A stretch of 63,772 nt of DNA, the filler included, from Rhabdomonas costata (lineage: Eukaryota): assembly GCA_019059605.1 (NCBI GenBank). It is 58 parts of 58 records of this genome, joined end to end, with 100 filler letters (N's around TTAATTAATTAA, not from the genome) between each part and the next. Parts side by side here need not be neighbours in the genome. Positions count along the whole stretch, not along the records: positions 6,613 to 7,614 come from JAHMHO010034364.1; positions 7,715 to 8,716 come from JAHMHO010034365.1; 56 more parts are not named here. One strand, 5' to 3'. Position numbers and translations under genes: made by a program. This document shows, piece by piece, positions 1 to 63,772 of the stretch; positions within the stretch are counted from its first letter, which is position 1; every line of letters begins with the position of its first letter. Under the pieces are notes generated by a model. That model did not search any database and was not told the DNA's origin. It worked only from the letters and a program-made list of their open reading frames with translations.

Positions 1-370
1 GGTGTGTGTTCAGTGCGTCTTACCACGCGACAGCATAGAATTAACTCTTTAGGAAAGTGGGGGATAGTTCCTAGAAGGGGACAGGAGGAGGATGAAAGCC
101 GAAGAGTAGGCATTGTTGAGGTGGATTTCGTAGCAGGTGTGCGAGTTGGATGAAGGGGAGAAATATTTGTCACTATTTGTCACCAGTGACATTCGCACAG
201 AGCATTGCTTAAGTGAAGGAAGGCAAGCGAAGCAATTATGCGGCATATATTGATGGTTTATTCATGCATTACCACACGAGGAAAGCGCTCGAACCTTCTG
301 GCCCTATCCCTCACCAACTGTGGAAGTTTTGGCTTCCACCTCAACCCGAAGGAGAAGTTTGGGGCTGTAC

Positions 371-514
371 CTGCCCAGGCCGGCCTAGCTCGGAGTGGTG
401 CAGCAGCCCGTCCCGTCCCACCCCAAGGTCCACAAAGGCCCCAAACTGGGTGACGTTCCGGACAATACCGGCAACGGTCGCTCCGGGCTTCAGCTCAGCA
501 AGCGTCCGAGCACC
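371..514 (-). CDS. Internal exon encoding an S1 RNA-binding domain (Tex/YhgF-like)
   Basis: 48-codon exon flanked by CAG| and |GTACAG. Translates GARTLAELKPGATVAGIVRNVTQFGAFVDLGVGRDGLLHHSELGRPGQ, matching the S1 consensus GxVxNVxxFGAFVDIG..DGLxHxS. Confidence 0.85.
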
Positions 515-1002
515 CTGTGGTCCCCCAAAATCAGTAACCAAGAGATGACGGAAGGAACGTCACCACCCGCTATAGAATCACCGATCGTCCTTTCAATTTC
601 ACCTCTTGGGTTCCGTCGGAGCCGTCCCTGCACCACACCGCCACGGAAAGGAAAATGCTCTGTCGCGCGCAAGGTTGCAGAGCAGTGCTATTACTGCTCT
701 TTTCCGCCCAAGAACCGTATGGGTGCAAGTGTGCAACCATTGGTGCTGTGATGATTTTCAGATGCCCTTTGATATGGCCCAGAACGAGCGGGGGCTGTCA
801 TGGAACACATGAAACACAGTCCTAAATGACTCCGGAATGAATCCGGAGCGGAAGCAGGGTCTTGCGTGTTCGGGTTTCATCCCTCAATCGATCGCATTCG
901 CAAGGCGCAGAATCCTAAACATGCCCAAACCCGTGTGAACTCCATGACGAAGGCGGACTGACACTGGGAGTGATAGGAAAGAAATGAAGGACACACAAAC
1001 AC

Positions 1003-1102
1003 NNNNNNNNNNNNNNNNNNNNNNNNNNNNNNNNNNNNNNNNNNNNTTAATTAATTAANNNNNNNNNNNNNNNNNNNNNNNNNNNNNNNNNNNNNNNNNN
1101 NN
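1003..1102. other. Artificial contig spacer (first of 57): N-run + TTAATTAATTAA + N-run
   Basis: The same 100-bp block recurs about every 1101-1102 bp. TTAATTAATTAA places stops in all six frames, a standard pseudomolecule linker. Confidence 0.99.
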
Positions 1103-1681
1103 GGGTTGGGGTGTGATTACAGTCTTCACGGCTTCCACAGCATTAGGGTTCTCGGTGGACGGCAGCCTCTGCCCTTGTTGCGGAAGCGGTTCTTCCTTTT
1201 CTGCGAGTCCGGGTACCCCACCTCAAGTGGGCCGCACCGCACCCACTCTTCCAAGTTAACTTCCAGCGTTCCCAGCCGTGCATCCTCAAACTTTGCGGTG
1301 TGACACGCCACCCCGGAGCACTCGCAGAAGGGCTTCAGCGCCGGCGCAGCATACAGGTTCTTCCGCACTGCCTGAAGCTCCTGGAGCAGCAAAATGCGGC
1401 CAGCGCTGCGAGGGGCAGCATCACTGCCTCCGCCGCGCGGAATAGCTCGACCTGGGCCTTGTCCAGCGCCCCGAGGCATGCCATTGGTGGCAGCCCGACC
1501 TCCATCCGGTAGGGGATGAGGTTCCGCAGCTCGGAGGCTCTCAGGTCGGGTCGGCCCCCCTTCGCTTAATTTTCAATGGCCACCCGGTGCTGCAGGATCT
1601 CCCTTCCATCGTTCAGGCGCAGCTTTCTCCCATGGTGGAAGACAGGAGGTCGGCGCCGGACTCCGAGGCTACAGGCAGTGT

Positions 1682-1728
1682 GGGGCATTTCTTGGACCAG
1701 TGGCCAGGAACTCCACATTTCCTCCATT
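1682..1728 (-). pseudogene. Possible decayed CCHC zinc knuckle (gag-like remnant)
   Basis: Reads KWRKCGVPGHWSKKCP, i.e. CX2CX4HX4C with the first Cys as Trp (TGG). The frame is interrupted by stops nearby. Confidence 0.3.
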
Positions 1729-4408
1729 TGATCATTCTTCAGGAGCTGGGTGGATGGGTCGGAGCTTGAAAAAGGGAAAGAGGCAATGGCAGGGCATGTG
1801 GGTGAAACGGAGATGAGGGATGATGTTGCATTTGCTGGGATACAGGCATGTGAACTGCACCAGGAATGACCAGAAGTCGCCACCTCGTACTTTGGGTGGG
1901 ACCAAGACAAGCTGGCCGCTCTTCCCCCCAGAACTCTGGAAAGGCTTCACATAGAATGCTTACGGGCACGTCCGAGGTGCCGTAGTGCAATAGCACTACT
2001 CCTTCTACGCCTTCTACTCCTTCTTCTGGTGTAATAGCACTACTCCGGGCATTATGCCCATCCTCCGACTGGATCCTCTGGCAACAGTTCGTATCCCCAA
2101 CACANNNNNNNNNNNNNNNNNNNNNNNNNNNNNNNNNNNNNNNNNNNNTTAATTAATTAANNNNNNNNNNNNNNNNNNNNNNNNNNNNNNNNNNNNNNNN
2201 NNNNTTTGTTGGGTTCAGGCTCGAGATGCAACCCAACATTATGTCCATCGGGGCTGCTACGGAAGGGGTGGTCTTCGATGACTCGTTTCAAGCTGGTTCG
2301 GGGACTTCTTTTTTCTTTATGTTCAATTTGGTTCAAAGAATTGTAATTGACTCAAAATCTTACTCAAACACTCACCACAATCAAGGTCAGCGAAAGGGTA
2401 GCCTAACGTAGATCGACGGTTGGACTAATGGACTGACCGACAAACCTCTGAGAGATAAATGCGCCTGGGTGTCAAAGCTCGTCGCATAGACGTCGGGTGG
2501 CGTGTCTGTCTTTGGTGTCGCAGCGCAGTCCAAAAGACAGGCCGGATGCTCGAAGAAGGAAAGTCGCCACTATACCATGACGACAGACTCTCGCGCGTCT
2601 ATGACCCTGTTTGTGCAGAAAGGTTTTGGGTTCCCCCGTTTTTTCTCGCCCCCTTCCCTCTCTCTTGCGAGTTGACCCTGTCGTGCTTATTTTTCGCCCG
2701 CTATGTCTGCTTTGTTTCTCTTGCCTCGGTAAGTTATTGTTTTCTTCCTGTATCGTATGTGTATATATGACGCTCGCTATGGATGTAAATATGTTTCCAC
2801 AGATTTCGTTGAATCAAAAAACACTCCTCATCCTCTCACCGTCGCACACCACCCAGGCTTCTTCGGAGATTCGGGGTCACTTGGGGGGGGGGAGTATTCA
2901 TCTTTTGTTTTTGCCTTTGTCTTTTTCAGAAGTGACCTTGAGCCGGGTCTCTCCCAAAAGAATCAGATATGAAATGGAGACTACATGGTAAGTGTGAATT
3001 GATGGGAAGAGAGAGCGGCGAGAGGTAACACAGACTTCTCACTCTTATTTATGGGAATGTCTGTCGTGATTCAGAAACGTATCAAACCCGCCGAGGAGAG
3101 TGGAGAGTGAGAATAGACCTACAGTGGAGGATTTCAGTCTTCCCAGCCAAGTGGCACTTCCACCACATCCTCTCGAGCTTCCTCTGCCTTCTGCCTCAAC
3201 CCCCCCNNNNNNNNNNNNNNNNNNNNNNNNNNNNNNNNNNNNNNNNNNNNTTAATTAATTAANNNNNNNNNNNNNNNNNNNNNNNNNNNNNNNNNNNNNN
3301 NNNNNNGGGGTGGTGGTCAATAATGCCGCGGAGTTTTAAGAAGATTACGTTGAGTGAAATTCAAGACTTTTTTCATAGAGTTGAGAAATCAAAAAGGGCT
3401 TTGGATGTGTTTGTGGCTTTTTGATCTGACGTGTGGAATAGGAGTTTGATAATTGCGTAAAGCAATGGGTTGAATGGTGGTGTGTTTGAAATCTTTCTTC
3501 TTGCATTTGTTTGGGGTTTTTGTTGTAGGGGTTGAGTTCGTAGGGTTCCGCGCAAAAGGTTTTTGTGAAGGTTTGGGCGGTGGAGCTGTGTATCGTAAGT
3601 CGTGCAGTGTTTGGCTAGACATTTGCCTTGATTCGTACTGTTTGGCTGTTGCTGTGCTCACGTTGCTTCTACGCACAAGCCGGGAATAGGGGAAAGTTGT
3701 GAAATGCCAAATGGCACACTCACACCACCTGAAGTGCGCATGTTTGTTAGAAGGGAAAAGCCAAAGCACACCACAGGCATCAGGCAGTCAAAAGCACACA
3801 CTCCAAGCGGAATGGCAGCCCACACGCACGCAGTTTGCCAAGAGGTTTGTGTTTTGGAGTCAAATCTTGCGCGCCCTCGCACCCTCGTAGCCCCGCCACC
3901 ACAGCAGGAAGAGAAAGCACCACAACCTTCAGGTCACCGAGGAAAAGCGGGAGTCTCGAATGATCCCGCCATGCGCCGCGGAAGGAGGCTGAGTGTAATC
4001 AAAGCCAGGTATTTGGTGTATACCAAGGTAAGCCCCGGCAAAGCCCAACGCGCGTCACAGGCGTTCTGGAAGCGGTGAGCCCCAAGACGGGTCCGCAGTC
4101 CTGTGAACCCACCGTGACATGTAAGTGGCTAAGAAGAAGGCTGGGACGTCACAATTTCCCTTTCCTTTTTGAAACTTGAGTTGACCCCAGCCTAAAATGC
4201 CCGGCCATAGCGCGTCCAAACACCGCCTACCACAACGTGCTCGGCATTCGCTCCCATTTCCGTCACACGTCACACCGCGGAAGGTTTTTCAGAACATCCC
4301 ACCAACCCNNNNNNNNNNNNNNNNNNNNNNNNNNNNNNNNNNNNNNNNNNNNTTAATTAATTAANNNNNNNNNNNNNNNNNNNNNNNNNNNNNNNNNNNN
4401 NNNNNNNN

Positions 4409-4645
4409 TACGCCAATGTATCCGGGCAAGGCTCGGTTGTGTTTGTGGGCAAGGTGTGGGTTGTGGGAGGGCGAGTAAATGGGGCCCCGGTCAACACCGT
4501 GTGGAGCAGCAGCACTGGGGCCTCTGGAAGCTGGCAACAGACCTCGACCTCCAACCCGATCTTCAGTGCTCGAACCTGCTTCGGCTTCACCGTGTTGAAC
4601 GCCAAAATGTGGGTGGTTGGTGGTGGGGACGGATTACTTAGTGAT
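4409..4645 (+). CDS. Exon fragment of a Kelch-like beta-propeller protein
   Basis: Two repeats, VFVGKVWVVGG..NTVWSS and VLNAKMWVVGG..LSD, followed by donor GAT|GTATGC. Confidence 0.75.
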
Positions 4646-7600
4646 GTATGCTTCTCCTTACCCTCTCACTGAGTGGGTGTGGTCGTGAATATTAGATCCG
4701 CCATATTCTTTCATGCAGTGGGTAAACTTATAGGCACACTCAACAGTGCTTTGGGGCACTCAACGTCGACCACATTTGACGTTGTTATGCATGTTGTGCC
4801 GCAAAGGTTTACCGTTGTCCCAGTGTGTAGGGAGTTCTTTTGGGTTCGGGTTGGAGCGAGAGCGTTGACTGTTTCCTTCATCCAGCATTCCGTCGTCGTA
4901 AGTATCCATTTCAAGAGTCTTGTGGACTTTGGTAACCAGTGGAGCTAACCATCCAACTGATCAGCCTTCTATCCGTAGGCCCCCCTTTTTCCCTTTCGAA
5001 CAAGTGTTCCCAAGTTTTGGTCTTCTAAAGGGGTTAGGCTAAATATCTGTGGTATGATTGTTTGAGCTCTGCTATGTATATTCGGTTAATCCACGCTTGG
5101 GCTGCAGAGCACACAAGATTCCAGGTGTTTCCATTTGGTTATTGCTCGCCGTGCAAAGCGACCGCCAGTCGCGGGTAATGCAGAGCCAGCCGTTCAGCTT
5201 ATCTGTGTATCAGTCAGGTTGGCAGTCGGGCACATACCCAACCACGAAGCCTGCCGCAGCGCAGAGCTTTCCCAGCGCAGTTCGAGTTGCGGGGGCCTTG
5301 TCAAAACAAGAGTTCCGTCCTTGCATCCCGTCGACCAATATGCAAATGGAAACACCTGGAATCTTGTGTGCTCTGCAGCCCAAGCGTGGATTAACCGAAT
5401 ACACAAAAACNNNNNNNNNNNNNNNNNNNNNNNNNNNNNNNNNNNNNNNNNNNNTTAATTAATTAANNNNNNNNNNNNNNNNNNNNNNNNNNNNNNNNNN
5501 NNNNNNNNNNGTGGGGTTGGTGCATTGCGTGCTGGCTGTTGCCTGGTTGCCTGGATGCTTGGTTGTTGGCGACCACTGTGGACTGAAGGGCGCACGTCCT
5601 TTGGCCACGGGTGCTCGGGAGAGGTACCGTTAGAGCGAACGGTGGTGTGGGGTACCGGCTCACTGCCGAACGCTCCACACATGTCAACCTCCCTTCTTCC
5701 CCAAGGGTCCCGGGCCTTTGTTGCGCAGCTGTTCCTTTCCAAAGCAACGGCTACCAGCACTGCTCCATTGTTGGTGGGCCTGACGCACTGCCTTAAAAAC
5801 CTCTGTGGCCAGTTCCTCATTGCCGGGGCATTTGTCGGGGTGACACTCGAGGGCAGTTCTCCTCCCGGCAGCCCGTATAGCCGTTATGGAGGAGCCCGGG
5901 TTGCATGTTCAGAGTTTCGAATAGGGAACGGGAGAGCGCCTCACGTAGCCTCATCAGCTTTTCTTCCGTGGCCTTTTGGCCCGTTCATTTGCTCCCGCTT
6001 CCAGTCACGCCACTGCATGCTGTTGCTTGACGTGATTCCAGCTACTCCGCCATTAGTCCATGACGTCCATGCGGTTTTCTTGTGCTTCTCTGAGCAACAC
6101 TGTTCTCTCAGCGATTTCATATCTCTTCTTCCCGCGCTGAAGGCTTGCCAACGCCTCCTGCTCTACCTGGCTGATTTGAAAAACTCCGCTTCTGTTTTCG
6201 TCAATTATCGTCATTCTCCTCTCCTGTTCATTTTTCTCCCGCTGCGTTCCGTCGTCTTTCCTCGGAGGGATTTTGCCTTTGGCCTCTTGTTGCCCGTCCT
6301 CACTTCTGCCTCGCTCGGGTTCCGCAGATTGTGCATTGCACTGCACGGTGCGCTCTTCTCCTTCTTCGTAGTTGCCCTGCTCCTCTACTTGCTCTTCTGC
6401 CGTTCCACTTCTTGGCTTTTCGCTTTTCGCTTTTCGCTTGCGACTCCTGTCCTCGCGAAGTACCCCCAGTACCTCCTGTCTTCCAGTTGCTTTCCTGCTC
6501 TGACTACCCCCCNNNNNNNNNNNNNNNNNNNNNNNNNNNNNNNNNNNNNNNNNNNNTTAATTAATTAANNNNNNNNNNNNNNNNNNNNNNNNNNNNNNNN
6601 NNNNNNNNNNNNTGTTGTGGTTATTGCTATATATATTGAGCTTTTTAAGATTCTGAGGTAAGTGGGGCGTCACTGCAAGTACCTGCTGTGCGCTGCCCCC
6701 CGGAAAAAGGTCATGTGAGCCATGATTGTATTGTATATTTGGTGCTCGTGCGTCCTTGTTTTTTTCTTTTCTTTTTGGATGTATTTCTGCCTGCACTTCT
6801 GCCGTTCACTGCCTTGAAGGGCGACATGCTCATGCTTGGCACATTCTGAAGATTCGTTTGCTGTTGCGAGCTCGCCGCCAAAATGGTGATTTGTGGTGAC
6901 ACGGGTTAAAGTTGATGTGCTTCATGTGGAGTTTCGACAGCCCGTGGTTGGCCAGCCTGCGGTTGTTTGTGCCGACGCTCGACCCCTTTGAGCAGGCACC
7001 GTCTGTTGTGGGTGTTATTCAGGTTCATGATCCCAGTGAACTCCATCCCCGCTGTGTGGAGGTAAGTGCGTGCTCGCCTCACTCCCGTAACCCTTCTCCG
7101 TCTTTCCTATTTCTTGTATTGTATTCTGGAGAGCTTTTCATTGCCCTTCCTCTGCGTTTGTTTTGGAAAATAAATCCCAATCGCCCCGCAAGTGGACAGC
7201 GGTTCTCCAACCCCGGACCCCTCTTGTGTACACCACATGGTAAGCTTTACATGGGAACGTGCGTCGCTGTCCAACACATGGCAATTATGCTGGTCGTTGC
7301 GGAATGTAAGGCTGGCAGAATGTACCCTTTCCGTAAACCTCTCCTCCTCGTCATCATCCCGTGCTCTTCGGACGAGCCCATATGCAAAAGGGGTGCACCG
7401 CCACTTGGGCCACCTTTACAATCCTGAGGTAATACATCTCCATCCTCCTCTGCACAGCTCTTCATAACCAATGCACATCTTGGAGGATGGGATCTTACAG
7501 ATTCCTGTACTACTTCAACCCCATCACGTACGCGGTGAATTCTGCCCTTTCGATGCAGTACTACTGCATCGGCGCGGGATGCCCCACCGTTTCGGTCTTG

Positions 7601-7716
7601 CTCCCACCACCCCCNNNNNNNNNNNNNNNNNNNNNNNNNNNNNNNNNNNNNNNNNNNNTTAATTAATTAANNNNNNNNNNNNNNNNNNNNNNNNNNNNNN
7701 NNNNNNNNNNNNNNTG

Positions 7717-7776
7717 TTTGTTGTAAATTACATGAATCGTATTAGTGCTCAAGAGGCATTGAAGATGTTGATGTAA
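7717..7776 (+). CDS. 3' end of a Ser/Thr protein kinase gene (subdomain XI), 5'-truncated
   Basis: Reads FVVNYMNRISAQEALKMLM*. RISAxEAL is the classic kinase subdomain XI motif. Too short for the supplied ORF track. Confidence 0.65.
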   Translation, partial: FVVNYMNRISAQEALKMLM

Positions 7777-7778
7777 AT

Positions 7779-7819
7779 ATATTTTTTGAACTATTTTATT
7801 AAAACAGTTCAAAAAATAT
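7779..7819. terminator. AT-rich palindromic hairpin between convergent genes
   Basis: ATATTTTTTGAACT (7779-7792) pairs perfectly with AGTTCAAAAAATAT (7806-7819), then an A/C mismatch, TTTT/AAAA and a 3-nt loop. It starts 3 nt after the kinase stop codon. Confidence 0.7.
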
Positions 7820-7882
7820 GCGAAGTAAAAAAGCAAAGCAAAGCAAAGCAAGACAAGGCAATCAATGCAAAGTACAGCAAAG

Positions 7883-8500
7883 CTATGCAAAGTAGGAAGG
7901 ACAAACCAAGTAAAGTAAGTCAAGGCAAGACAAAGCTTTAACACGGCGAAGCTTTACTTCGTAATTTTCTAACTGTTCAATGAAATGACAGTTAGGATCA
8001 ACACGATCTCGGTAGCTACGAACATGATCCAGAGCTTTAACATATGTCAAAGAACACTCGCGCATTACGTGTGCCAGCACAATCGTTGCACTTCTACTTA
8101 TTCCTTTAAAGCAACACACAATGACCTCCCGGGCTTCACGTTGTTGCTGTAAGATGAAGTTGTAGCACGTGTCAAAATGTTCATCAAGTTTAACGTCGCG
8201 ATCTTCGAATGGAAGATGCAACATCGGGATTTGTTGCTGGTCAGTGTCAACAAAAGTATGTTGATCCGGAACAACAAGAATAACAGCAAAGTGTATATCC
8301 TTGTTTTTGTTAATGAATGCTTGGACATGTGCCCAACCAGTCAAGAACAGTTTCTTCCCGGTGCCGTACATTACCGTACTTACTTCCGATTTTGAAGGAG
8401 ACAACGTCTCATCACCACCCAAACTGACTGCCTGACGCGACGGAATACGTAGAGGCAACAAAAGTTTACGAGCCGACGTGGGCCTCACTGTGGTTTGCAT
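7883..8500 (-). CDS. Dual-specificity protein phosphatase, complete and intronless
   Basis: ATG at 8500. LPFED general-acid loop, VIVCCFKGISRSATIVLAHVM active-site loop (CX5R) and ALDHVRSYR..VDPNCHFIEQL C-terminal DSP motif. Confidence 0.93.
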   Translation of the reverse strand: MQTTVRPTSARKLLLPLRIPSRQAVSLGGDETLSPSKSEVSTVMYGTGKKLFLTGWAHVQAFINKNKDIHFAVILVVPDQHTFVDTDQQQIPMLHLPFEDRDVKLDEHFDTCYNFILQQQREAREVIVCCFKGISRSATIVLAHVMRECSLTYVKALDHVRSYRDRVDPNCHFIEQLENYEVKLRRVKALSCLDLLYLVCPSYFA

Positions 8501-8591
8501 TGTGATTCGCAAGTAGCAAAACGTAGAATAACTGCGTTAAGTACGTATTTACATACATAGAGATACATAAAATATGCAGTTAATTAATATT

Positions 8592-8599
8592 TCAATTTT
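8592..8599 (-). promoter_or_regulatory. AAAATTGA motif (Mimiviridae early-promoter-like) 92 nt upstream of the phosphatase ATG
   Basis: Plus-strand TCAATTTT equals minus-strand AAAATTGA, on the same strand as the DSP gene, in a very AT-rich 143-nt intergenic region. Confidence 0.5.
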
Positions 8600-8643
8600 T
8601 ATATATCTAATAGATTTAAAGAAAAAATATAATTTTTAATACA

Positions 8644-8716
8644 ATGAATCATCATGACATGTTATTTACTTTTATAAACAGTAATAACAAAGAAAAACAA
8701 GATGTAATCATAAAAA
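8644..8716 (+). CDS. 5' end of a divergent ORF of unknown function, 3'-truncated
   Basis: ATG-initiated frame MNHHDMLFTFINSNNKEKQDVIIK stays open to the contig end despite very AT-rich sequence. Confidence 0.4.
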
Positions 8717-9929
8717 NNNNNNNNNNNNNNNNNNNNNNNNNNNNNNNNNNNNNNNNNNNNTTAATTAATTAANNNNNNNNNNNNNNNNNNNNNNNNNNNN
8801 NNNNNNNNNNNNNNNNGTTTGTGTTGAAAGTATCAGCAGGAGCCTGTGCGTAAACCTGCGAATGTTGGACGTACAACTGAGATGGAATTTTGACAGTCGA
8901 AACTCTCGTCTTCCTCTCGTCTTTTTACTAATCGTTTTTAACAGAGATTTACAAAACTGTGAACAGTGGTGCTCAGGTTGCTCCTGCTGGTGGAGAGAAG
9001 CCCAAGCCGCCAACCTCAGGAAATGCTGTAGTCGACGTTACTAAAGGTGCGCCGGTGGATCCCACATGGTTCATGGTGTCTTCTCCATTTGTTTGAGGTG
9101 AGGTAGCGTTTTACGACTGGACAACGCATGAACATTTGAGATATTGACTTTCCTTTGCATGGATTTTCACGACGAAAAGTTGCTGAAAAATCGCTTACTG
9201 TTCCTTTTTTGCCCCCAAGTCAGACAAGAAAGCCTTTGTCTTTTTCGAGCTTTTACAATCGAGGCAAAGCACCAGAGTTCACCAGAGTTCACCAGAGTTC
9301 GGGTTGCAAACAAGCAAGCAGTTTGTTGGTTTTGCGCTGCTCTCATTTAATTTAAGAGCTGGCATCGTTTTGGGGTTCTCGTTTTATCGCTGATTTTTCT
9401 ATTGCCGTTTACAGTTCCTGCCAAAGAACCTAAGAAAAAGTGCTGCGGGAAGAGCTGAGAATGACCCGGACTGCGGCGGCGTGTGTGGAGGTGCGAGGAA
9501 GTGCGCCTGGACACATTTGGCTAGCTCCAGGATCCTGCGGCCCCCCCTCCTCACCCTTCCTCGTTCACGCTTCCTCCTATATGCCCTTGACCGGCTTGGT
9601 TCCCTCAACAAGCACTTCCTCTCTGCACCCTTCGGTGTGCGTGGGGAGCGAGCGAGCCCCTCTCCTCAAGGGCCGGATTAGTTGTGGATAAAGTGATTGT
9701 TTATTCTGCTCTTCCTGCTGCTGTGTCGCCCGCGCATTTTCATCCTGTTGGCACGGCCTCATCAAAAGCCGTTTGCAGGCATCGACGACGGATGAAAATG
9801 CGCGGGCGACACAACACANNNNNNNNNNNNNNNNNNNNNNNNNNNNNNNNNNNNNNNNNNNNTTAATTAATTAANNNNNNNNNNNNNNNNNNNNNNNNNN
9901 NNNNNNNNNNNNNNNNNNGGTTGGGTTGC

Positions 9930-10125
9930 AAGCTCAGCCTGGACAAGGACACTTTGACCCGGGCCATCGTGGGGGCGATCGGGGACTTCGAGCCCCACCA
10001 ACTGGCCGACGCCAAGGGCTTCAACTCTCTCCTCTGGTACCTCAATGGCGTCACTGACGAGTACCGCGCCGCCCGCCGGGCGGAGATTCTGGGCACCACG
10101 CAGGCGGACTTCCGGAGGTTTGCGG
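9930..10125 (+). CDS. Exon of presequence protease (PreP/pitrilysin, peptidase M16C), C-terminal region
   Basis: LTRAIVGAIGDFEPHQLADAKGFNSLLWYLNGVTDEYRAARRAEILGTTQADFRRFA matches the PreP C-terminal pattern (AIIGTIGD.D..QLPDAKG..SL...L.GVTDE.RQ..REEIL.T...DF..FA). Confidence 0.9.
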
Positions 10126-11470
10126 GCGTGTGCTGTGTGAGTTGGTGCGCGTGGGTGAGCTTATGCGAAGCGTTGGTTAGTGTACAAAACCCGACGTGAG
10201 TCGGGGAGCGCGGCGACCCACCAAATTTAGGAGGAACGACCGTAGGGAGTGACGACCTGGTAATCTTAGCGAGGAACGTAATGACGAAGCGTAAAGAAAG
10301 GGGCCCCATGACTCCCTGAACACATAGTGAAGGGAGGCATGGGGTATCAAGACAAGCATGCGACCCTTCATCTCTCTTCTTACAGAGGAGGAGCGTAACG
10401 TAGTGAAGCGACGACATACACGTGATCAACAGAAAGGTGAGGAGTGGAAGCGCATAGCGGTGGAACGACGAACTACCACATTACGAGCGGAGCGAGGAAC
10501 GTAGTGACGAAGCGTAGCGAGACCCACCGACCCACCTACGAAACCCACGCAAGCACCACAAAAGCACGACCCCATACCGTAGCAGCACGAACCATAGCGA
10601 AGGAACCCAAAGCAACAACGAAGGCAAGAAACCCGAAGACCGACACCGGAAGGCCGAATACATTACCCGCACCGCAAACAGAGGAAGCGAACCCAGCACC
10701 CACGAACCCCACGCCCCAAAAGCACCCGCACCCCCCCACAAGCACCAGCAAATCAAATACACTCCAAGCGCATGACCCACACACCGCGAAGGAACCCAAA
10801 GCAACAACGGAACCGAGAAACACGAACCCCGAACCCAGAACCCCGAAACCCGACACCAGTATACACAGCCAAGCTTTGCACACAACCTAAGCGGAAGGAC
10901 CGAAACCAGACACCAAAAACNNNNNNNNNNNNNNNNNNNNNNNNNNNNNNNNNNNNNNNNNNNNTTAATTAATTAANNNNNNNNNNNNNNNNNNNNNNNN
11001 NNNNNNNNNNNNNNNNNNNNTCGGTTCTCTACTTGATTCCGTCGCCATTATCCTTTTCCTATTTCCCCCCTTTTTTCCCTGGGCTGTGCGTGAGCGGGAG
11101 TTTTTTTTTTGGGGGGGGGTGCGTGTATGTGTCGCTCTCCCTCCCGCTCCTCGTCATCCTTTCCTCCCTTTCCTCGTCCGTCCCTCACTCCTCGTTTTGG
11201 CTGCGGGGTCAAACCTTGCGCTCCTTACTTTTTCTGCAGTGCCGCGTGCACTCCCCTTGCCGCCGCTGCGGCGGCATGAGGCGATCCCTAGTCGCAAAAA
11301 TTCGCATGGTCTCCATGCAGTCATTTCCCAGCTGCGGGGGATAAAGATAGTGCCCGTCCGATCTTCTCTTTTCTGCTTGCCAGTGGCTCGATAGTAGATC
11401 AAGTTCATCCCAATCGTGTGTTCCGGGTGTTTCGACGTGTGGGTGGGTGTGGATGCTGTGGGGGACACAC

Positions 11471-11651
11471 AGCGGCCTCCCAGGAGAATGGTAAACCCCA
11501 GCAGCACGTAAGCCAAGTAGGGAGCGCTGATGGTGAACAGGCCCAGGAGGTTGAGGTGCTCGTCGGGGTTCCGCCGGCTCCACAGATAAACCACCATTAT
11601 CATCAGGGAGTGGGATAGGAACTTCATGTTATACACCCACGCAGAGAATAC
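11471..11651 (-). CDS. Exon of Derlin (Der1 family ERAD membrane protein)
   Basis: FLSHSLMIMVVYLWSRRNPDEHLNLLGLFTISAPYLAYVLLGFTILLGG matches the Derlin VYxWSRRNP..APYLP motif. CAG acceptor after a (CT)n tract, GTGTGT donor. Confidence 0.93.
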
Positions 11652-12122
11652 CTGAGGGCAGAGAGAGAGAGAGAGAGAGGAGAACCGCAAGAGAGTTGAT
11701 TAGAGGGAAAGGCACAGCCTCGGAGAGTTGCATCTTTTGAATGTGAGAGTTCTGCACCCAAACCGGAAACAGTACATGAGAGGGTACAGTGTGGAGGTGA
11801 GTGTTAAAATAAAATGCAGTTTCCTTCGGAAACTTCCGTTTCCCGGCTGGGCAAGAGAAAGAACCACAAAAGCTTGCTCTTGCATGACTACACGGGGGGG
11901 GGGGGTGTCCGTGGTCATGTACAGCGCGGAGCCGTGGCAGAGGTGCTGCAGTGTCAGAGCAGTGGCAAAAAGGTAGGAAAGAAATGGTTTGTAAGAAAAA
12001 GAAGTCTGTGTTTACACCAACANNNNNNNNNNNNNNNNNNNNNNNNNNNNNNNNNNNNNNNNNNNNTTAATTAATTAANNNNNNNNNNNNNNNNNNNNNN
12101 NNNNNNNNNNNNNNNNNNNNNN

Positions 12123-12598
12123 GTGGGTTGGTTTTTTGGATGACCACGGGAGAAGCCAGTGCCAGCAGGTTGGTCGACCCAGATCATGTTTGTCAAATTT
12201 GTCCATGAATATGGATTGGGTTCAGCCTTGTGCGTTACATTGTTGAATTTTACGGGACCCTCCTCAGTGAGAACACCCGTGAGAGATGAGCAACCGGGAC
12301 CGCCGTTGAACCAGACAACAAGGTCATCGTGACCAACTTTTTCAGTTGCAGGGAACATCCAAAAGTAAAGTTGACGCGTTTCATCATGCCTTGGGCTAAC
12401 CGGCTGATAACCACCCCATGAGGGTGGTATTTCAAACGTGACATTTGGCAGCCTTGTCGGGATTTCGAACTTTTTGGTTCCTTCTGAACCTAAACGTGCA
12501 CGTAGCGCTTGTACATTATAGACCGAATCGTTTCTTGTACCGTAGGTGCCGACGACTAATGTTGCCACGACGAAATAGAACAAGCTGCACAATGACAT
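12123..12598 (-). CDS. Secreted serine carboxypeptidase (family S10), 5' part, intronless, fungal type
   Basis: Signal-peptide-like N-terminus, then LPNVTFEIPPSWGGY, LYFWMFP, VWFNGGPGCSSL, NPYSWTNLTNMIWVDQPAGTGFS. Confidence 0.93.
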
Positions 12599-13317
12599 TC
12601 TGGCGCTTATTGTACAAGATAGTTGATAAGACTGGATCCACCCCCCTCCCTTATAAAACAACGGAAGCCTTCATTAGGGTTCACGAGGCAATAGGTTAGG
12701 GTCCATTTGCAACGCTATCTGCCGCTTCAGATACCAATGACAGTTTTAATTGCCCCAGGTCGTGTCATATCGCTGCTTTTAATAAATAATCTACATATGT
12801 GGCAGTGTAGTGACTAATCTTGACAGCACTGGAGTATTGCTCGTCGCTCGTATGGAAAAAGATTAGTCGCTGTATCAGCTAGGGCATTTTCCCGCATAGA
12901 ATGCGTTGGTCATGCACACGGAACCTTTGACTTTCTCTAGACGTGGCACTTTATATGCTCTTTAAAGTAGGAAGAGCTCTTTGGCATGGTCGAGGAAATG
13001 CGCTTGATGCATGGAGTGCAATAAAAATCAATTCTTAAGGCCATCATATGGCACATCACTATCCCAATGAATGCAAGTGACTACTAGAAATATCGTGTAG
13101 CTTATGGTAGCCACCCCACAACCNNNNNNNNNNNNNNNNNNNNNNNNNNNNNNNNNNNNNNNNNNNNTTAATTAATTAANNNNNNNNNNNNNNNNNNNNN
13201 NNNNNNNNNNNNNNNNNNNNNNNAAAAACTGTTACCAGTGGTAACGGTAACCCAACGTCAGTTGTACCACAAGGCGCGTGCACTAGCCGAGCTTGATCCC
13301 TGGGGGTGGGTTGCCAG

Positions 13318-13409
13318 GGGTCCCGGGGATTAAGAAGTGCACCATGAAGAAGGTCAAGGAGCAGGCCTACGACCCGGTCACAGGGGAGGCCCGCAAGGAA
13401 GAGCCCTGG
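13318..13409 (+). CDS. Probable exon of RNA polymerase II largest subunit (RPB1 jaw/domain 5-7 region)
   Basis: CAG|..|GT exon reading GVPGIKKCTMKKVKEQAYDPVTGEARKEEPW, resembling RPB1 LxGIPGIxKV....DPxTGE....EW(xLxTDG). Confidence 0.55.
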
Positions 13410-14723
13410 GTTTGCTCTACGTGCATGCATTCTGTGCAACTTGAGCTCGGAGCCCGTTGTGAAGGCGACAGATCCCAAAAAATAATTACTCCCGAACATC
13501 CGATGTGAGTGGTTGTCCAAGTGGGCCTTGCTGTGGCATGGAGTCAGCAGAGTTTGACGGACAAATTATGGCGCGCTCACTCAATTTCGGCAATGGTCTG
13601 ACGCCCCCCTCACCCTCCATAACGGCACAAAGCGAAGCAGTGAATTGGCGGGCTGCACATCGTGTGTATAGTCGACTCCGGTATTCAAAAGTGCGTGGCC
13701 AGCGCTACGGGTTATTTTATAATCAGGAACAACAACATAAACAGAACGGGTTTTAATAAGGTTGAAGGTTGAAGGCGAATCCTTTTTCCCAGGAGGCCCT
13801 TCCACCACCCAATTATGCCGCCTTCTTGCGGAATTCCGTCTCGGTCTTCGCAGTGTGAAGCGATGCGTGTTGCCTGGGGCGGGAGGGGGGGGGCATCGTA
13901 TTTCCCTTGCCCTCAGCACCACCTCCGCCACTACCTTGGCGGGCACCGAGGGATGCACAGGGCAGCTGCTCTGTGATCCAACCACACGAGAAAAGCTAAA
14001 GGATGTCAGGAAAGATCTTCAGTAGTTCTGCAGCTCTGGACTGATCAACCGCAACTCCATAAAAAAAGGTCACTTTTCCATCAGCAGGCTACCCACTCAT
14101 GACTACGTAGTAAGGTCCTCCAGGGCTCCCCAGCTTCTGCTTGAAGAGGGAAGGTGACGACGTCTCCCAAACACGTCCGATCGCCGCACGAATCCGAAAG
14201 AATCAAAACATTGTCACCACAAACCNNNNNNNNNNNNNNNNNNNNNNNNNNNNNNNNNNNNNNNNNNNNTTAATTAATTAANNNNNNNNNNNNNNNNNNN
14301 NNNNNNNNNNNNNNNNNNNNNNNNNGTGTGGGGGGTTCCGAAAAACGCGCTTTTATGCCGATTTGAGGGATTTTTGAGGCTCAGGGGACGGATTTTGGGG
14401 GCAAAAAGCCTTGAAAAGGGCCCGCCACTCCTCCTCTATCGCCAACACCGCCGTTGCTGCCCTGACCGGCGCGCGTACGTTTCCCGTTCTTACGGCATTG
14501 TTCCCGCGTAAGAAGACTGGTTTGTTTTTGGTACGTTTTTTCTCCCTGTGGGATGTCTTTTGGGTTGTCATGCAGTGCTTAAGGATTGCCGCAAGTATAT
14601 TGCGCAATTCAATATGGGTAGGTTCCTGCGATGCACCTCCTTGTCTCATTTGCCCCGTTTTGTTTTGTCGCGTTCTGTTGACTGAGAGGAGGGGATGATC
14701 TCTGTGTGTTGTCATTTCTGCAG

Positions 14724-14811
14724 TTTTGCCGGAGCCCATCTTGTGGACCCCGAGGTGTACGTGGCGAACCGAAAGCGGCTGTATCCAACTCGGGAGGTCG
14801 TGCAAGCCAAG
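14724..14811 (+). CDS. Putative internal exon, unknown protein
   Basis: TTTCTGCAG| ... AAG|GT boundaries with GC3-rich codons; FAGAHLVDPEVYVANRKRLYPTREVVQAK. Confidence 0.35.
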
Positions 14812-16528
14812 GTTCCCGATCCCCTCAACTTTACCATTCTCTATGGCTTCTCTCTGTGTGCATATGAATTCTTATTTTTGTCGTTGTGTGTATGGGGTCT
14901 AGCAAAATCCATCTTGCCCTCTCGGCCGGTCTCCCATTTCTGTCCCTGAGTAAAGTGGCCTAGGTTTCTTAAGTCTCTCTTTTTCTCTTGCTTCACAAGT
15001 CTCTTGGGTCGATGGTGCTGCCTATTTTTGCCACCATCTGATTTTTTTTTGCTTTTTGTGGGGGCTTGTTTTTTCTTTTTCTTTTTGAAAGCTCGCTATG
15101 GGTCGTCGCACCCCCGGCCCTTAATCACTGCGAGCATTGGTCAATTCCAAAGACCGGAACGGGACAAGGCGGGAACCCGCCAGGTGGTCTCTAATTCCGC
15201 TAATATACACAAAAACACAAAATGCGCGAGGACTTCGGAAAAGGGAAGGGACCGCGGTGGAACTCGAAGAAGATGCGAACACATGGAACAAACAAGCAAA
15301 CAAGCAAACAAGCAAACAAAACAACCCNNNNNNNNNNNNNNNNNNNNNNNNNNNNNNNNNNNNNNNNNNNNTTAATTAATTAANNNNNNNNNNNNNNNNN
15401 NNNNNNNNNNNNNNNNNNNNNNNNNNNGTGTTGGGTGTGGTTGGGGTGGTGTGGAGGTGGAGGGGGCAGAGGCCGCTCCGTTGAAGACAAAGGTGACTGC
15501 GGCGCAGTCCAAGCGTCTTGCGCACAACCGCAAGCATTTTCCTCGTGGGCTTGGGCGCCGCCGATAAGGGCTGGCGGCTCCCCACAGCCTCCAATAAAGC
15601 GGGCCAGGAACCGTACCGTGGCGCCGGCGTGAAACCTCAGAAGGCTCTCCAGAAGCAGCTCAGAGCGAACTCGAAGGGTAACCGCAAGCTGAGGGACGCC
15701 GCCAGCTCGGGGAAGCGCAGGCCGGATCACCACACAGGATCCACTGCTCAGTCCTTTACAAAACAAAGACATGCGGGAGCAAGTGGTTAGGCACCAGCGG
15801 AAAAGTGCATCACCCTATCATATATATCACCCTGAACACCGAGGGTCTTCTTTTCGCCACACACACACACACACACGACCCACACGGGCAACAGTGCATA
15901 GATAATATAATGGATAAGGTGGTAGGTGGCTCGCAGTTTAAAAAAACCAGAGTGTCTTTGTCTCTGGCGTACTTTGATCTCCATTCAATCCGTCTTTTTT
16001 GTAACAAAGTATTTCAATCCACAAACGCCGAAAACTCTTCTCATGTTTTGCGTTTATGTGGAATACTGAAGATGCTGGAGCAATCATATTAGTGAACAAA
16101 CAAGAGAATGGTGAATTTGTTCTTTGGCTAAGGGACGGCCGTGTCCTTTTTTGTTTGTTTGCGGATTGTGTATTTTTGTGTACGAGTATTACGATTGTTC
16201 GCCCCACGTCTGACAACGGTGCTGTAGCACCCTCCGTGGAATCACACTGGTCTTAATTAGGGGCGACTCTTCTTTTCGTGAATTTGTTTGGTGAAGTCTC
16301 TTGGCTCTATAGTTCTCAAGAGGGGCAGAAACGCTCTGCAAATGTGACCGCCCACAGGGAACGCAGCCCATGAGGGAATTCGAACCAACAACTAGCAAAC
16401 GCACCAGTGAAGCGCTCCACCACCCACCNNNNNNNNNNNNNNNNNNNNNNNNNNNNNNNNNNNNNNNNNNNNTTAATTAATTAANNNNNNNNNNNNNNNN
16501 NNNNNNNNNNNNNNNNNNNNNNNNNNNN

Positions 16529-17176
16529 GGGGGTGGTTGATCATCGCCAGCAGGCTCTCCACCTTGGTCTCCGGGTGGTGCGCCGCGAGGTAGTCCAGGA
16601 CGTACGGCATCCGCGGCTCTCGGAACTTCTTGTACAGCTGTTCCCCAACCTGCACCCATATGCCGACATCCACTACCCATGTCCACCCAGCTTGACGCAC
16701 GCGCTGGGTTCGGCTCAACAGCAGTTCAACGGCCAAAAATGACAGGGGGTGATAAGACCAAAAGGGAGGCGCGGGTTAAGACGTTCGTCCGTGATATACC
16801 GCCAGGATTCCACAAGGAACTGGGCCTCGAGACAGCCACTGTGTGGTTTCATGGAGGAACGAATCCCCCCTCCCCATTCTTTGTGAACTTCGCCTGTGAG
16901 TGTGCGTGTATAGAATTGTGTGGCTGTGGCGGATGGTGGTGGTGGTGATGGTGGTGGTGGATGCGCCCGTGCCTTGAGCTTGACGTCCTCGACCTTCTGG
17001 CCCTCGAACACGCCCAGGCTGCGCTCGCGCAGCAGGGGGGTGGACTCCACCACGAGGGGCCGAGGGTACAGCTGCTGGATCAGCTCCGCGGTTTGCTGCG
17101 CCCGCGGCAGGTCTGAGGTAAGGATGTAGGACACGTCCTTCAGTTCCCGCGAAATGCGCTCCGCACACAGCCGACC
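16529..17176 (-). CDS. Histidine phosphatase (phosphoglycerate mutase family), two exons
   Basis: Exon 17176-16973 (ILTSDLPRAQQTAE..TPLLRERSLGVFEG) and an exon from 16649 (VGEQLYKKFREPRMPYVLDYLAAHHPE). They join in phase 0 across a 323-nt intron read as GC..AG. Confidence 0.85.
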
Positions 17177-17205
17177 CTGCGCGGCCGCCACCCACCACTC
17201 CAAAC

Positions 17206-17239
<34 letters not shown>

Positions 17240-18048
17240 CAGCTGGGTGTAAAGGGTAAACATTGGTACGGATACTGTCAGGCACCGAAGTCGGCTCGAA
17301 TCCATATCACCGTCTAACACGCTGGTCTCGATTAGGCGTAGGGCTGAAGACAACTCTGGCCCCACCCCAACCAGGTCTTTCCCCGCGGAACATGGGGGCC
17401 AGCAGGTGCCTGGTTGAGGACATAAGTTGCCTCGGCACTTAAAGTACAAGTTTGCGCCCATGCGTGGAAAGCGGAAAGGTGATAGTGGAGTGGTGGGGAA
17501 GGAGGGACGGGGGTGTTCGAAACCCCCACANNNNNNNNNNNNNNNNNNNNNNNNNNNNNNNNNNNNNNNNNNNNTTAATTAATTAANNNNNNNNNNNNNN
17601 NNNNNNNNNNNNNNNNNNNNNNNNNNNNNNCCATATCAGGAGGTAAGTGGTACACGTGGCATGGTACAACACTTGGGGGACGCAGAAACAGCTGCTGTAG
17701 ATCTACCACTCTCACTCTGGGAGCCAGCCGCGAAAAAACCTCCACCATCACCGCGGAGAACACAACCGCTCTATGGTAAGTGATACTTTTCGACAGGCAA
17801 TGAAAGCGAGTCTGCTGGCAGCAGAAGGGCTGCGCTGTCAGGGCAACCACGGCGATGCCATTTGCGACAAAGTACTGAAAGAAACAGAGATAAAGCTAAG
17901 AACTGGAAGGTTAACAAAAAGGAATTGCGAAAGGAAGGAAAACAAGCCAAAACACCTTGTTGATGGAGAGAGCAAGAATTTCAAGTTCAGCTTGCCACGC
18001 GGACAACGGGATGAAGGCAACCGCCCAATTTCCAATGTTCATTATGAC

Positions 18049-18630
18049 CTAAAACAGTAAGGGGAAAAGAAAGCACTTTGATATCAACTGTAGCGAAACC
18101 ACACTCTGTACCCCTAAAGACATCGCATATACCAGGTCAGGTCGGGGAAGCTCCTCAACAGAAGCACATTGAGCACCGCTCGCATTGCTTGTATTAAAGT
18201 GTAGGAAGAGCTGAGGAAGCAACAGCCCAGCAAAGAAAGATTCATGCGGATGTGCGAGTCGGGTGAAGATTCGTAAATGCACTGAGTAGTTCCTCCGCGA
18301 GACTGCAGGAGGAGCTCCTCCGGCACAGCCCGTTTCGAAAGGAGTCCGCTTCTCCCAAGTGCACGAGCATGGAGGCAAAGCCTCGTCCCGTACCCCAACC
18401 ACAGGGCACCAGTTCGGATCCGTCCAGTCCAATAGCCCACGTCGGGCATTGGAGTCCCCAAACCAAATCACCGTGGAGTACCCCTTGCGCTGAAAGCACC
18501 GCTCCACCTGCTCAGGGGAATAATACTCATACCGGCATTGAAAGGGCCGCCATTCGAAGCCGTGGCGATCGGTCAGCGGGGTGTAGACTGGAGTTGTTAC
18601 CCAACGTCCTGGATGAGGTTTTCCTGGTGA
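18049..18630 (-). CDS. SGNH/PC-esterase (TBL/NXPE/Cas1-like) acyl-esterase domain fragment
   Basis: The frame is open from the contig edge: PGRWVT..FEWRPFQCRYEYYSPEQVERCFQRKGYSTVIWFGDSNARR, matching GxW..WxPxxC....C...K..xFxGDSxxR. The 3' boundary is uncertain because introns are likely. Confidence 0.7.
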   Translation of the reverse strand, partial: SPGKPHPGRWVTTPVYTPLTDRHGFEWRPFQCRYEYYSPEQVERCFQRKGYSTVIWFGDSNARRGLLDWTDPNWCPVVGVRDEALPPCSCTWEKRTPFETGCAGGAPPAVSRRNYSVHLRIFTRLAHPHESFFAGLLLPQLFLHFNTSNASGAQCASVEELPRPDLVYAMSLGVQSVVSLQLISKCFLFPLLF

Positions 18631-21600
18631 GCNNNNNNNNNNNNNNNNNNNNNNNNNNNNNNNNNNNNNNNNNNNNTTAATTAATTAANNNNNNNNNNNN
18701 NNNNNNNNNNNNNNNNNNNNNNNNNNNNNNNNTGTTTTGGGTTAGAGAGGTTGCATGCGGCCCCATCTTGATCCATAACTGACGCTGGATAGGGCTATTT
18801 TTATATGGTGCATGTGTATATTGCCTGTTATACTTCAAAACTGAGAGGTGAACAACGGACGGAAGTTTGAAGGGGCATTTGATTTTTTCACCCATACTGT
18901 CTGAATGAAAAAATGCCCCTGTGGGTCTTTTTTTTTTACGAATTTGGGTGGGCAATTTCTGTCGCATTTCGGTGAATGCGCTGAATGGTGTCACTCCCGA
19001 GTGCACAGCTCTCGTTGATGTCAGGATCAGAACCTCGATAAGTTTATCTGAGTTGGTGAGCGCGTAACGTAGCTACGTTTCTGGTGAAGATGTTTTCACA
19101 TGTTATTGGTCGGTTGGTCGAAGAGATATTTTCGTCGGTTCGCTTAAGGTGATGGAGAAGCTATCGCATGCGCATGGGCTGGGTTGAACTGGGTTGGTTT
19201 CGGTGGGATTTCTCAGATGCGAGGAAAGAAACTGCCGGTCGGGATGCTGGATATCGGCGCACAGCTTGGGCAACCTTCGAAGCAGGAGAGCTCTCTGCCT
19301 TTCAGGTACGCCTCGAAATCGATGAAATTCTTGATAAGTTCAAAAAGACTTGGCCATTTGATTCGGGCGAGTTTCCGCAACCAATTATTTGCTTGTTTTA
19401 TGATTAGGTGTGCTGATTGTTTTTAAGATTGGGATGTTGACGTCCCCCGTCCCCCTGCTCATCTTACCCCGGCGCCGATGGGCGTTCCTCAATCAATCAA
19501 TGCTTTCCGTTATCCAAATTACGGGTTACCTTACTTGGTTTCCGCGGTGATTTCGGTTCGAGGCGAATCTCTCCTCCCTTTATTCGCAGGATTCCACTCA
19601 GCACGCCAACAAATAGAGATGATAGCAGCGCCAACCCACTGCAGTGGTCGAATCGAACTGTGGAAACCTGCATTTTAAAACAATTGCTGAAGTGCAATGG
19701 ATGTTAGTGAGAGGGGAGAGGGGAGTGGTAACGNNNNNNNNNNNNNNNNNNNNNNNNNNNNNNNNNNNNNNNNNNNNTTAATTAATTAANNNNNNNNNNN
19801 NNNNNNNNNNNNNNNNNNNNNNNNNNNNNNNNNCATCGTGCGGATCCTGCGGGAGAAGGAGAAGGTCCGCCAGTGGGAGGAGGGAAGCAAAGCGTTCTGG
19901 GGCTTCGACAGCGTGCATGCCTTCACCGGGATGTCCGGTCCAACGCAGATATCGTGCTCAAAAACGGGCAATGTAGACGGTGCACTTTTGCACAATGTAC
20001 ACCTCCTTCCCGTTCAGGTTGGACCATTGAAGCTGTCGATGAGGCTTGGGACTTCGTCACTCAGCGAGACTGGGATGACGAAAGACAGCCTTCCCTTGAA
20101 TTGACTCTCGGGCTGAAGGAGTGGTCCCAGGTGGGAAAGAGCCACACGAGTGACCATGGCGGATGTCACCTAGCGAATAGGGCGAGGTTTGGGGCCGAAA
20201 TAAGTGGTGTTACCCCACCACATTTCCGACGAGGCCCCCGACGATTGGTGAGGTTCCCGAGGTCGGCTGAAGAGGCAAGATAGGCCCACCTGGTAGAACC
20301 GATAAGAGGCATAATTGTGATATACAAACGTGATATCCAGACTGTCAGCAAGGCGGGCAGGTAAGCACTGGAGAAGAATGCGGAGCTGATGCACGTGCTG
20401 AACAAGACCGAGAATACTGCGGTATGGAGGACAGCAACCGCTGAGGAGGACAACAAGAGCGAGAGCAGCGAGAACGACGAGAGCGAGAAGAGCGAGCAGT
20501 CCACCTGGGGGTCGCGGGGGCCTCCTCCCCTGAGCCGGTTCCCGTTCTAACCAGCGAGGACCCAGGTCCAACCCCAAAGCTGGACAAGCATCCCGAGCTT
20601 GCCCACCTCAGGACCTACCTTCACGCCCTCCCCCCTTCCGATGTGCAGGAGGGGCTGCGCAAAACCTCACCTCAGTGGAAGTTATGCCCTTTCTGCGGGA
20701 TCCAGCTCCCTCGACCACTAAACACCAACGCCTACCGCCCTACCTCTCAGCTCTGCGGGTTAACCACTCATAACTTACGCCTGAACCTGCGGTTCGCACC
20801 CCGTGTGCCCACCACCCCCAAACACACCCACCACNNNNNNNNNNNNNNNNNNNNNNNNNNNNNNNNNNNNNNNNNNNNTTAATTAATTAANNNNNNNNNN
20901 NNNNNNNNNNNNNNNNNNNNNNNNNNNNNNNNNNGGGTTTTTTTGTTTTGGTAATCCTTCGGTGCAATGCACGTTTTTTTTTGGGGGGGGTAATATTTCT
21001 TTAAAATTGTTCTCATCAATTGGTGGTTTTTAACTTGCAAAAGGTAACTTAGGTAACTCATGCAAACATCTCGAATTGGTTTTCAATTTGAGGGGTCAGG
21101 TGACTGTGCACCGTGTCCTAGATGAAGGTATTTGGTTCGTTGCGCGTCAATTCTGGCGCTGGCCAAGGAATAACCTATGGCTGGAATATTGGCAAATGAG
21201 TGGGGCAGCTTTACTTTAGGAGGGAGGGCCTTCGTACCTTCACCTTCTCCTCTCTCTATCGCTCGCACTCTCTCTCAAAGTGCCCTTCACATTGCCTCCC
21301 AAGAGGCGGCTTTCGCGGCGTCTCTGCTGAGCAAGGGCCAGCGCGCCCACAAGCTCGATCGCCTGCGGCGGGTATGTGCGTACTTACGTTTGTGCTACTG
21401 GCGAAGGGCTGAGGGGTGAGGGAGGTATCAAAGGCCCTTTGTGTGTCTTACGTATCTACGGCGTTTTCGCCCACCATGAATTTTGCTCGGTTTAAGAATG
21501 TGCATTTTGCATTATGTCAGCTGAACTGTATAATCGCCCCTGGGCACTTCATGAACCATGTGCTTATTATGCACAACGGCATAACGGCGTGGCATCTAGA

Positions 21601-23348
21601 CAGCAGTTTCAGCATTGAGAATTTCTTGATTTGCTTTCAATGATTTTGTCTTGTCAGCTCACTCTTTGTGGTTGCCTTTATGCGTCTCATCATAATTCAT
21701 TAGTTCATGAAGTAAAAATGCAAATGGCAATATAACGCAAGAGAGTAAGAGAGTTAAAGAGTGCTTGGCCGAAGCACGACTGGGGTTATGCATGTACAGT
21801 ACCCCTCGAAACGCTGCGTGACCGGTGCTTGCACCCTTGGTCGGAATTTTCTGAACTCTCACCCTCGGCCGGTTGCGGTGCCCCTTGGCGGCTCTTTCGC
21901 ATCTCTTTTGCGCCGCTTGTTGACCCACCCCACAANNNNNNNNNNNNNNNNNNNNNNNNNNNNNNNNNNNNNNNNNNNNTTAATTAATTAANNNNNNNNN
22001 NNNNNNNNNNNNNNNNNNNNNNNNNNNNNNNNNNNGTTTTGGCTTCTATGCGCAGGATCACTCATAGCCACTGAAGACCAAACCAAAGCCGATAGGCCGA
22101 TGAGTGATCCTGCGCATAGAAGCCAAAGCAAAGCCAATTGTGTAATTAGTCCTGGATCTACCGTAACACCTGGTAGCAGAGGTAAAATTGAACCCACTGT
22201 CCAGAAGTTTTGAGATCCGGTGCTTTTCTTCCGTAGTCGTTCTCCTAGTTGTTGAATTTCTTTTGGTAAACGTTTCTTAATTTCCTTGAAATTGCCAAAG
22301 TTTCTGGAAACGTTGTCACTTTTAAGACAGATTTTGGAGCGGTTCAGTGAATAGACAAAGAATCACCATGTATTTTGAAACACTACAAATAATTCACATC
22401 AATTATACTTACCTCAAAACAATCCACAACACCAAGCATGATATGCTCACTCGCCGACGAACCTACAGAAGAATTGCCAAAATCGATGACAATACATCCC
22501 CTCATAATTAAATATACTCGAGCTCAAGCACCAGTTATAACATCTCCTATTGTTTGCCTTGCAACCACTTGATTTGTGTGTTTAATCTCCAATGTCAGTT
22601 GCATCGGTTAATCGAAAAACATAGTTAAACCAGAGAACATTTGGCACATTTGTCTATGTGTGTGTGTTTATCTCCACGTCTGCCATATACATTGAAAATC
22701 TTCTCCGATACAAATCCATCTCTATAACCAATGCAAGAAATGACAAGAATCTGAAGAATCTTGAATTTAAATAATCCCCTTTTTGATCAAGAAAACGATA
22801 AACAGCATCCTACAAGTGAAAGATCAGACTTGTCTACACTCACCAAAAAGCTGGAATATATGCACAAAAGTGGAATTGTAATCATGCATGGCTCCTTCAG
22901 TTGTTGCATCAAGTCTATCGGATTAAAATAACCAAGCAGCTGCCATACCATGTTGCAGTACTATGCGTCACACATGCCATGGTGGATGGCGCATATGGCT
23001 ATTTACACAAAGTCACAACCACAACCTGTGACGATTNNNNNNNNNNNNNNNNNNNNNNNNNNNNNNNNNNNNNNNNNNNNTTAATTAATTAANNNNNNNN
23101 NNNNNNNNNNNNNNNNNNNNNNNNNNNNNNNNNNNNTGTTGGTTTTGACACTCAAGAAGGCTTCGAAAGGTTAGGAAGGAGGGGGGGGGGTGCGAGCTCG
23201 CAAGCTCCTCAGAAAATAAAGCGCTTCTTGAGTGTCAAAACCAACATCTTGAACCGTGAAAATCACTGTGTGTCATCTCACATGGAAACGAAAATGAACA
23301 AAGTAACTCAGTTTTCTATTTCCAATTTGCTGTCTTTCTTTCTTTCAG

Positions 23349-23946
23349 GAGGCAGTTGGCGCAGGCGCAAGCCCAGTGGAAGGAGCTTCAGCGTCAGGGT
23401 TCCCCCGCGGACCAGCGCAAGCGAGTGCTGCAGGCTCCCGAAACTCGAGAGCAGCGTACGTATCCCGCAGGCGCAAGGGCACACGCTGCCACAGAACCAG
23501 AAACGGGCACACGGTTGTGGTTCTCACGGAGTGGGAGGACCGGTTCCTTCTTAAAGGAAGGACCCGCTTGGGCTTGGCTTCGCCCTGTGCAGTAGGGACG
23601 GCGCACCCCACAAGCCTTTGTCAGGGAAAATATATCCTATCGTTTCTATACAGAAACAATTTCCAGGCAATTTGGACAGCACACCTCACCAACATTTGCC
23701 CCTCTCCCCCCTCTATCCTGTGTCCTGTGAACAGTGCTCCTCTGGCATCCCTCTCTCTTTTTTTTTTTTGACAAACTCTTTGACTAAAATCTGTCTTTGG
23801 AACCCACCTCGTTTTGAGATGGAGGTTGGCATGATGGTGAGTGTGCCCCGTGCTACAGGGTTGCTGAACGTGGACTATGAGAAGCTGAAGGCCGAGGCCT
23901 CCAGCCTGAAGAAGAACATCAGCAGCCTGAAGAAGAAGTCCGACCA
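23349..23946 (+). CDS. Coiled-coil protein, two exons (23349-23455, 23859-23946)
   Basis: A phase-1 GT-AG intron joins RQLAQAQAQWKELQRQGSPADQRKRVLQAPETREQR to LLNVDYEKLKAEASSLKKNISSLKKKSDQ. Confidence 0.6.
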
Positions 23947-24237
23947 GTATGTCCGTGGCTCCCTCGAGTCGAAACACTTTTTGTCCTGGCACCCCCCTCC
24001 AAGACCCTATTCCAATCCGTGCCTTCGCAAAGCAGACTATCTTTTCATTGCACACCCAGAAACTTCAGTTTTCCCTTGGACAGTTGAACAAAACCACACG
24101 AACCCATACCCACACGAACCCATACCCTCACGAACCCNNNNNNNNNNNNNNNNNNNNNNNNNNNNNNNNNNNNNNNNNNNNTTAATTAATTAANNNNNNN
24201 NNNNNNNNNNNNNNNNNNNNNNNNNNNNNNNNNNNNN

Positions 24238-25238
24238 TGCAGCGCGAGCTGTCGCGGCTGGTGCAGGCGGAGCACCCCAACATTGTGACGTACTACAACG
24301 CCTTTTTTGTGGGCAACGAGATGAAGGTGTGAATTCTGCGGAGGAAGGGAAGGGATGCGTGGTGAGAGGGCGAGCCTGCATTGCAGTGTTAGATGTTGTG
24401 GGTTTTTTCGAGGGGAAGCATGAGCCCTTTGCCTTGCCCGGGAAGTTGGGTGTTCACTTAAGAGTTAGATACGAGGAAATGTTTTTCATTGATGGATTTA
24501 TGGATGCCTGCGTGTCGCCTTCGAAGTGGTTTGGCAAATTTCGGTTTGCATTGGATTTTCTCTGCTTTGAAGCTATTTTGTTGAGCACTCTCTGCCCCCT
24601 CCCCTTTAAAATTTCAGGTCTCACACAAATTCCAAGGGCCTCGTACAGTTTTTCTGCTTCCATCGGTTTCCGTCCGTTCGGTTTTCCTTCTGGCATTGTT
24701 TGAATGCTTTGAATCCACGGATACTCTCCTGCCTGGGGTGGGAAAAAAGATTGTGATGGAGTACATGGACGCCGGCACGGTAGCCGCCCTGCTGCGCAAG
24801 GTGGGCCCAGTTCCGATGGAAGTGCTGGGGATGCTCATGAGACAGGTCTGCTTTCTTTTCTTTTCTTTTTCGCATCGGGCCGCTGGGCGAAAAGAAAGCT
24901 TCAGCTTTTTCGTGCCTTGAGTACCAGCGGAGGCATAGAACGCCGAAATGCTTCACAAAACTAGACTGACGAAGAAGGAAAGGTGTTCGCTGAAAACAGT
25001 GCATTAGGATCCCCCCTTCCAGTTTTGTGAGAAGTTTCTGCAAACTCTGTGCCTCCTGCCTCTATTGTTTCCCGAAGCAAGGAGTGCTGTGCTCTACAAA
25101 ACAAGAGAAGTGATGGATGCCCCCAGTAATCACCTTCCCATAGGTGAGCTGTGGGCTGGCCCACCTGCACCAGCAGGGCATCCTGCACCGCGATGTGAAG
25201 CCGTCGAACCTCTTAGTTAGCCGCGGTGGGGCGGTGAA
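24238..25238 (+). CDS. MAP kinase kinase (STE7/MEK-like), three exons (24238-24326, 24750-24845, 25144-25238)
   Basis: RELSRLVQAEHPNIVTYYNAFFVGNEMK / IVMEYMDAGTVAALLRKVGPVPMEVLGMLMRQ / VSCGLAHLHQQGILHRDVKPSNLLV; all joins are phase 0 and GT-AG. Confidence 0.9.
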
Positions 25239-26074
25239 NNNNNNNNNNNNNNNNNNNNNNNNNNNNNNNNNNNNNNNNNNNNTTAATTAATTAANNNNNN
25301 NNNNNNNNNNNNNNNNNNNNNNNNNNNNNNNNNNNNNNTTTGTGGTTGTAGGTGACCTCCCATGGAGGCCACCCACAAGGGGCTGATTCCAGACAGGTCC
25401 ACCTCCTGCACATCAGCACCTGAGTGGGATCATTCAATATTAGGATCCACCGTGGAGTGAAACTGGACGTACAAAAAAGATAACGAATTTGTGGATGCTT
25501 TGATCTGACAAACCGCAAAATAAAAAAGCCAGAGGAATGTAGTCGAATTTACGCAAAGATTCCAATCAAAGTAAAAAAAATCGAATGGTTTGCACAATTT
25601 TGATGTGTCATAAGAGGGCAAAAAGCGTCCCCTGTCCTTTTTTTTTTTTTTGGGAAAATGCAGTGAGAAGGTTGCAACAACCCTTCTTGCACACGATTAC
25701 TACCATCTTCATCTCAACCCTCCATCTTCATCCAAAAAGGAAAGATCGAATGTTGTTGCGGCCGAAACATCATACAGTATCTCGATTGCACACATACATA
25801 CACACGTGCACAAGGCAATGCTTTTGGTGAAGGTCCATTCTGCCTCCAGTGGGATTTCAAATTCTCTCCCGCTGCTTGGTTCACCCCTCTGCTGCTGGGC
25901 GGCTCTAAGAAGTTCCAACCCTCTGCCCTCGCCCACTCTGCTTATCGCTCGGTGGCCAACTTCTTCAACTTCTTCAACTCTTCGTCTGCCTGGGATCGTC
26001 AGGTCATCTTCTGTCCACGGAGATCCCACCCTGGTGCCGTCCCTAGAGCGCACACATGCACAAAGAACACAAAC

Positions 26075-26339
26075 CCTTCTCAGCGAGGAACTCGACCACC
26101 CGGTGATGCCCTCCCGAGGCTGCCGCCCACAGCGGACTCTGCTGCAAGGCGTTCCATGAGTGAACACTGAGCCCCAGCTCCACCAGCAGGGTGACCACCT
26201 CCAGGTGCCCACTCTGCGCGGCCACCCACAGCGGCCCGGAGGCTTCTGTGGAGATCTCCCCCACCGGAAGATCGGCAGATATGCACGCGCTGGGGGAGGT
26301 GATTCGGGCAACCACTGCGGGTTCCAAGTGACGGATCAC
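26075..26339 (-). CDS. Ankyrin-repeat protein exon
   Basis: PLWVAAQSGHLEVVTLLVELG and SPLWAAASGGHHRVVEFLAEKG; donor G|GTTTGT. The 5' boundary is uncertain. Confidence 0.85.
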
Positions 26340-26524
26340 NNNNNNNNNNNNNNNNNNNNNNNNNNNNNNNNNNNNNNNNNNNNTTAATTAATTAANNNNN
26401 NNNNNNNNNNNNNNNNNNNNNNNNNNNNNNNNNNNNNNNGGGGTTGGGGGGTGGAGAACCACCAAGGAAAGTGGAGTACACAAAATAGAGGGGGCAGGAA
26501 GCCTGGCCTCTCCTGTCCCACCAA

Positions 26525-27441
26525 TTGGGCCCACCCCCTAAAGTTCCCAGCCGCATCCTCAAAAGAGCTTCAGAGGAAAGAAGTGAAAGCCAACCCGCCC
26601 CAGTCAAGGGAGGAACGACCACGTCGCAGTTAGCGCTTGCAAAGAGCTCTGGTATCGGCGTTGGAAAGGCAGAGACGTTGCCCGCAGTTGTGCAAGCCAG
26701 GCTAAAGACCTTGGAAAGTGGAGCTAAAGGTCGAGAGGATGAGCCAAAATTGGAGAAAGGATATAGATCGGCTCTGAATGTGCTCCCGGTTGAAGACAAA
26801 GGCATTCGGAGGCCGCTCAGTCCATCGGCGGAGGCAGAGTCGGCGCCTCCCCTAGCGAAAACAAATTCCACCAAGGAAGAGAACCCTGCGTTGGTTCAAA
26901 GCAGGCAACGGTTGCGGGAAACTTTGTTGCAAAGCACGTCCTCTAAGTTGTCAGAAAGCGCGAAAAAGGTCCGACAACCAGGCGAAGCTCCGGTGTTGTC
27001 CGTGATAACGGAGGGGAAGGATGGTCCTTCCAAAGGTAAGTTCTCGAGTGACTCTTGTACCCAAGATAAAGCGTTGCTTTGTGAATGGAGTGTTGTGACA
27101 GAAGAGATTTCGGAGAATGCTTCATTGGAAGAGTGGTCAGAAGAACGGCAGGAGGTAGCCGTCAGCAGCATCCGTCGTGGCAAGGGAAGTTGCCCGGTAC
27201 CGCTTTTCGTGCTGCCCTTCCAAAAAGTGGGCAAGGAAGGGGATGGGTTCGTCGGGACTCCCCCCGACCCTCCCCCCCCTCAGCCGCTATTGTTTCTGCC
27301 GTTGTGGATTGGGACGATCCAAGTGAGAGCTCTGTTGGACTCAGGAGCGTCGGACTCCTTTATAAGTGAAGAGGTGGTGCAACGTTTGAGGCTACAGCTG
27401 TACCCGCTTCAGCAGAAGCTCACAGTGAGAGTGGCCAATGG
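26525..27441 (+). mobile_element. Ty3/gypsy-type LTR retrotransposon gag-pol fragment with retropepsin aspartic protease
   Basis: Intronless 305-codon ORF ending LWIGTIQVRALLDSGASDSFISEEVVQRLRLQLYPLQQKLTVRVANG (ALLDSGA..VRVANG signature). Confidence 0.85.
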
Positions 27442-27743
27442 NNNNNNNNNNNNNNNNNNNNNNNNNNNNNNNNNNNNNNNNNNNNTTAATTAATTAANNN
27501 NNNNNNNNNNNNNNNNNNNNNNNNNNNNNNNNNNNNNNNNNGTGGGTGTGTGGAAGAGTCCCAGCGACTGGCCGGTATGGGGAACGAGCCCTTAGGGGGA
27601 TTGGGCCCTAGACAGGGGAACGGTGGAAGACCCGCTTATTTTTCTTGCTCAGCTGAATGTGGCTTCATAATTCTCGTTGTTGTCACTCCTCAAAAACGAT
27701 TGACTCCATGCACGCATGGGATTCGCTTGCCTGTGTGTCGCAG

Positions 27744-28541
<798 letters not shown>

Positions 28542-29626
28542 CNNNNNNNNNNNNNNNNNNNNNNNNNNNNNNNNNNNNNNNNNNNNTTAATTAATTAANN
28601 NNNNNNNNNNNNNNNNNNNNNNNNNNNNNNNNNNNNNNNNNNTGTGGGTTTGAACCCTTCCCGACTGGAAACTGGGATTCTTTTATAACACCAGTAAGAA
28701 AATCTGTTCAATCCGAATTTCGGGATCTGATTCCCGTGAGAATTCTGATTGTTGAAAATCAATTTCAAATGACTACCATGAGTTCTCCAACCTAACTGAA
28801 CCTCAAGTTGCAGGCAGAGCGGAGCTGCTGTTCCACAACAACTGCAGAGTGTGACAAGGGGAGGGAAAGTGCAAGTAGGTTTGCGGATCGCATTAGCATG
28901 AGAGGGGGCGGAAGTTGGTGCACGCGTGAGGGAGCATTGAGGGAGGAGCGTGGGAGCGACAGAGAGGTGGAGTTGGTGCTGTTGGCAGCGCCACAATGAC
29001 GAGAGGATGCAGGATTTTGGTTGTCCTGAGGTAAGATGAACAAGAATGAGTCAGTGAAGCAGAGGAGACCAGAGGAAGAAACCTGGGAATATGATGCCGC
29101 TTTGCAAGCTGATACAGGGGCGTCAGATAAATCTCGGATGCAGGGCGGGAAGCTATTGAAGGCAACCGAGAACACGAAAGAGTCGGCGATGAGAAAGGGA
29201 GCGACGGAAAATGGACCTGAATGCGGTAAATAATGCATAGAGCGTAGAGGATGGATTGGAAATGAGGGAGACGGGCCAGAGAATCCAAGCCTGGGAATTG
29301 TAGGTGAGGGGGTGAAAACCATCTTTTCGTTGAGAAGAAAACCAGCGGGCTCGAGGAGAAGGGCGGCTTAATTGGTGCAATATCTGAGAAAGAAAGGTTC
29401 CATTTTGGAAAGCAAAATGTCCTTGTTGTACTGAAACAGGGAGGGCAACACCCACGTGAAGCACCCACGCGCGGCGAGTGGGAGAGAGATTAAGCAGTCA
29501 TATCGAGCTTGGTGAAGAACAGCGGGGGGGGGCACGAGAAGAAGTTGGGGTTAATAAAACGTCGGTGGGAAGGATCAGAGAGAAAAGAGAATTAAAGAGA
29601 GTGGAAACTCGAGAGTAACCACCACG

Positions 29627-29643
29627 CCAAACACACCCACCAC
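29627..29643 (-). other. WGA primer remnant (GenomePlex/PicoPLEX-like), representative example
   Basis: CCAAACACACCCACCAC is a one-mismatch reverse complement of (T)GTGTTGGGTGTGTTTGG. Similar tails end contigs at 20834, 28542, 41752 and 56065 and start the contig at 15428. Confidence 0.75.
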
Positions 29644-30322
29644 NNNNNNNNNNNNNNNNNNNNNNNNNNNNNNNNNNNNNNNNNNNNTTAATTAATTAAN
29701 NNNNNNNNNNNNNNNNNNNNNNNNNNNNNNNNNNNNNNNNNNNTGTGTGGTGGTCGGTCCTCCTCTCGATACGACTTGGAACAAATTTAACCAAACCTGC
29801 TTGGCACATATTTTTCTCTCGATTTGATCATGGCCTCTCTGCAGTCTCAGTTTCGGTTTTGGAGTCGCCCACCACGCCTCCCGTCAGCAATTGCCGGCGT
29901 CCCGTTTTATCCATTGGTAGTACTTTAAAATCGAAAGACTTTTGGAAAGGCCATTTTTACCATAGGAAAATAGGAAAGTGCTGCTGTTCGGAGCCGAAAG
30001 GCTGGCGATTTAGGATGAGATAACCGAATGGATATATCTAGCCGGGTGCATTTTGGATAATATGGAAACTGAATGGGTGTTGAGCCTGTTCTGATTGGGT
30101 CTGTGATGAGTCTGTGCAGCACGCTGGGATGTTCTTTGTTCCACTGTAATCCAGTCATTTCTACACGGGTTGTGTTCTGGATTAGGATAGGCTTGTTTTT
30201 GCTTTTCAAGCAAGAAGAGTCGGTGCTGGGTGGTGTAAGGCAAACCTGAAGCTGGGAAGGGGGGCTGGACCTGCACCTGTGCCTGTCTCTCGCTTGCTTA
30301 CCCTCAGCCAAAGCCTGCACCC

Positions 30323-30394
30323 ATGACCACCATGCGCAACAAGGCCGGCCTCTCCCTGGCCCTTCCCACGGGGACAGCAAAGCCCTCGGAAAAG
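30323..30394 (+). CDS. Putative first coding exon, unknown protein
   Basis: CAG acceptor at 30305-30307, ATG at 30323, MTTMRNKAGLSLALPTGTAKPSEK, then AAG|GT. Confidence 0.3.
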
Positions 30395-32411
30395 GTGGCC
30401 TTTCGAGGACCTTTTTTTTCGTTCTTTTATATGGTGCACGGACAAAACCAGGTAACCAATGGCCCAGGAGTTACGGAGACGGTGGTTTTGGCTGAATCCA
30501 AAGTGGGCGCTTGAAACGAGGACCTCATAAGGAACGTTAAGTACCCTGAGCGTTTGTTCGAAGCAGAGGAGTTTGCAAGCACCATCAATTTTCCTCGAAT
30601 TTGAATGGCAATGTGCGGGGAAAACAGAGCCAAAGGCACCAGGCGCCAAACACCGCCGGAGAGGAGTTAGATTGCAGCCTTGCATCAGGTCGTCTTCGCT
30701 CTCAACTCTCAACGTACCCACCCCCACCCACACACACCCACCACNNNNNNNNNNNNNNNNNNNNNNNNNNNNNNNNNNNNNNNNNNNNTTAATTAATTAA
30801 NNNNNNNNNNNNNNNNNNNNNNNNNNNNNNNNNNNNNNNNNNNNGGTGGTTGTGGTCGGGAGGTAACCCAGTGGGCGTTCGCTCCCTCTGCGACATTTTG
30901 ATATTACTCATGGCAGCGCCTACCCCCCCCCCCCCCCGCCACTGAGAGTCACCGACCTTTCGAAGGTTTGATAACCCACTTGGAGCCTTGGGCTCGCTGG
31001 ACCCGCAGAGGACTGATCCGACTACACCAGTGCCTTAGGATTTCGTCCAGCGGCGTTCTCTTTCAAGGCTAAGATCACTAATGAAATCGGAGGCCCCCTT
31101 AGCAGCTAAAAACGTATGCTGGCTAAGGACTCGCAATGGCTCGAATATGGCAGGACAGCATTAGTTTAGGGGTGAAGGGGAGCAAGTACGCGACGCGGAC
31201 GGAGCGGGCGGCTTTTATAAAATTCGTTCGGCACCCAGAAAAAAATTGCTGCCGCTGGTAGGGGCTACCAGTGGTAACCGCTCCCCCTCCCCCAACTTTC
31301 ATTGCACCAGGTAGGAGCATCATTGGTGATTCATTGGGAAACACTGGCATGGAGAAGCTCTCTGAGGACGCTAAAACGCACCGCAGTAGGAAACGCGGAC
31401 ACTTTCGAGAGGAGTCAGTTTCACAGAAGGCTTCAGCAGCATACCACGATTCCCGTTCACAATCAAACCCTTCCACGTAAACAATCCCCTTAGGCTTGAC
31501 ATGCCACGAAAAACACGGCGCCAGACAAAAACCAGGAAACAAATACCGAAAAACCGCGAAGGGTCTAACACCTGCCATTGCAGACAAGTTTAACCGGCAC
31601 CATTTTTTCATCAACGAACGCACACCAGTGAGGCCCAAAGAATGGCTCGGACAACCGACCAAGCCAAACGGTCGGCCAAAAGTCTCCGGGACAGTCAAAC
31701 GTTCCCCCGCCAACCCAAAATCACAGAGCGAAAACTTCCACCAAAAAGGAAAAGCTAAGAAACGAAAATCTCAACCGGGGTGAATATGAAGCCGAACCGC
31801 GCCTTCTCCATCACCTCCTCCTCAACAAGAATGTCCACACCACCCNNNNNNNNNNNNNNNNNNNNNNNNNNNNNNNNNNNNNNNNNNNNTTAATTAATTA
31901 ANNNNNNNNNNNNNNNNNNNNNNNNNNNNNNNNNNNNNNNNNNNNTGTTTTGGTTTTGTTTGGCCGGAAGAGAGGGGGGGGGGGGCGAAAGTGGTTTGCT
32001 TTACTGCGAAGCCGAAATCGAAATGACCGATTTTGTTTTGTTTTGTTCCAACAATTCTCCTTGACCGTTCGATGTTTTCAAAATATCCCATCTCGGTTAT
32101 AATGATGGGTGCTGCCGTATGATTGGGTCGCTGCCCGTTGGGGCTCAGTGAGATGTTCAGATTATTTCTGTGAAGATGTAATGACTCAACACTGCAGCCA
32201 AAGCAGGCCCTGCAAAATGCAATGAGTAATTGGTTGGCAATTACATATCGGTTTTCCCGACTTGTTCGGAATCAATCTCCATCGCTTTCCGCTGGCTGTT
32301 TTTTTTTTTGCTGTATTTCGCTCACCCATAAAGTTATTTTTGTTACAATCGCTGCCCTTCATTCTCATTGACTGCGAAACGCCCAGTGGTGTGTGCATTG
32401 CCCTTCCTGCG

Positions 32412-32945
32412 ATGCTCCGTGTTCCCCCGCTGCTGATGGCTCATGGGGCAGCACTTCGGCTCGCCCGCGCCCCTTCTCGAGAGAAGCCCATCGGGATCGT
32501 TCACATCAGAGGGCTGGACCCCACCGTGACGTCCAGGGCACTCATCCAGGAGTTCTCCAGATTTGGAAAGGTAATTGGGTTTATTGACCCTCTGTTTGTC
32601 TGATTTTCCCGTGAACACATCAGCGCCTTCTCCCATTCAGCACTATCTCTCTCTCCGCACTGACCCCCAACTCCCCTTCCCTCCGGATCAGTTCGGGGCG
32701 CTTTGCTTCTTCCAAGGATTTTCACCGTGTCTCAGTGCTCATCTCGTTCCCGCTTTTCTTGCCTTCTTTCTTGGCACCCGGCATTTCTCACCTGTGTTGA
32801 GTCACTCTTTTTTTTTTCGCCCCTTAGGTTTTCGCAAAGGTGTATTACGACTCTCTCGGCCTCTCCAGGGGCCTGGCCACACTGAGACTGAAGGACAGGG
32901 ACACAGCTAAGCTGGTCGCAGAGCAGATGGACGGTGCCTTTTTTC
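32412..32945 (+). CDS. RRM RNA-binding protein, two exons (32412-32570, 32828-32945)
   Basis: RNP2-like IVHIRGLDPTVTSRALIQEFSRFGK, then a phase-0 intron GTAATT..TAG, then VFAKVYYDSLGLSRGLATLRLKDRDTAKLVAEQMDG (RNP1-like SRGLATLRL). Confidence 0.8.
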
Positions 32946-35900
32946 NNNNNNNNNNNNNNNNNNNNNNNNNNNNNNNNNNNNNNNNNNNNTTAATTAATTA
33001 ANNNNNNNNNNNNNNNNNNNNNNNNNNNNNNNNNNNNNNNNNNNNTTGCCGGCCTTCAGGAAAGCCTTATCAACATGATGCATCTTCTCCAGAATCATCA
33101 CCCGCTCCAAGAGGTCTTCGTAGTGAAGAAGCATCATGTTGATAAGGCTTTCCTGAAGGCCGGCGACGAAACAGTAAACTAACAAGATTTTTGCACATAT
33201 CCCCTGGATTCCAACAGAAGACTTCGCTGGAATTGAAGGGCATATACTGGAATTCCAACATACGAATCTGCACGGACTTGCAGCGGCTTTGCTTTTCGAG
33301 GATGCTCTGGGTGCTGTTTCAGGGCTTACTAGGGAAGAAGGTTCCAGTACAAGAATGGCGGGGGAGCACGTCCGACGGTGACAGACACCCAGCTAAAATG
33401 ATGTCAGTCTGGGCACAGAAATGGGTGCATACGCACGCGGACGGGTGCAGGCATACCGATTCCTCATCCCGCTGCTCGCCGATGGTCCAGGCTTCCACCT
33501 TTGCCCCCCCCCCAACCTCATGCGCGTGCGACCTGCCGTTGCGGGAAAGATCGCGTGAAACAGCAGACTTGCAAAATATCACGATAGGCAGAGTCTGCTC
33601 CTCGCTTCCTCCAAAGAGCGCATTGCTGAAGTTCCTGGTAAGGCATTCCACCTTAATCCACCAATTCACCATACCCAAGGTATTCGGGAAGGTACTTCCC
33701 AATACTTAACACAACACCAAAACCACCAAAACTGCAAGCAAGGTTCCAGAAAGGTGCTGATTTTCTTGGACAACTGTGCGGGTTTTAAGGTAACTTTTCG
33801 AAACCATGGGCGCAGGTTTTCTCCATCTCCACCCTTTCACCCTTCACCCTGGGTCTGCTACGGACGACAGCCTGGCGGCCAGGGGAGCATACCTTGGCAA
33901 CGAGGGAACGATGTGCTTCTGCGCGAAGGTCGTGATGCCACAACCTGTGAAGGGGATTGCAGATATCTTCCGACAAGTGGTCAGATATGCATGTAGGGGG
34001 GAGTGGAGCAGATTAGAAAAAGCACCCCACCTTCAAACAAAACAAANNNNNNNNNNNNNNNNNNNNNNNNNNNNNNNNNNNNNNNNNNNNTTAATTAATT
34101 AANNNNNNNNNNNNNNNNNNNNNNNNNNNNNNNNNNNNNNNNNNNNTGTGTGGGTTGAGCCTGCTTCTTGCAGCGCGAACCGGCTTCGGCTTTGAGGGCT
34201 TGGGTGGAGTGGGTCGGCTGCGGGCTGGGACAGCAACTCGTCGGTGTCCACCTCGCTTTGGGACTCGGGAAGGGGAGCTCTTGGATATCACAGTTGCCAC
34301 TACAGCAGTGCCAGAGTCACTTTGGTCTCCATCCAGAGCAATCGAAGGCACACTCTCTGTGTGCAATGCGCAAAAATAAAAAGAGATTTTGGTTTCAAAA
34401 AAAAACCTTCGTACTCAGACTTTTAAACTGAAGTGGCACATTAAATAATTACGGTGAGCCATCTACCTCACTTCCCCGCTATATGCGCTAACGGATGGAA
34501 GGGACATGGGCTTAAAGCAAAAGCGAGACACACCTTTTTATTTTGGCGAATTACCCGTTGTGTTGACGTCACATTAATACTTAGAGCACATTGCTCCCCA
34601 CAGGCAGATACAGCACAATATAAATTTGAGCAGGGGAACCTAACACAAAGTAAATCAGAGAACCACAGGAATACCAAGAATAATAATGTCCCCTCACACC
34701 TCATCCAGACCCTTTCCATCGAGATTACATCATCACATCATTTGTTTCATTGACAGCACTGCTCGAGGTGCTAATTGACGTTGTGTGAGTGCACAGTTTT
34801 TCCTGTGAGATGATACATAAAAAAACGTTAAGACCCCTAGGTCTCTCCCCAGCCGCCAGTTCCGGCTGCGCCCCGTACTGACGCAGGTCTTCGTCACAAA
34901 ACTAATGCTGCCCCACCACCTCCTTCCAAATTCCAGCCAAAGCTAGCCCACTTACATTAGAAACGAAAAGTCGGGGAGAGTTCCTACGTTCGAGCGGGCG
35001 CAGAGAAAACCTGGAATGGAGGTGGACGACTGCAGATGCTTCCCCAGCTCGTCCTCCGCTACTTCTTCCCCCATCCCGTCCATCCCGGTCGTGCCCTGCG
35101 GAGTTCCTCCCCGCGGCGGGGCTCGCGGTCCCACAGAGGGCCTCACCNNNNNNNNNNNNNNNNNNNNNNNNNNNNNNNNNNNNNNNNNNNNTTAATTAAT
35201 TAANNNNNNNNNNNNNNNNNNNNNNNNNNNNNNNNNNNNNNNNNNNNGTTGGTGTTGATCTGGCCAAAAAACACAAGTACAAAAAGAGCAAGCAACGGGA
35301 AGAAAGAGGGGCGAAATCCTGCTAAATCCAGTTGACACGCGAGGGCACCCAACCCTCAGTCAGCACGCGCCCTGGCGAAGAAGGGCAATTGCCCAAGGCA
35401 ACTGCCTTACACTGCTACACAGAACCACAACCATAAAGGGGAACTTGCCCAATCCGGCGCTTTCTTCCTGGTCGAGTTTCGGTGCACTAAATGGTGTACA
35501 GAAATGCAATGGTATAAAGAAACCCAGGATGAGGACGAATAAATGTTTCCAGGAACAGCAAAGGTCATAAAACAAACCTCAGCAGCAATCTCGGCGAAGG
35601 TCAAACTTCCTCGGCGTTGGGCAAGGTTCTGCAGAAACAACTTGACGGTGAGAAAGTCGTCCTGGGGAAGCGTCTCGTTCGCAAAAAAGCCCTATGAAGG
35701 GAGTGTAACCTGCCTCAAACTGACTTAAATTTGCGACCAGGATGAAGACAGTGGAAGCGACCTGCTAAACAGGCAAAAGACCAAGCTTCCTTCGGCTTAG
35801 CCCTCAAAACATCAAGTAAAAATGACCTGAAGCCTGTCTCGCGGAAACCCGTCAGGAGCCACGAGAGCGGCAAAAGCAGGAAGCAACTCTTTTGGAACCA

Positions 35901-37792
35901 AGCAGTCGGAAATCTGGTAACGTTTCAAAACGTTGACGTAAACCGGGCGCCCGTCCCAGAAGGCCTAAAAACGACGGCATGGAAGTTGCTGCGAAGCACC
36001 AAGAAGCCGGAAAACACCACCAAACGACAAAACGGAGCACCTCCCAGTCAAAGAAGGACGGATGCAAAGACAACAGTGACGGAATGGGGAACAGGAGGGC
36101 ATCCGAAAGATCAGTTCCGACAGCGGCGAATATTTCCGGCTCCATGTCTGCGCAGTATAGGGCAATGGCTTTCGAAGTCTCGCAAGAAGAATTGAACACC
36201 CGAACACCGACTCGGGCCAGAAAAGCCTTCGCCAGCGCGAGTCGAACCNNNNNNNNNNNNNNNNNNNNNNNNNNNNNNNNNNNNNNNNNNNNTTAATTAA
36301 TTAANNNNNNNNNNNNNNNNNNNNNNNNNNNNNNNNNNNNNNNNNNNNCTTCCCAAAGAGATGCGGGTGGTGCTCCAGTCCGGCGGGCAGAGCTGTGAGG
36401 CAGCTGTGATGAGGCACTGTGAAAACCGCCTTGAGGTGGTGGACGTGAGTAGGTTTCAGTGCGGAGGTCGGGCGGGGTAAAGAGGTGACCGTATTTTGTA
36501 TAGTCCTTGTGTGTGTGGACCGGGACAGAAACCGACTGCGCCTGACGCGCTTAACTGTTGCTGTCATGTGCAGGTTTTGTTTCGCTGAAGAAGTCCCCCT
36601 TTGGTTTTCTTGTCTTCGCGCGCTCGCGTGTGTGGAAACTCGAAAGCAAGCGCACACTTCAGAAATATAAAGAAAAACCAGGTAAAAACCCGTGCAGGCA
36701 CCGCGTCTTGTGCTCGCCATAAACTCTGGTGCGGGGGAGGGGCGGCCAGAATGCTTGGGAACGTATCGGTTGAGTTATTGCATTATTCAGACCAGCTATG
36801 GCAATGTTACAAAATTCTCCGGTGTTTTTCTGTTGCATCTCTCCGGATTTATTTCTATGAACTTTGGTTTTTCGTATGGTGTGAGTGTCAGGCCGATACT
36901 CGAGTTGGAGTCATTTGTACCCTCAGTTCGCTGCTCTGTGGTTGCTCTCTGTGCGCAGATGCTTTCTCGCCGCTGTTCAGTGTTTGCGAAGCTTCAAAGC
37001 AACGCCCTCGTTATGTGTGTCTCCTAACCAGTTCCGCGCATACACGCACTTTGAACCGTATTTTCTGTTTGAGAGGGCGAAGCCGAAGCGGGCCCGGGGT
37101 CTTTTGTATGAAAAGCGGGCCTCCCAAAACGCTGCCTAGGCCGGTTTTTATGACTTGTTTGGTTTTTATGAGGAAAAGCGGGATTTTGACAGCCCTGTAG
37201 GTGAGTGGGTGGAATGAGGCCGAAGCACCAAAGCATCCGCTGCGCTGGGCTTCGCCGCGCCTGTGATGAAATGGTTGGTCCCAAGCAAGTCCGACAGGGC
37301 CTGCACGTCAGCCTTGATCTTCTTGCGGCGCACCTCACCCTTCCCACCANNNNNNNNNNNNNNNNNNNNNNNNNNNNNNNNNNNNNNNNNNNNTTAATTA
37401 ATTAANNNNNNNNNNNNNNNNNNNNNNNNNNNNNNNNNNNNNNNNNNNNTGGGGTGTTGTGCCTTTTTTCTGCACATGCCGTCGTTTTGCTCCATGACCC
37501 ACCGACACTGAATGCATTTTCGAAAGCTGGGTGTCATACTTTAGGTCAGATATACGAAAGGAAACGAAAGAATTATTTCCTGGTATTTTAACTCGTCATT
37601 ACCCGCTCCCTGTTTTGTATCTGCTGGACGCTGGAATAGTACCCGGCCAAAATGGAAGAATTCATTTTGCAGAGCTAGCCAAGTCAAGCTCCTTGATCAG
37701 GCGGATGCACAAGCCCACATTCAAATCGTGTGATTGCAGGTCTGTCATTCTTGGTGTAAAGTGCCCTTTTGCTGGATTGCTCGTTTGTTCAG

Positions 37793-38450
37793 AACAAAAG
37801 CCAAGCCCTGTGCGGGATGCGAGCCAGCACTCCGAGCGCGACAGCAAAGCCGGGGGTGCATCGGCTGCGGGCTCCGTTCCCAGGAAAAGCCGGAGTCGTT
37901 CCGCGTCTCCAGAAAAGGACGCCGTCAGCCAGGGCAGCCGAAGCCCGTCGAAGTCTGAAGATGTTGGAGAGGAAGAGAAGACATCTTCGCAACGGCCTGC
38001 GTCGGAAAGTCCCCACCCCAAGGAGGAACACCTCGATAAGGAAGGAAGTGCCCCCGGCGAGCCAATGTCAAATGACGAAGATGAGCAGCCACGATCATCG
38101 GAGCGTGAGGAGGACCGAAGGCCACCAAGCCCCAAGCGGAAGGAGCAGCGCCGGAAGCGAAGGGGTGAGAAGGCCCGAACTTCGGACAGCGACGCCAGTG
38201 AGTCCGGGGATGAGCGTGCGCCGCGGGCCCATGGGATTCAGAAGGACCTGGAGGACCGGCTGGAGCGGCAGAAGAAGGAGCGGCTGCAGCGGGAAGAGGC
38301 GGAGGCTCGCGCGGCCCTGCTGCGGGCCCAGGCTCGAGAGCGCGAAAAGGAGGCCGCTCGCGAGGAGGCCCGTAGGGAGGCTGTTGCAGAGCAGCAGTCT
38401 CGGGAGTGGAGCCGGCTGCTAACCCTGGCAAAGCTGGACCCACACACCCC
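37793..38450 (+). CDS. Large exon of a low-complexity Ser/Arg/Glu-rich, coiled-coil protein
   Basis: Begins after TTTGTTCAG with a sharp shift to GC/purine-rich codons. RSRSASP motifs are followed by an E/R/A helix (LERQKKERLQREEAEARAALLRAQARERE). Confidence 0.7.
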
Positions 38451-39279
38451 NNNNNNNNNNNNNNNNNNNNNNNNNNNNNNNNNNNNNNNNNNNNTTAATT
38501 AATTAANNNNNNNNNNNNNNNNNNNNNNNNNNNNNNNNNNNNNNNNNNNNTTGTTGGGGTCTGGTGGCGATGCACGGGTCCCCTGGGATTGCAATAGAAG
38601 ATGTACCGGGGTAAGCAGGCGATGCCTGGGTCTTCTGGGATTACAAATAGAAGCTATTGCAGGGTGTCACTTATGCCGACCTTTTTTTTCTTTAAACGAA
38701 AGAAGAAAAAAACGCACGCAACGCTCCGAATGAAAGCGTGACCCATTGTTTCGTGGGGTGGTGTATGGGTATCACAGTCTTCCTGGTGTGCAGGTGTGAC
38801 TTCCGTTTCCGCGTTTTTTTCTACCCTGCATAGGCTTTTTCCCTTTTCTCCCTGTTTTGGGCTGCCTGTTGCAGCCTCCTGTTTTGCCTGCCCTCGCCAC
38901 CCTCTTTTTTTTCCCCGATCAGCCCCGAAAAAAGGTGTGTGTTTCTCTGTGTAGGTTAGCCCTCCGACGAGGCGCGGACTCCTTGGGGTTTGAGGTGGAC
39001 CCCACAACCATTGCATATTCATGGGACTGATCGGTTGGGGCTCTCGTTTGTAATCGGGTACCACCATCTCCCATTAATGGGGTCGTGGACTAATGGGACT
39101 GAGCTTAGGCAGACGAGTGGGACAGGGACGGAGGCCCTACAGTTAGGGACAGAAGCCCTCCAGCTTTTTTCCGTTCCGTTCGCTTTGCCGTGCAGACTGG
39201 GCTTTTGGCAACATTCCACTGTACACCACATCGCTCACCAGGCTGCGGAATTTTATTTTTTTGGGGGGGGGGCTCTTAG

Positions 39280-39493
39280 GTTTCTGATGCAGTTCGAAGC
39301 AAAGGTTGAGCCCCCGGTGGGCGACGAGGGCGGGGCGTCCGCAGGGATTGCCTCCAGCTCCACGGTGCTTCGGTTGCATCCCAGGAACTCGGGCCTGAAG
39401 AGAGCCCTGGTGGCCTTCAACGACCGCTACAAGCGGTTCCGCGGCGAAACTCCTTGGGTGTCGGCGCCAGTTTTGATGAATGCCGTGGGCCAG
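39280..39493 (+). CDS. Putative internal exon, unknown protein
   Basis: TAG| ... CAG|GT boundaries; FLMQFEAKVEPP..LHPRNSGLKRALVAFNDRYKRFRGETPWVSAPVLMNAVGQ; GC3-rich. Confidence 0.5.
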
Positions 39494-41852
39494 GTTTGTC
39501 CCATCACTCACAACCCGACACCAGCCAGCGCGCTATGCGCTCAACCCCACANNNNNNNNNNNNNNNNNNNNNNNNNNNNNNNNNNNNNNNNNNNNTTAAT
39601 TAATTAANNNNNNNNNNNNNNNNNNNNNNNNNNNNNNNNNNNNNNNNNNNNGGTGTGGTTGTCAGCAGGCCCGCTGCTGCTGCTGCTGCTGCTGCGTGTC
39701 TGCGTGTCTGCGAATCAAAGGGGTCGGCTTCCGTGGTTTGAATCATTTTCTCTTGAATCTGTGCTTTTTGAGTAGGTTTCATGTGAGTGTCCTGAATAGA
39801 ATCGGAGGCTAGCTTGCCGTATTCCTCAAATCAGTGCCCTCCTTCGCGTTGCCCGTATCATAAGCCTCCTTTTGCTGCCCTCCCTCCGCGATGAATGCGT
39901 TTTCTTGTCACAGCTGTTTCACACGGTGTGGGAGAGCCCTAGCCAACCGCCCGCGGACCGTCAGAGCACCCTCTGATTCTTGTTATGAGCAGTCCCCAGT
40001 CCCCGCACCATGCCCGCTGGTCTGCTTCCAGGGGGAAAAGGCTGGTTGCTGGTGCCCGTGTGGTCGCCTGGTCAGCAATGTGCGAGGCGCTTTGATGACA
40101 GTACATGCGGTGAAACAGAGGAGTTCCGTCGTCTTACCACAGTGTTCGCGTGCACCTGTTGTACAATCGACGCCTTTTCTGTATCATGAACGAGTGGCGT
40201 AACCCGTGAGTAGGAGAGAGCAAAGGAAGGAAAAGAAAGACATTCGGAATCTTCAACTTTTCTGCGCGGCCGCTTTGCTACTCTCCCACAATTTTTTTGA
40301 TCTCTTGCTTGAATTGCCCCAGCTTTGGCGTAAAAAAAGCTTTCAATGCGCGCCCGCGTGTTCGCTTGATCGTCGTTAATTTTCAAAAGCACTGAAAGCG
40401 CCGACAGCCTCCTTCAAGTGAACTGCGCGGGGTAATGCCCCTTTCAACGCAGTATTTCACTCCATGAATTCCCGGTCAGGTTCTCTCGTCAGAGGTTTCG
40501 GGGGCCCTCGCGCACGTTTTTATCCCTACCCCTTTATGCTTATGGATAGGCATGGTAACCTGCTACTTGGATGGCCCCGCCGCCCGGAAACCCGGACCGA
40601 GGTTGTTGTGTCCCTTGGCCAAAGCTGGTGATATATTACAACCAACCCCACCNNNNNNNNNNNNNNNNNNNNNNNNNNNNNNNNNNNNNNNNNNNNTTAA
40701 TTAATTAANNNNNNNNNNNNNNNNNNNNNNNNNNNNNNNNNNNNNNNNNNNNGGTTTGGTTGGGATGGGTCCTGCCTCGGACCGTCTGCCGCAGCCCTCC
40801 AGAAAATCAAATTTCTGCGGGCTTAGTACGTTTCCTCGTCCCCACCACCGCCCCTATTGAGTAGCATACCCATGAGCAGTGATTGCTCCTCACGGCTGAG
40901 TAGCAGACGCGAATCAAGGAAATCTGTAATGGGGATGACATTGTGACATTGGGTGGGTGGACACGAATGGCCGATTAAAGATGTCGAAACCTCTCACTCT
41001 TGAAAATACGAAACAGCCAACCCCCTCTTCCTCGCAGATAGAACGCCTCCGAAACACCTGCTAATGGTCAATCTTTGATGGAACTTCAGGAGAACATGGG
41101 TGGCGCTCAGGTGTCTGGTTCTGGCAGCACCGCGGACTCGTCGCCGCGCCTGGCTAGGCCCGGAAAAGCTACTCGGGGTTGCACCGTCTTTCGCTCCCCG
41201 GACAATTTGCGCAGCCATCGCTATTCATGTTTAGCGTTCGCTATTCAGCGTTCGCTTCTCTTGAATAACGCCACTCTCCGCGTCACTACAAGGTGATCAG
41301 CAGGAGGAGGGAACGGGCAGCGGATTATACTAACTTCCAAAACCAACCAATGTCTTGCAACAAGGCTGCGGCGAAAAAGGCGGCCGCGGCAGCACCAAAG
41401 GTATGCAGCACTCATTAAGAACACTCTGTTGAGTTCCAAACGGTGTTGGGTGCACGGCCTGGAGACCGAGGAAACCAAATCAAAATGATGGCGAGTGGTC
41501 GTCATTTCCTGCGGTCAGTGGTCACTGTTATGAAACATGCGACACTGGCCCTAGGTTCATGACCCAGCATCAAAACAGTTTTGTGCTCTCCCAAGAACTC
41601 CGGCGAAGAGAATAACAACAGCGGGTTCACCACTACTGATATTCGGAATCAAAACCACATAGAGACCCCCTCCATCCTCCATATGATACTCTCCCGCACT
41701 CTCTAATGCTCCTTCTGCCCATTCGTCCACCTCCCACCAAACACACCCACACNNNNNNNNNNNNNNNNNNNNNNNNNNNNNNNNNNNNNNNNNNNNTTAA
41801 TTAATTAANNNNNNNNNNNNNNNNNNNNNNNNNNNNNNNNNNNNNNNNNNNN

Positions 41853-42597
41853 AAAAGCCCCAACCGGTTCCCAGAGACCCAGGCCGATGCGGTTGTGGGC
41901 TGTCTGGACACCCTGGCACCCCCCGGCAAAGCCCTCATCAGGGCCAGGCTGTGCTACGGCAGCAGCCGAGACACAGACCCCGACTTTGAGGCGCAGGCCC
42001 TGCGGCTGCTGCAGAGCAGGGCCCGGGCCCTTTTGAGGGATGAGGGCTGCCCCGCGGTGGGCATTGGAGAGCCCGAGTTGCGCCGCGCCAGGCTGGCCCT
42101 GCAGGCGATGGGGGTGAGTGCCGCCCAGTTCGCTGCGCTGTTCCTGTACAGCGATGAGATCAAGAGCGAGGAGCGGGCAGACCAGGCCGAAGCCCAGCCA
42201 CCGCTGGCAGAGGATCCTCCAGAGCCCATCACTTCGGAGAGTCAGCCTATGCCGGAAACCGGGACCCAGCCCTCGCCCAAGCCGAAGCCCAAACCCGACC
42301 AGTTGTACACCTTGCTGACCTCCGCTCAGCGGGCCGTCGTTGGGGCGAACCCCGAGCACCCTGCCCACGCTGTGCTGAAAGCGCTGTCCCCGCTCGTGAG
42401 CGCCATTCAGGAGTACCTTGAGCATGGGCCGGTGCCCAAGGTGGACGCGGAGCAGGACGTGCTTTACCGTGGGGTGAGCTATGAAGTCTCCGAGGAGCAG
42501 GCTCGGAGCCGGCGGCTGTTATGGCAGTGCTTCTCCAGTGCCTCGCTCTCCGCCAGCTCGGCCCGCAGCTTCCTGCGACCCGGTGGGACGCTCCTTG
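41853..42597 (+). CDS. Mono-ADP-ribosyltransferase (R-S-E / ARTC, C2-C3-like) domain exon
   Basis: The frame is open from the contig edge. ALFLYS, LYTLLTSAQR (cf. LYxxLNxALR), VLYRGV (catalytic Arg strand), LLWQCFSSAS (STS motif), ARSFL, GGTLL occur in canonical order. Confidence 0.8.
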
Positions 42598-43100
42598 GCC
42601 GTGGCCGTTTTTTTAACAAGCCGGCATACGTGAAGTTGGTTTAAGAGTTCCTGGGGGGAGTTGAAAATTTCGCAAATGCCTTGCTTTCAACTCCCATCAC
42701 ACTTAAGGTGCACTTGCAACAGCTTGCAAAACTGCAAAACTCTTGCCGCATGCCTTTTGGGCCGGTGGCGCATTGCAGTCATGTTTGCCTCAACTAGTGC
42801 CGAATAGACGAAGGTGGGCTCTCACGGGCCTGTCAAGGACCTCCCACTGGGTTNNNNNNNNNNNNNNNNNNNNNNNNNNNNNNNNNNNNNNNNNNNNTTA
42901 ATTAATTAANNNNNNNNNNNNNNNNNNNNNNNNNNNNNNNNNNNNNNNNNNNNAAATGTGTGCCATTGAAAATGCGGTTGCTTCTGGTTCGTGGTGGACA
43001 TTTGACATTCCATCTGTGCGGGCATGCCTTCCTGAAGGGACGATAGAAATTCTCGTTGCTTTATTCGGCTTGTTCCATTCCATTGCTGTCTTAATGCTTA

Positions 43101-43954
43101 ATGCGAGCGCCCGCACCAGCGCCTTTGCGTCCACTTCAGCTCGCCCTGTGCCCTTTCTCCGACGTGGTGACGGGGGAACCGTCAGTTGCCGGAGGCCACG
43201 GCTCCCCTAAGGGCACTGCCGTGCTTCTGGGGTGGGGAGGGTGCTTCTGCCGTCCCGACCTCACCGCGTATGCGGAGGTTTACCACGGCCTGCAGTGGCG
43301 CACCGTGGCCACGGTGTACCCCATGTTCCGAGGCGGGCACAACGGCTCGGCGGTACACGAGATTCAGGAGGTGATCCGATTTCTCAACTCTGGGCCGACT
43401 CACAGCCCGGTGGTCGTTCACGGTACGCCGTGGGGTGTTCTCATCCCAGTTCCGTTAATCCGGGAGGACACTCTCCCGACCATTTCAACTCATCGCGTGC
43501 CGTGGGGCATGTGCAATTTCCACAGGCGTTCTTTGCTAAGGGATATGCGGCGGTGTCGGAAGTCCACAGAACAGTTTGAACCGGTGGTCTCATTGGAATC
43601 CGCGGTACTTACCAAGCAACTGTGCGTCGATTTCTGCCGAAGGTTTAACTGGTTGGCATGTTTTCTGGTTTGGGTACGGCTAAGCACTTAGTACGGGTAA
43701 GTTTCTGTTCCCCCCGTGGCTTTACTGCAGTGTTCTCTAACCATGGCACCATGTATGCGCCCGACCTGCTTGGCGCTCTGAAGCAAGCCTCAACCCTCCG
43801 TCCGTCCGCCCTGTCCGTGATCTTCGACTGCGCCCCAAGCGCAGCTGTGGACTCCCCCTTGCTGGAAGAAGCTGTGCGACGGTGCACCCTGCAGCTGCTT
43901 CGCCGCACTGACACCCCCAATGCCGGGGAGCTGACCAGCGAGCTGCATCCGAAT
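43101..43954 (+). CDS. TMEM53/DUF829 alpha/beta-hydrolase-fold protein, two exons (..43422, 43731..)
   Basis: AVLLGWGG, VVVH|VFSNHG rebuilt across a phase-1 GT-AG intron, and VIFDCAP correspond to the family motifs LLGW, HVFSNGG and IFDSAP. Confidence 0.8.
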
Positions 43955-44458
43955 NNNNNNNNNNNNNNNNNNNNNNNNNNNNNNNNNNNNNNNNNNNNTT
44001 AATTAATTAANNNNNNNNNNNNNNNNNNNNNNNNNNNNNNNNNNNNNNNNNNNNTGTGTTTTTTACTCAACTGGGAACAGTTGGAAACACGTAGAGAAAA
44101 GGGTGTGCGAAAAGACAAGCTATCCCCAACCTGGGAACCGCACAGCCACGATGCTCACAAATGTCCCCTGGGACCATATAGTCACATTCTCTATGCCTCT
44201 TCTTCATTTACACGGACATCATCGATAATCAAGCGCCAAGCGCCCGGAGAGGGGGGATTGATATCACGCCCTCGCGGAAATGTACTTCAGATGTTTACAC
44301 TCCCAAAATGCAGTCGATCCGAGCGGTGCCAAGCTCTGTCGCAACTCAGCTCAGGAAAATCAGGTTTCTTGGGTGTGTTTAAGCAAACGACTCCCCGTGG
44401 GGTACAATTTGGGAAACCACACGCACAATCCCACACAGTGAGCACCCGCGGTGCACAC

Positions 44459-44587
44459 CGCGGTCCGCTCTCGAGTCGCCTCGGCCTGCTTCGCCATCGC
44501 CCGAACCATCGCGGGGTCGACCAAATCAATGTTCTTCAGCTGGATATGCTCCACCTTCACGCCCCAGTCCCGAGCCTTCTCCTCAAC
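44459..44587 (-). CDS. Stomatin/Band 7 (SPFH) exon
   Basis: 43-codon exon VEEKARDWGVKVEHIQLKNIDLVDPAMVRAMAKQAEATRERTA between CAG| and |GTGTGC; WGVKV..RAMAxQAEAxRE is the stomatin signature. Confidence 0.92.
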
Positions 44588-44782
44588 CTGAGTAACACAA
44601 AGCCTGGAAATGAGTTGAAAATGCAGATAGGCCAATGAGTTGATATCGCCCCGTTCAAAATTTGCATTCCAAAACAGCACGAAATGCAAATCCCAATACA
44701 TTACAAGCATCGCATCGCAAATATTCAAATAGCAGCCAGGGCAACTATTTCTAAAGGATTGGGCCGGACCCCGGGATATGTA

Positions 44783-45047
44783 TTTAAAACGCATATTGCA
44801 GATACGACAAGCATTACCCCACGTCACTTCAGAAGCAAAAGCTTCACCAAAAGTTCCCGATTTAGAATGCGCTTTGCCAAAGCGGTGGTCACCTTATGTC
44901 GCTCATCATGGGCGAACATGGCTATCACACCGACGCCACGACGCAACGATAGGACACATTACTCTTTGATTGCATCTTTTTGGTGAAGCTTTTGCTTCTG
45001 AAGTGACGTGGGGTAATGCTTGTCGTATCTGCAATATGCGTTTTAAA
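44783..45047. repeat. Contig-terminal inverted repeat of about 70 bp (44783-44852 / 44977-45047)
   Basis: TTTAAAACGCATATTGCAG...GCTTCACCAAAA and its reverse complement at the contig end; one of at least seven such cases. Confidence 0.9.
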
Positions 45048-46355
45048 CACACACANNNNNNNNNNNNNNNNNNNNNNNNNNNNNNNNNNNNNNNNNNNNT
45101 TAATTAATTAANNNNNNNNNNNNNNNNNNNNNNNNNNNNNNNNNNNNNNNNNNNNTGCCTGGCTCGTTGGCAGCCCCTTTATGCTCGCGGAGTTCCTCTG
45201 TCACCTTAAATGGAGGAGGTGCATTCCACGCAGAGGGAGGGGCAGCTGAATGCTGACCTTCCTGGCCTCCTGTTATTCTGTTTGGTGTTTGTGTGCGCCA
45301 CTGACGTGTGCTCCAATCCAGTTTCGCTTCCGTTTCCTCCTTTTTCCCTTCCCTTTTTTTCTCTCCCGACCTGCAACTGAAGTGGCACAAGCCACTCGCT
45401 TGCACTCTTCGGGACGGTTGGTTTCTTCATCTTTTCATTGAGGTGGGAGTTTTGTTTTGTTACCAACCCTCCTTTCTGCTTTCCGTTTGTAGATAGGCTT
45501 CTTAGAGGGAGTACGGGCCCTCTTGTTTGTTTCAATTTCCTCCCTCTCGACTATAGAGTTCCCTATAGAGTTTTGACATAGAACTTTTGCTGCACCTGTT
45601 TCTGCAGTGCACTCTTGCATTTGGAACATGATGGTGATGGCCGTTGCTTTCCTTCATATTTTTGAGCAGCCTTTGCGAGCTATACTGCCTTACTGCCTAC
45701 TGATGAATTTTTCTTAATCCCAAGACGTTCTGAAAAAATGCCCGAACTGAACTGGTTTCAGGGATTTGTCATGTGCCAAGCGGCCTCTGGCGCAAAGCTT
45801 GGACTCAGTTGGCAGGCTGCAAAGGTCCAAAAAAGCGCCTCCTCAGGCGCTTGAAAATGCGCAGAAGGCAATAGAAACGACCCTCCAAGAGGCAGCCTTA
45901 AGGCGTGGATGTGCAGCCAGTGACTTCAGAACTCAAAACAAGAAAATTACTTCCACACCTCCAATTAAGGCACCCAACACCCAAGGCGTGGAGTGAGGAT
46001 GAGGGGAATTCATGTGCACGCGGGCAAATATCCCACCTGGTGCTTGCATGGAATTCTGGGTTGACGGCTCTCCCTTTGCGGTCCATTGCAGACGCCCGTC
46101 TTTTTTGCTCATCTTCCTCCTCCTGGTGCTTGCACCGCAGAAATGCACAACCCCCCNNNNNNNNNNNNNNNNNNNNNNNNNNNNNNNNNNNNNNNNNNNN
46201 TTAATTAATTAANNNNNNNNNNNNNNNNNNNNNNNNNNNNNNNNNNNNNNNNNNNNTGTGTGGTGGAGACGGAGACGTCGAAAACAGCTACAAAATGAAA
46301 TACCCCCACACTGAGCCACCATTCGCGGGAGGGAAGGGCGGGGTGGGGGGCAGGC

Positions 46356-46451
46356 CTTGGAGGCAGCCTTGTCGGAGGCCTTCGCGGCCTTTTCGAGCTC
46401 CTTTGTGGCGGTCTTCTCCACGGTAGTCTTCAGAGAGTCTGAGATTCCCAT
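46356..46451 (-). CDS. Putative first exon of a K/A/E-rich helical protein
   Basis: MGISDSLKTTVEKTATKELEKAAKASDKAASK in GC3-rich codons, ending AAG|GC before a poly-C tract. Confidence 0.4.
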
Positions 46452-47544
46452 ACGAGCGAAACTTCGCTTACCCCGCCCACAAACACACACAAACAAGGTC
46501 CGACTATCAGTGGCGCAGCAACCACAACAAACGTGGAGCACCAGACATGAGTCCAAACCCGAAACTCTAGCTCGAGCAATCAGCTCAATGACAGTCTTCG
46601 GTGCGGTCGGGTTCGAGAGTGACCGTAGAATATGTCGCTCAGGTTTGGGCCAAAACAAGAGGTGACAGTTGTACCCTGCGATTTCTGGCGCCGAGAACAG
46701 AGTTTAGAGAAGAGAGCTGTCCTGAGCAGCTCAGCTGGCCATCAGACATGACGGACCAAAAAAACTGAACACGTGATTGAGAGACCTGTGAGCACTGTGA
46801 CCACCTTCTGAAGCCGCTCCGCAGACTTGCGCAGCCTCTCCGGAGGGGGCTTGGCACCCTTCTGCGCAAGCTCCTGCGAGCGAGCCAAAAGAAGACCCAC
46901 GTGCGATCTCGGAATTATGTATAGGAGGGCGGGGAGTTGACACCTACCTCACACTAACACACCGAAATAATGAAACCGCTCAGGGGTGTAGCCGAGAGTT
47001 TCTTGCACTGGTTCCTGCTTTTTTCTTGAATGTGAAAAGACCTTTCGGCGTGAATCCAAAGGCCAAACGACCTTGGGGTGTCCAACTTTTTTGTCGGTAG
47101 GCGCAGCTAAAACAAGTCATCAGATTCCCCAGAGATCACGTCCCCGCCTCAGTTATCTACATCGCCTCGTCCGCCAAAGCCTGGCAACGGGCAACTCCTT
47201 CATTAGCAGTATTTATGGGGTGACAACCTCACCCCCCCCCCCCCCCCACCCCACCCCNNNNNNNNNNNNNNNNNNNNNNNNNNNNNNNNNNNNNNNNNNN
47301 NTTAATTAATTAANNNNNNNNNNNNNNNNNNNNNNNNNNNNNNNNNNNNNNNNNNNNGGTTGGTTGTTATTCGAGTTAGTTTGTGCAGATCCTTGTAGAC
47401 AATAGCTCCCCCTCGCGGTCAGCATTGCTGGTATGAGGGCTCATGGAGTCAAACGAGCTCGAATTACTGGCATTCCTTTTTCATGGATGTAAGTGATTAT
47501 GCTTATATCGATTTGATCCGCGCATCACCCCTTTGTTTGCGCAG

Positions 47545-48352
47545 CTACATCATCACGGACCGCGCCTTCTCGGTGTTCTACATGTCTCGCCTCATGCTGC
47601 TGTCCTTCCCGTTTGGCCAGCTGGCCTCCGTTGGCATCTGGATCGAGCGGTCTTGCTCAGGCTCCGTCAGGCCTGTCACGCAATCGTGTCTTTCTTTTTT
47701 TCTCTGGAATTGTCTGGAATTGTCTGGAATCCTTTCAAACGAGTGTGCGGCCTGCGGGGCGAAAGGGAAATCGGGGATTTGTCCGTGAACGGCGCCTGCA
47801 CCAGACAGAAGCGTTGTGCGGGGGAGCAAAGATGGCGGTCCTTTCCCGTTACACCGTCACGAACTGTGCCCCAACCCCTCCTTACGATGCGAAGTCCCAC
47901 TCTCTCGTGAATGAGCGTTGCCGGATGTCTGCTGTTTATATAGCAGGCATCGTCGAATGCTTAGAGACTGGATCATCTGTGCGAAAGAAAACACTGAGCA
48001 TATTTTCGGGACCAGCAACAGGAATACGGAAATGTACCGCGCTAAATTCTCAGTTTCGGGGGGTGTAACTGGTGCTGAAAGGAAAGTCTTGCCAGAACTG
48101 GGCGCATTTCTTTCTTGCCAGAGGTGGGATGAGGGACAAACGATTCTACCCTAGCTGTGATGTTTGCCTCTCAGCTTTACGTTCCGGTGCAACGAGCACA
48201 GCGAGAGGTGCCTTTCTGCCGAGCGTGAGATGGGACGGTTCCTGACCTACCACATCCGCCGCCTTCCGGAGGACCACTGGTGCGTCCCTCTGAAGAGCCC
48301 CCCGCAGTTCGTGCAGCGCGTGCTCAGCACCGGGGGCACCGAGCTGCACGAG
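47545..48352 (+). CDS. Unknown protein, two exons (47545-47649, 48175-48352)
   Basis: YIITDRAFSVFYMSRLMLLSFPFGQLASVGIWIER / FTFRCNEHSERCLSAEREMGRFLTYHIRRLPEDHWCVPLKSPPQFVQRVLS; phase-2 GT-AG join (CG|C) and strong GC3 bias. Confidence 0.65.
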
Positions 48353-49666
48353 GTGCCGNNNNNNNNNNNNNNNNNNNNNNNNNNNNNNNNNNNNNNNNNN
48401 NNTTAATTAATTAANNNNNNNNNNNNNNNNNNNNNNNNNNNNNNNNNNNNNNNNNNNNTTTTGTGGGTGAAATCACTTTTTGTTGTGCTTTGATTACTAT
48501 TTTCCGTGCTCCTTGTTTCTTTGTTTCGTCGTTTGGACGCGGTGCCTTTGGTGGGGGGGGGGCACAGCGTTTGAGCACCGTGTCAGTGTTGGTCTGCGGG
48601 GAGAATACAGGCAAGTGCGGGGGCCTCCGTCGTTGCTGCCTTCCGCTGCCTCCCCCTTTTTTCCTCCTCCGTGCTCCACTGCAGCGGTTGGCGCCATGAG
48701 ATTATTTTTTAGTGTCTGTATGTCAATGTGGTGTGATGGCCACTGATCGGTACGGGGAGGGTGCTGGACGGTGACTTTGAGAGAGAAGGGAGGAGAACAA
48801 AGTCCTCGCCCCACTTTTCTTTTGGTGAGGCATCTGTCCTTTTTTGGCGGTGATTCTTTCTTCTCTCCGAATGAAGGGACGTTGGTTTTCGCATGACTCA
48901 GATAAGTGCCCTCTGATCCGTGGTTCGGACTCTCTATGTGCCTGCGTCTTTGCCATTTGGTATTTCGGCTCCGGCAGTTCTATGCACAGCGAAGCAGATT
49001 ACCGGCCTCTTTGCTGCTGTGCCACCTCACCTCCCACCCCCCCCGTCTATCCCACTCGTGGGCCCGAAGCTGCGGCATGAGTTTCCGAGCTCTGTGCTCC
49101 GAGTCGTTGTGATTCCCGCACCGTTACCGAAAAGAATGACCGATGGAAGCACTGGGAGTCGCGGGGCGTGATTCCTTTCGAAGACGTGTGTGGGTTCTAT
49201 CCTCAGACTCGACACTTCGCATGAAGTCGAAGAAGTTCAAACCCCGCGGACTGAGAGAATTTCCCCCTACGTCGAGGGTCTGTTGAGTTTCGAACCCAAG
49301 AAAGTATCTTTTTGGAAAATTGTCGTCAGCTATATCCGAAAAACCAATGCAAGCGTTTTGGGATCTGATACGCTTCATTCAACAACTGCTTTTGTGGCGG
49401 CTTTGAGATGGGAGCATCGCCACCCACATTCCTTCTTTTCTGCTTTTCCACCCAACACCNNNNNNNNNNNNNNNNNNNNNNNNNNNNNNNNNNNNNNNNN
49501 NNNTTAATTAATTAANNNNNNNNNNNNNNNNNNNNNNNNNNNNNNNNNNNNNNNNNNNNTGTGGGGGTTTGCTGTCATACTTCGCTTCTTGTGACGTGTG
49601 GGAATTCCGTGAGGGGGTTTTCACCGTTCTTTTAGGTGAAATGTTGTTCTTTTGGCGGGGTCTCAG

Positions 49667-50064
49667 GTGGTGCGACAGCTGGTCAACAATGATGCCTCAC
49701 TGCTCTCTGCAGTGCCTGACACCGGGGCGACCCCGCTGCACATCGCCACGCAAAGGGGGCACCTGGCCTGTGTGGAGTTGTTGTTTCGGCTTGGTCCTCC
49801 GTCTCTGCCCCCTCTCCCTTCCCGTGTTTGGGCACTGTTCATCTCCACGTAGAGCCGGGTATTTATCCACATCCCCCATTGATGCGGCTGATGCCTTTTC
49901 CGTTTTTTTTCTGAGTGTTGCACCGCTTCAAACCCATACACTTTTGCGGTTTTCATCTTTTAGGATGTGGCCCTGGAACTACCGATGACAGGGGGGCAAC
50001 GGCTCTCCACATTGCGGCGGAGGGTGGCCACCTAAAAGTCGTACGGCTTCTTCTGGACCTTCAG
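49667..50064 (+). CDS. Ankyrin-repeat protein, two exons (49667-49793, 49964-50064)
   Basis: TGATPLHIATQRGHLACVELLFRLG / DDRGATALHIAAEGGHLKVVRLLLDLQ; phase-1 GT-AG join. Confidence 0.9.
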
Positions 50065-51259
50065 GTGCCAAGCCCTTTTGCATTCTAAAGGAAAGAATGT
50101 GGGTTCACCACGCATAGATGCTGTGCCGTTTCATTAACGGCGAAGCTTTTCGTCGGGGTGGCAGCACCAGAACACCATTTAAAGGGCTAACTGTGCAGCC
50201 TCTTTTCTGTCTGGTGGCGTTATTCTATTACATGGCTGCGGTGTGAATATCGCAATTCTTTGTACCCAAATAAATTATCTAGAGGTATACGGCTTCGTTC
50301 TTGTTCTTGTCCCTTCGTCGTTGTCTTACGTTAAAGCAGCTCACATACATGCGCATACACACATACACACAGCCAAGAGCCAAATTGTGCAGATTTTTCG
50401 TGCCATTCTGTTTCGAAGCGTGTGTGGTGGGGTCGACGTGGTAACTGTCAGGGTGCATTTTACTGGTTGCGGCAGTGGAGGCGGTGTATTGTGTGTGTGC
50501 ATATGTTTGGGCGTAGGCCTCGGTGACGTCACGGGACGCGGCCGGAAACACCCCCCCCCCNNNNNNNNNNNNNNNNNNNNNNNNNNNNNNNNNNNNNNNN
50601 NNNNTTAATTAATTAANNNNNNNNNNNNNNNNNNNNNNNNNNNNNNNNNNNNNNNNNNNNTGTGGGTTGTGTGTCCGGGAGGTTGAGGTTGTCCTGGGAC
50701 GCAAGACCGCTTCATGTCGATTGAAGCAGCAACGGAGCCCGTTGACTCCGAGGGTCCGAGGGGAGGAAGGGTATGAAAGCTGACAAGTCGATAAAACGCG
50801 CATACACAGAACATGCAGGGACATTTGCAGGGTCATCGTAAGGTGAGTTGCATTCTTGGTTGCAAATATTCCCTCACGATTCCAAAGGAAAGGATGCGTT
50901 ACTTCCGGGCAAGGATGCTGAGATTCTGCCCGTGGGCGCCTCGTTTCCTTAACTTGTAAGCAGGTCTCTCCCATTTCTGAACGTTACCCAAGAAGATATG
51001 GGTTCAAAAGAACTACTGGTGTGAGATATCCGGTTCCGTACAGGAGTAACACATCCCGCTCATTTCCAATAATACCTCCGATGATAACCCTTCATCAACA
51101 CCCTTTGCACAAGCTAAATGATCACTGCTGAAACCCACCAGAAGGGCAAAGGTCATATGTCTCAAGGTCCGTGTTGATGTAACAGTCTTTGACAACCCAC
51201 CCATCCGAACCCCGCACCCCGCAAGACAACTACATAACCTGTGCGTGTATATCATGCAG

Positions 51260-51412
51260 AACCCGACCTCCACACAGCAGTCCTGCCTGAGAATCCTCCA
51301 CAGCCTCAGCCAAGTCAAGAAGTACATCCCCCAGGCTGTGCTGGAGCAGCTGCGGGGCGGAGATTCTGAAACGGATGAGGAACTGGTGGTTAAAGGCGAG
51401 CAGATCGAGGAG
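51260..51412 (+). CDS. Exon resembling the signalling helix that precedes class III nucleotide cyclase domains
   Basis: 51-codon exon (CAG|..GAG|GCAAGC) containing ILHSLSQVKKYIPQAVLEQL, similar to the LxxFxKYVPxxVV linker. The cyclase domain itself is not in the contig. Confidence 0.4.
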
Positions 51413-52012
51413 GCAAGCGCCGAGGGATGCGCACTGACTCCCAAGAGTCAACCCAGCATAAAACCCACCGCCTCTTCTGCAACGGTGTGTATGTGTGCGT
51501 GTGGGTGCACGTTTATTTCTATTTTGTATGTATATGCACATGCCAGTGGGGGTTTCAAATTGTTGGGCCTTGGATCCCGAGGGGGACGGCCAGCTCTGCA
51601 AGTGAAGGGCTGTGGCATGTGCATATACATACAAAATAGAAATAAACGTGCACCCCCACAANNNNNNNNNNNNNNNNNNNNNNNNNNNNNNNNNNNNNNN
51701 NNNNNTTAATTAATTAANNNNNNNNNNNNNNNNNNNNNNNNNNNNNNNNNNNNNNNNNNNNTTGTGGTTTTTTGTTCACGCGCGCGGACGTTCACTGCTG
51801 CACCACACAAATACGGCAAATGTGTGGTCATAAGCCGGCTAACGGTGGAGCGGTTGGTAAAGTGGAAAGGCAAGCGGTCGGGTGCCCACCGACCGTCGAT
51901 GAATCCACGACCGGAACCACTAGCGCATCGTGCATTTGAGATGGGGAGGTCTTCTGCATGGCTGTTATTACTTCAATTCATATTTGGAAAAAAAAAATTT
52001 CCGTCCGCGCAG

Positions 52013-52666
52013 TTCGGTGGACGATGAGCGGAGATGCTACTCGGGTCGGTGGAAAAGGCCATACCTCCACGATCACCTCACTGGTGCTTCTGGTGTGGAA
52101 GACGTTTCAAACGCAGGCGTACACGCGCACCGCATTGGTCGCACAGATGTTTTCTTCCTCGGCTGTCCCGCATGATCGCATACAAACGGCCTGCATTCCC
52201 ACCGCGCGCGCCTTCTCGTCGAGTTCCTTGGATACTGAAATCCTCTGATTCTCTGCAACAGGCTAGAAACACACCCTCTCACCCACCGCAGTTGCAATCG
52301 GAGCAGCAACGACTGCACCAGACCCCACACTCGCAAGCGCTAACAATTACGGCCGCTTATTGCAGATCTTGTTTGCGAAGATTGGTTCTTGCTACCCGAA
52401 CGTTAGTGGCAACACCGAGTCCGATCGGCGATCCGCGTTGTGATCTCTGATCAAGCAAGCTCATCTGCTTTGCAATGCCACGCGCAGATTGCTGCGGATG
52501 TGTTCCATTTTTTTACACTTCTTTCAACGGGTGAAACGTTTAAACCGCTTGCGTAGTGTATCTGCTTTGACTGTGTCAGCTACTCATTGTGTGGTGCGCA
52601 GGACGGGGTGCTTTACACGGGCGGCATGGACGACAAGGTCATGCGGGTGGACCCCGCAACGTTGCA
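52013..52666 (+). CDS. WD40 actin-interacting protein 1 (WDR1/AIP1)-like, two exons (52013-52092, 52602-52666)
   Basis: RWTMSGDATRVGGKGHTSTITSLVLL / DGVLYTGGMDDKVMRVDPATL resembles the AIP1 segment W...G....GKGHTNQV.......L.S.SMDDTVR. Confidence 0.65.
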
Positions 52667-54459
52667 GTAGTATGCAATGCGACCCCACCCCCCTCCCGTC
52701 CGCGACGAATCCCTTTGCCCTGATTCCCTCTTTCCTTACAATCTTCTCTTACAACCCCACACNNNNNNNNNNNNNNNNNNNNNNNNNNNNNNNNNNNNNN
52801 NNNNNNTTAATTAATTAANNNNNNNNNNNNNNNNNNNNNNNNNNNNNNNNNNNNNNNNNNNNGGTGGTTGGTGCCTCCATTATGCTTCCCGTCGGCGGGG
52901 CACTCGCCCTGTTGAGTGTATCCACCCTACCCACTATGGTCCAGCTCGGTTGTTGCTTGGCGTTGCTGCAGCTTCCCGTGCTACCCGCGGTGCTTCGCGT
53001 GCGTTCGCACTTCCTGAGCATCGCGCTAAGTGTGCGGGTGTACCGCGAAGAGGAGGAGACTTCCGTTGCAAGGGAGGTCTGCGTTTTGCACTCCGTTTCG
53101 GTGGATACTTTGGAGCGTTGTCCGGATCCTTGTCCCGTGAGTGAACCAAAGTTGGTTTCTTGGAACGTTCAGGAAGATTCTTGGTTCAGGAACTCCCCCA
53201 TTTTTCTGAGTGGCGGCTTCCCTCGAGTTTCCACTCACGCACGCGGAGATCGAACCCAAAGGCGCGATGCGTGGTATATGGAGGCTGGAAGGGCAACGCA
53301 ACAGTTTGGCGGCCTGCACAGCCAGTAGCAAAGCAGGTGCACACGGAATCTGCCACACCCCCCAGGTTCTCACGTCGCCGCTTTCTGCGATCAGCCGATA
53401 CGCCAAGGTTGCTTTGACAACGGCGTCGCTCGTCCATTCCAGCCGCAGCTCCCTGCCTGCTCAGACCCTACGGTCAGCACCAGCACTCCTCTCAACCGGC
53501 ACCACAATGAGAAAATAATCCCTACAGCGGGCTGTGGGGAGCCCATCGAGGGAGGGTGGCTACGCGCACTCGCAATAGCAGCGGAGAGGTGCCCCCAACG
53601 GGCAGGCTCTCCTGCTGCCGAATCAGCCCCAGCCTGCGTCTCGAAAAGTCGAAAAGGTCATCGTGTTCAACGTCCGACGCGCAGGCCGTGAGCACCGGTA
53701 CACGCGCTCTCCCAGTAATGGAGGCGCCGGCGATGGCCGCCCGCCTGTCCATCGCAAAAGACGGCTGTTTCGGTGTGCAGCGCAGTTTGGTTTGATAAGT
53801 AATATTTCTCCAGCACCCCTTCCCGTGTGTTCAGGAAGCAGTCGGCCACTTCACCCCCCCACCNNNNNNNNNNNNNNNNNNNNNNNNNNNNNNNNNNNNN
53901 NNNNNNNTTAATTAATTAANNNNNNNNNNNNNNNNNNNNNNNNNNNNNNNNNNNNNNNNNNNNGCACCGAAAGGCCAGAACGTGGTTAGGAGGCTGTTCA
54001 CGTACGGGGGCTCTGCTGTATATTTTGAGATTAAAAATGCACGCCGTTCACCAAAGCACTTGTGCCGCCTTCAAAAATACCGTTCAAACCTCAGAAACTT
54101 TGCTCCGAAACTTTGCTGCCGAAAAATCTGAAACGACGGGAAATTTACTCCGGAATATCGCGGTGAGCTTAGCTCATCGTCATGTGGATCATGATCATCG
54201 GGTAAAAAGACGGAATGTTAGACTATTCTCTGGATGAACGCTCGTCGCTTGTCAGTCCTCCGTTGGAATGCACGTCACAGCGAAGCATACAATCATACAA
54301 CCCAGGGGGACCCCTGGTTTTTGGTATCGTAATTCTCCGTGCAAGAAACACTTTCAGCTTCCTTGCTTCAAACATAGGAGACTTCTCTTCCCCAATTCGA
54401 TCTCCAGACCGTTGGAAGGATTCACTTTCATGGTTGAATGACCTCCCTTGTTTTTGCAG

Positions 54460-54661
54460 GTTGAGACGCTACAGAGGCTGTCACATCCCAATATCGTGGA
54501 GTTGTTGGACTCCGCCGTTTTGCAACACTTGGTGTACCTCATGCTAGAAAAACTGGAGAATCCTCTGACGTATCTGCTGAAGTTCGGGCCACTCCGAGCA
54601 GGCTCCCTGCGCCATTATATGCGCGATATTGTGAAAGGCCTGGAGTACCTCCATGGGCAAG
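54460..54661 (+). CDS. Ser/Thr protein kinase exon (subdomains III-VIa)
   Basis: VETLQRLSHPNIVELLDS..VYLMLE..LLKFGPL..LRHYMRDIVKGLEYLHGQG between TTTTTGCAG| and |GT. Confidence 0.9.
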
Positions 54662-54662
54662 G

Positions 54663-54964
54663 TTTTTTTTCCTTGTGTTGAGTGTTTGGGCGGCACAGTT
54701 GACCAAGATCCAGGAATCCCCGTGGAACATCCCGCGGTAGGAGCTGGATGGTTACGTATGTTCCATGAGGCGGGAGATTTTTTGTTTAGTTTTGCTGGGA
54801 AACCGGCTACCTCTAAATTTGTTTATTATAGTATAATGGGGTTATGCATTCTTTTTTTCCTTGTGTTGAGTGTTTGGGCGGCACAGTTGACCAAGATCCA
54901 GGAATCCCCGTGGAACATCCCGCGGTAGGAGCTGGATGGTTACGTATGTTCCATGAGGCGGGAG
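54663..54964. repeat. Direct repeat of about 112 bp (about 54663-54777 and 54853-54964)
   Basis: TTTTTTCCTTGTGTTGAGTGTTTGGGCGGCACAG...CCATGAGGCGGGAG occurs twice, apparently identical. Confidence 0.95.
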
Positions 54965-57900
54965 NNNNNNNNNNNNNNNNNNNNNNNNNNNNNNNNNNNN
55001 NNNNNNNNTTAATTAATTAANNNNNNNNNNNNNNNNNNNNNNNNNNNNNNNNNNNNNNNNNNNNTGTGGGGGTGACTTCAAACGCAATGCACAGTTTCTG
55101 GTTTTGGGGGTGGTGTGATGGGACGCTTGGTGGGCGACTGGCCTCACTTGATCGCTCTGGCCAAGCCTGCCCAGTGTAAAGAGATTAATCAAAGACATTA
55201 CGCTCGAGAGACAACGGGCATGACCATTCACCCAGGGTAAAAAGACCGAACAGAAACGACAGCTCGGGAACCGAAGACCCGAAGGGTTGAAGAAACTTTC
55301 GTCGACGAAAGCGGGCTGGCCATTTCACTTCCTAGGCCACAGGAATGGGCGAGATTTTTTTTAAGAGAGAGAGAGAGAGAGAGAGAAAGGTCACGGCAGC
55401 AGCGCACAGGTTGTTCATGGTCCGGGCCATAGGCAATGCAATAACTTACACTGGCAACGAAGGAAAAGCGAGAAATCGGCAAGAGTCTTCTTTTTATAAA
55501 ACGAGGAATTCATTCCTACCCTATCTCTACCCTATCGCCCACCGCGGATCAATGAATAAAACCGGAATCACTGAATCAGGGTAATTGTAAGTAGCAATTC
55601 CACTGTCAACGAGCGGTGCGGGTTCTCACTCGAGCATCTCAAAGTTGGAAGGATCCGGGTCCCCCACAGGGGGCCGATGGTGGTGAGGGTGCACCCGGGG
55701 CTCCCTGCGACCCCCGAAGTCCTCCCTACGGTCCTCTGGTCCTCCATCTTCGACAACAGTATCGGCCACCCACCTGCACCACAAGATAAAGAAAGCTTCT
55801 GGGCACTACACTCCAAAATCTTCCCATTCCCACTTCCTGGAGACCAACGGCGTTATCCGCAAAGCTGGCGAGCATTTTGCCCACTACTCACCTTTCAGAA
55901 AACAAAACAGAAACCGAAGGGGGCCCTTTCCAATTTGTATGTAGTCGAAAAATAGAAATCGGACCATCAATAAACCATCACCCGCTACTGTCCATATCAC
56001 GCTAGAAAAATAGAAATCGGACCATCAATAAACCATCACCCCAACCCACCAACCACACCCAACACNNNNNNNNNNNNNNNNNNNNNNNNNNNNNNNNNNN
56101 NNNNNNNNNTTAATTAATTAANNNNNNNNNNNNNNNNNNNNNNNNNNNNNNNNNNNNNNNNNNNNTGTGGTTTTGCCCCTATCAGTTCGAATTATCGTTT
56201 CTTCCTTTTCCCTTTTCCCTTTTCTTCTGCCCGCGCCCCGTGTTCATGTGTGCTCACAGTCACACTGTGCCGTTGCTTGCACTGATACCCTTGCTTATAC
56301 CCCTCAAAAAGGGACTTCCTCAAAAAAATGGCCTCTTGCGAAAAGGAGCCCCAGCCGCTCGTGGTTTCCCCGACCATCGGGGTGAAGCGGAACCCTTGGA
56401 TGTGACAGAACCTGTTCCCAGGACGCCGGCCCTATATTCCTGTTACTTTCAAAGTCAGTCCTCCTCAAACATGGGGATTTCTCGACCTCACTCAAAAAAA
56501 GTGGAACTCGCCGTAGACGTCTCCCTGCAGCTGAGGACAGGCGGTTTTCACTGGGACAAAGCAACTGAGAGCGAAAACCACCAATCACAGCACGCTGCCT
56601 GGAAAGCGCTATGCAAAAGGGGAACAATTAAATTACAGAGGAACGAGACAGAGCGAAAATAAACAAGGCAGGAGACCAAAACACGAAGAAAACACGACAG
56701 CGAAAAATTATTCATTTATCAGGAGAGTGGGAGGGAGGAGGGATATAGAAAAGGTGAAAGAAAAAAGGGCGGGAGATTAGATCTGCCAGGAGAACTGTCT
56801 GGGACCGGTAGGCCCGAAACAGCCGAGCTCAGGGAAGGCCCCAGCTGCCCGTGGTTTCCCCGGCCACGTAGCGAACTCCTTAGGCATGACAGAATGCCCC
56901 GGACTGCTCCGTGTTGCTGCCCTGGGCCCTACGCCACTAGGCCGCAGACATGCGTGAAAGTACTTCGTAGCTGCAGGAGGGTGACGACAAACACTTTCAC
57001 GGCAACAACCACCCCATGGTCGAGCTGGTCAAGCATGGTCGAGTTTCTTTGGGGTGGGTCGGTTGCCCCCCTCACTCTGTTCCATGGCGGGGCTGTTACC
57101 AAGCAAATGCTTCTGAGGACCTGCGTACAATGCATCAACAGAGGCGCTAGACAAAGAAAAAACCACNNNNNNNNNNNNNNNNNNNNNNNNNNNNNNNNNN
57201 NNNNNNNNNNTTAATTAATTAANNNNNNNNNNNNNNNNNNNNNNNNNNNNNNNNNNNNNNNNNNNNGTTGGGGGGTTGTCATGGGTACACGGAAGGATGA
57301 GCAGCCTTTCATCCCTTGCAGGCCGGTGAGACGCGAGCTTCCTCCTCGTCCTCCTCCACATCAGCAACCCCTGCGGTAGCGCGACCTGCCTCAGTGTTAG
57401 GGCAACGCACACGATTCCCCTCCACCGCTGTGCCTGGGCGCAAAAGTGGGCGGACAACAAGGACCCCCTGCGTCACGCCTACAAGAGAGCGGAAGGAGGA
57501 GGCCATGGGTGGTAAGGCCAGCATCCTGCTTAGTCAGCGCAGCGCCAGCGTGCCCTACTCGAATTGGGATTTGGAGCGGCTTGCGAGCGGGAAGATGTAT
57601 TTCAGCAGGCGAAGGATTTAGGGGCCGAAGCCTATGGATTGGGTCGGGGACGCTGCGAGCCACCACGAGAGGAGATGGGAGAGATCCTTGGGGTTCGGGC
57701 TCTGCTGCTGAGCGGGCTTCTGGCAGGGCTTGCGTCGAAGCTTATGCAGTACCCGGCCACGAATTTAGGAGGCCTACCGGCCTCCATCCGCCAAGCAGTG
57801 GGGTTTCTGTGTGACCGGGGGTACCCAACGAAGCGGTGGCTTCGTGCTCTCTTCAGTGGCTTTCCAGCTGTTGGAAGCGTGGTTCGAGGGGGTGACCAGA

Positions 57901-58674
57901 GTAGAACTTCGGTACCCGGTATTGTCAGTCCCGGAGAAGTCCTGGGAAATCTAAAAGCCAAGAAAGCACATGATATAACAACACAACTAGCATAGCACCT
58001 GCCACATGTTACCAGTGCCAGAGAGCAGGATTAACTCGACGGGACCTTCCCCAGTCGCCCCGCTGTCAACACGGAGGTCACCGCGATCTTTATGCCCACG
58101 CCTCCATCCATCCTTCTCAGTGGTCTCCGGCCGCTTGGTGCACTCGGACTTGGGGTGCCGAGTGTCGGTGAGGGCTGTAAAAAACCTGGTTTCTTTGTTC
58201 ATAAAAACCAAAAAAACTGTTTTTTGATTTTTATGAACAAAGAAACCAGGTTTTTTACACCCCACCCNNNNNNNNNNNNNNNNNNNNNNNNNNNNNNNNN
58301 NNNNNNNNNNNTTAATTAATTAANNNNNNNNNNNNNNNNNNNNNNNNNNNNNNNNNNNNNNNNNNNNCATCATGGCACGAGGGCAGGGGGGAGGGGGAGG
58401 CGTGACCCTTGGGATGTGCTTGGGCGTTATTCTGGGTGCAACGACAGTGAAGACTGTGACCGTGAATTACGAAAGGGACGAGACTTTCAGTTAACGGTGT
58501 CGTGTGGTAGATCACGAACACGATTCACACTGAGAAGAAGGAAGGCCACGGTGGTCGGGTCTTGGAAGTCCGTCTCTTGGTTGGTCCCCGGTTCTGCGTG
58601 GATGTGGTCGGCTAGCTCGGCTACCTTGGCTAGCTGACTTGTGTGTGCGTATGCGTGTGCGTGTACGGTTATAC

Positions 58675-58782
58675 CTTGATGTGGTTGTTCTGCGAGCACA
58701 CGAACGAGAACAAGCACTCCTCGGGATCTTGTCGAAGCAGCCGCAGCCCCCGCACGGACTCCGCAACTTCGGCGAACCGAGC
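58675..58782 (-). CDS. OGG1: 8-oxoguanine DNA glycosylase exon
   Basis: 36-codon exon ARFAEVAESVRGLRLLRQDPEECLFSFVCSQNNHIK between CAG| and |GTATAA matches OGG1 GVRLLRQDPxECLFSFICSSNNNI. Not represented in the ORF track. Confidence 0.92.
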
Positions 58783-59865
58783 CTGCAAGGGGGTCACCTG
58801 TGGGTCAAAACCCGACATTCTCCGACTTCTTGAAAACAAAGAACCCCATCAATGTACACCACACGATGGTTTTTTGTTTGGCATGGGGACGATCGATCTG
58901 GTGAGATTCTCGGCCATTTGAGATATTGAGGACAAGGTGGTTCGGTAATCTGTGTCAGCGCTCCAGGATTAACAACGTTTCAGGGGATTTGGAAAACTGC
59001 GCCCGTTTGGCGGTTGAAAGTTCAATGCCCCCAAATACAATACCAATACAATACAGAAGCAAATACATGGTCTAAACCACTTGCTGGTGGCAAGAAGGAT
59101 TCCTCAACGGTCGCGAAGGAACGTACTCTTCGTTTCAACCACGATCCACAAAAAATCAATGCTCGGAAAAACAATCACCGGTTGTCCGATGAAAAACCAA
59201 TGAGGGTGAAGGTACAAAACAAACCCTGGTGTCTCAGTCCTTTTTTGTTAGCTTCTCGCCTCTTGTGAACTGCATAAGTAAACGGAGTCTGATGATTGGT
59301 GTACCACAGACGTTTGTTGGGTGCAGGCACTACGAGCCCTCGCACATTTCCGGTGATTGGGGCCCAATNNNNNNNNNNNNNNNNNNNNNNNNNNNNNNNN
59401 NNNNNNNNNNNNTTAATTAATTAANNNNNNNNNNNNNNNNNNNNNNNNNNNNNNNNNNNNNNNNNNNNTGTGTTGGGTGTCTAGAAATGTCACGTCTCCG
59501 AAACAATACAGGGCAAATATTCCGGAAAATCGAGTTCACGAAATAAGGCGAGTGATTAAAGGAATCCCTACTCTTCTAAATCGAAAACAAAATCCGAAAT
59601 TCAATGTCCTCTCTCAATGTATAGTCACACACCTGCATCCCATTCACCGCGGCGCCGGCATCCACTAGAAAATGAAAGAGCTCCGCAGAGGTGCCCTTGG
59701 CGGAGGCCGCGCAGAGCAAAGGTGTTTTCCCCTGCAGATCCTAAATGTCAAGGAAACCGCAGAAGTGACCTGGCTCGTTTTAGAATATCGCTATAGAGCG
59801 GAACCAGGGAATGGGCCGCACTCGTCGAGCAACAAGTGTGACCAGTGAAGCCAACACGCACAAAC

Positions 59866-59967
59866 CAGCTTGGTGATCTTGGCCCCAGCAGCCAGCAGGG
59901 CTTTCGCCACTCTCAGATTGTCACTCGCCGCAGCGTAATGTAAAGACTTCTTCCCAGTCGACGAATC
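59866..59967 (-). CDS. Ankyrin-repeat exon
   Basis: 34-codon exon DSSTGKKSLHYAAASDNLRVAKALLAAGAKITKL between CAG| and |GT. Confidence 0.8.
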
Positions 59968-62900
59968 CTGCGAGAGGGCGAAGCGGCCATGGAGCGGGAA
60001 GACGGGTGGGAGGGAGGCGAAGGCAGTCTGCCGATTCGGCGTGTCGTGTGCTCTCCAGTTTGAGTTTGCGAGAACTTGCATGGTGCAAGTGTCACCAAAC
60101 GCCACTTAAATTTGGCTTTTGTTCCCAAAAAGTCAAATATCACTGCGAACTTCTCTAAGCGTCGACTGAATGTACCAGCATTATATGTGTACACCTGCTG
60201 CAGGTTAAATGAGTCCCATTGCCGATCACTGCCTCTCAGGCAGTGCTTTCCTCACCAGAGTCCAAAGCAGATATTTCGACGCTATAAATGACTCCCACAT
60301 AATTCAAAACGCAAATCTCTTCGCTGGGTCAAGTACCCTCTGTTCAAGCAGAGCGCACCGTTGCGTTCGGGTCGGCCTTGAGGTCCAGAAGGGCGCATAC
60401 CAATCCGGGCCAGTCCGGGGAGTCCTCCGCGGATCCCTACGTATTGAGGAAAGATCGTTAAACACAAACNNNNNNNNNNNNNNNNNNNNNNNNNNNNNNN
60501 NNNNNNNNNNNNNTTAATTAATTAANNNNNNNNNNNNNNNNNNNNNNNNNNNNNNNNNNNNNNNNNNNNGTGGGGGTGTGCAGTATTGTGACAAGAATCG
60601 CGAGTCACCAAAGATGGACCTGGGGTAGGGAGAGCCGGGGCGACTGCCATAGGACAACGCCATGAACAAGGCAGATTATTGGTGCTGGACAATGGTATTT
60701 GTGTGGAGGGGGTAGGTGCTAACCGTTTTGACGGCGTTAAATCAGTTAGCTCCAAAATACCCAAAGGAATGTTTTGAGATGCGATTCTGCCGACACCTGG
60801 GCAGCAGTGCTAACCGTTCGAGAGATTACCAAGATATAAGCGCAGAGGCGGACTGTGGTGCACCACAAAAAGTGAATGAAAGAAGGCCTGTGCAAAGATT
60901 GAAAGCAGAGATTTGTGACGTGAGTACTGCTAAAAGTGGTCGGCGGAGGAAGCAGCCGGGTGAGGCGGGGGCGTTTTTTTTTGCTAACGTTTAACACCGT
61001 TAAGTTTGCTGACCGTCCTTAAGAGCACCACAGCCCCATTGGTAACCATTCACAGGTTCTTGAAAAGCGACTCCAGCACGTCAATTCTTTCATTACGTAG
61101 CAGTGAGCAGGAGGACAACAATATCACCTCCCCAGCCTAGAACAGCGCGTTCCAAACGCAAGTACCGCGTAGCCGGGGGCAGAGCTGCCACAGTCTCGCG
61201 GCGCGGTTTTGGAGCCAGATCGACGTATATTATCCCTGAGAACAGCAAGGTAAAATGGCTGATGGACAAGCAGCTACCAAATGCTGACAGACGCAGTCAA
61301 GCAGGGGTAGGCATGACCCCTGATCAGAGAGGTCAAAACCTTCCCCACGGCTCACCCTCAACAATCCCTGCACAAGTGCACCTGCAGCAGAATAAGGGTC
61401 CCACACGAATCCAATTGAGGTCATTACTGAGGGTAGGGAGTACGACAGAAAAGGAAGAAAGCAAAGGATAAGGTCACGGCTGAAAGAAGGTGGGATTGGA
61501 CGGAGTAGTGCGCTACTGCATCTCAAAGGAAGAAGCTGCAAAGTTCATTCCAGCCCAGGAACAACCCCCCNNNNNNNNNNNNNNNNNNNNNNNNNNNNNN
61601 NNNNNNNNNNNNNNTTAATTAATTAANNNNNNNNNNNNNNNNNNNNNNNNNNNNNNNNNNNNNNNNNNNNCTTTGATTACACACCACACCCCTTCTTTCC
61701 TCAGGCAAGTCATCTCACACTAGAAACTTCCTCCCTTGTGACGCTTTGATTACACAACACACCCACACCCACATCCACCCAAACGGGAGGGGATGATAAG
61801 TGTTTGCGCCCCGCTCAGGGGGAGGGACCGGTGTGGGCAGTGGACGATGCCTCCGGTGTTGCCGCGCTCTGCGGCATGGAAGCGGCCACTGGGAGCTGTG
61901 CGAGGGTGAGGTTGCGCCGCGGCATGGGCATCGCCCCAGTCATCCCCCGGGCACCAGAGGCCCGGTCTGAGGTCGGCAGAGTAGTATGTGACTTCGGGCG
62001 GGGAAGTCCAGGCCGCTCGCCCCTGTCAGCGCCAAAAGCCAAAAAAAATACATCGGCAGTCCGGAGTTTGGCACAAGAAAGCAACGTTGGGAATACTTAG
62101 AGGCTGGTCAAATGTGGCTCAATGCAAGCGGTCTGCAATATCTGTGGAATGGTGGTTGTCAAGGACTTTGCACTTACGTGTTAAGGGGAGGACGCTCCCA
62201 TGGCTAACCACGACTCTGCTAGAGAGTGGCCGAGCGGCAGCTACTATCGCCACTGTTGTCCAATACCATCGCTGGGCTGAGAAAAAACAATCACGGCGAG
62301 TGGTGGTGAAGAAAGCTGTGCCCTGGGGTCCAAACTCAATCAGATGGGATCTCCAGACGGACGGGATCTCCAGGTGACACCTCTACAGCCGCCACCGGCT
62401 CGCGTAATTACAGGAGGGAGACAGCCGTCGTGACAGAGACGCAGATAATAGTGTCAAAAAGTTGCAGACCTGCACCCCCCTGCTGCGCGCTGCGTGTCCC
62501 CTCCACTGCCGCAAGATCTCAGTATAGAAAATGGCTCATAAGCCCTTTTAACACGTGTATCGGACGCCGGCCCCTCGTCACTCCTCTGGGCACCCCTTGA
62601 CCTGGGCCACCTCAATCGCCATTTGGCCTGTCCAGTGATTCCCGTAACTTCGTTTAGCAGGCCACACCCCCNNNNNNNNNNNNNNNNNNNNNNNNNNNNN
62701 NNNNNNNNNNNNNNNTTAATTAATTAANNNNNNNNNNNNNNNNNNNNNNNNNNNNNNNNNNNNNNNNNNNNTTGTGTTTGTTTATTTTCAAAGCAGGTTA
62801 TTCGAACGTTTTGGTATCATTAAGTTGTAATGAAAAGACGCTCAAGACTTTTCAAAGCTTCATTGCAAACTTTTTGAGTGAATAAAGATTACTTTAATAT

Positions 62901-63772
62901 TTAAATTAATTTGCAACTTTATAAACTGTGAACTTTGTTTTTATTTGAGCAAAAATTTAAAGTAGAAAACTTCACAATTTCGGTTTTATTATATTCTTAA
63001 TCACCACCCGAGTTTAAAGATAAGAAAGTTTTGCCCGTTGTTGGCCAAAACATTTTGTTTTGAAGGAACAAGGAATGGACATTTATCTCTTTTAAATCCC
63101 GTCCAATACTGGAAATTAGTATTCTGTGTGGTTTCATTTTCCACTATTTCTGACTAGATGGTAACGCTCTCAAAAGCTGCATGATTCAAAGGCGCTTCAT
63201 TCCCAAAACCTCCTATATTTCAACCTCTTCCATATCATAAATCGAACGTTTAAAAAACATGAAACAGTCGTTATGTAGCACGCACAATATCCAAGCAAAA
63301 GCTTTATATGCTAAATGGAATCGGGAAAGACACGAATATAGGAGATGAACTTCCCGAAAACGTCTATGAGAGGCACGCCGACAAACGAATGAAACAAGAG
63401 ACTGGATTGGAGGAAGTGGGGGAACAAATCGTGTGGCACAGGGTCCGAGGAAAGAGGCCGGAGGCATATTGAAGTGCAAAAAAGTGGGCCGGGTGGCGGA
63501 GTCAAAAAATGGTGGAATCCGCAAGTCTCGCGTCTTGGCGCGAGAGGCGAGAAAAGGCCAAATCCCACCACGGCTGCGCACGTGTATAACACACAAAAGC
63601 CGGAAAAACAGGCACCCCAATGGGGGCTCCCGCACGAAAACAATGCGCAGGTCGGACGAAATCAAAAACAGAAACAATGCAGAATATGCCTGGGTGGAGG
63701 GTGTGTGAAAGAAAATCCAATCATGGTGAAGGGGTGAATGCAGGCATGTGTGGATTTTCTTTCACACCCCCC

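Follow-up and report, generated by a model that had tools for sequence, protein, structure and literature searches.

A complete dual-specificity phosphatase gene on an AT-rich contig of a Rhabdomonas costata assembly, tentatively read as a giant-virus fragment

A contig of about 1 kb (positions 7715-8716) in an assembly of Rhabdomonas costata encodes an intact Cys-based dual-specificity phosphatase (DSP), showing the full C-x5-R-S P-loop and the general-acid Asp, and both the composition and the codon usage of the contig mark it as foreign to the main genome. Our tentative reading, to which we give slightly less than an even chance, is that the contig belongs to a second, compact genome assembled together with the main eukaryote, and that it is a fragment of a giant virus (NCLDV), free or endogenised. 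The window, meaning the whole stretch of 63,772 nucleotides that was analysed, consists of 58 contigs of 1000-1002 bp each, with N...TTAATTAATTAA...N spacers between them. The features of the contig are collected in Table 1, and the DSP is the only certain gene among them.

Table 1. Features located on contig 7715-8716 (positions along the window).
Feature	Position	Strand	Basis or remark
ORF 3' end, truncated at the contig edge, kinase-like tail R-I-S-A-x-E-A-L (subdomain-XI-like)	7717..7776	+	translation, pattern
Near-perfect AT-rich palindrome, 41 nt	7779..7819		inverted-repeat scan, folding, shuffles
Degenerate (CAAAG)n-like repeat tract	7830..7933		6 copies, 68-100% identity
DSP gene, complete, intronless, 205 aa + TAG	7883..8500	-	ORF, Pfam, alignments, predicted fold
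AT-rich upstream region including a 24-codon open frame (8644-8716)	8501..8716		GC about 0.21
AAAATTGA, NCLDV early-promoter octamer	8592..8599	-	motif scan
TATATAAA, TATA-box-like or ASFV/pacmanvirus late-promoter-like TATATA	8598..8605	-	read from sequence

The phosphatase and its contig

The DSP reading frame starts with the ATG at 8500, and its last codon at 7886 is followed by the stop TAG at 7883-7885. The first-pass annotation had called a complete dual-specificity phosphatase on the minus strand, and the translated protein agrees with this call, matching the Pfam family DSPc (PF00782) with an E-value of 3.7e-22 and 79 bits (cut-off 33.5) along profile positions 1-131 of 133. Since the profile match is unbroken, there is no intron inside the domain. 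A ciliate genetic code (table 6) was rejected: the frame is open under the standard code, and under table 6 the frame, as followed by eye, has no stop left and would extend across the kinase-like ORF until the contig ends.

The protein starts with a disordered N-terminus of about 40 residues that is basic and rich in Ser and Thr, followed by the domain at residues 41-185 and a helical C-terminal tail, which is encoded by the degenerate repeat; the repeat tract overlaps the last ~17 codons and the 3' flank. The AlphaFold2 model has a mean pLDDT of 84, with values above 90 across most of residues 51-200. The P-loop reads C130-x5-R136-S137, and C130, G133, S135, R136 and S137 are invariant in both alignments, while the general acid D100 is invariant in one alignment and near-invariant in the other. 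In front of the catalytic Cys, Cys129 takes the place of His, and the protein departs here from the HC-x5-R signature. Among 206 motif instances from hits and viral ORFs this residue is His in 184, Y, F, T, N, M or D in 21, and Cys in the DSP alone. The His at this position tunes the pKa of the catalytic Cys and is not essential for membership of the DSP class. The predicted enzyme would dephosphorylate proteins of the host or the virus at Tyr and at Ser/Thr.

With a GC content of 0.364 (36.4%) the contig is the lowest of the 58, followed by two contigs at 0.395 and 0.409, and the majority lie at about 0.52; it is thus AT-rich and unlike its neighbours, as had been proposed. The DSP gene itself has a GC of 0.436, and the GC steps sharply at the ORF borders. 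The contig also turned out to be compact and intronless as described, with spacers of 106 nt (7777-7882) and 143 nt (8501-8643). An origin in the main genome itself, either as an odd patch of gene-dense, AT-rich sequence or from an old integration that has since become host DNA, appears highly improbable. The GC3 of the DSP is 0.41, compared with 0.74-0.80 in two recognisable main-genome exons (a small sample), and the contig carries neither a host-like flank nor an intron, while recognisable host genes show as short exon-sized matches. Moreover, only three of the 58 contigs have more than one 100-nt window at a GC of 0.33 or below, the other 55 having one at most. In favour of such an origin, part of contig 62772-63772 is of 19-26% GC and part of ~50% GC, so the main genome may contain AT-rich patches, and the N-terminal 50 codons of the DSP have a GC of 50.7%.

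Contig 62772-63772 and the other low-GC contig, 22036-23036, hold no convincing ORFs, and they thus give no sign of a source common with the DSP contig. Scans with Rfam and for tRNAs returned no match across the window, and a His_Phos_1 exon in it had no relative among 325 candidates. Another contig of the window encodes a Malassezia-like carboxypeptidase with 99% identity to an ENA protein, showing that the assembly is mixed.

The phosphatase had been described as one of three genes, lying between the 3' end of a kinase gene on the plus strand and a divergent plus-strand ORF. For the kinase, an ORF end of 19 codons (7717-7773, GC 0.33) with the stop TAA at 7774-7776 is present, and to judge from its last residues it may be a kinase C-terminus. 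The subdomain-XI-like pattern of this tail, written after the tail had been seen, has one match in 615,026 residues of six-frame translated viral loci and two in the 127,540 residues of the window, the tail itself included. The 19 residues are too short for Pfam, lying below the 20-residue minimum for profile matching, so that the assignment to a kinase is tentative. No kinase was found among the 46 ORFs flanking the DSP genes of 24 viral loci. The comparison took 48 ORFs from 24 of 31 viral loci, two of the 48 being the DSP genes themselves, with seven near-duplicate or baculovirus-like loci left out; no gene order shared with these 24 loci was seen. The third gene was not recovered: the open frame at 8644-8716 has a GC of 0.205, the same as the spacer, and by a rough calculation an open stretch of 24 codons is not rare by chance. 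A gene at this position is not supported.

Signals on both sides of the gene

The octamer AAAATTGA was found upstream of the phosphatase as reported before, on the strand of the gene and with its first base 99 nt upstream of the ATG. Several NCLDV families use it as an early promoter according to an excerpt of one study (PMC11788076), and excerpts of two sources report it for 44% of pacmanvirus genes and also for ASFV and some Iridoviridae (PMC11788076, PMC5294985). Dinucleotide shuffling of the 150 nt ahead of the DSP produced the octamer on the gene strand 230 times in 20000, and on either strand 574 times in 20000. The search for the octamer and for the palindrome described below followed the hypothesis, and each of the two signals was seen once. 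The whole window contains three copies of AAAATTGA compared with 3.45 expected, and enrichment is not demonstrable because the contig carries a single copy. The octamer was absent from the 150 nt upstream of all 20 viral DSP genes examined.

A second element, TATATAAA, overlaps the octamer by 2 nt and lies ~100 nt upstream of the ATG. It can be compared with the TATATA late promoter of ASFV and pacmanvirus, as far as the excerpted source describes it (PMC11788076). Elements of the TATATAAA type are expected to occur frequently by chance in DNA of 22% GC. Since the octamer overlaps this TATA-like element, a eukaryotic promoter reading fits as well.

The long AT-rich hairpin that had been noticed between the convergent stops was confirmed as the palindrome in Table 1. 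Its arms of 20 nt are 95% complementary; it starts 2 nt past the stop of the kinase-like ORF, and its far end, seen from the DSP, is 63 nt beyond the stop of that gene. Folding gave -13.7 kcal/mol (z = -4.7; 0 of 200 shuffles), and the 19 matched pairs exceed the shuffle maximum of 13, with none of 3000 shuffles reaching 19. Palindromes with at least 15 pairs within 100 nt of a stop were found for at most 11% of the ORFs per locus, in hairpin-rich viral loci. Read along the strand of the DSP gene, the hairpin loop contains AATAAA, which lies past the stop of this gene. We regard the palindrome as a candidate for a 3'-end hairpin shared by the convergent pair. Under the giant-virus reading, a viral polymerase would transcribe the DSP from the early-promoter element AAAATTGA, and the DSP and the convergent kinase-like transcripts would end at the shared palindromic hairpin, following the 'hairpin rule', which an excerpt of PMC4402537 extends to Pithovirus.

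The palindrome was not called by the terminator scan and was rejected as an intrinsic bacterial terminator, since the T-run stands on the 5' side of the core stem and the A-run on its 3' side. This bears on a further source, an AT-rich intracellular bacterium with eukaryote-like effectors (kinase and DSP), which we likewise consider highly improbable. Such a genome could be expected to yield a gene-dense, intron-free contig, and an overall GC of ~36% is typical of several protist symbionts. Against it, the palindrome has no 3' T-run, one sigma-70-like site was found compared with 2.9 expected, and a gene/spacer GC contrast of 16-22 points is unusual for bacteria. The first-pass annotation had seen no obvious Shine-Dalgarno sequence, and inspection by eye likewise found nothing AGGAGG-like ahead of the DSP ATG. 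The named homologues of the DSP are eukaryotic, and the genomes of 185,579 prokaryote species, searched with one genome per species, contain no close relative of it.

Relatives of the phosphatase and origin of the contig

Close relatives of the DSP were also absent from viral contigs and metagenome contigs. Among 1.84 billion representative proteins, a collection that includes public assemblies of sequencing runs, the closest has 38% identity, and a word-seeded protein search returned two weak matches only. The named best matches are all from eukaryotes (Paramecium bursaria, Nelumbo, a mite and Polykrikos), and eukaryotic clusters form the majority of the Atlas neighbours. Only five of the 20 nearest HMMER clusters examined carry a name, and these names are uninformative. 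All ten tree-nearest and tail-matching clusters come from metagenomes or Logan assemblies, one being called 'protein-tyrosine phosphatase' and nine having no name; a locus scan for the tree-near match P0067 led to the 25%-identical L032 only.

Viral DSPs were compared at the level of sequence, tree and fold. Thirty-one viral loci (IMG/VR) show 27-42% identity to the DSP over parts of the protein. The tree was built from 128 of 185 domain rows (all viral rows and the representatives up to P0090, with domains spanning fewer than 110 profile positions left out), and the smallest supported set that holds the DSP comprises 51 rows, 15 viral and 36 unlabelled. Foldseek matched the DSP model to human DUSPs and to viral DSPs with a probability of 1.00 and equal E-values, showing that the fold does not separate viral from cellular proteins. 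With a best match of 38%, no small supported clade in the tree and equal fold E-values, nothing links the DSP to viruses rather than to cells; viral and cellular DSPs are equally distant from it.

These neighbours suit a gene-dense eukaryote that has so far gone unsampled and has AT-rich spacers, be it a contaminant, a prey organism, a parasite or a symbiont (microsporidian-like, for instance, or some other compact protist), co-assembled at low coverage. We regard it as a real though not a probable source. The DSP would then be an ordinary atypical DUSP with a TATA-box promoter and polyadenylation after AATAAA, and the palindrome would be incidental or a regulatory site. The PDB neighbours of the protein (DUSP10, 15, 19 and 22, also DUSP5 and DUSP8), the TATATAAA element ahead of the ATG and the AATAAA downstream of the stop are in line with this. 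So are the N-terminal 40 residues, whose disordered, basic and hydroxylated character resembles that of a targeting peptide, and the microsatellite-like repeat; moreover, another foreign eukaryote, the Malassezia-like one, is demonstrably in the assembly. The GC contrast between the DSP gene and its upstream region (~21 points) is above that of all 20 viral DSP loci sampled, the largest of which is ~12 points, with one locus reaching 19 points downstream. Against a eukaryote, a gap as short as 106 nt from one convergent stop to the other would be extreme in most eukaryotes, 615 nt contain no intron, and an octamer AAAATTGA on the right strand has a chance of only ~1%. We know of no role of a 41-nt palindrome 2 nt past a stop in eukaryotic 3'-end formation. 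A homologue above 38% identity is missing, though public assemblies of sequencing runs were searched.

The giant-virus reading draws on the fit of both regulatory signals, each of which is unlikely under shuffling. The isolation of the DSP is counted for it as well, and many NCLDV families encode DSPs of the same fold, which offers a precedent by analogy. Set against a virus are the AATAAA in the hairpin loop together with the TATA-like box, which a eukaryotic Pol II reading fits equally well, the N-terminus and the pentanucleotide repeat tract, which look cellular, and the presence of other contaminants in the assembly. NCLDV core genes (MCP, PolB, A32 ATPase, VLTF3, viral RNA polymerase) do not occur on the 1002-bp contig. 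What stands of the earlier proposal of a giant-virus fragment is a foreign, compact and intronless contig with two signals; nothing ties its phosphatase to viruses rather than to cells. It is unlikely, in our estimate, that the contig stands for an undescribed giant-virus lineage with genes of ~44% GC, spacers of ~20% GC, the pan-NCLDV octamer together with the hairpin rule, which to date is documented for Mimiviridae and Pithovirus, and a convergent pair of a kinase and a Cys-Cys phosphatase.

If the contig is viral, the assembly, which has no annotated giant virus, contains one or its endogenised remnant, and the grammar of hairpin and AAAATTGA extends to a genome with genes of much higher GC than known Mimiviridae have. 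Fragments of giant viruses are already known from protist assemblies. If a contaminating eukaryote is the source, the short contigs in the tail of this assembly are of mixed origin and should be decontaminated before gene content is interpreted. Under either reading the DSP is an ordinary kind of enzyme.

Comparison with known phosphatases and viral transcription signals

The DSP has in common with the atypical and MKP-type DUSPs the DSPc match, the C-x5-R-S P-loop and the general-acid Asp. Human DUSP10, DUSP15, DUSP19 and DUSP22 are its sequence matches in the PDB at ~1e-10, and human DUSP5 and DUSP8 match its predicted fold with a target-normalised TM of ~0.8 and an rmsd of ~2 A; the identity to solved DSP structures is 30% at most. 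Unlike these enzymes, the protein has Cys129, a disordered N-terminus of 40 residues and a helical tail encoded by a repeat.

The DSPs of Nucleocytoviricota, among which the VH1 class of poxviruses belongs, have the same fold (Bodo saltans virus, iridescent viruses, Pandoravirus, Tupanvirus, Medusavirus, entomopoxvirus), with Foldseek E-values of ~1e-12 and a TMq of ~0.6 to the DSP model. Like the protein studied here, they are small, single-domain enzymes of compact genomes. They are no closer to it than cellular DSPs and form no supported clade with it.

Excerpts of two reviews give the octamer and 3' palindromic hairpins as hallmarks of the Mimiviridae (PMC6163669, PMC4402537). The contig shows one octamer on the right strand and one long palindrome past a stop, between convergent genes. 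Its two spacers measure 106 and 143 nt; for mimivirus, an excerpt of PMC5294985 gives a mean of 157 nt. In sampled viral loci the octamer lies 40-52 nt from the ATG in 7 of 13 cases, with a range of 40-150 nt, compared with 99 nt here. The label Mimiviridae/Imitervirales that the contig had first been given fails because AAAATTGA is spread across families, occurring also in pacmanvirus, ASFV and some Iridoviridae, and an assignment to the Mimiviridae is not supported. AT-rich viral DSP genes have a GC of 0.22-0.36 and a GC3 of 0.09-0.29, and with 0.436 and 0.41 the DSP gene of the contig lies far above such AT-rich, Mimiviridae-like loci.

Window composition and gene content of contig 7715-8716

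The window consists of 58 contigs, each 1000-1002 bp long, with N runs and a TTAATTAATTAA spacer between them. It thus resembles the shortest contigs at the end of a fragmented assembly, and genes adjoining across contig borders are not linked. GC content is near 0.52 in most contigs, and the three lowest values are 0.409, 0.395 and 0.364. The lowest belongs to contig 7715-8716, confirming the first-pass annotation, which had singled it out as AT-rich. Only three of the 58 contigs have two or more 100-nt windows with a GC of 0.33 or less. Inside contig 7715-8716 the composition is stepped, with 0.37-0.53 GC in the ORF region and 0.15-0.26 at 7715-7814 and 8515-8716. The GC3 of its dual-specificity phosphatase (DSP) gene is 0.41, compared to 0.80 and 0.74 in two majority-genome exons (Der1-like and His_Phos_1), showing that the contig is probably foreign to the main genome. 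We consider it very improbable that it represents a patch of host genome.

The assembly is mixed, as contig 12123-13123 demonstrates: its ORF at 12125-12598 (minus strand) codes for the N-terminal region of a serine carboxypeptidase (PF00450) that is 99% identical to an ENA metagenome protein comprising 575 member sequences; its identity to a Malassezia cuniculi protein is 73%. Judged by this protein, the contig is probably a Malassezia-like contaminant. Contig 22036-23036 has a low GC throughout (0.395), opens with an inverted repeat of ~30 nt (roughly 22041-22065 versus 22100-22124, by eye) and carries a second AAAATTGA at 22184-22191. Contig 62772-63772 is of mixed composition, the first ~250 nt having 19-26% GC and the remainder about 50%. 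No convincing ORF was found in either of these two contigs. A retroelement gag/aspartyl-protease fragment (26489-27439, plus strand; Asp_protease_2, gag-asp_proteas, RVP_2) lies in a contig with host-like GC.

Features of contig 7715-8716 (positions along the window)
Feature	Position	Strand	Remarks
Kinase-like ORF end	7717-7776	plus	19 codons and TAA stop, at contig start
Palindrome	7779-7819		41 nt, in the 106-nt gap between the two stops
CAAAG-like repeat	7830-7933		degenerate pentanucleotide repeat, encodes DSP C-terminal tail
DSP ORF	ATG at 8500, stop TAG at 7883-7885	minus	205 codons, complete
Cys129-Cys130 codons of DSP	8112-8117
AAAATTGA	8592-8599	minus	first base 99 nt upstream of DSP ATG
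Open stretch	8644-8716		24 codons, GC 0.205

Three genes had been proposed for this contig. The short ORF end at the contig start resembles the tail of kinase subdomain XI, and a kinase 3' end is plausible but unproven. The pattern was written after the target sequence had been seen; it matched once in 615,026 residues of the six-frame translation of viral loci and twice in the 127,540 residues of the window, the target itself being one of the two. The proposed divergent ORF on the plus strand has the same GC as the spacer, and we leave it out of the gene count. The contig thus carries a single certain gene together with the probable end of another. Most of the earlier observation holds: this is a compact fragment of foreign DNA, free of introns, in which a very divergent DSP gene is intact.

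The phosphatase and its relatives

The Pfam DSPc match (E 3.7e-22) runs unbroken over profile positions 1-131 of 133, and the domain is thus without an intron, in agreement with the complete, intronless gene described before. Alignment with 34 homologues showed that the catalytic Cys130, Arg136, Ser137, Gly133 and the general-acid Asp100 are conserved. In this family, the Cys thiolate attacks the phosphate and the Asp serves as general acid, and the DSP is predicted to follow the same mechanism. Its active-site signature is Cys-Cys-x5-Arg in place of His-Cys-x5-Arg; of 206 instances of the motif in hits and viral ORFs, 184 have His at the position preceding the catalytic Cys, and the target alone has Cys there. 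The AlphaFold2 model (mean pLDDT 84) has a disordered N-terminus of 40 residues, a DSP fold predicted with confidence beginning at residue 41, and a long C-terminal helix that continues into the repeat-encoded tail; a few homologues align across this tail, to residue 196. Sequence neighbours in the PDB are DUSP10, 15, 19 and 22 (about 1e-10), and fold neighbours are DUSP5 and DUSP8 (about 5e-12).

A HMMER search against 1.84 billion representatives yielded 8735 matches at E ≤0.001, the best at 7.7e-24 with 38% identity. The top matches are metagenome proteins; named ones come from Paramecium bursaria, Nelumbo, a mite and Polykrikos. No close relative was detected in IMG/VR, JGI metagenome contigs or GTDB species genomes. 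A profile-derived IMG/VR scan identified 31 viral loci with DSPs of 27-42% identity over parts of the protein, and the best of them (31% over residues 20-184) is at the same level as the best non-viral match. ESM Atlas neighbours at 0.92-0.94 are a mixture of clusters from Haptophyta, Basidiomycota, Arthropoda, Ciliophora and Nucleocytoviricota. A maximum-likelihood tree of 128 domains places the DSP on a long branch (1.23), and the smallest supported set containing it has 51 rows, 15 viral and 36 unlabelled. By Foldseek, viral DSPs, among them those of Bodo saltans virus, an iridescent virus, Pandoravirus and Tupanvirus (about 1e-12), and human DUSPs match equally well. Strong nesting in a cellular lineage, which would have refuted the first-pass reading, was thus not observed, and a viral affiliation was not confirmed either; judged from sequence and predicted fold, the DSP cannot by itself tell whose gene it is.

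One nominally viral IMG/VR contig of 911,622 bp has a PP2C gene and two loci with DSPs (L001 and L012). In the two stretches of 10 kb, ORFs of at least 100 aa span only 33-56% of the sequence, a low coverage for a giant virus. The contig may come from a eukaryote, or it may be an endogenised element whose genes are interrupted.

Regulatory signals and origin of the contig

Viral DSPs are well known, as is the occurrence of giant-virus fragments in protist assemblies. The octamer AAAATTGA and the hairpin between the convergent stops were both found as annotated, and they are the main evidence for a virus. The arms of the palindrome (20 nt) are 95% complementary (-13.7 kcal/mol, z = -4.7), and when the spacer was subjected to 3000 dinucleotide shuffles, its 19 pairs were never reached (maximum 13). 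Of 20000 shuffles of the 150-nt region preceding the DSP, 230 produced the octamer on the gene strand and 574 on either strand. Jointly, the two signals are not trivial, and a giant-virus origin of the contig is a serious possibility, which we put slightly short of even.

The octamer overlaps TATATAAA, which might be read as an ordinary TATA box, and the loop of the hairpin contains AATAAA on the strand of the DSP. Either element would fit an unsampled gene-dense eukaryote, and DNA this rich in AT should frequently contain both by chance. The N-terminus, which is disordered, basic and rich in Ser/Thr, and the pentanucleotide tract give the DSP a cellular rather than viral look, a weak inference in favour of cellular origin. 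We regard such a eukaryote as a somewhat less likely source than a giant virus.

A bacterial origin is unlikely. As stated earlier, the DSP is not preceded by a Shine-Dalgarno sequence; sigma-70-like sites are not enriched (1 versus 2.9 expected), the named homologues are eukaryotic and no prokaryote relative was found in the GTDB species genomes. The palindrome was also considered as a bacterial terminator and rejected, since its T-run lies 5' of the core stem and the terminator scan made no call.

Comparison with viral loci

According to passages in two reviews, Mimiviridae can be recognised by how often AAAATTGA and 3' motifs able to form hairpins occur in them (PMC6163669, PMC4402537), and the hairpin rule is described as obeyed by Pithovirus, too (PMC4402537). 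Among the 31 viral loci, the share of ORFs with a palindrome of at least 12 pairs within 100 nt of the stop reaches 56% in some AT-rich loci and is 0% in others. For palindromes of at least 15 pairs it does not exceed 11%, so the 19 pairs of the target are long even for viral loci. The octamer lies 99 nt from the ATG in the target versus 40-52 nt in 7 of 13 viral-locus instances (range 40-150, within 150 nt upstream), and it was found upstream of none of 20 NCLDV-type DSP genes. The gene exceeds its upstream region by about 21 GC points, whereas the difference is at most about 12 in these 20 genes; a single NCLDV-type locus has a 19-point difference, on the downstream side. The adjacent kinase and phosphatase had been interpreted as a signalling pair. 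This pair is without a conserved counterpart, since none of 46 flanking ORFs across 24 viral loci is a kinase.

The assignment to a Mimiviridae/Imitervirales-like virus is not supported. AAAATTGA is reported to precede 44% of pacmanvirus genes and to be present in ASFV and some Iridoviridae (PMC11788076), and an IIV-6 promoter starts with it (PMC5294985); the octamer is therefore not specific for Mimiviridae. In addition, coding GC (0.436) and GC3 (0.41) of the target are far above those of AT-rich Mimiviridae-like loci (0.22-0.36 and 0.09-0.29, respectively), and the furthest label that the data allow is NCLDV, with no family given.
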